Of a stretch of DNA of 40,453 nt, positions 1-40,453 are shown one piece after another. The notes under the pieces are model-generated. The model searched no databases. It saw only the letters and a program-made list of their open reading frames with translations, and had not been told where the DNA came from. This stretch comes from a virus (taxonomy: Duplodnaviria > Caudoviricetes). Made by a program: the position numbers and the translations under genes. The stretch lies in IMG/VR virus record IMGVR_UViG_3300017700_000500, positions 1-40,453 of that record. The stretch is one strand, 5' to 3'. The first letter of the stretch is position 1. Each line of letters begins with the position of its first letter.

Positions 1-123
1 CCCCCTGAATTCGACTACGAGTTTTGGGAAAAGTTGGAGCAAGCGGTGAAAGACAAGGCAGACAACCGAGATAACCAGGGAGCCAGTGATGGACGCAATA
101 CTGAAGATTGAGGCGGCTTTGGC
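1..123. repeat. Terminal direct repeat, copy 1 (circular-assembly overlap)
   Basis: Identical to 40331-40453; ORFs read through the junction. Confidence 0.95.
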
Positions 124-502
124 AAAGAAGCCGACAGCTGGAAACTGGAAAACAAGGCGCGGCTTCTTGGGGTGTTTGGAGGTATTTCCTTCAGACGTAA
201 AGATCACCAAGCCCGGCCACGCGACCTCGATTGTTGAGGTGGACGACAGCTACGACGAATGGCGCGCAAATGCTGCCTACATCGCCGCCTGCAACCCAGC
301 CGCCATCCGCGAAGTCCTCCAGACCCTTGCAAGCAAGGAGGCCGAGGTGGCGAGGTTGCGGGAAGCGTTGGGCGACGAGAAAACCGCATTCTATGACGGC
401 TACGGTGCGGCGCACGACGACATAAACAACCTTCGCGCTCCTGCAATTCAGATTGCGTGGGACCGTCGCGCCGCCCTCACCCCACAACCCCCGAAGGATT
501 GA
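86..502 (+). CDS. Ead/Ea22-like early protein
   Basis: PTAGNW...NAAYIAACNPAAIREVL motif followed by a coiled coil. Confidence 0.7.
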   Translation: MMDAILKIEAALAKKPTAGNWKTRRGFLGCLEVFPSDVKITKPGHATSIVEVDDSYDEWRANAAYIAACNPAAIREVLQTLASKEAEVARLREALGDEKTAFYDGYGAAHDDINNLRAPAIQIAWDRRAALTPQPPKD

Positions 503-503
503 C

Positions 504-674
504 ATGAACAACGCCTACGAACGCGAAGAAGACGAGCTGTATCAAGACCTTGCTGCCGGACGAATCACGCAGGCCGAGTTCAACAAGCAGCTCAAGGAAA
601 TGCAATCGGCATATCGCGGCGAGTGCGAAGAGGCCTGCTGGGCCGCTTTCGAGAACGAACGCAACAACTGGTAA
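504..674 (+). CDS. Small acidic hypothetical protein (56 aa)
   Basis: AAGGA before ATG 504; fills the operon gap. Confidence 0.65.
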   Translation: MNNAYEREEDELYQDLAAGRITQAEFNKQLKEMQSAYRGECEEACWAAFENERNNW

Positions 675-683
675 GGAACTGAA

Positions 684-2081
684 ATGACCGACAAATCACA
701 CAGCCCAGCGGTAGAGGCGGCAGTACAGCAGTTGATGAAACAGATCAACGACTATGTGGGCCACCGTGTTGAAATGGAAACGATGCCGGGGCACGCCGAG
801 CTTGAAGCGGTTGAGCGCGCTACCGATGCGGTTGCCAGTGCCGAAACTTCGCTCGAATCGGCCATCCGCGCCGCCCTTACCAGCCAGCAGGAGGTGGCGG
901 CACCTGTCTCCGCTGCGGAGGCCGTTGCTGTGGCGATGGTCAAAATGCCGCGTTCGCGCCTCGTCAACCTGATTGCTTCCAACGAATTGCTGGAATTCGC
1001 TGACCACATCCGCGCCGCCAGCCGTGCGCCGGTTGCGGTGGGGGTGGAGTCGAACGACAAGACCGAGAGCCTCTTGAGCATGGCTATCGGCATCATCCAA
1101 GGCGCCCGAAATCGAGGCTACCCGTACACAGACAACAGCCCTATCGCGAAGTTTGTTGCCGAAGCCGCCGAACATTTGAAGAACTGGCCCGCCACCCAGC
1201 CAGCCGGTGCTGGTGGGTCAGTGGGGGCGAGCCGGGAGCAGGATTCTTTTCATGTGGCCAACGCTGAAAGCAGCCGCGTGCAAGGGGCGGAGCCGGTGGG
1301 CCGGGAGCATAGCTACGCGATTCAGGAAGCGCATCGCATCGCAGATTGCGAGTCGTATTTCAAGGCCCGTCCGCAGATCGACACACTGGACCGCCGCCGC
1401 GTGTTTGAGGCTGGCTTTGATCGTGGCTACAGCGCCACCCCAGCGCCTTCTGTTCCTGCGGGGGGTGAGGCCGCGACAAAGTTCAAAGTGCGCGACCGGC
1501 TTATCCAGAGATCGTCAGGGCGCGTTGCTACGGTGATCGCGCTGACAACCCGAGGTTTTCGCTATTTTCTTGACGAGCGATGGGAGCTAGGGCCGCGCCA
1601 CGGCTTCATCGATGAGGGTGAGTCATTTGATGACAGCCAGTGGGAGCCCATCCTGGCGCAGGATGCCGCACCAGCAGTGGCCGTAGAGGCGGTGGAGTGG
1701 ACCGCGAAGTCTTTCAGGGAGCATGGCGGCCCGAACTGGTGGATCACGATTGAAAGCCCGACAAACGGCCAGATCAACGTGAAGTGCACCAAGGAAAACG
1801 CGGTTCGGATGGCACTTGAAATCGCAGCCGCCCCATCAGTGGTGCAGCCCACCCCGGGGCAGGCCGACCAGGTCAACTCCGTTTATTTGGGCGGTTGTGC
1901 TAGTGGCAACGTGCAAGCGCCGGGGCTGTTTAAGAATGGCAACACGGGCTATCTGTCTACCGACATTGCGCTGGCCTTGGTCTGCGAGAACTGCGGCCAG
2001 ACTTACGGCGCGCACTTCGGCCCGAAATGCCCTGAGTCCATTCTCTCCACCGCCAGCCCTGCGGGTGAGGGGAAATTGTGA
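684..2081 (+). CDS. Mosaic multi-module early protein with Ala/Pro linkers and a C-terminal CxxC..H..C
   Basis: 465-aa ORF, AAGGA RBS, GTGA overlap with the next gene. Confidence 0.75.
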   Translation: MTDKSHSPAVEAAVQQLMKQINDYVGHRVEMETMPGHAELEAVERATDAVASAETSLESAIRAALTSQQEVAAPVSAAEAVAVAMVKMPRSRLVNLIASNELLEFADHIRAASRAPVAVGVESNDKTESLLSMAIGIIQGARNRGYPYTDNSPIAKFVAEAAEHLKNWPATQPAGAGGSVGASREQDSFHVANAESSRVQGAEPVGREHSYAIQEAHRIADCESYFKARPQIDTLDRRRVFEAGFDRGYSATPAPSVPAGGEAATKFKVRDRLIQRSSGRVATVIALTTRGFRYFLDERWELGPRHGFIDEGESFDDSQWEPILAQDAAPAVAVEAVEWTAKSFREHGGPNWWITIESPTNGQINVKCTKENAVRMALEIAAAPSVVQPTPGQADQVNSVYLGGCASGNVQAPGLFKNGNTGYLSTDIALALVCENCGQTYGAHFGPKCPESILSTASPAGEGKL

Positions 2082-2422
2082 TTCAGCTTCGCACGCCATG
2101 GAACGACGGAGCAGCCTTGGCTACTGCCGTCAAGCGTGCGAACTCGGCCCTCACAGCAGAATGCGCAGCCGTGGACAGGATAGCCGACAGGTTCCGTCTT
2201 CATGGCCGCTTGCCAGAAAGCTACAAGCGCTCCATTTGGAGACCGGCCACCGGCTTCACCATCGACGTGAATCTTGATGGCGCCATCCTCGCCGTAGCCG
2301 AAACTTCCGAGGGGATCAGCGGCGGCGCTGTTGGCTCGTGCATCCCGAACAACACGCTCGTGCAACTTTTAAACATTTGGACTGAGCAACAACGCCAGCC
2401 CGTACAAGGGAGCCTATTTTGA
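2078..2422 (+). CDS. Hypothetical protein
   Basis: 4-nt start/stop overlaps on both sides. Confidence 0.65.
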   Translation: MIQLRTPWNDGAALATAVKRANSALTAECAAVDRIADRFRLHGRLPESYKRSIWRPATGFTIDVNLDGAILAVAETSEGISGGAVGSCIPNNTLVQLLNIWTEQQRQPVQGSLF

Positions 2423-2940
2423 CCACAACCACACCCCATGGGGCGCTGTCCGACCTGCTCGAACACATTATTCACGACTACGTGCCGACGACATTGCAAT
2501 TGCAAGTCCGCAGCGCGATCAATGACCATACCCACCGTGCAATCCAGCAAGCCGCTGGCGCTGTACCCGAAGGGTGCCAGATTGTCTCGGTGAAGTTGTC
2601 CGAGCCAGTCCGTGACGTGCTGATCGACAGGTTCGACAAGGTCTCGCGTGGTGCTTGCCTGCTGTTCACTGACGTGTGGGCCGACATCCTCGCCGCCTCC
2701 CCCTCCTCGCCGGTACAGCCGAATTCAGGTCATTTGGGGGCGGGCGGGAGTCAGGATCATTTGGTCCCGTGTGCTGGTGGCGGGGTAAAAGTTCCTCTGA
2801 CGGATGAGAAGAGGCGCGACATTGCAACCAATTGGTTTGCCGAGGAATGGGCCATCAAGAAGGCACTCGGATTAATAGACGACATCGAAGCCGCCCACGG
2901 AATAAATCCTGGCTCTGCTACCCGGGAGGATGGTAAATGA
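2419..2940 (+). CDS. Hypothetical mosaic early protein
   Basis: Coupled overlaps on both sides. Confidence 0.6.
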   Translation: MTTTTPHGALSDLLEHIIHDYVPTTLQLQVRSAINDHTHRAIQQAAGAVPEGCQIVSVKLSEPVRDVLIDRFDKVSRGACLLFTDVWADILAASPSSPVQPNSGHLGAGGSQDHLVPCAGGGVKVPLTDEKRRDIATNWFAEEWAIKKALGLIDDIEAAHGINPGSATREDGK

Positions 2941-3131
2941 ACACCACCGTTGCAATCCTCGTCCCAGAGTGGGCCGTCTGGCTGTTTGTGCTTTTGGCGG
3001 TCATCAGCATGGTCGAAAGTGCCTCCAAGATTTACGTCCACTACTTGACGGCAAAACTCGAAAAGCAACGCGCCGCTGCTGAAATCGGCAAGTCTGGCTA
3101 TGCTGCATCTGGGCACGGGGGTGGGACGTGA
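2937..3131 (+). CDS. Small single-TM membrane protein
   Basis: Hydrophobic WAVWLFVLLAVISMV; ATGA and GTGA overlaps. Confidence 0.65.
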   Translation: MNTTVAILVPEWAVWLFVLLAVISMVESASKIYVHYLTAKLEKQRAAAEIGKSGYAASGHGGGT

Positions 3132-3631
3132 GCTATCCGGCAATTCTTGATCCGTGCTGCGGTAGTCGCATGTTCTGGTTTGACCCGAAGAACCAGGGCG
3201 TGCTGTTCGGCGATATCCGCGACGAATCCCACATCCTTTGCGATGGCCGGGCGCTGGAGGTCAAGCCCGACGTGCAGATGGACTTCCGCTCCATGCCGTT
3301 CCCTGACGGGTCTTTCAAGCTGGTGAGCTTCGACCCGCCGCACCTTCGCAAGGCCGGCGCGTTGAGCTGGCTGGGCCTCAAGTACGGCGTGCTTGGCCAA
3401 GACTGGCGGGAGGATATCCGTAAGGGATTTGCTGAGTGTTTCCGCGTTCTGGAGCCCGAGGGAATTCTGATTTTCAAGTGGAACGAGGACCAGATAAAGG
3501 TCAGCGAGATTTTGGCCCTGACCGACCAAAAGCCGCTATTTGGTCACAAGTCGGGGAAGCGCATGGCGACACACTGGATCACTTTCATGAAGTCCGCCGC
3601 CGCTCAACCAAAGGAGGGGCCGGGAGTATGA
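3128..3631 (+). CDS. Class I SAM-dependent methyltransferase (amino-MTase-like, DPPH)
   Basis: ILDPCCGSRMFW SAM-binding motif and FDPPH motif. Confidence 0.85.
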   Translation: MSYPAILDPCCGSRMFWFDPKNQGVLFGDIRDESHILCDGRALEVKPDVQMDFRSMPFPDGSFKLVSFDPPHLRKAGALSWLGLKYGVLGQDWREDIRKGFAECFRVLEPEGILIFKWNEDQIKVSEILALTDQKPLFGHKSGKRMATHWITFMKSAAAQPKEGPGV

Positions 3632-3834
3632 GCTCCATGCTTTCAGACGACGAGCTAAAGGAGCTCAGCGGCCTGAAACAAGGGGCTGCGCAGGCTAAAT
3701 TCCTCCAGCGTGCCTATGGGCTGACCGTGCCCCGGCGCCCTGACGGACGTGTGCGCGTAACATGGGACGCCATTAACCAGGCCGTCGCCCGAGTCAAATC
3801 AGCGCCGGCCACCGGCCCAAGGTGGACAAAATGA
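3628..3834 (+). CDS. xis: Excisionase-like protein (DUF4224-type)
   Basis: LSDDELKELSGLKQGAAQAKFL...RPDGR; ATGA-coupled directly upstream of int. Confidence 0.75.
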   Translation: MSSMLSDDELKELSGLKQGAAQAKFLQRAYGLTVPRRPDGRVRVTWDAINQAVARVKSAPATGPRWTK

Positions 3835-4856
3835 AGCAGCGCGATCGTCAGTCAGCATCCGGCCTCCTGCCGCGCATGGAGGCGCGGCCACGAAAGGACG
3901 GGCTGACGACCTACCGCTACCAGACGATCGACCGCAAGGCGATCAACTTGGGCACGGACAAGCAGGCGGCGATTCGCAAAGTGCTGGACATGCTGGGGCG
4001 ATCGCCCGATGAAGGGACGGTAAAAAGCCTGTGGCGGCTGTATCAGGAAGGGTCAGCATGGGCGCAACTCAAGCCCGACACCCAAAGGGACTACCTCCAA
4101 TGCTCAAAGCCCCTGCTGGCGGTTTTTGGGGATGTGGCGGCGAGCTCCATCCGGCCCGCTGACATTCACCGCTACCTACGGATTGAGCGGGCTGACGCCC
4201 CGATACGGGCAAACCGGGAAAACTCCCTGCTTTCCAACCTGTTGAACGTGGCGATCGAGCGCGGCGAGCTCGATGTGAACCCCTGTAAGCAGATCCGCAG
4301 GAACAAGGAAACACCGCGCCGGGTGGCCCCGGAGCTCGCCCAGATTCAGGCGCTGGTGAAGTTTGCCTACGAAAAGGGCGGGCAGTGGGTCACGATCGTG
4401 ATGGCGGCTGAGTTCGCATCACTGGCCGGCCCGCGCCAAATCGAGTTTTTACCCATGACTTGGCCGTACATTGGGGAGGCTGAAATCAGGATTGTTCGGG
4501 CCAAGCAGCGGCAAGGTGCGCCGGTCATTGTGGACAAGGTGGAGATTTCCCCGGCGATGGCCGAGCTCATCGAGCGCATGCGAGCTCGCAGGAAAGACGA
4601 CTGCCTGACCGTTTTCCCGAACCGGCACGGCAACCCGTACACGCGATCGGGCTTCAAGGGGATGTGGGGCAAGCTGCGATCGGCGGCGCTCAAGGCCGGT
4701 GTGATAACCCAGCAATTCACCTTCCACGACTTGCGTGCGTTTTATGCAACACAGCACAAGGCCCGGACGGGCGAACATGCCAATTTGCACAAGAACCAAG
4801 CCACGACAGCCACGATTTACGATCGTGAAACCGTGCAGAATAGGCGATCGCTGTGA
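3831..4856 (+). CDS. int: Tyrosine integrase
   Basis: Catalytic R (GPRQ), FHDLR, H...IY; next to a tRNA-derived att core. Alternative GTG start at 3822. Confidence 0.95.
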   Translation: MKQRDRQSASGLLPRMEARPRKDGLTTYRYQTIDRKAINLGTDKQAAIRKVLDMLGRSPDEGTVKSLWRLYQEGSAWAQLKPDTQRDYLQCSKPLLAVFGDVAASSIRPADIHRYLRIERADAPIRANRENSLLSNLLNVAIERGELDVNPCKQIRRNKETPRRVAPELAQIQALVKFAYEKGGQWVTIVMAAEFASLAGPRQIEFLPMTWPYIGEAEIRIVRAKQRQGAPVIVDKVEISPAMAELIERMRARRKDDCLTVFPNRHGNPYTRSGFKGMWGKLRSAALKAGVITQQFTFHDLRAFYATQHKARTGEHANLHKNQATTATIYDRETVQNRRSL

Positions 4857-4935
4857 GCTCGCATTACCGCCGTGGTAACTTTGACGGTAATTCGCGCTGT
4901 GGATTTCAACAGTGCGAAGTGAGAAACTTCAATGA

Positions 4936-4948
4936 AATCAACAAGTTA
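4936..4948 (+). promoter_or_regulatory. IHF binding site in attP
   Basis: AATCAACAAGTTA matches WATCAANNNNTTR exactly, 2 nt from the att core. Confidence 0.7.
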
Positions 4949-4950
4949 AC

Positions 4951-4997
4951 TGGGGTGGCTGATGGGGCTCGAACCCACGACAACAGGAATCACAATC
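4951..4997 (-). other. attP: attP core: 3' half of tRNA-His(GTG)
   Basis: Reverse complement GATTGTGATTCCTGTTGTCGTGGGTTCGAGCCCCATCAGCCACCCCA gives anticodon loop, T arm and CCA; no 5' half present. Confidence 0.92.
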
Positions 4998-5254
4998 TTG
5001 TGTATCGTTCCAATGCTGGCGCGGCCTGTAGCCCGATCGGCGGTAACGAATGCCTGCCAATTAAGCACGGCAGCATGCGGGTTTGCCGAGGTTGGTTACC
5101 GCGAAAGTCGAGCTCGACCCCCGGCGTGACAGGCCGGAGTCAAAACCCAATAAACATGCGGAAAGCAGCTATTCTGCATATTCCAAAGTCACCCAAAACA
5201 CCCCAGCATCTGCGCGGGGCTTGGTTGCGTGATTCCAAAGTTTTTAAGGAGTGA

Positions 5255-5746
5255 GTGATGGGAGTTGCATACGAAGCGATGATGTTTGCCCGCGAGGTCC
5301 ACAAGGACCAAGTCCGCAAATATACTGAGAATCCCTATGTTGACCATTTAGCCGAGGTTGCCGGGATTGTCTCAACCGTTGCGCATGCTGAGGTCATGAT
5401 TGCGGTGGCGTGGCTACATGATTGCATGGAAGACCAAGGCGTTGATGTTTGGGATCTCACGCGACGCTTTGGGGGCACTGTAGCCGTAGGCGTGCAGCGA
5501 CTTTCAGACATGGAAACAGGAAATAGGGCCGAAAGAAAAGCCGCCTCCCGCATCAGGCTTGGCGACTCGGCTGCATGGGTGCAAACCATCAAATGCGCGG
5601 ACCTAATCAGCAACACGTCCAGCATTGTCAAGCACGATCCGAAGTTCGCGGTAACGTACCTTGAGGAAAAACGGCTGTTGCTGGATGTGCTGACTAAGGC
5701 GGACCCGCGATTGCTAGAACTTGCCAGAAAACAGGCAACCGTATAA
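5255..5746 (+). CDS. HD-domain (p)ppGpp hydrolase-like protein (Mesh1/small alarmone hydrolase type)
   Basis: H..Q.RK...PY..H, WLHDCMED and KCADLISN motifs; AAGGAG RBS. Confidence 0.85.
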   Translation: MMGVAYEAMMFAREVHKDQVRKYTENPYVDHLAEVAGIVSTVAHAEVMIAVAWLHDCMEDQGVDVWDLTRRFGGTVAVGVQRLSDMETGNRAERKAASRIRLGDSAAWVQTIKCADLISNTSSIVKHDPKFAVTYLEEKRLLLDVLTKADPRLLELARKQATV

Positions 5747-5855
5747 CCCCCGCGCCCGCGAATACACCCAACAGACCGCACGCGCAATCGGTGGATTAAT
5801 CACAACACAGACCGCCCCGGGGTGCTAAGTTGGAGGGCTACTCTTGGAGTTCTCC

Positions 5856-5957
5856 ATGAAACCTCTTAGCGATATGTCAATGCTCGAATGGGGCCTGCTA
5901 GCCGTGATCGTCGTCGGCGCCGTGATCTGGTGGCTGAGGTCGCGCAAGAAGCCCTAG
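5856..5957 (+). CDS. 33-aa single-TM peptide MKPLSDMSMLEWGLLAVIVVGAVIWWLRSRKKP
   Basis: Translated by hand; GGAG RBS at 5846; stop overlaps the Rz stop in CTAG. Confidence 0.6.
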   Translation: MKPLSDMSMLEWGLLAVIVVGAVIWWLRSRKKP

Positions 5958-6400
5958 GGCATCACACACACTTCTCGGGCGTAGTCCTGCAGAGCGCTTG
6001 CTGTGCCCGCCAGTTTTTGAGCGTGGTCGTCCAGTAAGACAAGCTTTCTTGCACATTCACCGGCGATTGCGGCAAAGGGGCCATCAGAGCCGCTGGTGGT
6101 GGCGGGATTTGCGGTGGCGCTAGCAAGGGCGGCTTCGTACTCCCGCAGGCGGTCAGCAGTAGCGGCAGCAGCAGCAAGACGCTTGCGCTCTTTTTGTTGA
6201 TAGGCATGGTCAACTCCTTGGTTTTTGATGGTGCGGGCTTTTTCGTCGCGGCGCAGGGCTTCGCTCTGTTCCAGGCGCTCGGCATCCCACGCGGCCCGGA
6301 TAACGCCCTTGCCGGACTTGTAGGCGGTGTAATGGGTGAACGCGAGGCCGGCGGTCATGACAATGGCGGCCCATACGCGCCAGTTCAGAAACGCGGTCAC
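5954..6400 (-). CDS. Rz: Inner-membrane spanin (Rz-like)
   Basis: N-terminal TM plus coiled coil; follows the endolysin. Confidence 0.8.
   Translation of the reverse strand: MTAFLNWRVWAAIVMTAGLAFTHYTAYKSGKGVIRAAWDAERLEQSEALRRDEKARTIKNQGVDHAYQQKERKRLAAAAATADRLREYEAALASATANPATTSGSDGPFAAIAGECARKLVLLDDHAQKLAGTASALQDYAREVCVMP
5962..6207 (-). CDS. Rz1: Embedded outer-membrane spanin lipoprotein (Rz1-like)
   Basis: AAGGAG RBS, lipobox LLLTAC, Pro-rich, nested in another frame of Rz. Confidence 0.85.
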   Translation of the reverse strand: MPINKKSASVLLLLPLLLTACGSTKPPLLAPPQIPPPPAALMAPLPQSPVNVQESLSYWTTTLKNWRAQQALCRTTPEKCV

Positions 6401-6870
6401 TTCACAGCCTCACGCGCCTGCCGGTGAAAACCAGCCCATGTGTCAATGTGCGGCTTGCCCGGTCGCCAATTGCGCGTGTAACAGTCCCACGAGCCGACCG
6501 AATCCGATACATCGGGCAATGCTCGCGGGTCGGTCAGCAGCAGCAAGCGGGCAAAACCAGCCGCCAGCACGTCATCAGCCTCAAGCTGTGCCCAGACCTT
6601 CGCAGTCACAGGATCAACGCCCCGGGCTTTGCACAGGTCGTGCGCCTTGTACTTGCTGGCCGAGTGATTCAGCACGCCACGCACGCCGCCGCCGGATTCA
6701 AATTGCCAGAACCCGGTGGCCGGCCCGTTGTTCATCTGTCGGCGATACAGGAAGCGGCTTTCCTGCAAGCCGATGGCGAGCATCATCACCCGAGCCTGCG
6801 GGGTGTCTTTCACGCCAATCAAGTCAATGGCGGGGAGATATGCGTCTTGAATGATTTCGTCAAGGGTCAT
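6397..6870 (-). CDS. Endolysin (lysozyme-like fold)
   Basis: AIGLQES...GPATGFWQFE motif; lies between holin and spanins. Confidence 0.8.
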   Translation of the reverse strand: MTLDEIIQDAYLPAIDLIGVKDTPQARVMMLAIGLQESRFLYRRQMNNGPATGFWQFESGGGVRGVLNHSASKYKAHDLCKARGVDPVTAKVWAQLEADDVLAAGFARLLLLTDPRALPDVSDSVGSWDCYTRNWRPGKPHIDTWAGFHRQAREAVK

Positions 6871-7274
6871 TTCTTTTGCTCCGGTTCTATGCCAAGGCGC
6901 TTTTCAAGGACTTTCTGACCAAGGGATTCAAGCCACGCCAAGCCCCGGGCGCCCGCGTGCCCGCTCATGCCGACAATCGCCGCAGTGAGCAGGGGAGGCA
7001 TTCCCCACCACTCGCACAGGTAGAACGCCATCAACCCAGCGAAGGCGCTCATGCAAAGCTCGCCGATCAGCGCGCTGATGTTGAACAGGGCAAGCTCGCC
7101 GCGCCGAACCTTGCCCCAGAAGCTGGCTATGCCGCCCAGAATGGCGACGGCCAGCACCATGCCGTACTCCCGGAGGGAATAGCTCAGCGGCGTTTTGAGG
7201 ATGGTTTGCGCCCAGCCTGTAAGCGGCATAAGCAGATACATGCAAAGTACTAATGTCAGCAGAAAGCGGGTCAT
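6867..7274 (-). CDS. Holin
   Basis: Several TM segments, charged C-terminus, first gene of the lysis cassette. Confidence 0.8.
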   Translation of the reverse strand: MTRFLLTLVLCMYLLMPLTGWAQTILKTPLSYSLREYGMVLAVAILGGIASFWGKVRRGELALFNISALIGELCMSAFAGLMAFYLCEWWGMPPLLTAAIVGMSGHAGARGLAWLESLGQKVLEKRLGIEPEQKK

Positions 7275-7400
7275 CTGGCTCAGTCCTTATCAGCAAAGGG
7301 GAATAGAATTCGGCGCATGGACGGGCCCGATTTGTTGTGATTTATTTACAACTAAGGGTTTTTGCTGGAACTTGCCAAAACCCGGTGCATAGAATCCCGC

Positions 7401-7835
7401 ATGAACGTCACCCTTCGCCCGGCCACCCTCAAGGACGCGGAGCTTTTGCTTTCGTGGCGCAATGACTCGGAAACCCGGGCGCGCAGCTTCAACAGCGAAG
7501 TCGTTCAACTGTCGGATCACATCGCATGGCTTCGCAAGTCGCTGGACAACCCGGCGCGTGAGCTTTTCGTTGCGGAGTGCGAAGGAAAGCCAGTGGGCAC
7601 CGTTCGGGCGGATCTTGAGGGTTCCGTAAAGGAGCTGTCGTGGACAATCGCCCCGTGCGAGCGCCGGCAGGGCCTTGCCAAAGCCATGGTCCGGGAACTT
7701 GTTGCCAAGATCGACGGCGACTTGCGGGCCGAAATCAAGCCGGACAACATCGCGTCTGTCCGCGTTGCTATGCACATCGGCATGCTCAAAAACGGCGAGA
7801 TTGACGGGGTGTTGCATTACATCCTGCGCCGTTAG
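7401..7835 (+). CDS. GNAT N-acetyltransferase (PseH/RimJ-like) moron
   Basis: LRPAT..D..LL.WRND, RRQGLAK acetyl-CoA motif, N.AS; opposite strand to the late operon. Confidence 0.85.
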   Translation: MNVTLRPATLKDAELLLSWRNDSETRARSFNSEVVQLSDHIAWLRKSLDNPARELFVAECEGKPVGTVRADLEGSVKELSWTIAPCERRQGLAKAMVRELVAKIDGDLRAEIKPDNIASVRVAMHIGMLKNGEIDGVLHYILRR

Positions 7836-8929
7836 ACCTGCTCGGCGTGCACGCTCACGGCGTTGCCAAAATGATGCGTGACAACACCAGCGCGGTGCTT
7901 CCAATTTTTTACAGTCAAACTTTGCGGCGTGCCGTAGAAGGCAGCGACGCCGTACTTGGAGCCCGAGGCGGAATAGTGTGTCGTCATGTTGACCACTGAA
8001 AGCTGCTTGTTGTTTGAGGAACAACCGGCGTAGATCGTATTTACGGTGTCCTCATGCCACTCGTTGTCAGTCAAGAACATGGAGCCGTCTTTGCTGTAGA
8101 ACAAATACGCGGGCGGCGACCCGGCAGAGTGGAAAACCCGCACGCCAGTCAGGCTGACATTGAACGAGTCTTTGCACAGGAAGTAGGCTTTGCAATCACC
8201 TTGACCTGGCTCAAAAACGTTGTTCATCAGCGAGCCGCTGTTTGCCAGTTCTGCTGAAAACCCGCTGACGACAAACGAGCTGCAGCCATTTATCAGCATG
8301 ACTTCGGGTACGGTCTGCCCAACAGATGAAGGATTCCCGTTGTCGAGATAAAGCCCGGTAAAGTGGGTCTGCGCGCAGTTCTGAGCCATCAATGCGCGAC
8401 CGTTCTGACGCTCGATCATCATGTTCCGGCCGTTGACATAGTAGCTGTCCACCATCGCCATGCAGTTGTCGGAATTGCTGATATGCACGTTCTGCAGATC
8501 AGCCAGGGTTGCGTTTGTCAGGTGGAGCGCATATTCACCCTGAGGCCCGCTTTTGTGGTCCTTGATCCACACATCGTGCAGCTTGTTGAACTGCGTATTC
8601 AGCCTGATCGCGGATTTTGTGCGTCCGTTCTGGTCGATCATGAATCCCGAACCCTTGCGGAAGGCAGAGCCGAGATTTCCGGGCGACGCCGGGCGGAAAT
8701 CGAAAAACCGCACGTTATCCGAAAGGTTCTTAAAGATCGTGCTTTGCTCGCCCTCTCCCTCGAAGTCGCAGCACACGTCAATTGGAGCAGTCCCGGCCCA
8801 ACCGTAGGTGCCGGGGCCAAAGTGCAGCTTTTCCTTGGCTGTGTTGGCAGCAGCAAAGGCCGCGTTGATCTTGGCCGTCTCGTCAGAGCCGTCTGCCAGG
8901 ATTCCGAATGCTGATTTAGCGTCAATCAC
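7832..8929 (-). CDS. Beta-helix tailspike/depolymerase (pectate-lyase-3-like)
   Basis: ADGSDETAKINAAF...LHFGPGTY start followed by beta-helix-like periodic sequence. Confidence 0.75.
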   Translation of the reverse strand: MIDAKSAFGILADGSDETAKINAAFAAANTAKEKLHFGPGTYGWAGTAPIDVCCDFEGEGEQSTIFKNLSDNVRFFDFRPASPGNLGSAFRKGSGFMIDQNGRTKSAIRLNTQFNKLHDVWIKDHKSGPQGEYALHLTNATLADLQNVHISNSDNCMAMVDSYYVNGRNMMIERQNGRALMAQNCAQTHFTGLYLDNGNPSSVGQTVPEVMLINGCSSFVVSGFSAELANSGSLMNNVFEPGQGDCKAYFLCKDSFNVSLTGVRVFHSAGSPPAYLFYSKDGSMFLTDNEWHEDTVNTIYAGCSSNNKQLSVVNMTTHYSASGSKYGVAAFYGTPQSLTVKNWKHRAGVVTHHFGNAVSVHAEQV

Positions 8930-10096
8930 TTAAGCGTCCTTTCCACGGGAATCAACCCATCCAAGCGTTACGATCTTCACCACTTGCGAGCCCGCAGTGG
9001 CGCCCCCATAGACCTGACTCGATGTGTTCGAGCGGGCCGAAAACTGATTGATGCTGGTAGGGCTGGAGCCGTCCGTATACAGGACGCCAAGCGGTGTAAT
9101 GGTTGTTGATGCGCCAACTGCGCCAATGTCCGGGGACCAGATGTTGACCATGCCGGCGACGCCTGTCTTAAATCCTTGCATCAGAACTGTTGTCTTGATG
9201 CCGAGCGGTACGGACATGGTGTACAAGGTCGAAGCGGCAACAAAGGCTGCGCTGTCAATGTCCAGAACGCCAGCGGTCCAAAGGAAGGTGTCCCCCAACT
9301 GAGCGAAGCTCACCCACTGAGCAGACCCGTTCGTCCGGCCAGATCCGATGCGGCGGTATTGTGTGTAATTCGCCGGGAGTGTCGGGGTCGTTGCGTTGGT
9401 GCTAAACACCGCATCAACCACGCCCGTATCAGGACGGCGGATCACGTAGAAGTGATACCAGGTGCTGTTTGCTATGGTCCCGGTGTCTAGGCCACCTTGC
9501 GCCGTCCCAACAGCCCACGCGCTGGTTGTCTTGGCAATGGCCGAAAGGCTCATCAGAACAGATCCGGTGCTGTCCGCAGCGCGGCCGGCCGCAATACTCA
9601 TAGTTGCAGAGCTGCCTGCGGTTGACATGGTGCAACCGCCAAGGGCAAGGTAAGGAACCGGCGCAGGCAACTGCGTCAAAACAACATAATCAGTACCGTC
9701 ATACTCCACATCTGCCAGCATGTTCAAGGCCAGCCCGCCTATGGATGGGATGACCTTTGCGCCGGTCGCGTCGTACACCTTGATTGCCGTAGCCGCGAGG
9801 CCGGAAACTGCAAGGGTCGGAGTGGTGCTTGTGTTTGCTGCGTTGAACTTGACGCGGAACCGCTGGCCGGCAGCGAGCGCGGCAATCGCCGGGGATGGCG
9901 TGAGGGTGTAGGCGGTTGTCGTGCCGCCAGTGGTGAAGGCGGTGTAAGCCTGCGTCTGGGTGGCGTTCAGCAGTTGCCGGATAAATGCAGCATGCGCACG
10001 CTGAACGTCATCCAGCACTGAGGGCGCGTTACTTCCTGCGGGAAAGTTGTTCGCTGCGACCGGGTCAAGGTCGGTTATTACGGTTGGAGTTGGCAT
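8930..10096 (-). CDS. Tail fibre/receptor-binding protein
   Basis: T/A/G-rich; position after the ejection genes. Confidence 0.75.
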   Translation of the reverse strand: MPTPTVITDLDPVAANNFPAGSNAPSVLDDVQRAHAAFIRQLLNATQTQAYTAFTTGGTTTAYTLTPSPAIAALAAGQRFRVKFNAANTSTTPTLAVSGLAATAIKVYDATGAKVIPSIGGLALNMLADVEYDGTDYVVLTQLPAPVPYLALGGCTMSTAGSSATMSIAAGRAADSTGSVLMSLSAIAKTTSAWAVGTAQGGLDTGTIANSTWYHFYVIRRPDTGVVDAVFSTNATTPTLPANYTQYRRIGSGRTNGSAQWVSFAQLGDTFLWTAGVLDIDSAAFVAASTLYTMSVPLGIKTTVLMQGFKTGVAGMVNIWSPDIGAVGASTTITPLGVLYTDGSSPTSINQFSARSNTSSQVYGGATAGSQVVKIVTLGWVDSRGKDA

Positions 10097-10109
10097 TAAT
10101 TACCTTCAA

Positions 10110-10134
10110 TAAAAAAGCCACCCGGAGGTGGCTT
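10110..10134 (-). terminator. Intrinsic terminator after the ejection genes
   Basis: AAGCCACC-loop-GGTGGCTT followed by a T run on the - strand. Confidence 0.75.
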
Positions 10135-10153
10135 GCTGCAATAAAATGTCGAA

Positions 10154-10381
10154 ATGACCGAAGACCAATGGATGCGTGCCGCGATTACCGGGGCCGCAAT
10201 GCCCATTTGGGTTTACCTAGTTCAAAAGACCAAGACCTACCTGAGCAGAGCCAGGGATGAGAGCGGGCGATGCTTTGAGCAGCGCATCGCTTACAGACTG
10301 GGCGTACTGTGGGCGCGCAGTTACCATGGCGCGAAGCGCGGTTTGCGCCGGGCTGCTATACATCGCGGCACCACCAACTAG
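10154..10381 (+). CDS. Small membrane protein, candidate superinfection exclusion
   Basis: TAAAAT 6 nt upstream of the ATG; hydrophobic N-terminus; antisense overlap with the ejection gene. Confidence 0.45.
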   Translation: MTEDQWMRAAITGAAMPIWVYLVQKTKTYLSRARDESGRCFEQRIAYRLGVLWARSYHGAKRGLRRAAIHRGTTN

Positions 10382-11944
10382 AGCAGCTGGGATTGCCGGG
10401 TTGACGAAGTAAGCACCCAGACCACCAGCGGCGAGCATGGCGCGATCAGCCGTCGCGCTGTTTGGCACCTTGTTGCCAAGCACCTGTTGCCCAGCGTTGC
10501 CGAGGTCTTGCATCAAAGCTGTGCCCCGTCCAACCGCCCGCCCCCTGACGCTGTTATCCGCTTGGCGAACGGCCGCGTTCAACTGGCCCGGGGTGAATAC
10601 GCCTTCAGTGTTGAGCGCAGCCTTCCCGGCGCCCTCCACACGCACCAGATTAGCCCAGCCTTTGTCGGCCTTTTTGAGCGCTTCAGCAAAGCCTGGATTG
10701 CTGCGGGCGGCTTGGTCTTTCAGCAGCGCCTGGAGCTGCTTGTAAGCGTCTCCCAGCTCTTGCTGCAGCGGGTCGGACGATTTGCCAAACTTCGCAGCTT
10801 CCTGGCCCAATTTGCTGTCCAGTTGTTTGTAGGTCGCACCCAGCATTGAGCCATTGGCGGCGATCTTGGGTGACAGGACCTCGTCCATGGTCGAATTGAA
10901 GCGTTTTGCAAGCTGTGGCGTCATGTTCTGCGCCATGCTGCGCAGTTGGGCGGCATCGGTCGCAAACTGGTTGTCGAATTTAACGACTTTGACCTTGTTG
11001 ATTGCGTCGCCATAGGACTTGCTGAGCAAATCCCCGGCCTTCTGGATTCCGGCCTGTCCGACCTCATCAACTTTTTCACCGATAGGGGCTACAGCGCGAT
11101 TAATCGCCGCCCGGTTGAACTGCTCGCGAGCGTTGCCCCGGGCGTAGGAAATTGCATCACCCATGATGGGCAGGCTCATAGCCTTTTCTTCCGCCGTGTT
11201 CGCCCAACCCCCGAGCGATTGGCCCACGGTGGGCTTAACTCCGGCGTCTTTCAAAAGCTGGAGGTTAGGATTTGTTGAGGCGTTGGGGCTGACCATGCGG
11301 CCTATGGCGCCGGTCACCATCGGCAGACCACCTCCAAACAGAACCCCCGTGCCGGTTTGTTTTGCCTTGTCGGCCCAAAAATCGTCACCAATAACGGGGT
11401 TCATTGCAGCAGATGCGCCGCCGCTCAGCGCTCCAAAGCCGACGCGGCCAGCAAGTGAGGCGGCAAGAGGCGTGCCGGATGCAATAGCTACGTTTGCAGG
11501 GCTGGCGATGTTGCCCAGCACCCGGTAACCGTCAAAGCCCGCGTCAGGGCCTCGTGCGGCTTGATAGGCGGCTTCCTGCTGCTTGACCTGAGCATCTACC
11601 CCACCTTCAGGCAAACGGCCCAGCAAGCCGGTTTTATCGGCCAGCCAGTTGTTCGCACTGTTGACGGATGAGACAAGGCCGGACGGCAGCGCGTTTGTCA
11701 GCAACTGAGCAGCGCCATCGACGGGGTCGCGCATGCCCTTGCCGATGCGCTCTAGCCGTGATGGGCCGTTGACCCCCCATGAACCTGAGGCGCCGTTGCT
11801 GTCTGCAGCCGGCCTCCCCGTTGCCGCCGGCCCTGCACCCTTTGGCATGACCGACTGCATAATGCTGTCGTAATCGCTCGATGGCTGCTTTGGCGACAGC
11901 ACGGCACCTGACGCAGCAGTAAATGCCGAGTCGTAGTCGTTCAT
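10217..11944 (-). CDS. Internal virion/DNA ejection protein
   Basis: Large A/G-rich protein; ATGA-coupled start at 11944. Confidence 0.75.
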   Translation of the reverse strand: MNDYDSAFTAASGAVLSPKQPSSDYDSIMQSVMPKGAGPAATGRPAADSNGASGSWGVNGPSRLERIGKGMRDPVDGAAQLLTNALPSGLVSSVNSANNWLADKTGLLGRLPEGGVDAQVKQQEAAYQAARGPDAGFDGYRVLGNIASPANVAIASGTPLAASLAGRVGFGALSGGASAAMNPVIGDDFWADKAKQTGTGVLFGGGLPMVTGAIGRMVSPNASTNPNLQLLKDAGVKPTVGQSLGGWANTAEEKAMSLPIMGDAISYARGNAREQFNRAAINRAVAPIGEKVDEVGQAGIQKAGDLLSKSYGDAINKVKVVKFDNQFATDAAQLRSMAQNMTPQLAKRFNSTMDEVLSPKIAANGSMLGATYKQLDSKLGQEAAKFGKSSDPLQQELGDAYKQLQALLKDQAARSNPGFAEALKKADKGWANLVRVEGAGKAALNTEGVFTPGQLNAAVRQADNSVRGRAVGRGTALMQDLGNAGQQVLGNKVPNSATADRAMLAAGGLGAYFVNPAIPAALVGGAAMYSSPAQTALRAMVTARPQYAQSVSDALLKASPALIPGSAQVGLGLLN

Positions 11945-13503
11945 TTGGCGCCCCACTTTTTCATAGAAGGCATGTTGAACACGGACGGCGACCGTTTCCG
12001 CCATTCACGGTCAACCTCTTGCAGATCACCCTTGGCGCGAGCAATTGGCAAAGCCTGCTCGTAAAACTGCGCTTTCATCTGGTCCCGCTGGGCTTTCGCT
12101 TCGGACAGATCAAGAATGAACTCATTGGCCTGCGGCGTGTTTTTGAGCTGGGCAAAGGTCTTTCCTGCACGGTCGGCGTCGCCTTCTGTCTGCGGGCCTT
12201 TGGCGGCATTGAGGACCGTTTGCAGGTTGCTCATAGATGCGCTTTGGAAAGTCTGCGCATTGCTGGCGTAAAGTTCGGCGTTTTTCGGGGCGACACCAAG
12301 GCTGGACAGGATGGCCGCGCCAGTGGCTTTGGCCTCTGCACCCCAGCCAGTACCGCCTGGCATGGCGCGCATCGACTGGCGGGCCACCTGAACGTTTGTC
12401 AGCATGTCGTTGGCCGCATCACCAGAAATCTTGACCGGCTCATAGCTGGTTTTCAGCCATGTTTCGTTGATCTTCCCGCCAGCTTCGTTGGACAGCTTTT
12501 CTTGAGCCGAAGGACCGGCCGCCATATTACCGGCTGCCGGAGCGCGCTGCGCCTGGCCCTGCAGATCAACGATGTAGGCCTGCAATTGCGCCTTGCTGGA
12601 TGGGTCGGTGACGCGCCCAAGGTCTGCCGTAGCCTGTGCAAGCTCGCGCTGGATAGCGGCTGGATCTGGCCCCATGTTGCCCTGTGCAGCCACGCGCATA
12701 CCCGCCTCGCCACGGTTTGGGGTCGGCGCTCCGACCACTGCGGCCTCGGAGGTGTACTCCTCGCGGCCCGTTGCTGGGTTGTAGACCTTGATTGGCTTCA
12801 TGCCAGCGTCTGCGGCCTTGTATGCGCCGTAAGTCTCCAGCGCACCGCGTGGGGCCGACACGATAGGCATCCCGTCCGAGCCGATCTGCGTCATGCTGGT
12901 TTGCCCGGTGGTCGAGGTCGTCATGCTGGGCAGATAGCCCGCGCCGATCTTGTTTTTGTCGTAGGCGTAGCCATTGCTTACCTGCATATCTGGCGTGCCG
13001 CGCTTGGCAACCATTTCAGCGATGCCCTTGCCGCCGTTGAAAACAAGGTCATACTTCAGCGCCTCGGCGGGGATGCCGTACTGCTTGGACATGGCGTCAA
13101 GCCCGCCCTGAGCCTGTTGCGGTTGCTGAGGCTGCTGGGCGGTCTGTGGCGTGCCGAGCAGATCGCCGTGGGGCACTTGCGAGGGGGCGCCACCCATGCC
13201 GGCCGACATGGCAGAGCCCTGAGCAGGCGCGCCGAATCCGAGCAGGCTGTTTTGCATATCCATTTGGCGCTTTGACATCGCAAGCTGCTGCTGGCGAAGT
13301 GCTGCCTGACTGGCGTTTTCGTCCAGTTGTGACTGCATCAGCTTGGATTTGAGCTGATCCTGTTTGCGCGCATCCATGCCCTGGAAGGCAGAGGAAACGC
13401 GCTGTCCAAAGCTCATAGGTGTCGGCGAGTAGCCACCGGCCGCGAGCAAACCAAGCCCTAGGCGGGCTTCATCGGTGTTCAGTGCATCGAGCAGACCGGC
13501 CAT
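11941..13503 (-). CDS. Internal virion/DNA ejection protein
   Basis: MAGLLD start, Q/A-rich, podovirus gene order. Confidence 0.75.
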   Translation of the reverse strand: MAGLLDALNTDEARLGLGLLAAGGYSPTPMSFGQRVSSAFQGMDARKQDQLKSKLMQSQLDENASQAALRQQQLAMSKRQMDMQNSLLGFGAPAQGSAMSAGMGGAPSQVPHGDLLGTPQTAQQPQQPQQAQGGLDAMSKQYGIPAEALKYDLVFNGGKGIAEMVAKRGTPDMQVSNGYAYDKNKIGAGYLPSMTTSTTGQTSMTQIGSDGMPIVSAPRGALETYGAYKAADAGMKPIKVYNPATGREEYTSEAAVVGAPTPNRGEAGMRVAAQGNMGPDPAAIQRELAQATADLGRVTDPSSKAQLQAYIVDLQGQAQRAPAAGNMAAGPSAQEKLSNEAGGKINETWLKTSYEPVKISGDAANDMLTNVQVARQSMRAMPGGTGWGAEAKATGAAILSSLGVAPKNAELYASNAQTFQSASMSNLQTVLNAAKGPQTEGDADRAGKTFAQLKNTPQANEFILDLSEAKAQRDQMKAQFYEQALPIARAKGDLQEVDREWRKRSPSVFNMPSMKKWGAK

Positions 13504-14109
13504 TTAGTAACCTCCGCCGCTGGGTGTGCCGCCGTCGCCAATTGCGCGACCCTGTGGCGAATAGAACGTGTCGTAATAGCTGCGGGCCTGCTGCTTGACG
13601 ACGTCAGGGCCGCCAGCAACGGCCGCGTTCCACTGCCCATTACCCGCAAGCCACTGTTCAAAAGCGGCATCTGCTGCGGACATTTGAGGTGCGGCCTGTA
13701 CGGGCGCAGACTGTGGCGCGATCTGCGCGGGCATGGGGGCCTGCGCATAGGTCGGCTGTGCCGTGATTTGCTGGGGGTTGGGAAATTGGAAGGTTTGTGG
13801 CTTGGCGTATGGGTTGCTGCGGTCGAAATACTGCGAGTTGTTCAGTTGGCCAAGAACCGACCCCGTCAGGTTGCGCATGTAGTCCGCATTGGCGAACTGG
13901 TTGTTGTAGCCTTGCGTCTGTTGCGCGTTGAATGGCTGGGCCGTGTACTGCGCTTGCAGGGTCTGCCCGTCAAGCAGGTTTTGCTTGAGCCACGGTGCGG
14001 CAGCAGACCATGGATCTTTTGACACGGTTTGCTGCTGTTGCTGGCCGCTGTCCCCGCTGTCACTCAGCAAGCCTCCAACGACTCCAATTGCTGGTCCAAT
14101 CCATGGCAT
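13504..14109 (-). CDS. Virion/ejection protein
   Basis: Gly-rich hydrophobic N-terminus, Q-rich. Confidence 0.65.
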   Translation of the reverse strand: MPWIGPAIGVVGGLLSDSGDSGQQQQQTVSKDPWSAAAPWLKQNLLDGQTLQAQYTAQPFNAQQTQGYNNQFANADYMRNLTGSVLGQLNNSQYFDRSNPYAKPQTFQFPNPQQITAQPTYAQAPMPAQIAPQSAPVQAAPQMSAADAAFEQWLAGNGQWNAAVAGGPDVVKQQARSYYDTFYSPQGRAIGDGGTPSGGGY

Positions 14110-14110
14110 A

Positions 14111-14410
14111 TCAGTGCTCCTTAATTAAAACGTGATCGACCTTTTCGGGGTCGGTTTCACTAGTGACATGCGTGCAGTACCAAAGAACGTTCGTCAGTGC
14201 GCTGACGACATGCTCTTTTCCAGCTTGGACCATGATGTAATCTGGCGCCGTGTGGCATGTAGACACGCCGTCCACCGTCAGCAGGACAGAGCCCTCTGCA
14301 AGTATTGAGAGATGGTTGAATTTATGCGTATGCTTGGCCTCGATGCTCCCTGCTGCGATACGAACCTCTTTTAAATAGAGGCTGGGCAAAAAGTGATGCT
14401 GGATATTCAT
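14111..14410 (-). CDS. Cupin-domain protein
   Basis: HTHKFNHLSILAEGSV...AGKEH cupin motifs. Confidence 0.8.
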   Translation of the reverse strand: MNIQHHFLPSLYLKEVRIAAGSIEAKHTHKFNHLSILAEGSVLLTVDGVSTCHTAPDYIMVQAGKEHVVSALTNVLWYCTHVTSETDPEKVDHVLIKEH

Positions 14411-15057
14411 CAGAGAATCTGCCCACGGTCCATGCTGTTTTCGTAATTGGCCGCGTAAGGGTCGTAGCTGCTGCCGCCGTAGTAATTACCGCTGGTGCCA
14501 AAGCCGGCCGCATTTGCTCCGCCGCCCTTCCACATCGCTGATCCCAGTTGAGCGCCACCGAGCGCTTGGACCCATGGATTGGAGCCGCCTCCACTCATTG
14601 AGCCGGTGGAAGTTCCGTAGCCCTGTCCCAAGCTGTTCGCGCCCTGGCTGAACTGTTGCCAGTAGTTCAGTGGCGTGTTTTGCTGGGTCGTGGCGTTACC
14701 GGTGGCCGTTGTGTCGTAAGCCTGCATACGGTCGAGCAGGCCCAGACCGGTCTGCAGGTTCTGCTGGTTCTGTCCGTAGGCGTCGTTGTAAAGGGCTCGG
14801 TTGAATTGGTTGTTGAACTGGTAGTCGTTATTGCGCATGGTGCTGGACACATCGCCCAGCGACTTTTGCAGGTTCAACTGCGCGTTTTCGTTCAACTGCT
14901 GCACGCCGGAATTGCCGAAGCTGCCGGACTTGACCATTGCCGAGTTGTAGGCCGGCTGTGTCGTCATGTTGTAGTTGCGGACGATATCGCCCTGCGCGGC
15001 ATCGATAGCGGGCGTCAGGTAGGGGTTGTCGCTGGATGTGTAGGGATTGGTTGCCAT
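14410..15057 (-). CDS. Virion/pilot-like protein
   Basis: NPY..., SG.FGNS, N/Q/G-rich; tail-module position. Confidence 0.65.
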   Translation of the reverse strand: MATNPYTSSDNPYLTPAIDAAQGDIVRNYNMTTQPAYNSAMVKSGSFGNSGVQQLNENAQLNLQKSLGDVSSTMRNNDYQFNNQFNRALYNDAYGQNQQNLQTGLGLLDRMQAYDTTATGNATTQQNTPLNYWQQFSQGANSLGQGYGTSTGSMSGGGSNPWVQALGGAQLGSAMWKGGGANAAGFGTSGNYYGGSSYDPYAANYENSMDRGQIL

Positions 15058-15058
15058 G

Positions 15059-15379
15059 TCAGTTTCCTGTTAAAACTCTCGCCTGGACGAACGTGCCCGG
15101 GGTGCCGCCAACCGTGCAGATCCAGCCTGTGATCACGTACTTGCTGCTAGCCGTACCCAGCTCTGTAGGCGCGCTATTGCGGACAAAATCGCCCTTTGCG
15201 TACATGCCGCTTGTCGGGACTGCCGTTGCAGTCAGGTCGCAAGCCGAAATCCGCCCGTCCGATAGCTGGTTCAGCTTCTGGAAGGTCTGCTGCAGCAAAC
15301 GGACAAGGACGCGGTTCAGTTCAACCGCATAAGCCGTGTCCGGGTTCTGCGGCAGCGTCGGGATATCCGGGAGCCTCAT
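15059..15379 (-). CDS. Small tail protein (needle/fibre-like)
   Basis: Helical N-terminus plus GD.V.N..P...GWIC..GTPGTF. Confidence 0.6.
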   Translation of the reverse strand: MRLPDIPTLPQNPDTAYAVELNRVLVRLLQQTFQKLNQLSDGRISACDLTATAVPTSGMYAKGDFVRNSAPTELGTASSKYVITGWICTVGGTPGTFVQARVLTGN

Positions 15380-16827
15380 CGCATCCCCACCTTCTTGGGC
15401 AGGCCGTCAAAGGCGTACTCTTTGTGATCGCCGGTCATGCTTACCGTCACGCGGTGGAATCGTCCGGACTGGCGCAGGTCAAACTTGCCGTCGTTAATGG
15501 CGTTGGTCGCCCCCGTTGTCAGAGCGTCGCCTTCGTTCATCTTGAAATAGCCGGTTGCGCTTGCTGTCGTGGGCGAACTCTCAAACCGCACCCGGAACCG
15601 CTCAATGACCGTTACCACGTCGTCATTGCCCATATCCGCAGTCGTGAAGCTGGAGTCAGCCGTGGGTCCGGTCAGCGTCACCAACTGGTGCGAGGTGTTG
15701 AAATAGGCCGGAGTCTGTCCGCCAGTCAGCCAGAATTGCGAGTCGAAAGACACATCGGGCAACCCGTCGATGGTTGCCGAGTAGGCGTCCATGCCGTCAA
15801 TCGTCACGCCGGGAACGATGTAGTTCAGAGGCGCTTCAATCGTCGTGTCATTACGGCCCCACTCCTTTTTAAGGATGTGGTAAACGAGGGTCGAATCACA
15901 CTGCCCAGTCGATCCATTGGACGGGAAATGCACCCGTACCAGGCTGTTCTGCTTGTCGTAAATCGCTTTTGTCCGATAACGGTAGGTCGGGCTGGAGTTG
16001 TTCAGAAACCACTGACGGACCTTGCCGGTGCCGATAGCGACAGGCCGGGTGCCATCGAACAGCCAGAAGTTGTCGTTTGACACAAAGAAGTGAGCGCCGC
16101 CGATGTCGCACACAGCCTCTTGACCTACCGCGCCAGCCTCACCAGCGGGGACCAAGTTCCACTGCCACACAACCGGCGTTCCAACGAAAATCCCGACGAA
16201 CACGGCGCGCTGCTTGTAAGCGACCACGTAGTCACCCAAGGTCAGAGCTGCTTGAATGGCCCCTTCAACCGCAACCAGGCGGCCGGTAGTAGCCAGCGTA
16301 GAAACAGCGGGCGTCCAACTAGTCTGGTCGCTCTGCGCGCAGCACCACCAGCGGTCGGGGGATGCTCCGTAAGTGCCGTCGTCCGTGTTGAAGACGACAA
16401 CAAAATTATTCGACGCGCTGACAACAATCTTTGCCTTCGGTGCCCCGGCAATCGCAGCAAACGCGCCTGATGCAGAGGACTGCATGGCGTCAATCAGATT
16501 GCTGGCGATAGTCGTGTTGCCAAACTGGCAGAAGCTCCAGCGCGTTTCGCTCGATCCGGTGTAAGTGCCCGAACTTACGTCTGTCCAGGTCGTTGTGCCC
16601 AGCTCATACAGCTTCGTCTGGGTGCCTGCGAAGATCCTGCGCGTCCCGTCAAGCTGTGTCGCCACAACTGCACCCCGGCATTCAGCCGCCAGAGCCGCTA
16701 CAGCCGTTGCTACAGGCGTCGGAGCCCCGCGATAGCCGGACTCATAGGGAATCACGTTGGAGCAGTCCGTGAATATCCCCGGCGTCATGCGGTCGGCATC
16801 TGGCGAGAATCCGGCAATGGGTGTCAT
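15376..16827 (-). CDS. Tail nozzle/head-closure protein
   Basis: 483 aa, beta-rich, follows the adaptor as in P22 gp10/T7 gp12 order. Confidence 0.7.
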   Translation of the reverse strand: MTPIAGFSPDADRMTPGIFTDCSNVIPYESGYRGAPTPVATAVAALAAECRGAVVATQLDGTRRIFAGTQTKLYELGTTTWTDVSSGTYTGSSETRWSFCQFGNTTIASNLIDAMQSSASGAFAAIAGAPKAKIVVSASNNFVVVFNTDDGTYGASPDRWWCCAQSDQTSWTPAVSTLATTGRLVAVEGAIQAALTLGDYVVAYKQRAVFVGIFVGTPVVWQWNLVPAGEAGAVGQEAVCDIGGAHFFVSNDNFWLFDGTRPVAIGTGKVRQWFLNNSSPTYRYRTKAIYDKQNSLVRVHFPSNGSTGQCDSTLVYHILKKEWGRNDTTIEAPLNYIVPGVTIDGMDAYSATIDGLPDVSFDSQFWLTGGQTPAYFNTSHQLVTLTGPTADSSFTTADMGNDDVVTVIERFRVRFESSPTTASATGYFKMNEGDALTTGATNAINDGKFDLRQSGRFHRVTVSMTGDHKEYAFDGLPKKVGMR

Positions 16828-17438
16828 GCAGCGCGCACCCTCATGGTCGAGCCGCTATGGGTTGACTGGTCATCAAAGTCCTGCACGTCCTTGGCTGCCG
16901 CTGCGTACAAGGCGCCCCACTTCTTTACGCCTTCGTCGTCCATGATGAACAGCGAAGCCTCCAGCAAACACGCATACAGGTACACGTTTGGATGATTGGT
17001 CATCAGCCAGTTAGTCGAATTGGCCTGCAGCGCCGGGAACCGGGCAAGATAGTTGACGTTGATGGTGTAAACGTCGTCCGGCATCGGGCCAAACATGACG
17101 TTGTCGCCTTCGATGGAATAGACAAATGGCTTGCCCGAAAAGCCGTTTTCAGGGAACTGCAGGTCCAGATACTCCATGGACACAAAGCGCAACTGGCTGT
17201 CCGAGCTGCCATCGACGTTCAGGCTCTCGAATGAGATCCAGTCAGTCGGCAGGGCTGCAGCGCGGGTGCTGGCAGAGGTTGAGATGGTCCCGGCCGTGTT
17301 CTGCTTGCGCAGTTTCAAATCACGCGCAATCCGGCTTTCAGCCAGGGCCACAAAGTCGGGCATCTGCGCCGTCAGATCGGTGCGATTGCGCCATGAGGCA
17401 ACCGAAGCAATCAGATCGGTGTAGTTGGCGAGTGCCAT
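16824..17438 (-). CDS. Head-tail adaptor protein
   Basis: NYTDLIASVASW.R.DL...FVALAE.RI; NWLMTNHPNVYLY. Confidence 0.75.
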   Translation of the reverse strand: MALANYTDLIASVASWRNRTDLTAQMPDFVALAESRIARDLKLRKQNTAGTISTSASTRAAALPTDWISFESLNVDGSSDSQLRFVSMEYLDLQFPENGFSGKPFVYSIEGDNVMFGPMPDDVYTINVNYLARFPALQANSTNWLMTNHPNVYLYACLLEASLFIMDDEGVKKWGALYAAAAKDVQDFDDQSTHSGSTMRVRAA

Positions 17439-17726
17439 TTAGACGCGCCCCGGCCAGATGCGGAAGGCCCGCAAATCAGGGTCATTAAGGACAGCTTTGA
17501 TGTGGACGGGATTAGCCATCCACTCCTGAAAGGTAATGCCCTTCTGGTTGATGTAGTTCTCGATGACAACGTTGGGGATGCTGGCCGCGTGCTTGAAGTC
17601 GCTGGAACCGTGATAGCCCTCTTTGTGCAGGGCCTGGGTCCGCTCAAGGTATGGCGTGCAGTCTTGGGTGTTCTGCACCACCATCACGTCGTCCTTGACG
17701 TGAAGCTGTGTCTGCATCCCGCTCAT
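17439..17726 (-). CDS. Hypothetical virion-module protein
   Basis: TAAATG junctions on both sides. Confidence 0.7.
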   Translation of the reverse strand: MSGMQTQLHVKDDVMVVQNTQDCTPYLERTQALHKEGYHGSSDFKHAASIPNVVIENYINQKGITFQEWMANPVHIKAVLNDPDLRAFRIWPGRV

Positions 17727-18026
17727 TTAGCAATCCTCAAGCGGGGTGACGATGACGATGCCAGCCGCCGATAGCTGAATTGCAGCAACATGCGTGCAGC
17801 CACGGGGGACGGCCATGATCACGGCGTCGCCTGGCTGAACCAGCATGTCAGTGGCTACTGCGGTTTGCGCACCAGCACCGATGCGGACACACGCGGCAGC
17901 ACTGGCGGCCACGCGGACGTAACGCGGGACTTCGCCGCTGGAAGCGTTGGGCAGAGTGCCGCCAGACGAGGCCGCACCCGTGGTAATCGATACACCCGTG
18001 ACGGTGACCGTGAGGAAGTTGTCCAT
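17727..18026 (-). CDS. Small beta-rich virion protein
   Basis: GGAG RBS. Confidence 0.7.
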   Translation of the reverse strand: MDNFLTVTVTGVSITTGAASSGGTLPNASSGEVPRYVRVAASAAACVRIGAGAQTAVATDMLVQPGDAVIMAVPRGCTHVAAIQLSAAGIVIVTPLEDC

Positions 18027-18052
18027 TTTTGCTCCGGCGCTTCGCAGCGTTA

Positions 18053-18080
18053 GGAAAAAGAAAGGCCCCCGGAGGGGCCT
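18053..18080 (-). terminator. Intrinsic terminator after the capsid/decoration genes
   Basis: AGGCCCC-loop-GGGGCCT followed by TTCTTTTT. Confidence 0.75.
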
Positions 18081-18083
18081 GGA

Positions 18084-18554
18084 TCAGGCGAGGTAGTAGT
18101 GGATGTAAACGCTACCCACCAGGCCGGCAGTCGTGGCCGCGCCCGTGCCGGTCAGGAACTGGCTGGAGGTCATTTTTTGGTTGACCTTGCCGTTGGTTCC
18201 GAGATCAGCCGTCAGCATGGTGTCCACAACCTTTTCAGTACCGCCCAAGGCGTAACCGTCAATCAAGTTGTCGGCTGAGGTCGTGCCGTTGGCGGCAACA
18301 CCAAAGTCACCAGCAGCAGCGCCGGTTGATTTGGTCGTAATGTCCACTTGGACACGGCTGATGATGATCGTCTGACCCTCGGGGTTGGCCCAAGAGAACA
18401 GCGCACCACCAGTTGTAGCGGAGACGCCGGCAAGAGCGACCTTCGCGACCTTCCAACCCCTGTAAATGCCGCCAAAAGAGGCGACTTCTTCAGAGGTTGA
18501 ATCCGTCACAAAGCCGACACCGCCGTCAGCGCGTTGGCGTAAATTTGTACCCAT
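18084..18554 (-). CDS. Capsid decoration-like protein
   Basis: G/T/A-rich, directly after the major capsid gene, GGAG RBS. Confidence 0.6.
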   Translation of the reverse strand: MGTNLRQRADGGVGFVTDSTSEEVASFGGIYRGWKVAKVALAGVSATTGGALFSWANPEGQTIIISRVQVDITTKSTGAAAGDFGVAANGTTSADNLIDGYALGGTEKVVDTMLTADLGTNGKVNQKMTSSQFLTGTGAATTAGLVGSVYIHYYLA

Positions 18555-18600
18555 TTTTAGCTCCGTTTAATCGGGGAGAGCCGAAGCCCTCCCCTGTTGT

Positions 18601-19521
18601 TTAGCTGATGTCGTAGACGGCGCCGTGGGCCTTCGGTGCGCGCACTTCCAGCGTGTATTCCACGATGAGTTGTTTGCGGTCGGCATCGCCGGTTTTCGCC
18701 AGGTCGGTCGTCTTGAACGGGCGCAGGTAGGAAACAGCCAGCTTGTCGGACTGCAGGATGAACACGTCACGGGTGCGCTGGAAGCGGTTCGGGACCACCT
18801 TCAACTCACCGAAGTCGGAGATATAGACGTCAACCGCAGCGGTCAGCGTCTTGTCTTCGCTCTTGTCCATACGCGTTGCATTGCCGGTGAAGGTCGAGAA
18901 CGTCTGTTTCGCCAGAGGCGGAACCATGATGACGTTGGGCTCGCCGCCTGCGGTGTACTGCAGTTGCAGGACCGACTTGACTTGCGCTTCGGTGAAAGCG
19001 CGGGCCGTGCCGTTGGTGTTACCGGTGTTGTTGACGTAGCTGGCGAGCGTGCCGCCGCCGTTGGAGGTGTTGTCCACCACCCAGCCCAGCAGGCCGCGCA
19101 GTTGACGTGGCGAAGTGGCGGTCACGTCGTTCTGCGTCAGGGCGAACTCCATGTCGCGTTTCAGCTCCAGCGACTTCAGGCCCATCTGGTAACCCATCTC
19201 GTCCTTGCGACCAGCTGCGTTGACAGCCTGCTGCGAGCCAGCGACGGAAACCGTCTTGCTGGAGATTTGGGTACGGTTGGACAGTCGTACAGTAGGCGTA
19301 ACAGCCACAGCAACAGCGTCGTCGCCCTCGGCCTGTGCATTGGCGGCTGCCGATGCCAGGTCTTGGGTTTGCCACTCGTGCAGCGTTGCTTCGGCCTTGC
19401 CCTTGGCCGCCATGTTCAGCAGCGGGGTGACAGTTGGGGAAATGCGATAGATGATATCGCTCAGATCCTCACGGTTGCCGATTGCGGCGGTTGTGAGGAA
19501 TGTATTGGTAGGTGCGCCCAT
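18601..19521 (-). CDS. Major capsid protein (DUF5309/SU10-like)
   Basis: GNREDLSDIIYRISP..TP, HEWQT, N.TQI, ELKRDMEF, SDFG. Confidence 0.9.
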   Translation of the reverse strand: MGAPTNTFLTTAAIGNREDLSDIIYRISPTVTPLLNMAAKGKAEATLHEWQTQDLASAAANAQAEGDDAVAVAVTPTVRLSNRTQISSKTVSVAGSQQAVNAAGRKDEMGYQMGLKSLELKRDMEFALTQNDVTATSPRQLRGLLGWVVDNTSNGGGTLASYVNNTGNTNGTARAFTEAQVKSVLQLQYTAGGEPNVIMVPPLAKQTFSTFTGNATRMDKSEDKTLTAAVDVYISDFGELKVVPNRFQRTRDVFILQSDKLAVSYLRPFKTTDLAKTGDADRKQLIVEYTLEVRAPKAHGAVYDIS

Positions 19522-19548
19522 TTGATGGTTTCCTGCGTCTCGCGACGT

Positions 19549-20529
19549 TTAAAGAATTGATGAGAACAATGCCCCGGCGTCCTCGACGCTGCCCGACTTG
19601 TTGAACTTCTGGAATGCAGTCGTTCGCTTGTCGATGCTTCCGCTCTCGCCACCGGCTGCACGCTCGACCCGCTGGGGGAGCTGCTGCACTTTCTTGGCGG
19701 CTGCGGATGCCTTGGCAATCATCTGGTCGTAAAGCATCGCCTTACGCACGTTGAGGACGGCTCGGTGGTCATGTACGGTTGAAATTTCTGCGTCCGTGTA
19801 GCCTGCGGCTTTCAGGTACGCTTTGATTTCAGCGGTGCCGGCTTTCATCTTCGCTTCGTCTTTCCACTCGGGAACCTTGGCGAGGAGTTGTTCCCGCTGG
19901 CTCTCCAAATGCTTCTTGAAGCTTGTTTCCTGCTCGGCTTTGGCAAGCTCATGGACTTTTTGCAGCTCCTGGTGTGTCTGCTGCAGCGCTGCTTGTCTCG
20001 ATTGCGCGAGGTGCTGCTGCTTCAGATACTCGACAGGGTCCGAGTCCAAAAGGGCTTGCCAGTCAATTTTTTGCTGCTCTTGCAGCGTTGCTTCCAGCAG
20101 CGCCTGATTCCTTTGCAGGTTCTGCGCGTACTGGTTGCGTTCATCACGAGCTTTTGCCGTTTCCGCCTCAGCCGCTTTACGCTGCTCAGCCAGTTCCGTC
20201 GTTTTCTTCGTGTAGTCAGCCTGTCGAAGCCCGCTTTTGTGGGCCTCTGCTATCTGGGCTTTGGTCAACTCGACCGGCTTGCCGTCAACTAAGACGGTGA
20301 CGATCTCGGCGCCCTCTTCCTCAGACAGTTGGGCGTCATCGCCCTCCTCCGCTGCGTTGTTGCCGGCTTCGGGCTCTTGGCCCTCTACTGGCTCCGCTGC
20401 AGCGTCCGCGCCCTCCTTTTTGGGGGGCTCTACGGGGTCAAGCATTGCGGTGAATGCTGCTCCGGCCTGGTCAGGTGACAGGCTTTCATTGCTCGTTTCC
20501 GAGCCGGTGGGTGTCGAAGACGTGTCCAC
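19549..20529 (-). CDS. Capsid scaffolding protein
   Basis: Acidic N-terminus, VDGK..E...LRQADYTKKT, coiled coil, upstream of the capsid gene. Confidence 0.85.
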   Translation of the reverse strand: MDTSSTPTGSETSNESLSPDQAGAAFTAMLDPVEPPKKEGADAAAEPVEGQEPEAGNNAAEEGDDAQLSEEEGAEIVTVLVDGKPVELTKAQIAEAHKSGLRQADYTKKTTELAEQRKAAEAETAKARDERNQYAQNLQRNQALLEATLQEQQKIDWQALLDSDPVEYLKQQHLAQSRQAALQQTHQELQKVHELAKAEQETSFKKHLESQREQLLAKVPEWKDEAKMKAGTAEIKAYLKAAGYTDAEISTVHDHRAVLNVRKAMLYDQMIAKASAAAKKVQQLPQRVERAAGGESGSIDKRTTAFQKFNKSGSVEDAGALFSSIL

Positions 20530-20624
20530 TAGTTACTCCACAAAACCACCCCTCCAGTCCGCCAGAGGTGGCTACGGCACGCATCACTGCGGAGGCCCGA
20601 TGGGTAGGCGTCTACCCGAAAGCG

Positions 20625-20993
20625 TTACAGGGTGATCTTCTCGCCTGTGTTCAATTGATAACCGGCAGGGCCGACTTCAACGCGGATGCCGCCGAACCTC
20701 GGTGTTTCTATGGCAGAAACTGAGCCTTCCGGGTGGAAAATGCAGGAAACGCGGTGATCCGGGCTGTTGACGGCCATTACCGCAGCAACAACCTCGTCAT
20801 AGCTCAGCCCCGCAGGGCTTCCAGCGCGTCCTTTGCCCTGTCCGCCAGCGTCTGCTTGTGCTTTAGCTCCTCCCGTGCCAGCTTGCCCGTGTCCAGCGAC
20901 GTCTGCAGCATTGCTTCCAGCTTGTTCAGCATTGACAGCATCAGCCACAGCTTTTCGCGGCCTTCCTGGTCCCTTGCGGGTGATTCCGTCCAT
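20625..20993 (-). CDS. Hypothetical protein with N-terminal AT-hook-like RKGPGRPRK
   Basis: GGAG RBS inside the upstream gene; fills the gap to the scaffold leader. Confidence 0.55.
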   Translation of the reverse strand: MDGITRKGPGRPRKAVADAVNAEQAGSNAADVAGHGQAGTGGAKAQADAGGQGKGRAGSPAGLSYDEVVAAVMAVNSPDHRVSCIFHPEGSVSAIETPRFGGIRVEVGPAGYQLNTGEKITL

Positions 20994-21100
20994 TGTTTGG
21001 TGATCTCCGTTTTGTAGTCGGTAAAGACCTGCTGGTAAGCCTCGTTTTCGAGGACTTCGCGGGCGCGGTCTGCGTTGTAAATGCGCTTTTCAAGCTCCAC
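20804..21100 (-). CDS. Conserved helical post-portal protein
   Basis: A..VLENE.YQQVF...W.....REKLW pattern typical after podovirus portals. Confidence 0.7.
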   Translation of the reverse strand: MELEKRIYNADRAREVLENEAYQQVFTDYKTEITKQWTESPARDQEGREKLWLMLSMLNKLEAMLQTSLDTGKLAREELKHKQTLADRAKDALEALRG

Positions 21101-21326
21101 TGTCAGGTCCTCTCAAATACTGTTCTGCGGCGGCTGCGTTTTTCAGAAGTTCCGCCATCGTGACGATCTTGTCTGCCGCAATTGCATTGGAGTGAGCTAG
21201 AGACAGCGCAACATTCATCGCATCAATACGCACCGAGTTACTGCCGTCTGGCGTGCTGCGGGCAAGCGCTACAGCCTCCTCCTGATCGGTGAGAAACTTC
21301 TTCAGTCGGGTGCTGTCATCGGCCAT
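21090..21326 (-). CDS. Hypothetical protein
   Basis: TAATG overlap with the portal stop. Confidence 0.6.
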   Translation of the reverse strand: MADDSTRLKKFLTDQEEAVALARSTPDGSNSVRIDAMNVALSLAHSNAIAADKIVTMAELLKNAAAAEQYLRGPDSGA

Positions 21327-23629
21327 TACTGTTGAACCTCTCGCGCCACCTCAGCGGTAGCGGTTTGCGTTGCTGCGTCGTCCAGCTTGGACTTGCTGCC
21401 GATGTTGGCAACCTGGATCTTCACGGAGGCGTCAAGCTCAGCCTTCCAGCGCTGGAATTCCATGTCCCTTGCGTGCTGCTGGTCCTTGTAGGAGGCCTCC
21501 AGCGCCTGCAATTGCGCTTCCTGCTGCATCTTCATGGTCTGCTGCTCTGCCTCGGCTCGCTGGCGGTTGTTGTCCACCTCGGCCTGCATCTTCATGCGCA
21601 TTTGCTCAAGCGCCGCTTCCTGCTGGCGCTGGGCCTCGGCGGATTGCGCGGCAAACTGCTGCTTCATCTGTTCAATCTGGCCGGCGCTTTGCAGCTTCAT
21701 CTGCTCAATTTGCATCTGTGCGGCGTTCGGGTCAGGCTTCGGAGGCGGCGGGTTCTTCTTCGGGTTGTTGAAGTACCTGTCCGGGTCTTTCGGCCCCATC
21801 AGCTTGGTAATGTCGCACTGCATGTTGTAGACGCGCTCAGGGTCTGCAACACCAATCGCCATCACATGGGCTTGCTGCTGGGCAAGCGCCATCATTTTTT
21901 GAACCTGCTCCTCTTTCGAGCCGATGCCCAAGCCGACGTTGATATTTACGTCGAACATGTTGCGCCACTCGCGGGGGTCAATCTCCGTCCACTCCTCGCC
22001 AATGCGCATTTCGGTGCGCTTGTCCTGATGCTGGCTGGTCAGCTTGAGCAGCATGCGGAACAACTCGACAAACCCCTCGGCAAAGTTGCGGGCGATCAAA
22101 TCAACCCGCATATCACCCTTGTTGGTGATGATCTGCACGCCGGTAGCGGTCTGGTTCAGGGCTTTTGAGTCATTCCCCTGGCTGTATCGGGTCCAGCCTG
22201 TGCGCTGCTCGAGATCCATCTCAAGCCACTGCATCATTTCGGACGATGAGCGCAGATCGCCGCTACCTTGATCCAGCCGGCCGACGGCGCCCGCCTTTTT
22301 GATGCGCACAATGCCACCCGGGCGGGAGGTCAGCAGATCGTCAAGATTGACCTGCCCTTCCTCAGCAAAATATCGGCCATTGACCTGCAGGAACATGTTG
22401 TCCTGCTGGGCGCGGATGGTGTTTGTCATCACCTTCTGCGACTCCATGGCCAGATCGGCGATGGACAGGCCAAAGAACTTGTGTGGCAGCGGAACCGGCG
22501 TAATGCTGATGAAGGGCGAGCAATCGACCTCTTCATTGTCCAGCAGCACATTCCCGGCTACCACCACCTTGCGCAGCTCGGCGATTCCGTCGCCGTCGTA
22601 GTCGCAGCGGAGATACAGCTCATTGAGCCACACCAGGCGCTGGGAATCGTCACCAGAGCTGTCCAGGCCGATAGATGCAAACTCATCGTCATAGCCCAAG
22701 CGCTCGATGCGCTCAGCGTTCAGCGAGGCGGCTGCGTCGTCGGAGCCGATATCGTCAACATTCTTGTATCCCATGGAGCGCAGCTCAGACAGAGTACGTG
22801 CCACCCGGTGACCCGTCATCCTGGCGGTTGCGATGCTCTTTGCCTCGCGGGAGATCAGGAATTCTTCTGGCGGGACGTTGTCAATAGCAACCTTGCCGCC
22901 TTTTTGCGAGCGCTTGAATGCCACGTCGTACAGCATGGCGGGCGGCTGGGCCTGAATCTGCGCCATCTGCGCTTGAATCTGCTGAACAGCCTGCTGTGCC
23001 TGCGGGTTGCCCTGCTGTGCGGCCTGCATAGCTTGCTCAAGCTGCTGGGCCATCTGCTCCAGAGCCTGGGCGCGGGCTTTGGCGTCCTCCTCATCTGGAT
23101 AACTGGACTGCTCCAGCGCCTCGACCTCGGGGTCTTCCATGATCTGGGCAAGCTCTACGTCGCTCAGCGCCTTGTATTCCTCGCGCTTTTCCTCAGCCCG
23201 GGTATCCCACCAGACCTTGATGATGCCGTTTTTCTGCAGCAGCGCGTCGTTGAACCACGTCGAGCAGATCGCGTGCCCGTTGTTCTTCTTCATGAACAGG
23301 TAGTTCAGGTAATCGGAACACTGCGCGGCTTTCTGCTCGTCACCCTTCTGAGCGGCCTCAAACTCGACGGCCTTGTCACCGCCGACAAACTTTGCCATCA
23401 GCGCCGGCATCATCGAAAGGATGGTGTTGCGCACCACCGTAGCGACGTAGGTAGACCGGCCCTCAACCTCGGGGGGGGCTAGATCCAGCTTCGGCAGTCC
23501 GAGATAGTAAATCTCAGCCTTGCGCCGTTGGTCGGCCAGCTTCCCGCCGAAATACCCCACAGCGTTGCGCAACTCTTGGTTGGCTAGCGCCTTCAGGTCA
23601 TCGTCAGTTAGTGGGGTCGGTTTTGCCAT
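21326..23629 (-). CDS. Portal protein (P22-like with C-terminal Q-rich coiled coil)
   Basis: 767 aa after terL; DALLQKNGIIKVWW, VPPEEFLI, NQTATG. Confidence 0.9.
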   Translation of the reverse strand: MAKPTPLTDDDLKALANQELRNAVGYFGGKLADQRRKAEIYYLGLPKLDLAPPEVEGRSTYVATVVRNTILSMMPALMAKFVGGDKAVEFEAAQKGDEQKAAQCSDYLNYLFMKKNNGHAICSTWFNDALLQKNGIIKVWWDTRAEEKREEYKALSDVELAQIMEDPEVEALEQSSYPDEEDAKARAQALEQMAQQLEQAMQAAQQGNPQAQQAVQQIQAQMAQIQAQPPAMLYDVAFKRSQKGGKVAIDNVPPEEFLISREAKSIATARMTGHRVARTLSELRSMGYKNVDDIGSDDAAASLNAERIERLGYDDEFASIGLDSSGDDSQRLVWLNELYLRCDYDGDGIAELRKVVVAGNVLLDNEEVDCSPFISITPVPLPHKFFGLSIADLAMESQKVMTNTIRAQQDNMFLQVNGRYFAEEGQVNLDDLLTSRPGGIVRIKKAGAVGRLDQGSGDLRSSSEMMQWLEMDLEQRTGWTRYSQGNDSKALNQTATGVQIITNKGDMRVDLIARNFAEGFVELFRMLLKLTSQHQDKRTEMRIGEEWTEIDPREWRNMFDVNINVGLGIGSKEEQVQKMMALAQQQAHVMAIGVADPERVYNMQCDITKLMGPKDPDRYFNNPKKNPPPPKPDPNAAQMQIEQMKLQSAGQIEQMKQQFAAQSAEAQRQQEAALEQMRMKMQAEVDNNRQRAEAEQQTMKMQQEAQLQALEASYKDQQHARDMEFQRWKAELDASVKIQVANIGSKSKLDDAATQTATAEVAREVQQ

Positions 23630-23664
23630 GTATCGGGGCGCTTCTCAGCGCTGCCTTTGTTTGT

Positions 23665-24972
23665 TTAGCCGTTTGTCAGCCTCGGGTACTTGATCGGAGC
23701 GCTTACCGTGGGCTCCTGCCACACGACACAGCCCAACCCGAAAGCGTCTGCTCCGTGGCTTGCCCAGTCATGCTCAGGGCCTAGCCCAATGCCGCGCTCC
23801 AAATCGCGCTTTTCGTGATACCAGCCCAATGCGTCGCGGCCGGCTGCTGTTGTTTCTTCGTGGAACCTGATCTGCGGGAACACCTCGCGCACCCGCTCAA
23901 TGCGAGCCATTGCGGCGCCCTTGCCCTGGTTGGGCACTACGTCTACCGAATACCCTGCAGCCTTTAGCGTGGACTCGTAGGACACATCAAACACCTTGTC
24001 CTGCGTCGAGCCGTCGTGAGGTAGCCAGAACTGCGCCCGGTCCGGTGTGTAGCCTTGCGACCGGCACCAGGCTAGATGCGCGTCAACCGGCTGGCCCACA
24101 GCCTCGTAATAGTTCACCACCCGTATCTCGCGGCCAATATACTGCATTGCCCAGATGGTGAAGGCGTCAGCCCTTGCCCCAGTTCCGCCGATATCGCACA
24201 TCAGGCGAATCGTCATCAGCGGATCAGCTGGGAAGAACCCTATGCGGTTTTCAGTCTTGGCCTTGAGCAGATGTTTGGCGAAGTAAGCGCCCTCAAGCGT
24301 CGTTACAAAGTCGCCCTCCCACACATGCGGGTACTGCTCCGGCCGCTCCTCAAGATCCCTCAGCCTCTCGCGCTCCAGCTTGGCGGGGAATTTTGGGTTA
24401 TCCCGCCAGTTGCATTTGACAATCTTGATTCGCGGGTCTTTGGAGTTCGCAAACCGCTTTTCAACTGCTGCGGTCTTGCGTTTCCTGTTCCACGTCACCC
24501 AAAGCTCGGCGTTCCAGTCCTCCCCCTCCTCGCGCAGAGTGGGGATCAGCGTCGTAAACGCCTCATCTGTTACCGGCTCAGCCTCATCGACCCAGCAGAC
24601 CAAAATCCGCCCCTTGGACTTGATGCTGGCAATGTTGCGGTCAAGGCCAGCAAAGACGAACTGAATTCGCCCGTCCCTGCTTTTTATGAACTTGTCTCCG
24701 ATCTCGTAATACTCAGCGAGAAAAGGCTCCTCCTCAATGGCCCGCTTGCACTCCTCCAGGGAGCTGTCCTCAAGCGAGTTCATGAACTGCCGGCCACAGA
24801 GCAGAATGCCCTTGATGCCAGCTTTGCCGAACATGTAACCCTTGGCAGCAATCATCTTGGCGAAGCTGCGAGTCTTGCCCGATCCCCGCCCGCCCTCTGC
24901 CCCTCTTACGTCAGCCTCACCCTCAAATACCGGAATGAGGACCGGGACAATCTCAAGCTGTACGGCTGCCAA
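23665..24972 (-). CDS. terL: Terminase large subunit (PBSX-like)
   Basis: Walker A GGRGSGKT, Walker B WVDEAE, nuclease DIG and HGADAF. Confidence 0.95.
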   Translation of the reverse strand: MAAVQLEIVPVLIPVFEGEADVRGAEGGRGSGKTRSFAKMIAAKGYMFGKAGIKGILLCGRQFMNSLEDSSLEECKRAIEEEPFLAEYYEIGDKFIKSRDGRIQFVFAGLDRNIASIKSKGRILVCWVDEAEPVTDEAFTTLIPTLREEGEDWNAELWVTWNRKRKTAAVEKRFANSKDPRIKIVKCNWRDNPKFPAKLERERLRDLEERPEQYPHVWEGDFVTTLEGAYFAKHLLKAKTENRIGFFPADPLMTIRLMCDIGGTGARADAFTIWAMQYIGREIRVVNYYEAVGQPVDAHLAWCRSQGYTPDRAQFWLPHDGSTQDKVFDVSYESTLKAAGYSVDVVPNQGKGAAMARIERVREVFPQIRFHEETTAAGRDALGWYHEKRDLERGIGLGPEHDWASHGADAFGLGCVVWQEPTVSAPIKYPRLTNG

Positions 24973-25240
24973 GGGCCACCAGCTCTATGCGGGTCACCAC
25001 GGGCCCGCCACCGCCACCTTCTAGCTGGACAGGCATTACCTTGCCAATGAGGCCAAGGAAGGCCGCTGGGTGACTTCTGGCAGTCGTTGCCAGGTACTGC
25101 ACACCGCCCACCTCGTCCAAGGCCTGCACAATCATCTCGCGGATCATGGCATTACCCTTATCCACTGCGCCTTTAGGGCGACCAGCGCCAGGCCTTGCTC
25201 CGCCCTTGCCGGTCGATTTCTTTGATTGTTTTTCAGGCAT
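24953..25240 (-). CDS. terS: Terminase small subunit
   Basis: GAGRPKG...AFLGLIGKVMP; directly upstream of terL. Confidence 0.8.
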   Translation of the reverse strand: MPEKQSKKSTGKGGARPGAGRPKGAVDKGNAMIREMIVQALDEVGGVQYLATTARSHPAAFLGLIGKVMPVQLEGGGGGPVVTRIELVALGSRTA

Positions 25241-25380
25241 AAAGGTCTTTCGGGTGGCTCTCGCCGTGTCCGTGAATAAAAGCCCATCGGATTACGCTAG
25301 ATGCGCTGGGCTGTACCGTTCACCCCTCCCGTGATAACCGTGGGGTAGCGGCAAGGAGGCTCTCACGTTGAGCTGTCATG

Positions 25381-25419
25381 AAAGAAAGCCCCCGGGCCGA
25401 TGGTCAGCGCGGGGGCTAA
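25381..25419 (-). terminator. Terminator-like hairpin in the late leader
   Basis: AGCCCCCG...CGGGGGCT followed by TTCTTT. Confidence 0.5.
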
Positions 25420-25444
25420 GGCTCTTTGCGGGAGCCAAGGAGAA

Positions 25445-25756
25445 TTAGTGTTGCGGCGGGACCACTTGGCTGAATATCCGCCATGTCCGGTCCTCGCCTC
25501 GGCGGAACTTTTCGGCATCTTCTTCCGACTGGAAGTACATAGCCCTTGTTTCTGGCTCGAAAGTGCTAAGCACGGCAACGAACGCCCGGGGCGCAGCCTG
25601 GAACTCCAGCGCCTCGCGGACCTTCTCGGCCATCTGCTCGTTGGGAAACTCGCCCACAACTTGACTGCCCATGCCCGCTGAATTTGGCGGCGCTGGCGTG
25701 TACTCGGTAACGGCGTGACGGATCACAGGGCGCACCCTGAATTCTTGGTTTTGCAT
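25445..25756 (-). CDS. Hypothetical protein
   Basis: ATG 25756 preceded by AAAGAG. Confidence 0.6.
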   Translation of the reverse strand: MQNQEFRVRPVIRHAVTEYTPAPPNSAGMGSQVVGEFPNEQMAEKVREALEFQAAPRAFVAVLSTFEPETRAMYFQSEEDAEKFRRGEDRTWRIFSQVVPPQH

Positions 25757-25879
25757 ATCACTCTTTCTGACCCCGCAGGGTCGTTGACATTGGCGGATTG
25801 CCAATTAGTTGCCCCAGACGCAGAACGATCCAGCTTGTCAATTAAGTGGCTCTGGCGGGTCTGGCTGGGGCGGAAACGA

Positions 25880-26464
25880 TCAGAGCAGGAAACCCCGGCT
25901 CTGCATGAAATCTACTGGGTGCTTTGCGTGCTTTTGCAAATTGCAAGACTTACGCAGCAACTGCATGTTGTCATCCACATTACGGCCACCAAGAGCCAAA
26001 GGCATCTTGTGATCTAGGTGGTAGTCATTGCCCAGCGGCAGACTGCAACACGGGCACTTGCCGCGCTGAAGCGCAAACAGTTTCTTTATCAACCCCCTGC
26101 TAAGCCTGCCACCAGCACGCCTCGCACGCCGGTTCTGCTTCTGCTCAGTTCTGCCAGCCGGGTTGGCCGCCTTCCACGCTTTGCTGTTTGCCTTCACCCT
26201 CTCGGGGTGCGCCCTGTTCCACGCATTGGCGGCGGCCTTGACAGCCTCTTTATTGGCCTCGTACTTCAGCCTAGAGTACTCGCGGTCTCGCCCGCTGTTG
26301 GCCGCACGCCAAGCTGTTGCAGCGGCCTTAATTTGTTCGGACTTTGCTTGATAGCGGCGGGCGCTTATCAGCTTCTTGCAGGGGCGGCATTTGCCAGAAC
26401 CGTTTCGGTCTGTGGCCCCGCATTTTACGCACGCCTTGACAGGCGTAGAATCTGTATCAGCCAT
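25880..26464 (-). CDS. HNH endonuclease with N-terminal CxxC pair
   Basis: CPCC...HLDHKMPLALGG.N...NMQLL...CN..K. Confidence 0.9.
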   Translation of the reverse strand: MADTDSTPVKACVKCGATDRNGSGKCRPCKKLISARRYQAKSEQIKAAATAWRAANSGRDREYSRLKYEANKEAVKAAANAWNRAHPERVKANSKAWKAANPAGRTEQKQNRRARRAGGRLSRGLIKKLFALQRGKCPCCSLPLGNDYHLDHKMPLALGGRNVDDNMQLLRKSCNLQKHAKHPVDFMQSRGFLL

Positions 26465-26536
26465 AAAACCTCTAGTACAGGTTGCGTGGTCAGAGCCTCG
26501 CCAGTGTTAGCGCACTGAGCGGGGCTTGTTTTTTTT
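26457..26536 (+). ncRNA. Putative cis-antisense sRNA (SymR-like architecture) over the HNH start
   Basis: TAGAAT at 26446-26451; hairpin 26494-26526 followed by a T run. Confidence 0.5.
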
Positions 26537-26577
26537 GCCTCGGAAAATTTTAGAGACAGCTACGCCCCACACGCGAT

Positions 26578-26605
26578 ATTCTGCCTAGTTTTCAGCCATC
26601 GTCAA
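26578..26605 (-). promoter_or_regulatory. Candidate late promoter (pR'-like)
   Basis: TTGACG-16nt-CAGAAT downstream of the Q-like gene. Confidence 0.45.
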
Positions 26606-26608
26606 GCA

Positions 26609-26773
26609 TTATCTGCTACCGTCTGTCGGAAAGTTGGGCTTTTCTGCCGCGATTGGTGTTCTGTCCACAATCTCGCGATAAGCCGCGTTCACTAGTTGTT
26701 GCTGCTTTTGCCGCTCCTCCGGGGAGAGATAGATGTAGGGTAGGACGTATTCGTCTTCGGGGTATTCGGTCAT
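26609..26773 (-). CDS. Possible 54-aa ORF (MTEYPEDEYVLP...)
   Basis: Translated by hand; fills the gap but has a weak RBS. Confidence 0.3.
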   Translation of the reverse strand: MTEYPEDEYVLPYIYLSPEERQKQQQLVNAAYREIVDRTPIAAEKPNFPTDGSR

Positions 26774-26781
26774 GGCGCCGA

Positions 26782-27162
26782 TTACACCATTCCTGCTGCG
26801 AACATGCGTTTTGTCAGTGCATTCACCGCTTCCAGCATCAAAACCGCCCGCTCTTCCGGGTCTTTGGGCAGCCGTGGGCTATTCCACACGTTCGCCCCGG
26901 TCGCCAAGTTGCGCGCCTTGATCTGGATTGCCGTGCGGTGGATTGGGTCCATTTCCATGACTATGAAATCGATCGCCTTCATTTGATCGTTGTGCAGGGA
27001 CCCGTCAACAACGTCATTGGCGCTATCCCACTGACGGGAGCTGCGCACCCCTGTGAACATGGCGCAAGAGCCGTGGGAGGCCACACCGGACCACCCGGAG
27101 GCCCATTTGTGCCATGCGGCCAACATATCCGAGATGAGGTAATCGTTTTCGTTGCGCATCAT
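26782..27162 (-). CDS. Late antiterminator Q-like protein
   Basis: L.AWHKW N-terminus; last early gene before the late promoter. Confidence 0.55.
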   Translation of the reverse strand: MMRNENDYLISDMLAAWHKWASGWSGVASHGSCAMFTGVRSSRQWDSANDVVDGSLHNDQMKAIDFIVMEMDPIHRTAIQIKARNLATGANVWNSPRLPKDPEERAVLMLEAVNALTKRMFAAGMV

Positions 27163-27173
27163 GTTCCGTCCTT

Positions 27174-27344
27174 TTAGTTCTGTTGGGTCTTTAGGAAATA
27201 CTGGATGACCTGCCTCGTTACTCCGAATCGTTCGGCAATCTCTCGCTGCGGCACCTTCTGGGAGACAAGAGCAAGCACCCGCCGCCCGTCGAGCGGGGTT
27301 CTGGGTCTGCCCGCGCCCGTCCTTTTGCCGCCGTGTCCGTTCAC
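27174..27344 (-). CDS. Small HTH DNA-binding protein
   Basis: HGGKRTGAGRP plus QREIAERFGVTRQVI; GTGA-coupled. Confidence 0.7.
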   Translation of the reverse strand: MNGHGGKRTGAGRPRTPLDGRRVLALVSQKVPQREIAERFGVTRQVIQYFLKTQQN

Positions 27345-27595
27345 CCCTGCTCTCCCGGCATTGGGAATTCCTGTCGAATCGAGTCGGCAATACTTTCTGC
27401 CGCAAGCCGCTGCATCAGCGTCCAATGCGATTGCGCCGCGCACTGATCGCCAACCTTCGCCGCTTCCTCGGCCATCAGGGCGGCAAATTTGGCAAGCTGC
27501 TCCGGTGATGCCATGTAGTACGTTACGGTGCCCATTACCTTAGTGAGCCACTGCAGTTCCGCCTCTTTCGCCAGTCGTTCGATGTCTGGGTTCAT
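27341..27595 (-). CDS. Hypothetical protein
   Basis: AAAGGA RBS; IERLAKEA...LAKFAAL phage motif. Confidence 0.65.
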   Translation of the reverse strand: MNPDIERLAKEAELQWLTKVMGTVTYYMASPEQLAKFAALMAEEAAKVGDQCAAQSHWTLMQRLAAESIADSIRQEFPMPGEQG

Positions 27596-27707
27596 TTCAG
27601 TCCTTTCTTTTCATTTGGCCGCGTAGCAGTCGACTCTATTTTTTCTTTATAAAACAACGGCTTAGCCTTGAAATCTCTTGTTTTTTGCTCTTATGGTCGA
27701 CTCTTTT

Positions 27708-27920
27708 TTAGTCCGCCGATCCGAGGTCTTGCCCCGTAATTGCGCAGCGAACGCGAGTTCCGCCTACGGCGCCAACAGGCCACACGGCCGGCACACCCTG
27801 CAATATGTTCGGCTGAAGCGGTTTGCCAAACACAGTCAGGGGCTGCTGTTTCGCTTCAAGTCGGGCCACACGCTCCCGCAGCTCGTTCACCTCTTTGCGC
27901 AGTTGTTCAATTTCACTCAT
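27708..27920 (-). CDS. Small coiled-coil protein
   Basis: GGGAG RBS. Confidence 0.55.
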   Translation of the reverse strand: MSEIEQLRKEVNELRERVARLEAKQQPLTVFGKPLQPNILQGVPAVWPVGAVGGTRVRCAITGQDLGSAD

Positions 27921-27957
27921 CCCACTCTCCCAAGTTAATCAGGCGTAGTGCCTGGGG

Positions 27958-28314
27958 TTAGGCTTTCGGTTTTTGGTCTTTGGCGATCTTGTCGTTGATT
28001 GCTGCCTCCAACCACGCGACATGCGAGTCGTGGATGTACCCACCGGAATACCCCACGAGTCGCACCCGTTCAAGTTGCAACAAAAGCTCTTCCTTCGCTC
28101 CGATAATGCACATTCCATCCAACATCAACCGCACATCGACAAGACGCTCCTTTGGGGTGGTCAGCCATGAATGCAGCTTTTCAATGCCGAACCGGGCCAG
28201 CCCGTAAATCGAGCCAATCACCACCACCTTGTAGACAAGGTAGCCAATCAGCACCCACACAGCCAGCGATGGCAGGTTGGAGACCATTTCAATCAAAAGC
28301 TTCAACTCATCCAT
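27958..28314 (-). CDS. Membrane-anchored hypothetical protein
   Basis: GGAG RBS; hydrophobic LAVWVLIGYLVYKVVVIG. Confidence 0.6.
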   Translation of the reverse strand: MDELKLLIEMVSNLPSLAVWVLIGYLVYKVVVIGSIYGLARFGIEKLHSWLTTPKERLVDVRLMLDGMCIIGAKEELLLQLERVRLVGYSGGYIHDSHVAWLEAAINDKIAKDQKPKA

Positions 28315-28412
28315 CTTCAATACTCCAGTTATCACCCTAAAGGCCGAGGGTGTAGCGGCGGGGAAATCTCTCTTTTATTTGGCCGGTGCTAGTTGCCTCG
28401 TGCAGGCTTGGA

Positions 28413-28721
28413 CTAAATTTCAAAGAACTCGAGGCGCTGACGAAATAAAGTGCCTATGCAACTTGGTGTTATGCCGTGCACAAGCACCATCGCTTCCGTG
28501 TTTCGCCACGCAATAACTTTGGGCGCTGGACTCTTTGGCGCCTCCGGGGCCTTGACCAAAACCACGGGCTCCTCCATCTGCTCTGCCACACACACAAACA
28601 CCGGTGCAGTTCTTTCAAGGGCTGGCGGCACTTGTTTTATTGCCAGCCTCTTCAACCCATCCTCAGACGGAGTTCCGGGGCGATCAACAATCTCGCGAGA
28701 CAGGTCCGCAAAAGGGTTCAT
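28413..28721 (-). CDS. Hypothetical protein
   Basis: ATGA-coupled to ninB. Confidence 0.55.
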   Translation of the reverse strand: MNPFADLSREIVDRPGTPSEDGLKRLAIKQVPPALERTAPVFVCVAEQMEEPVVLVKAPEAPKSPAPKVIAWRNTEAMVLVHGITPSCIGTLFRQRLEFFEI

Positions 28722-29125
28722 GCCGCCATCCTCGGCGCGCTCTTGTAGATCGGCTCGACGCCACTTTGCGCCGCCATCGCAACGAGAAACTCCATCCAGT
28801 CGCTGAAGGTTTTCTTGCCCATCTGGCTTGTCCGCTGCGGCATCATGATTACCTTCCCGTCGAATGCGGCCATGCGCATTTCGCCGTTCCAGCAGCCGGT
28901 TAGAACTGCTTTCCAGTCCTCATCGGTTACCCACTCCATGGCGCCGTTGATGCAGAGCTGCTTTTGTGCTGCGAAACCTGCCAGATAGGGCCACTGGGCG
29001 GCGTTCTGGTCTAGGCTGCGGGTCGGCTCGCCCACGGTGACGGCGTAGCCTGCGGGCGCGTCCTTGACTGCCTGGATGGCGCGTTGGCGGGCTAGGTCGT
29101 GGGACATGATGTAAGTCTGTTTCAC
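28718..29125 (-). CDS. ninB: NinB/Orf recombination mediator
   Basis: EPTRSLDQNA..W, EDWK, RTSQMGKK.FSDW.E. Confidence 0.85.
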   Translation of the reverse strand: MKQTYIMSHDLARQRAIQAVKDAPAGYAVTVGEPTRSLDQNAAQWPYLAGFAAQKQLCINGAMEWVTDEDWKAVLTGCWNGEMRMAAFDGKVIMMPQRTSQMGKKTFSDWMEFLVAMAAQSGVEPIYKSAPRMAA

Positions 29126-29460
29126 GCTGTCACCTCCAATTCAGGTATTGGTACGTTCTCAGGCCACAGGCCCAGCCGCACCAGAATTTGCACGGTCTTG
29201 GAGTGGCAGGACTCCCACATCGCCTCACGCTCATCCCTGCTTAGCCGCGAGCCCTGGTCGAGCATGAAGTGGCACAGATGGCACAGCGCCGCGACAAACA
29301 CGTCTGACGCCTTGATTGACCGGCCTTTACCGTGCTTCGCCATGTTCGAGTGCGCAGCGCAGACCGTACCGTCATCCCGGCCGCAATTGGTGCAGGGGAT
29401 GGCGCGGCAGGCCTTGAGCAAGGCTGGGCTGCGGATGTAGGTGAACTTTTGGAAGCTCAT
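29122..29460 (-). CDS. Zn-finger HNH-like nuclease (YbcO/DUF1364-like)
   Basis: C..C...AAH...GKG..IK..D...LCH.CH. Confidence 0.7.
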   Translation of the reverse strand: MSFQKFTYIRSPALLKACRAIPCTNCGRDDGTVCAAHSNMAKHGKGRSIKASDVFVAALCHLCHFMLDQGSRLSRDEREAMWESCHSKTVQILVRLGLWPENVPIPELEVTA

Positions 29461-29735
29461 TTGATGCACCCAATCGCCCGTAGCGCCGCTTCAGGACCAT
29501 CAACGATGGCCCACGGATAGCCGGGGAAGCGCTCAAAGAACTTCGTCTGCGCCTTGGTCGGCTTCTGGGCAGACTTCACCTTTGCGCCGTCCTTGACTTC
29601 CAAAAGGAGGAACTGTCCACGGATACCCACCAGCAGATCCAAGGGCTTGCCGACTACCTGCACGGTCGCGCCGGCCGCCTCCAGGGCGCTGATTACCGCC
29701 GCCTGGTTGGCGTCAACACGCAGCGCGTACCTCAT
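29457..29735 (-). CDS. PD-(D/E)xK nuclease (VRR-NUC/resolvase-like)
   Basis: RVDANQ...DLLVG...LLEVKDG. Confidence 0.75.
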   Translation of the reverse strand: MRYALRVDANQAAVISALEAAGATVQVVGKPLDLLVGIRGQFLLLEVKDGAKVKSAQKPTKAQTKFFERFPGYPWAIVDGPEAALRAIGCIK

Positions 29736-29788
29736 CCCGCCACCTTCGCAACGTAGTGGGGGCAATCACGCTCGAACAGGTTACTCAT
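29732..29788 (-). CDS. 18-aa coupled mini-ORF MSNLFERDCPHYVAKVAG
   Basis: ATGA overlaps at both ends. Confidence 0.45.
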   Translation of the reverse strand: MSNLFERDCPHYVAKVAG

Positions 29789-30027
29789 AGCGGCGCCCCC
29801 TTGATCAGCGCGGCATAGCGCTTCACGTTCGCATGACCTGCCGGCCAGTCGGAGCCAAAAGACCAGTCGAGCAGCTTGCGGTAGTCCTGCGTGATGTTTC
29901 CGTTCTTGGCTGATTCGGCAAAATCTGGGCTTTGGGCAAGGTGGCGCGCCGCGCATTCCAGGCAGTCCAGGCGAAAGGCGCCAGTCAAGCGGTTGACGGT
30001 GAAGGCGTCGCAGGCGGAGCAGGTCAT
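29785..30027 (-). CDS. Small Zn-binding protein
   Basis: CSAC...CLEC; ATGA-coupled. Confidence 0.65.
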   Translation of the reverse strand: MTCSACDAFTVNRLTGAFRLDCLECAARHLAQSPDFAESAKNGNITQDYRKLLDWSFGSDWPAGHANVKRYAALIKGAPL

Positions 30028-30257
30028 TGCGTCCTCCAGCACCGAATCCCATCGCCCTCAACGGAGGTTGTGAACCGTTTTCCGCTGTATGCGCCTTGTT
30101 TTGAGCAATAGCTCTGACCGGTAATTGGTGTCATGCCCGCGTAAAAAACCGACTCGCCCACACCAAGGCGCTGGAGTGACAGGCGGAATTCGGTATGTTT
30201 TTCGGCTCGGTGGCCGTGCGCGGGCAAGGGCCTTGCGCTGGTGATTTCTAGGTTCAT
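30024..30257 (-). CDS. Small putative DNA-binding protein, paralog of 34830-35042
   Basis: LGVGESVF...KRF....EG..IRCWR. Confidence 0.7.
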   Translation of the reverse strand: MNLEITSARPLPAHGHRAEKHTEFRLSLQRLGVGESVFYAGMTPITGQSYCSKQGAYSGKRFTTSVEGDGIRCWRTQ

Positions 30258-31078
30258 GCGGATGCTCCTTGTTTTGGCGCCCTTGCGGCGAGTTGATCGA
30301 GGTTGAAGCCGGGCAGCCGCGGGGCTCGCAATACGCGCTCCCTGTAGGCTGAAAACTGCTCCTTAAGGCAATCCCACGGACCCAGCCCTTTTTCGCAACC
30401 CTGCTTTTCAATCGCGGCGCGGGATTCGAGTTCGTCAGCGCTGGCATGGTCGGCAGGAGGCGCGGAACCGTTGGCAACCCGCCCCCGCAACTTGGCCCAG
30501 TCTTCGCGAATGGCTTCCATGAAGGCGTCGTCCCACTTGACGTATTCGTACCCCTTGGCGTTGGCTTTGCGCACAAATGCTTCAAGGTGTTTTTCAAGAT
30601 CGCGGAATCCCTCTTTGGCCGCCCAGACGCGAACGCGTTCAGAAATTCCGAAGTCGTCAGGAATACCCGTCTTCCGTCCCTTTGAATTTTTCGATGTGGG
30701 GGCCTCTGCCTCTTTCTCTCTCTTTGCCTCTGTCTCTCCCTCTGTCTCTGGTACAGCAAGTTGCTGGCAGTCTGCTGGCACGCCGCTAGCGTTCTGCACC
30801 ACAGAGAAAAAACCCTTATCAATCAGCGGCTTGAGTCCAGCGGCTATGTCTTTGATGTTTGTGCGCAGTCGGAAGGCCAGTTCTTCGTGTGCGCCATCGA
30901 AGGACCCGTCTTTGCTCTCGCTTGCAAGCAGCCAGAGCATCGGTGCTAGCGCTCTGCTAGCGAGTGGGAGCGACTGATACGCGCGGTCATCCAGCAGCTT
31001 TTTGTGCAGCTTGATCCACGGCGGCGCCCGGTCTTTGTAGTGCTGGAACTCGGCCCAGTTTTTGGGGGTGAGGATCAC
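30254..31078 (-). CDS. Replication initiator (lambda O-like)
   Basis: KNWAEFQHYKDR.PPWIKLH N-terminus; ETEGETE linker; GTGA-coupled. Confidence 0.8.
   Translation of the reverse strand: MILTPKNWAEFQHYKDRAPPWIKLHKKLLDDRAYQSLPLASRALAPMLWLLASESKDGSFDGAHEELAFRLRTNIKDIAAGLKPLIDKGFFSVVQNASGVPADCQQLAVPETEGETEAKREKEAEAPTSKNSKGRKTGIPDDFGISERVRVWAAKEGFRDLEKHLEAFVRKANAKGYEYVKWDDAFMEAIREDWAKLRGRVANGSAPPADHASADELESRAAIEKQGCEKGLGPWDCLKEQFSAYRERVLRAPRLPGFNLDQLAARAPKQGASA
30708..30797. other. Candidate replication origin inside the initiator gene
   Basis: TGCTGGCA x2 plus CGCTAGCG next to a purine/pyrimidine-skewed (TC)n tract. Confidence 0.45.
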
Positions 31079-31803
31079 GCTACAGGCCCTCCAAGCATTC
31101 GCCATGCTGCTGCTGCCACTCTTGGAACTTGTCCGTTTCCAAGGGCGTTAAGCTGCTCCATGCGAGCGGCCACCCCATCAGCCAAGATACCCACTCCGGG
31201 TTTAGTGGGCCATTCAGCTCTCGCTCCGTCACCATCTTCCGCAGCTTCGCCCTTGAGTGCGAGCCACCCCATTTGCACAGGGCTGAGCCACCGCTCTTGC
31301 CTACAGTTGTGGGAGTTGGCCAGTATCCAGATACGTTCTCTAACGTGGGGCGCTCCAACATGTCCAGCGCCCAGCACTCCCCATCGCGCATCAAACCCCA
31401 TCGCGGCCAGGTCTCCGAGAACAACTCCCAATCCCCGTGAAGTAAGGACTGCGCTGTTTTCCACGAAGACGTGGCTTGGTCGTACTTCGCCAATGATCCG
31501 ACCCATTTGCCGCCACAGTCCTGAGCGGGCTCCGTTGATCCCAGCTCCTTTGCCTGCTCCGGAAATGTCCTGACAGGGAAAGCCGCCAGAAATGACATCA
31601 ACACGGCCAACCCACGGCTTTCCGTCAAAAGTACACACGTCAGACCAAATCGGGAATGGTTCGAGAAATCCATCGTTTTGTCTTTGTGCCAAAACTTGTG
31701 CGGCGTATCCATCACGTTCAACTGCGCAGACGGTTCGCCATCCAAGCAGCTTGCCGCCGAGTATTCCGCCACCAGCGCCCGCGAAAAGAGCCAGCTCATT
31801 CAC
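31075..31803 (-). CDS. C5-cytosine DNA methyltransferase, alpha chain (motifs I-VIII and X)
   Basis: LFAGAGG, GGFPCQD, VENS, RERIWI, LGNGQVP; GTG start. Confidence 0.9.
   Translation of the reverse strand: MNELALFAGAGGGILGGKLLGWRTVCAVERDGYAAQVLAQRQNDGFLEPFPIWSDVCTFDGKPWVGRVDVISGGFPCQDISGAGKGAGINGARSGLWRQMGRIIGEVRPSHVFVENSAVLTSRGLGVVLGDLAAMGFDARWGVLGAGHVGAPHVRERIWILANSHNCRQERWLSPVQMGWLALKGEAAEDGDGARAEWPTKPGVGILADGVAARMEQLNALGNGQVPRVAAAAWRMLGGPVA
31080..31799 (-). CDS. Overprinted C5-MTase beta chain (TRD-like region plus motif IX)
   Basis: 239-aa open alternative frame with WPTPT and LNPEWVSWLMGWP. Confidence 0.75.
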   Translation of the reverse strand: MSWLFSRALVAEYSAASCLDGEPSAQLNVMDTPHKFWHKDKTMDFSNHSRFGLTCVLLTESRGLAVLMSFLAAFPVRTFPEQAKELGSTEPAQDCGGKWVGSLAKYDQATSSWKTAQSLLHGDWELFSETWPRWGLMRDGECWALDMLERPTLENVSGYWPTPTTVGKSGGSALCKWGGSHSRAKLRKMVTERELNGPLNPEWVSWLMGWPLAWSSLTPLETDKFQEWQQQHGECLEGL

Positions 31804-32027
31804 GCAACCCCGCCCTCTTCCGCGCGGCCTGCAAGCGTGTACGCCTTCACTTTCTTGCCACCGGCCAAATGGACCCACTTGTCCTGAATCGGCATGCCAA
31901 GGCGCCTGAATCCTCCGCAGCGCTGCGAAAGTGAAAAGCACTGCGCCTTCTCCAGCGCATCAATAGGCGTCACCCACTGGGCTTTTAGTAGCTCCAGGAG
32001 CTTGTCTTGCATGAGTACGGCGCTCAT
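31800..32027 (-). CDS. Small winged-HTH-like protein
   Basis: LLELLK..WVTPIDAL...LSQRC...R..G..I...W. Confidence 0.65.
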   Translation of the reverse strand: MSAVLMQDKLLELLKAQWVTPIDALEKAQCFSLSQRCGGFRRLGMPIQDKWVHLAGGKKVKAYTLAGRAEEGGVA

Positions 32028-32341
32028 GAATGCACCTCGCCGCGCTCAGATATTTCCGTCTTGCCTTTGAGTTTGTTGCGGGCTTCGGTTACAAATGTCT
32101 CGTTGCCCGGTTGGTCGCGGATGGGGCGGAGGTCCGAGTCTGGGATATCGATCAAGCCCAAGCCCGGCGCCTCCAACTTGCCCAGCTCATCAAACCCCTG
32201 CATCGGAGAAAGCGGCTCACACTCCCATTCCGGACCAAAATGGGCATCAGTCTGAAACCGTTTTACGGTCACCAATTTCCCAATATTTGCCTGAATGTCT
32301 GAGCCAACAATCACAGCCAGATCGCCCTTTTTGCAATTCAT
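32024..32341 (-). CDS. Hypothetical protein
   Basis: MNCKKGDLAVIV...LRPI phage motif; coupled. Confidence 0.65.
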   Translation of the reverse strand: MNCKKGDLAVIVGSDIQANIGKLVTVKRFQTDAHFGPEWECEPLSPMQGFDELGKLEAPGLGLIDIPDSDLRPIRDQPGNETFVTEARNKLKGKTEISERGEVHS

Positions 32342-32568
32342 GGATTCCTCCTAATCTGCGCCACAACTCCGGCGCTCTTGCACAGAAAATGCTGGTCAGC
32401 GTCAGCTCTAGGGCTGGACATGTTGTTGCCGGTGTACGGCTCGCGGATCGTTGAGTTAACGTAGGTCCGCGAGGGGGTGCGCGAAGCTGGCAAGCTGGCT
32501 TGTTCTTCGTCGTACTCTTTGCGGAGCTTTTCGCGCTGCTGTTTCAGGGTGGGGCCGGTGCCGCTCAT
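32338..32568 (-). CDS. Hypothetical protein
   Basis: ATGA-coupled on both sides. Confidence 0.6.
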   Translation of the reverse strand: MSGTGPTLKQQREKLRKEYDEEQASLPASRTPSRTYVNSTIREPYTGNNMSSPRADADQHFLCKSAGVVAQIRRNP

Positions 32569-32969
32569 TTGGTGGCCTTTGGGGCGGCGTAGATTGGAAA
32601 GTCAACCCAATCTCGAAAGCAAATAAGCAAGTCATGCGCGCTGACGTGGTAGTTGTCTTCGTCGCTCGACTCAGAGTCCAGATACCCCCGCCAGTCTTCG
32701 GGGTCCTTGGGCGCGTTTTTAAACTGAGTGCTGTGAGCGTGAGGGCCGATGAACAATCGAACCTCGGTCGCGTTCTCAGGTAATCTCAGTGGCGCTGCGG
32801 CTGGCTGGGATAGGGCTGCGGACTCCGCCTTTTCGCATCGAACCCGCCAGTAATGCACGTCGCAGTAGTCGCCCTGCTTGACGTCTTCTCGCGCAAGGTT
32901 GAATGCATAGCTTCCGCAGTGGTGGCCGTTATGCGCCGGGTCTGAAAATTTGCAGCGTTTTCCGTCCAT
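32565..32969 (-). CDS. Hypothetical protein
   Basis: AAGGAG RBS. Confidence 0.65.
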   Translation of the reverse strand: MDGKRCKFSDPAHNGHHCGSYAFNLAREDVKQGDYCDVHYWRVRCEKAESAALSQPAAAPLRLPENATEVRLFIGPHAHSTQFKNAPKDPEDWRGYLDSESSDEDNYHVSAHDLLICFRDWVDFPIYAAPKATK

Positions 32970-32989
32970 GTCTTTCTCCTTTGATTGGG

Positions 32990-33358
32990 TTAGGCGGCGC
33001 CACCGGCCAGGACACGGCGCAGCGCAGCGTTTTCCTCGCGCAACAGACGGTTCTGGCGCTCGGTTTCGGTTTCGCGGTGACGCATGGCTGTCAGGTCAAA
33101 TCCGCGGTCGTAGTTCATCCAGAGAAGCGGCGAATCGTTGCCGCAGAAGTCCATCACTGCGACCAACTTGGGCCACAGAATCCCCTCATTGCCAGATGAC
33201 CAGCGCGAGAACTGCGCTTTGTCCAGCTTCAATTCAGCCTGCACTTCCTTGGGTTCGTAGCCAGCGGCTTTGACGCAAAGATCAATCGAGCCACCAAGTG
33301 ACTTCTCCCGCATTACTTCCTGCGGCGTGACTACGTTCGGGATAGCTAATTGGTTCAT
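32990..33358 (-). CDS. CII-like HTH regulator
   Basis: EVQAELKLDKAQFSRW HTH; directly downstream of cro. Confidence 0.65.
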   Translation of the reverse strand: MNQLAIPNVVTPQEVMREKSLGGSIDLCVKAAGYEPKEVQAELKLDKAQFSRWSSGNEGILWPKLVAVMDFCGNDSPLLWMNYDRGFDLTAMRHRETETERQNRLLREENAALRRVLAGGAA

Positions 33359-33490
33359 GTCTCAAATCAGATGTGTGGTGTTGAGAGGCTTGCTCAGCGA
33401 AAAATGAGCGCAATGAAAAACACGAATTTCAAAAACGCCAGCAACGACTCCCTGATGGGATGGGTTAGCGCATGGGAGGCTTGGCACGGC

Positions 33491-33718
33491 TCAGACCTTG
33501 GCAAGCTCGCGCACGGCGGACCACTTGTCGTTGAGGTCTTCCAGATCGACGCCCGTAGCGGCGGAGACTGCGGCGCAGTGTTCCAGCGGGACGCGCTTGG
33601 CCTTGAGCCAGTGCTCGATGTTCTGGCGGGAGATATCGTCTCCGCATGCCGCTGCCAGCTTGGTGGGGCTCCCGCCGTAGATGGCGACCGCCCTTTCGAT
33701 GCCCGTTTTTCTTGCCAT
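33491..33718 (-). CDS. cro: Cro/YdaS-like repressor
   Basis: GGSPTKLAAAC..ISRQNIEHW..RVP; CAGGAG RBS; divergent from cI. Confidence 0.85.
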   Translation of the reverse strand: MARKTGIERAVAIYGGSPTKLAAACGDDISRQNIEHWLKAKRVPLEHCAAVSAATGVDLEDLNDKWSAVRELAKV

Positions 33719-33731
33719 ATGTCGCAACTCC

Positions 33732-33796
33732 TGCAAAGTAGTTTGCATCTTAACAGGCAAACTAGCTTGCGTGCAAGGCCTGCAAAATGATTTGCA
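33732..33796. promoter_or_regulatory. OR-like: three GCAAA-N4-(T/C)TTGC operators overlapping PR and PRM
   Basis: 33732-33747, 33756-33771, 33781-33796; TTGCAC-18-TAAGAT on the - strand. Confidence 0.85.
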
Positions 33797-34452
33797 TGGA
33801 AAATCTCGGGAAATTTGTAAAGACGTTCCGTCTGCACCCGGATAGGGGCTGGACAACGGCCCAGATGGCGGCGGCTGTGACGCGCCACCAGGCGCTCGGA
33901 AAGCCAGAGGTCAAGCGCCAACACATTGAGCAGCTGGAAGCGGCCGGTGATCGCGTTCCGCGCTACGTGGTTGCACTGGCCCGCGCCATGGGAACCACCA
34001 CAGACGCTCTACTGACCGGGCAAGCCGACCCAGCGCCAATTGATCTAGATCAATCGACCGACATTAATCCTGCAGAAGCAATGCGAGCAGCTCTCAATAT
34101 CCTTGGTACTTGTTTACACGGCATGGAAGCCGAGTCGCGCACCGCTGCAGGATATTTCCTACAACAAATGGCGAATTCCCCCGATGGTGGGTGGGCGGCG
34201 CGTCTTGCAGACCTGTTGCAAAGTGAAATACAACCGGTTACATGGGCCGCCATTGGTAGTTCTATCAGGGCGGGAAACTACTCAGTAGGTTTTCAAAAGC
34301 AAGAGCCAAGAATGAAGCCGAAAAGTGGTAGCCAGCCCGGCGGTGCCGTAGCAGCAAGTCACTTACCAACCGGCCCAGGTGATGCTGCAACTGCTGCGGG
34401 TAGACCAACTGACCAAAAAGGAAGCGGCAACCCTGCTGCGGGATCTGGCTGA
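33796..34452 (+). CDS. cI: CI-like XRE repressor without an S24 peptidase domain
   Basis: WTTAQMAAAV...RQHIEQLE...LARAMGTT.D.LL; flanked by operators. Confidence 0.8.
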   Translation: MENLGKFVKTFRLHPDRGWTTAQMAAAVTRHQALGKPEVKRQHIEQLEAAGDRVPRYVVALARAMGTTTDALLTGQADPAPIDLDQSTDINPAEAMRAALNILGTCLHGMEAESRTAAGYFLQQMANSPDGGWAARLADLLQSEIQPVTWAAIGSSIRAGNYSVGFQKQEPRMKPKSGSQPGGAVAASHLPTGPGDAATAAGRPTDQKGSGNPAAGSG

Positions 34453-34633
34453 CCTGGCCGAATCCTCGGACACTGATTTCCGTTCTGTCCTCTACGCCAT
34501 ACAGGACGGCCCCACGGGCTTCCGCACAGGCATTACGGGCCATTGGCGACGCCACCCTATAGACGCCCTTCCCGCCCTCGAAGCGCTTCGCCGTAAGCTG
34601 CGCTGGGAACTGTCCTTCCAAGAACTGGCCTAG
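34379..34633 (+). CDS. Hypothetical protein co-transcribed with cI
   Basis: Overlaps the cI 3' end; followed by a terminator. Confidence 0.55.
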   Translation: MMLQLLRVDQLTKKEAATLLRDLADLAESSDTDFRSVLYAIQDGPTGFRTGITGHWRRHPIDALPALEALRRKLRWELSFQELA

Positions 34634-34642
34634 CGCCACACC

Positions 34643-34668
34643 AACCGCCCGCGAGGCGGTTTTTCTTT
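34643..34668 (+). terminator. Intrinsic terminator of the immunity operon
   Basis: AACCGCC-CGCGA-GGCGGTT followed by TTTTCTTT. Confidence 0.8.
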
Positions 34669-34707
34669 GCCTGAAATCTAGGTGAATACCCGAACTTTAC
34701 ACAAATA

Positions 34708-34760
34708 AGCAAACTATTTTGCCTTGCCCTATTGCGCGACTGCAAACTTCTTTGCATAAT
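34708..34760 (+). promoter_or_regulatory. OL/PL-like: two operators and a sigma70 promoter
   Basis: AGCAAACTATTTTGCC 34708-34723, TGCAAACTTCTTTGCA 34741-34756; TTGCGC-17-CATAAT. Confidence 0.85.
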
Positions 34761-34829
34761 TCATTCATCGCGGCGAGAAACCAAACATACCGCAGCGATG
34801 TTTTGTCAACAACCTACTTGGAGAAACAA

Positions 34830-35042
34830 ATGGCAATTGCCCTCGACAGCCACATCCCCGTACCAACTGGCCGCAACAAGCACAGCGAAGTTCGTGCCGC
34901 GCTCAAGGCGATGGAGGTGGGCCAGTCCTTCATCACCAAAAGCCCCCCCACGATTTACGCATACGGCAAAGAAATCCAGCCGCCGCGCAAGTTTGTCATC
35001 CGCAAGGAAGGCAAGGCTTTTCGCTGCTGGCGCGCTTCGTAA
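34830..35042 (+). CDS. First PL gene, small basic protein, paralog of 30024-30257
   Basis: GGAG RBS; MEVGQSF...RKF..RKEG..FRCWR. Confidence 0.75.
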   Translation: MAIALDSHIPVPTGRNKHSEVRAALKAMEVGQSFITKSPPTIYAYGKEIQPPRKFVIRKEGKAFRCWRAS

Positions 35043-35175
35043 GAGGCGCCACCCTGAAGCGTAGTTGATCTGCGCTTTGGAGTGGATGACCACTAACACC
35101 ACCAAAAACCACGAGGCAAAGCCCTCGACGCGGATTGAGGCGGTGGATGGCTAGTAACTAACTCTGGAGAAAAGC

Positions 35176-35448
35176 ATGAAGAAGTTCGCAGGAAACAAAA
35201 CCCTCGCGCAGATCAAGGCCCAGTGCAAGGCTGCCGGCATCGAGTTTGACGACAGCCGATACAAAAAGGGCGATGACCACGTTGCCATCCGCTCACCCGG
35301 CGTGATGGTGCTGTTCAGCTCATTCAATGGCCGGTTTTTTGGCAACACGCCAGACGGCCAAGAGTTCAGCTCCGACGACGAGCTGGACGGTACGCCTTGG
35401 TTTGACCGGCTCCTGAGCTTCTTCTATGTCGAGAAGGCATCCGCCTAA
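35176..35448 (+). CDS. Hypothetical protein
   Basis: GGAG RBS. Confidence 0.7.
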   Translation: MKKFAGNKTLAQIKAQCKAAGIEFDDSRYKKGDDHVAIRSPGVMVLFSSFNGRFFGNTPDGQEFSSDDELDGTPWFDRLLSFFYVEKASA

Positions 35449-35492
35449 CCCCTCTTGGGGCGAGATTGATTGAACAACAGTAGGAGAGATAC

Positions 35493-36014
35493 ATGAACGC
35501 AATTCAAGACCATTTGGTCAACGCTGACTCCGGCGGGGCAACGCAGCGCGTTATCGAGGGCGTAGCACCTCCACCGGCACCCAAGCGCACCGATGCAATG
35601 GTGAAGGCCGCAGTTGTCGCCTACATCGAACGTCACTCGCTCCACCGCTGGGGCGTCCCCGATGAAGCCGCTAGCGACATTGCGGAGACATGGCGCCTCG
35701 GAATGGATGGCTATGAGCTTGCAAAAGCGCTGGAGTACGACTTTGGCTGGGATGGTCTTTGCCTCCAGGACGCGGAAGACTTGGACAGCATCGATTCGGT
35801 TGTACGGGACGCTGAAGAAGAGGCGCGCAAGGCTTGGGTCGCCGAATGGGACATAAAGCCGCCTTACCCCATCGGCACAAAGCTAACACGAGGGGTAATC
35901 GCTTCCGTAAGCGACTACATGTCGGCCACCTACCTCGTCAAAGAGAACGGTTGCACGCATGAGGGCCGCCACTTGGTGGTCAAGTTTGAAGACGCGAAAC
36001 CAGTCGCAGCCTAA
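35493..36014 (+). CDS. Hypothetical protein
   Basis: AGGAG RBS; DGYELAKALE motif. Confidence 0.7.
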   Translation: MNAIQDHLVNADSGGATQRVIEGVAPPPAPKRTDAMVKAAVVAYIERHSLHRWGVPDEAASDIAETWRLGMDGYELAKALEYDFGWDGLCLQDAEDLDSIDSVVRDAEEEARKAWVAEWDIKPPYPIGTKLTRGVIASVSDYMSATYLVKENGCTHEGRHLVVKFEDAKPVAA

Positions 36015-36032
36015 CCCCCAAGGGAGCAGAGC

Positions 36033-36326
36033 ATGAATAACGATTCTGGTTTGGGTGGTGGGGGTCTGTGCCGTACAGATGGTCGCTGCCAGTACGCGAT
36101 TGATCACGGCGCCGAAGGTATGGGCCATTGCCCCGCAGGTAAATGCGCAATGCCCGCCGCTGACGAGGAAGAGATTGATCAGTACGGCAATCCGACCAGC
36201 GGCGATTCGCTGCCCTACTGCTGCTTTCCTGATTGCGGCTGTGATGGCGCCCGCTTGTGCATGGCTGAAAGCGGACCGAACGCTGCGAGTTGCGCAATCA
36301 ACATTGAGCGCGGGAGTCTGTCATGA
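36033..36326 (+). CDS. Cys-rich hypothetical protein
   Basis: GGGAG RBS; YCCFPDCGCDGARLC. Confidence 0.65.
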   Translation: MNNDSGLGGGGLCRTDGRCQYAIDHGAEGMGHCPAGKCAMPAADEEEIDQYGNPTSGDSLPYCCFPDCGCDGARLCMAESGPNAASCAINIERGSLS

Positions 36327-36634
36327 CCCACCAAGCCGCCCGCACAGCGTCCCATGCGCTGACCTCGTTTAACGACGATGACGTTTACATCTACCGCGCA
36401 GCCAGCCGTGAGCTGGTCCGAACGATCAGCTGCAAGGACTCGCAAGTCCGTGACTCGCATTACATCGGCCTTCGCGTGAATGCTGGTGAATCGTGGGCTA
36501 AGGGCATGGAGGCGAAGTCGCTGGGGTTGTGGACTGGCAAACAAATCCAGGCTGAGCCTCTCACCCCTGCAGATCACGCCCTTGCTGCTGGTATTGCAGC
36601 TATTCGCAAACCTTTGGAGATGACTCATGGCTGA
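36323..36634 (+). CDS. Hypothetical protein
   Basis: ATGA-coupled. Confidence 0.65.
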   Translation: MTHQAARTASHALTSFNDDDVYIYRAASRELVRTISCKDSQVRDSHYIGLRVNAGESWAKGMEAKSLGLWTGKQIQAEPLTPADHALAAGIAAIRKPLEMTHG

Positions 36635-36938
36635 TTCTTTTCATTCTGCTAACGCTGACGCCAGCCGAGTGCAAGGGCATACGCCGGGGCCTTGGACGAT
36701 CAATGAGCACGGCACGATTTTGGCGAACGGCCACACGCTACTGGTAACCGGTGTGGGCCTTGCAAGCGGCCCAGCCGATTCCGTTGCACAAGAGCGCGCC
36801 AACGCCCGTCTGATCGCCGCTGCGCCTGAGTTGCTGGAGGCGCTGATTGCTGAGCGCGACGCACTGACCGCACTGGACCGGCTGGCCGCATTCAACAAGA
36901 CCGCAGCAGCCATCGCCAAAGCCACAGGTGCCGCATGA
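36627..36938 (+). CDS. HTPGPW/NARLIAAAPELL-type phage early protein
   Basis: Both motifs present; GGAG RBS. Confidence 0.75.
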   Translation: MADSFHSANADASRVQGHTPGPWTINEHGTILANGHTLLVTGVGLASGPADSVAQERANARLIAAAPELLEALIAERDALTALDRLAAFNKTAAAIAKATGAA

Positions 36939-37025
36939 ACCGCCCCATCCCAACCCAGCCGCACCCATTGCTGAGCAAGCTGCGAATTTTGATTGCGGAT
37001 GCTTTCCGCGCTTTCTGGAGGAAGT

Positions 37026-37200
37026 GATGCACAACGACACAACCAGGATGTTCCCGCGCTCTGCGGTGGACGCATTCAAAGGTCCTGACTACCGCAATTC
37101 GATTGAGGGGCCAGTCAAGCGCAAATCCGCGCCTTACACCGCAGTTGGCTGGACGCTTGCCATCGCCGCTGCTTTTCTCCTTGGAGGGCTTTTGACATGA
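37026..37200 (+). CDS. Small protein with a C-terminal TM (start approximate)
   Basis: GGAGG RBS; FPRSAVDAF motif; ATGA-coupled to the next gene. Confidence 0.5.
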
Positions 37201-37439
37201 GCAAGAAATTGACGCCGTGGTTTCCGCCGACCGTGAAGCCGCCCCATGTTGGGGTCTATGAGGTCATTCTTTTGGTCGGCTCGCGCGATTTTGATCAAGT
37301 GCGCCCCGATGGATTTGCGTACTGGAACGGAAGGTCATGGGGCTGGAACAGTGATACGGCAGATTTCGCAGCAACGAGTGGAAATGTGAAGGGCTCGTGC
37401 CAAGCCAAAAAGTGGCGCGGACTGGCGGTGAAGCCATGA
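37197..37439 (+). CDS. Hypothetical protein
   Basis: LTPWFP..KP..GVYEV...YWNG..W...WRGL. Confidence 0.65.
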   Translation: MSKKLTPWFPPTVKPPHVGVYEVILLVGSRDFDQVRPDGFAYWNGRSWGWNSDTADFAATSGNVKGSCQAKKWRGLAVKP

Positions 37440-37690
37440 CCTGCTGCACCTACAAATGCACTGGCGGCAAAGACTGCCCCGTCCGCGAGCGCGCCTATCA
37501 CAAAGCCGCAGAAAAGCACTTCAGGCCTGACTACCCGCTGCATGTCGTGATGTTCGATGCGCCAGGCAATTCAATGGACGACTTCGCCCGGTGGTGGGGC
37601 AACCGTACATGGTGGGAGCAAGCCGGGTACGTGTTTGGAATCGTGGGCGCTTGCTGCCTTACTGCTTGGTGGATTGTGGGGCCGAAATGA
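37436..37690 (+). CDS. Small Cys-rich protein with a C-terminal TM
   Basis: MTCC..C.GG.DCP; ATGA-coupled. Confidence 0.6.
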   Translation: MTCCTYKCTGGKDCPVRERAYHKAAEKHFRPDYPLHVVMFDAPGNSMDDFARWWGNRTWWEQAGYVFGIVGACCLTAWWIVGPK

Positions 37691-37730
37691 GCCGCCATTT
37701 TCGGAAAACTTTTTTTAACCAAGGAATGAA

Positions 37731-38666
37731 ATGAACAACCTTCAAGTAATCACCGACGACATTTACGGCACCCGCGAAATGTTCACATCCGTTGTGTCTG
37801 ACAAAGATATCAACTTTGAGCGCGAGGCGGGCTTTGCGATCCAGGCGTTGTCCAAAACGGATTACTCCCTGCAAATCGCCATCAATGCGCGTCAGTCGGT
37901 GATAGACGCCGTGACCAACATTGCCGCCATTGGGATCAGTTTGAATCCTGCCAAAAAACAGGCGTATCTGGTGCCCCGTGACGGCAAGATTTGCTTGGAT
38001 ATCAGCTACATGGGGCTGATGGACTTAGCGATGGCTACGGGGTCCATCAAATGGGCTCAGGCCGCGCTGGTTTACGCCAAAGATGGCTTCACCCTCAACG
38101 GGTTCGACAAGCCGCCAGAACATCATTTCAACCCGTTTGATTCCGACCGGGGGGCCATTGTTGGCGTGTATGTAGTAGTTAAGACAGCAGACGGCGAATA
38201 TCTCACGCACACGATGACTTATGAACAGGCCGTCGCCATCCGTGACCGTTCGCAGGCGTGGAAGTCTTACAAGGCCGGGAAAGCAAAGACTCCCGGTCCT
38301 TGGGGCACCGATGAGGGGGAAATGATCAAAAAGACCTGCGTGAAACAGGCCTACAAGTACTGGCCCAAAACCGATCGGCTGGAGCAGGCGATTCATCACC
38401 TGAACACAGAAGGCGCCGAAGGCGTTGTGACCATCAATGCCGAACCAGCCGCCCCCGTGATATCTGCCGAACTACTCAAGCAGGCTCGCGACGCGGCCAT
38501 GGGCGGCAGCGCCTCCTATGCCGAGTTTTTCCAAAAGACCGGCAAGGCGAATCGCAAGTTGCTGGCAGCGGAACATGAGGGACTTAAAGCCGTAGCTCGC
38601 CGAGCCGATGCGCCAATTGCAGACATTCAGGACGTGGAGGCCAAAGCCCCGGAGACAGTCGAATGA
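37731..38666 (+). CDS. recT: RecT-family single-strand annealing protein
   Basis: GISLNPAKKQAYLVP, ISYMGL, PW.TD.GEM.KKT. Confidence 0.9.
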   Translation: MNNLQVITDDIYGTREMFTSVVSDKDINFEREAGFAIQALSKTDYSLQIAINARQSVIDAVTNIAAIGISLNPAKKQAYLVPRDGKICLDISYMGLMDLAMATGSIKWAQAALVYAKDGFTLNGFDKPPEHHFNPFDSDRGAIVGVYVVVKTADGEYLTHTMTYEQAVAIRDRSQAWKSYKAGKAKTPGPWGTDEGEMIKKTCVKQAYKYWPKTDRLEQAIHHLNTEGAEGVVTINAEPAAPVISAELLKQARDAAMGGSASYAEFFQKTGKANRKLLAAEHEGLKAVARRADAPIADIQDVEAKAPETVE

Positions 38667-39301
38667 AAACCATCGACTGTGCGCAGGGCACGACCGAATG
38701 GCACGCAGCCAGGGCCGGGGTTTGCACCGCGAGCCGCTTCGCTGACGTAATGGCGAAGGTAAAGAGTGGCGAAGCGGCAGGCCGGCGCAACTACCGCGTT
38801 GATCTGGTGGTTGAAACCCTGACCGGCAGGCCGCTGGATGGCTTCACCAATGCAGCGATGCGCCAGGGCATCGAGCGCGAGCCAATGGCGCGGCTGGCTT
38901 ATGAGACAGAAACAGGGCTGTCGGTTGAACAGGTTGGTTTTCTGATGCACGACAGCTTGCGCGCAGGGGCTTCGCCTGACGGCCTTATTGGCGCCGCTGG
39001 CGGGCTTGAAATCAAGTGCCCGGAGCGGTCGGCGCATCTAACCTACCTGAAGCAAACCGCAGAGCCTCCTGAGTACACATGGCAGATCCAGGGCGGCATG
39101 TGGATTACGGGACGGGAGTGGTGGGACTTTGTGAGCTGGAACCCGGACTTCCCGGAAGGCCTGCAATTGATCGTCCGCCGCATCCCACGCGATGACAAGG
39201 CCATTGCAACGCTGGCTATTGAGGTCAAGGCGTTCATGGAAGAGGTTGATAACGAAGTTGAACAAATGAGCCGTCTGGCAGAACAGGAAACCGCATGTTG
39301 A
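38663..39301 (+). CDS. Lambda-exonuclease/YqaJ family exonuclease
   Basis: QGT.EW..AR...TAS, GASPDGL, LEIKCP, WQIQG. Confidence 0.92.
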   Translation: MKTIDCAQGTTEWHAARAGVCTASRFADVMAKVKSGEAAGRRNYRVDLVVETLTGRPLDGFTNAAMRQGIEREPMARLAYETETGLSVEQVGFLMHDSLRAGASPDGLIGAAGGLEIKCPERSAHLTYLKQTAEPPEYTWQIQGGMWITGREWWDFVSWNPDFPEGLQLIVRRIPRDDKAIATLAIEVKAFMEEVDNEVEQMSRLAEQETAC

Positions 39302-39708
39302 ATCAAGTACAGATCATTGGGCACCTTGGACGCGATCCGGAAACCCGCTACCTGCCCAGCGGTGACGCTGTGTGCAACTTCTCCATTGCCACTACTGAGA
39401 AGTGGAAAGACAAGGCGACCGGAGAGGCCAAGGAACACACGGAATGGCACCGCGTAGGGGCGTTCGGAAAGCTGGCGGAGATATGCGGTCAGTACCTCAA
39501 AAAGGGCTCACTTGCCTTTGTGCAGGGAAAGATCCAGACACGCAAGTACACCGACAAAGACGGCGTTGAAAAGTTCAGCACTGAAATCAAGGCCGACCAG
39601 ATGCGGATGCTGGGCGGCAAGCCAGAGGGCCAGGAGCCGCGTCCCACCGCGATGACGCCTAGCCCGAGCAATCCGGCTTTTGACGACGGCGACGACATAG
39701 CTTTTTGA
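39295..39708 (+). CDS. ssb: Single-stranded DNA-binding protein
   Basis: LNQVQIIGHLGRDPE, TEWHRV, acidic tail DDIAF. Confidence 0.95.
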   Translation: MLNQVQIIGHLGRDPETRYLPSGDAVCNFSIATTEKWKDKATGEAKEHTEWHRVGAFGKLAEICGQYLKKGSLAFVQGKIQTRKYTDKDGVEKFSTEIKADQMRMLGGKPEGQEPRPTAMTPSPSNPAFDDGDDIAF

Positions 39709-39816
39709 TTACGGGACCACTCCAGCCAACAGAACGCCAACGCCGAACCGTAAGCCTAGTAAGCCGATGGCCGGATGACGGCTGGAGTCCCACCCTAACC
39801 TTTTGGAGATTGAGAA

Positions 39817-40227
39817 ATGAAAGTTGTTATCAACAAGTGCTTTGGCGGTTTTGGTCTTAGCGAAAAAGCCATCCATCGCTACGCTGAAATCAAGGGTCTG
39901 ACGCTGTATCCCGAAAAGGGCGACTTCAGTTTCACCACTTATTACCTTGTGCCGAAGGGTAAACGCGTGCCGCCAATCGACTGGCACAACGCAACATTAG
40001 CGGAGCGCAAGGCCCACAACGAAGCGTCAAGCAACGAAAGTCTGTACGACCGCGATATTGACCGTGCCGATCCGGCGCTGGCTCAAGTAGTGGAGGAGCT
40101 TGGCACCGAGGCAAACGGCATGTACGCCGAACTGGCGGTTGTTGAAGTACCTGATGGGACCAGTTACGAAATCAGCGAATACGACGGGCGCGAACATATC
40201 GCCGAAACGCACAGGACCTGGGGTTGA
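39817..40227 (+). CDS. Conserved phage hypothetical protein
   Basis: MKVVINKCFGGFGLS...R.DP.L.QVVEELG...YDG.E; GGAG RBS. Confidence 0.8.
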   Translation: MKVVINKCFGGFGLSEKAIHRYAEIKGLTLYPEKGDFSFTTYYLVPKGKRVPPIDWHNATLAERKAHNEASSNESLYDRDIDRADPALAQVVEELGTEANGMYAELAVVEVPDGTSYEISEYDGREHIAETHRTWG

Positions 40228-40282
40228 CCGCCATTAATGCACGCGGCGAGTTCAAGCGTTAGCCAAATGAAAAGGAAACATC

Positions 40283-40441
40283 GTGAACCACAGAGACAGG
40301 GTAGAGGCTAACAAAGCCAAGCACGCACCGCCCCCTGAATTCGACTACGAGTTTTGGGAAAAGTTGGAGCAAGCGGTGAAAGACAAGGCAGACAACCGAG
40401 ATAACCAGGGAGCCAGTGATGGACGCAATACTGAAGATTGA
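40283..40441 (+). CDS. 52-aa ORF spanning the circular junction
   Basis: Translated by hand; AAGGA RBS before the GTG. Confidence 0.45.
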   Translation: MNHRDRVEANKAKHAPPPEFDYEFWEKLEQAVKDKADNRDNQGASDGRNTED

Positions 40442-40453
40442 GGCGGCTTTGGC
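40331..40453. repeat. Terminal direct repeat, copy 2
   Basis: Identical to 1-123. Confidence 0.95.

Follow-up and report, generated by a model that had tools for sequence, protein, structure and literature searches.

The window analysed here is the whole of the IMG/VR virus record IMGVR_UViG_3300017700_000500 (positions 1-40453; 40,453 nt), a complete phage record with 123-nt direct terminal repeats and 58% G+C. The phage is considered temperate because its genome contains an integrase, CI/Cro-like repressors, RecT/YqaJ, NinB, and a SU10-type portal and capsid. In the replication/nin region, flanked by a 75-aa gene and a replication protein gene, two frames of the same strand stay open over the same ~720 nt, with starts 4 nt and ends 5 nt apart (Table 1), as the original prediction from the sequence had described. 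The junction that was claimed to hold the alpha GTG, the TGA of the upstream gene, and the beta ATG is present as GTGAATGA. At the other end, the GTG of the replication gene overlaps the alpha TGA, and an ATG at 31105 provides an alternative start. No cognate restriction endonuclease was found beside the methyltransferase, whose neighbours are the 75-aa gene of unknown function and the replication protein; the proposed orphan status thus stands, and the layout is not that of a Type II restriction-modification system.

Table 1. Features of the overlapping methyltransferase locus and its neighbours (positions in the window).
Feature	Position	Strand	Remarks
Upstream 75-aa gene	31800..32027	(-)	Stop (TGA) within the junction; PHROG 4973, unknown function, E 3.3e-5
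G-rich Shine-Dalgarno-like stretch	31808..31817	(-)	Likely common to both starts; use inferred
Double start GTGAATGA	31796..31803	(-)	Alpha GTG 31803-31801, upstream-gene TGA 31802-31800, beta ATG 31799-31797
Alpha chain	31075..31803	(-)	GTG start, 242 aa; motifs I-VIII and X
Beta chain	31080..31799	(-)	ATG start, 239 aa, +1 frame; N-terminal arm, predicted recognition module, motif IX
Alpha motif IV, catalytic Pro-Cys	31567..31587	(-)	Invariant or nearly so in 43 aligned alphas
Beta 104-140, over alpha motifs VI-VII	31380..31490	(-)	Strongly selected, several sites 0.94-1.00; likely docking element
Beta 160-197, single WPTP module of type A	31209..31322	(-)	Predicted target-recognition cassette; overlaps the unconserved alpha linker
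Motif IX, beta 199-214	31158..31205	(-)	Profile matches; identity 0.75 vs 0.29 over codons 197-240
Alpha motif X	31123..31143	(-)	LGNGQVP
Downstream replication protein	30254..31078	(-)	PHROG 26426 replication protein, E 3.2e-30

Three listed contig pieces of run X1 equal positions 30200-31798 without a mismatch, so that the junction falls just beyond their end. A freshwater metagenome was the best-matching run and is possibly the source sample itself, as may be X1. The RNA runs contained only 0.05-0.07 of the words and thus gave no sign of expression, and a promoter scan found no promoter. The genome strongly avoids CCWGG and 6-base palindromes (e.g., CGCGCG, CCGCGG, and CAGCTG); word avoidance as a guide to the target site of the methyltransferase was dropped, as the depletion of CCWGG and many 6-base palindromes is general and points to nothing specific.

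The alpha chain matches Pfam PF00145 (E 2.4e-27, residues 4-166), and motifs I (FAGAGG), IV (GGFPCQD), VI (ENS), VIII (RERIWI), and X (LGNGQVP) were all present as originally quoted, as were the motifs quoted for beta. Its AF2 model (mean pLDDT 76) is confident except for residues 169-209 (pLDDT <50), with M.HhaI as the best fold match (10mh; Z 17.0, rmsd 3.3, 188 aligned), and as modelled it is the large domain of a C5 methyltransferase with a disordered gap at the place of the small domain. Residues 163-197 are unconserved and disordered. With the C5 methyltransferase traits all found in this chain (motifs I, IV with its Pro-Cys, VI, VIII, and X, and the large-domain fold), alpha is predicted to be the catalytic domain of a DNA cytosine-5 methyltransferase. 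The alpha polypeptide is without a recognition domain and motif IX, and both of these lie in the +1 frame.

Relatives of the locus were gathered with alpha as the query (the best 80 of at least 566 viral matches and 80 of 594 from bacterial genomes) and were therefore not chosen for beta. Under synonymous resampling of alpha codons 3-163, 4.6 stops were expected in the +1 frame of this phage and none was seen (P about 0.003), and 38 relatives (the alpha-selected loci dereplicated at 85% nucleotide identity) held 2 such stops versus 206 expected when sequences were treated as independent. The beta frame was stop-free in 36 of these 38 relatives, where 0.3 would be expected, and the +2 control frame was not depleted (298 stops vs 262 expected). 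Stop codons are thus depleted in the homologs as the original prediction would have it, in the +1 frame only, and the resampling rejects an open beta frame by chance from codon use or GC content. The frame was open through motif VIII in 76 of the 78 parsed loci from bacterial genomes, with the two unparsed loci open on inspection. Among the best 80 viral loci, three had a stop inside beta (L011, L049, and L051), five had alpha broken before motif X, and two were cut by the contig end. Overall, beta was broken in 5/160 loci (3/80 viral, 2/80 genome). One of these loci (L049:2149-3463) carries tandem methyltransferase copies, of which the first has an open beta frame and the second a broken one.

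Beta itself matches PHROG 1008 (E 1.6e-17) and has 5457 database relatives of similar length, and every named one of the 120 listed is called "hypothetical". No match was found in Pfam, NCBIfam, or PDB sequences; the Atlas matches were unnamed viral clusters with low recognition value, and beta alone gave a poor model (pLDDT 54, pTM 0.24).

Selection on beta was evaluated by pair identity at alpha four-fold sites, since each alpha third position falls on the second position of a beta codon. The comparison covered 94 dereplicated intact loci (both frames had to be intact, and 160 of 181 loci passed this filter). The observed and expected identities were 0.46/0.29 (codons 1-30), 0.49/0.27 (31-60), 0.37/0.28 (61-100), 0.58/0.29 (101-140), 0.39/0.27 (141-163), and 0.75/0.29 (197-240). 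The first null for beta conservation ignored shared ancestry, and a per-site test with saturated internal regions was preferred. Most sites in 61-100 and 141-163 were at the null, which indicates that silent sites are near saturation and that shared ancestry by itself does not explain the excess elsewhere. Constraint at alpha-silent sites is seen under beta 101-140 and 197-240 and, to a moderate degree, under 1-60, where 5' mRNA effects may account for part of it. Beta W113, L120, P132, and G135, as well as motif IX, are fixed through silent alpha sites, and some of the invariant beta glycines follow simply from alpha Trp codons and provide no evidence for selection on beta. The constraint is split between the frames, with alpha dominating codons 1-165, beta dominating ~196-215, and both free over 166-195. 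Judged from the sequences of this phage and its relatives, the locus is a real, selected, full-length dual-coding one.

Further evidence on the N-terminal part of beta came from the 21 of the 94 loci that lack the usual junction: in 11 of these, picked by eye, motif I is preceded by 9-13 additional codons. In these 11, the beta N-terminal peptide has relocated to the new start, over unconstrained alpha, and the old copy has decayed; the relocated peptide scores above the background maximum (73 loci) in 9 of the 11. A beta start resembling M-x-W-L/I-F/Y occurs in distant clades too. The peptide kept at relocated starts and the excess four-fold-site identity in codons 1-60 agree with the claim that both frames are under selection, N-terminal beta included. 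They also count, together with the similar start in distant clades, against the alternative that the enzyme has two chains but that beta ~1-100 is a mere stop-free leader sharing the alpha ribosome-binding site, with no structural role. Such a leader would fit the near-neutral beta 61-100 (13 of 21 sites at the null level) and the relatives of Che9d type and from Bacteroides and Methanomethylovorans, where early +1-frame stops mean that beta must start internally. It would also fit three unrelated loci (L011, L049, and L179, only 64-70% identical), all with a stop after beta codon 87 and two of them with an ATG directly following, a pattern that suggests a tolerated split of beta. Weighed against the excess conservation in codons 1-60 and an N-terminal peptide retained where alpha imposes no constraint, we regard the leader as unlikely and take full-length beta as a selected chain.

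Codons 166-195 are variable in both frames, and the beta interval consists of modules that open with a W/L-P-T-P-like word, a start that we take to resemble the "TL" motif of recognition domains. Of 214 betas (120 of them the best matches to the beta of this phage, with its module type over-represented), 200 could be parsed, and 0, 1, 2, 3, 4, and 5 modules were counted in 8, 80, 64, 34, 12, and 2 of them, respectively, with a median module length of 37. Two to five modules were thus present in 112 of the 200, and this phage has one. Seventeen module types with at least four members each cover 258 of the 368 modules, in many orders, and type A is the last module in 68 of 68 cases (alone in 30, otherwise after other types). 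The variable, specificity-like region that had been placed in beta therefore appears as modules varying in number, type, and order across relatives. On a backbone tree (quick mode, poorly resolved), the architectures need 51 changes vs 54.9 when shuffled, which hints faintly at a shuffling of modules.

Profiles built from the module start and from beta 196-222 matched the interval between motifs VIII and X of the single-chain enzymes PFR2 gp47, xhp1, and Philonius gp55 (motif IX profile E 2e-6, 1e-5, and 7e-8, respectively, in a one-sequence database), and neither matched any of three alpha chains. The assignment of motif IX to beta is thus borne out, as its profile matches ahead of motif X in the three single-chain relatives and in none of the three alphas. 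According to the accessible part of one paper, the interval between VIII and X of C5 methyltransferases is the small domain, with the recognition region and motif IX (PMC3404938). As the beta module and motif IX profiles match this small-domain interval, beta is most likely the small domain of the enzyme, and with the xPTP module and motif IX sitting between VIII and X in single-chain relatives, DNA recognition likely resides in beta.

Along the mRNA, the motifs follow one another as in a normal single-chain enzyme, as would also be expected if two ribosomal frameshifts (from alpha I-VIII to the beta module and IX, then to alpha X) yielded a single polypeptide and no separate beta. We consider this extremely unlikely, as such frameshifting has no need for stop-free or selected beta codons 1-160, for a fixed beta ATG, or for an open alpha linker of very different lengths, and as M.EcoHK31I, in the available part of its description, works from separate genes. 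Another reading grants that beta is real but gives it a different role (e.g., that of a regulator), with alpha as a low-specificity or inactive methyltransferase. That beta has no named family or fold would suit this reading, as would the single-chain actinophage relatives that own modules, IX, and X and still keep a +1-frame ORF without IX; with the strongest beta selection on motif IX, which is missing from alpha, and the catalytic motifs of alpha invariant, it is very unlikely.

The double start is itself conserved: TGAATGA occurs at the junction in 60 of the 78 bacterial-genome loci, and alpha codon 2, when Asn, is AAT in 43/43 cases vs 41/148 for other alpha Asn codons, which indicates that the beta ATG is preserved through a silent alpha site. 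Ahead of it, the frequency of G is 0.49-0.73 at -9..-5 of the alpha start (73 of the 94 relatives, those with the double start). Upstream coupling varies. The suggestion that both chains couple to one upstream stop fits the junction of this phage and is not general, since the longest upstream ORF ends at the TGA, with its stop at +1, in 14/53 representatives and overlaps the beta ATG in 11/53; the 75-aa upstream gene is no conserved neighbour of the locus among relatives. The alignments therefore point to a putative G-rich ribosome-binding site ahead of the double start as the conserved translation feature, rather than coupling to the upstream stop. A coupling to the replication initiator had been proposed as well, and of the 102 related loci only 2 have a homolog of that gene nearby, both times upstream, so its coupling here is incidental and a conserved one was rejected.

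The depletion of +1-frame stops, the selection on beta, and the module and motif IX profiles matching the VIII-to-X interval together support the proposed two-chain reading, and we think it probable that the locus encodes two chains of one orphan phage C5 methyltransferase, alpha being catalytic and beta carrying the recognition module and motif IX. Mechanistically, ribosomes would load at one G-rich site and initiate at the alpha or the beta codon, 4 nt from each other, yielding both chains together. The N-terminal arm of beta over motifs I-VIII would then probably dock onto alpha, as selection and the deletion data on M.EcoHK31I beta would suggest; the WPTP module would read the target, and alpha would flip and methylate the cytosine. 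By analogy with known phage orphan methyltransferases, methylation might protect the temperate phage DNA from host restriction. Modules would be exchanged in beta over codons 166-195, where alpha presumably carries a filler loop.

In M.EcoHK31I, the beta start lies well inside alpha. As described in the accessible parts of two papers, this E. coli enzyme (YGGCCR; Lee, Kam and Shaw 1995) has beta wholly within alpha in another frame and the TRD placed in alpha (PMC2836561, PMC3404938); both chains are required, also when from separate genes, and N-terminal deletions of beta weaken the association (PMC2836561). Compared by these descriptions, the phage locus is similar in having two chains on one DNA stretch in different frames, with I-VIII and X in alpha and IX in a beta that is encoded entirely within alpha and under selection, and the two chains likely assemble as in M.EcoHK31I. 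It differs in that beta starts 4 nt after alpha, from a double start, and spans the whole gene, in that no restriction nuclease is adjacent, and in that recognition-like modules lie in beta while the matching alpha segment is filler, whereas the TRD of M.EcoHK31I as published is in alpha, which counts against the reading proposed here. M.AquI (CYCGRG), in the part of its description available, consists of two subunits, the small one with the distal variable region, IX, and X (PMC3404938). Beta here likewise carries the variable region and motif IX, but motif X is in alpha and the frames fully overlap. Multispecific C5 methyltransferases of temperate Bacillus phages are described in the accessible text as arraying several recognition domains in one polypeptide (PMC12707154). 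This locus is also a phage orphan, and relatives of its beta array up to five shuffled modules, but in a hidden frame rather than in a single polypeptide, and with one module in this phage. The nearest annotated parallel is Paenibacillus phage Bloom gp56/gp57 (MH454077), a catalytic and a nested +1-frame chain that both carry a cytosine methyltransferase annotation; gp57 contains three modules plus motif IX and, unlike beta here, starts internally, about 200 nt inside alpha. In their accessible parts, PMC2884959, PMC6070908, and PMC5056774 list methylases and do not discuss the frames, two P. larvae phage papers among them listing such genes with no discussion of the nesting, and PMC8788219 does not mention methyltransferases. 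Searches of open-access text yielded no paper on the fully overlapped phage family, and subscription papers, REBASE, and supplements could hold more.

Layouts among the relatives range from a single chain through an AquI-like split and an internal beta start to the full overlap of this phage. The AquI-like split is found in Mycobacteriophage Medusa (gp78/gp77) and in Wildflower, which break after VIII and have modules, IX, and X in the second frame; Che9d, Bloom, and two plasmid-library records have an alpha with X and a beta starting internally. We infer a reciprocal overprinting, in which a beta arm came to lie over motifs I-VIII and alpha filler over the module and IX. In the single-chain actinophage methyltransferases (L225:1241-2287, L226:1124-2371, and L227:1232-2884), modules, IX, and X all lie in the alpha frame, and yet a +1-frame ORF persists that has the beta middle motif and more modules but lacks motif IX; this ORF may add cassettes in trans. 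A more far-reaching version, to which we would give slightly less than an even chance, is that beta is a modular specificity subunit in the +1 frame, with a docking arm of de novo origin over the catalytic motifs, exchangeable cassettes of 30-45 residues, one ribosome-binding site setting the chain ratio, and single-chain relatives adding cassettes in trans via the +1 frame. If this modular reading is true, C5 specificities exist in thousands of phages as a shuffled library that has mostly escaped annotation, and the textbook view that the TRD of M.EcoHK31I lies in alpha needs revisiting. If the cassettes are portable, they would be a source of new, splittable 5mC specificities.

Whole-gene overlaps on the same strand with both frames selected are, to our knowledge, thought to be rare in bacteria and tailed phages, and here a full overlap recurs across a large family (the 5457 relatives of beta). 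The family offers a deep natural data set on how a domain can overprint a conserved catalytic core, one in which the intermediate layouts survive. As anticipated, gene callers drop one chain: only alpha is kept in Salmonella phage S9-5 and Che9d, and only beta, annotated as "hypothetical", in Ralstonia phage Gerry. With annotation keeping one chain in the records checked, specificity determinants of anti-restriction enzymes are missed.

Several relatives depart from these layouts or their annotation in other ways. In Salmonella phage S9-5 (L112:1907-2500), the cytosine methylase is directly preceded by an adenine methylase gene whose stop is the TGA of the double start. The xhp1 record has two short CDS annotated though one 415-aa frame is open. 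L197:3001-4300 and L080:965-2100 each have a third-frame ORF between motifs IX and X; the one in L197 looks HNH-like by eye, and in that locus motif X is then read in the beta frame and a second IX-like segment comes after the insert. A distant clade (L133-L138) combines a GTGAATG double start of its own with long module arrays that switch frame internally, which may reflect error, decay, or phase variation. In Burkholderia phage vB_E253 (L228:1206-3065), the annotated beta frame continues past motif IX and is named "chromosome partitioning protein".
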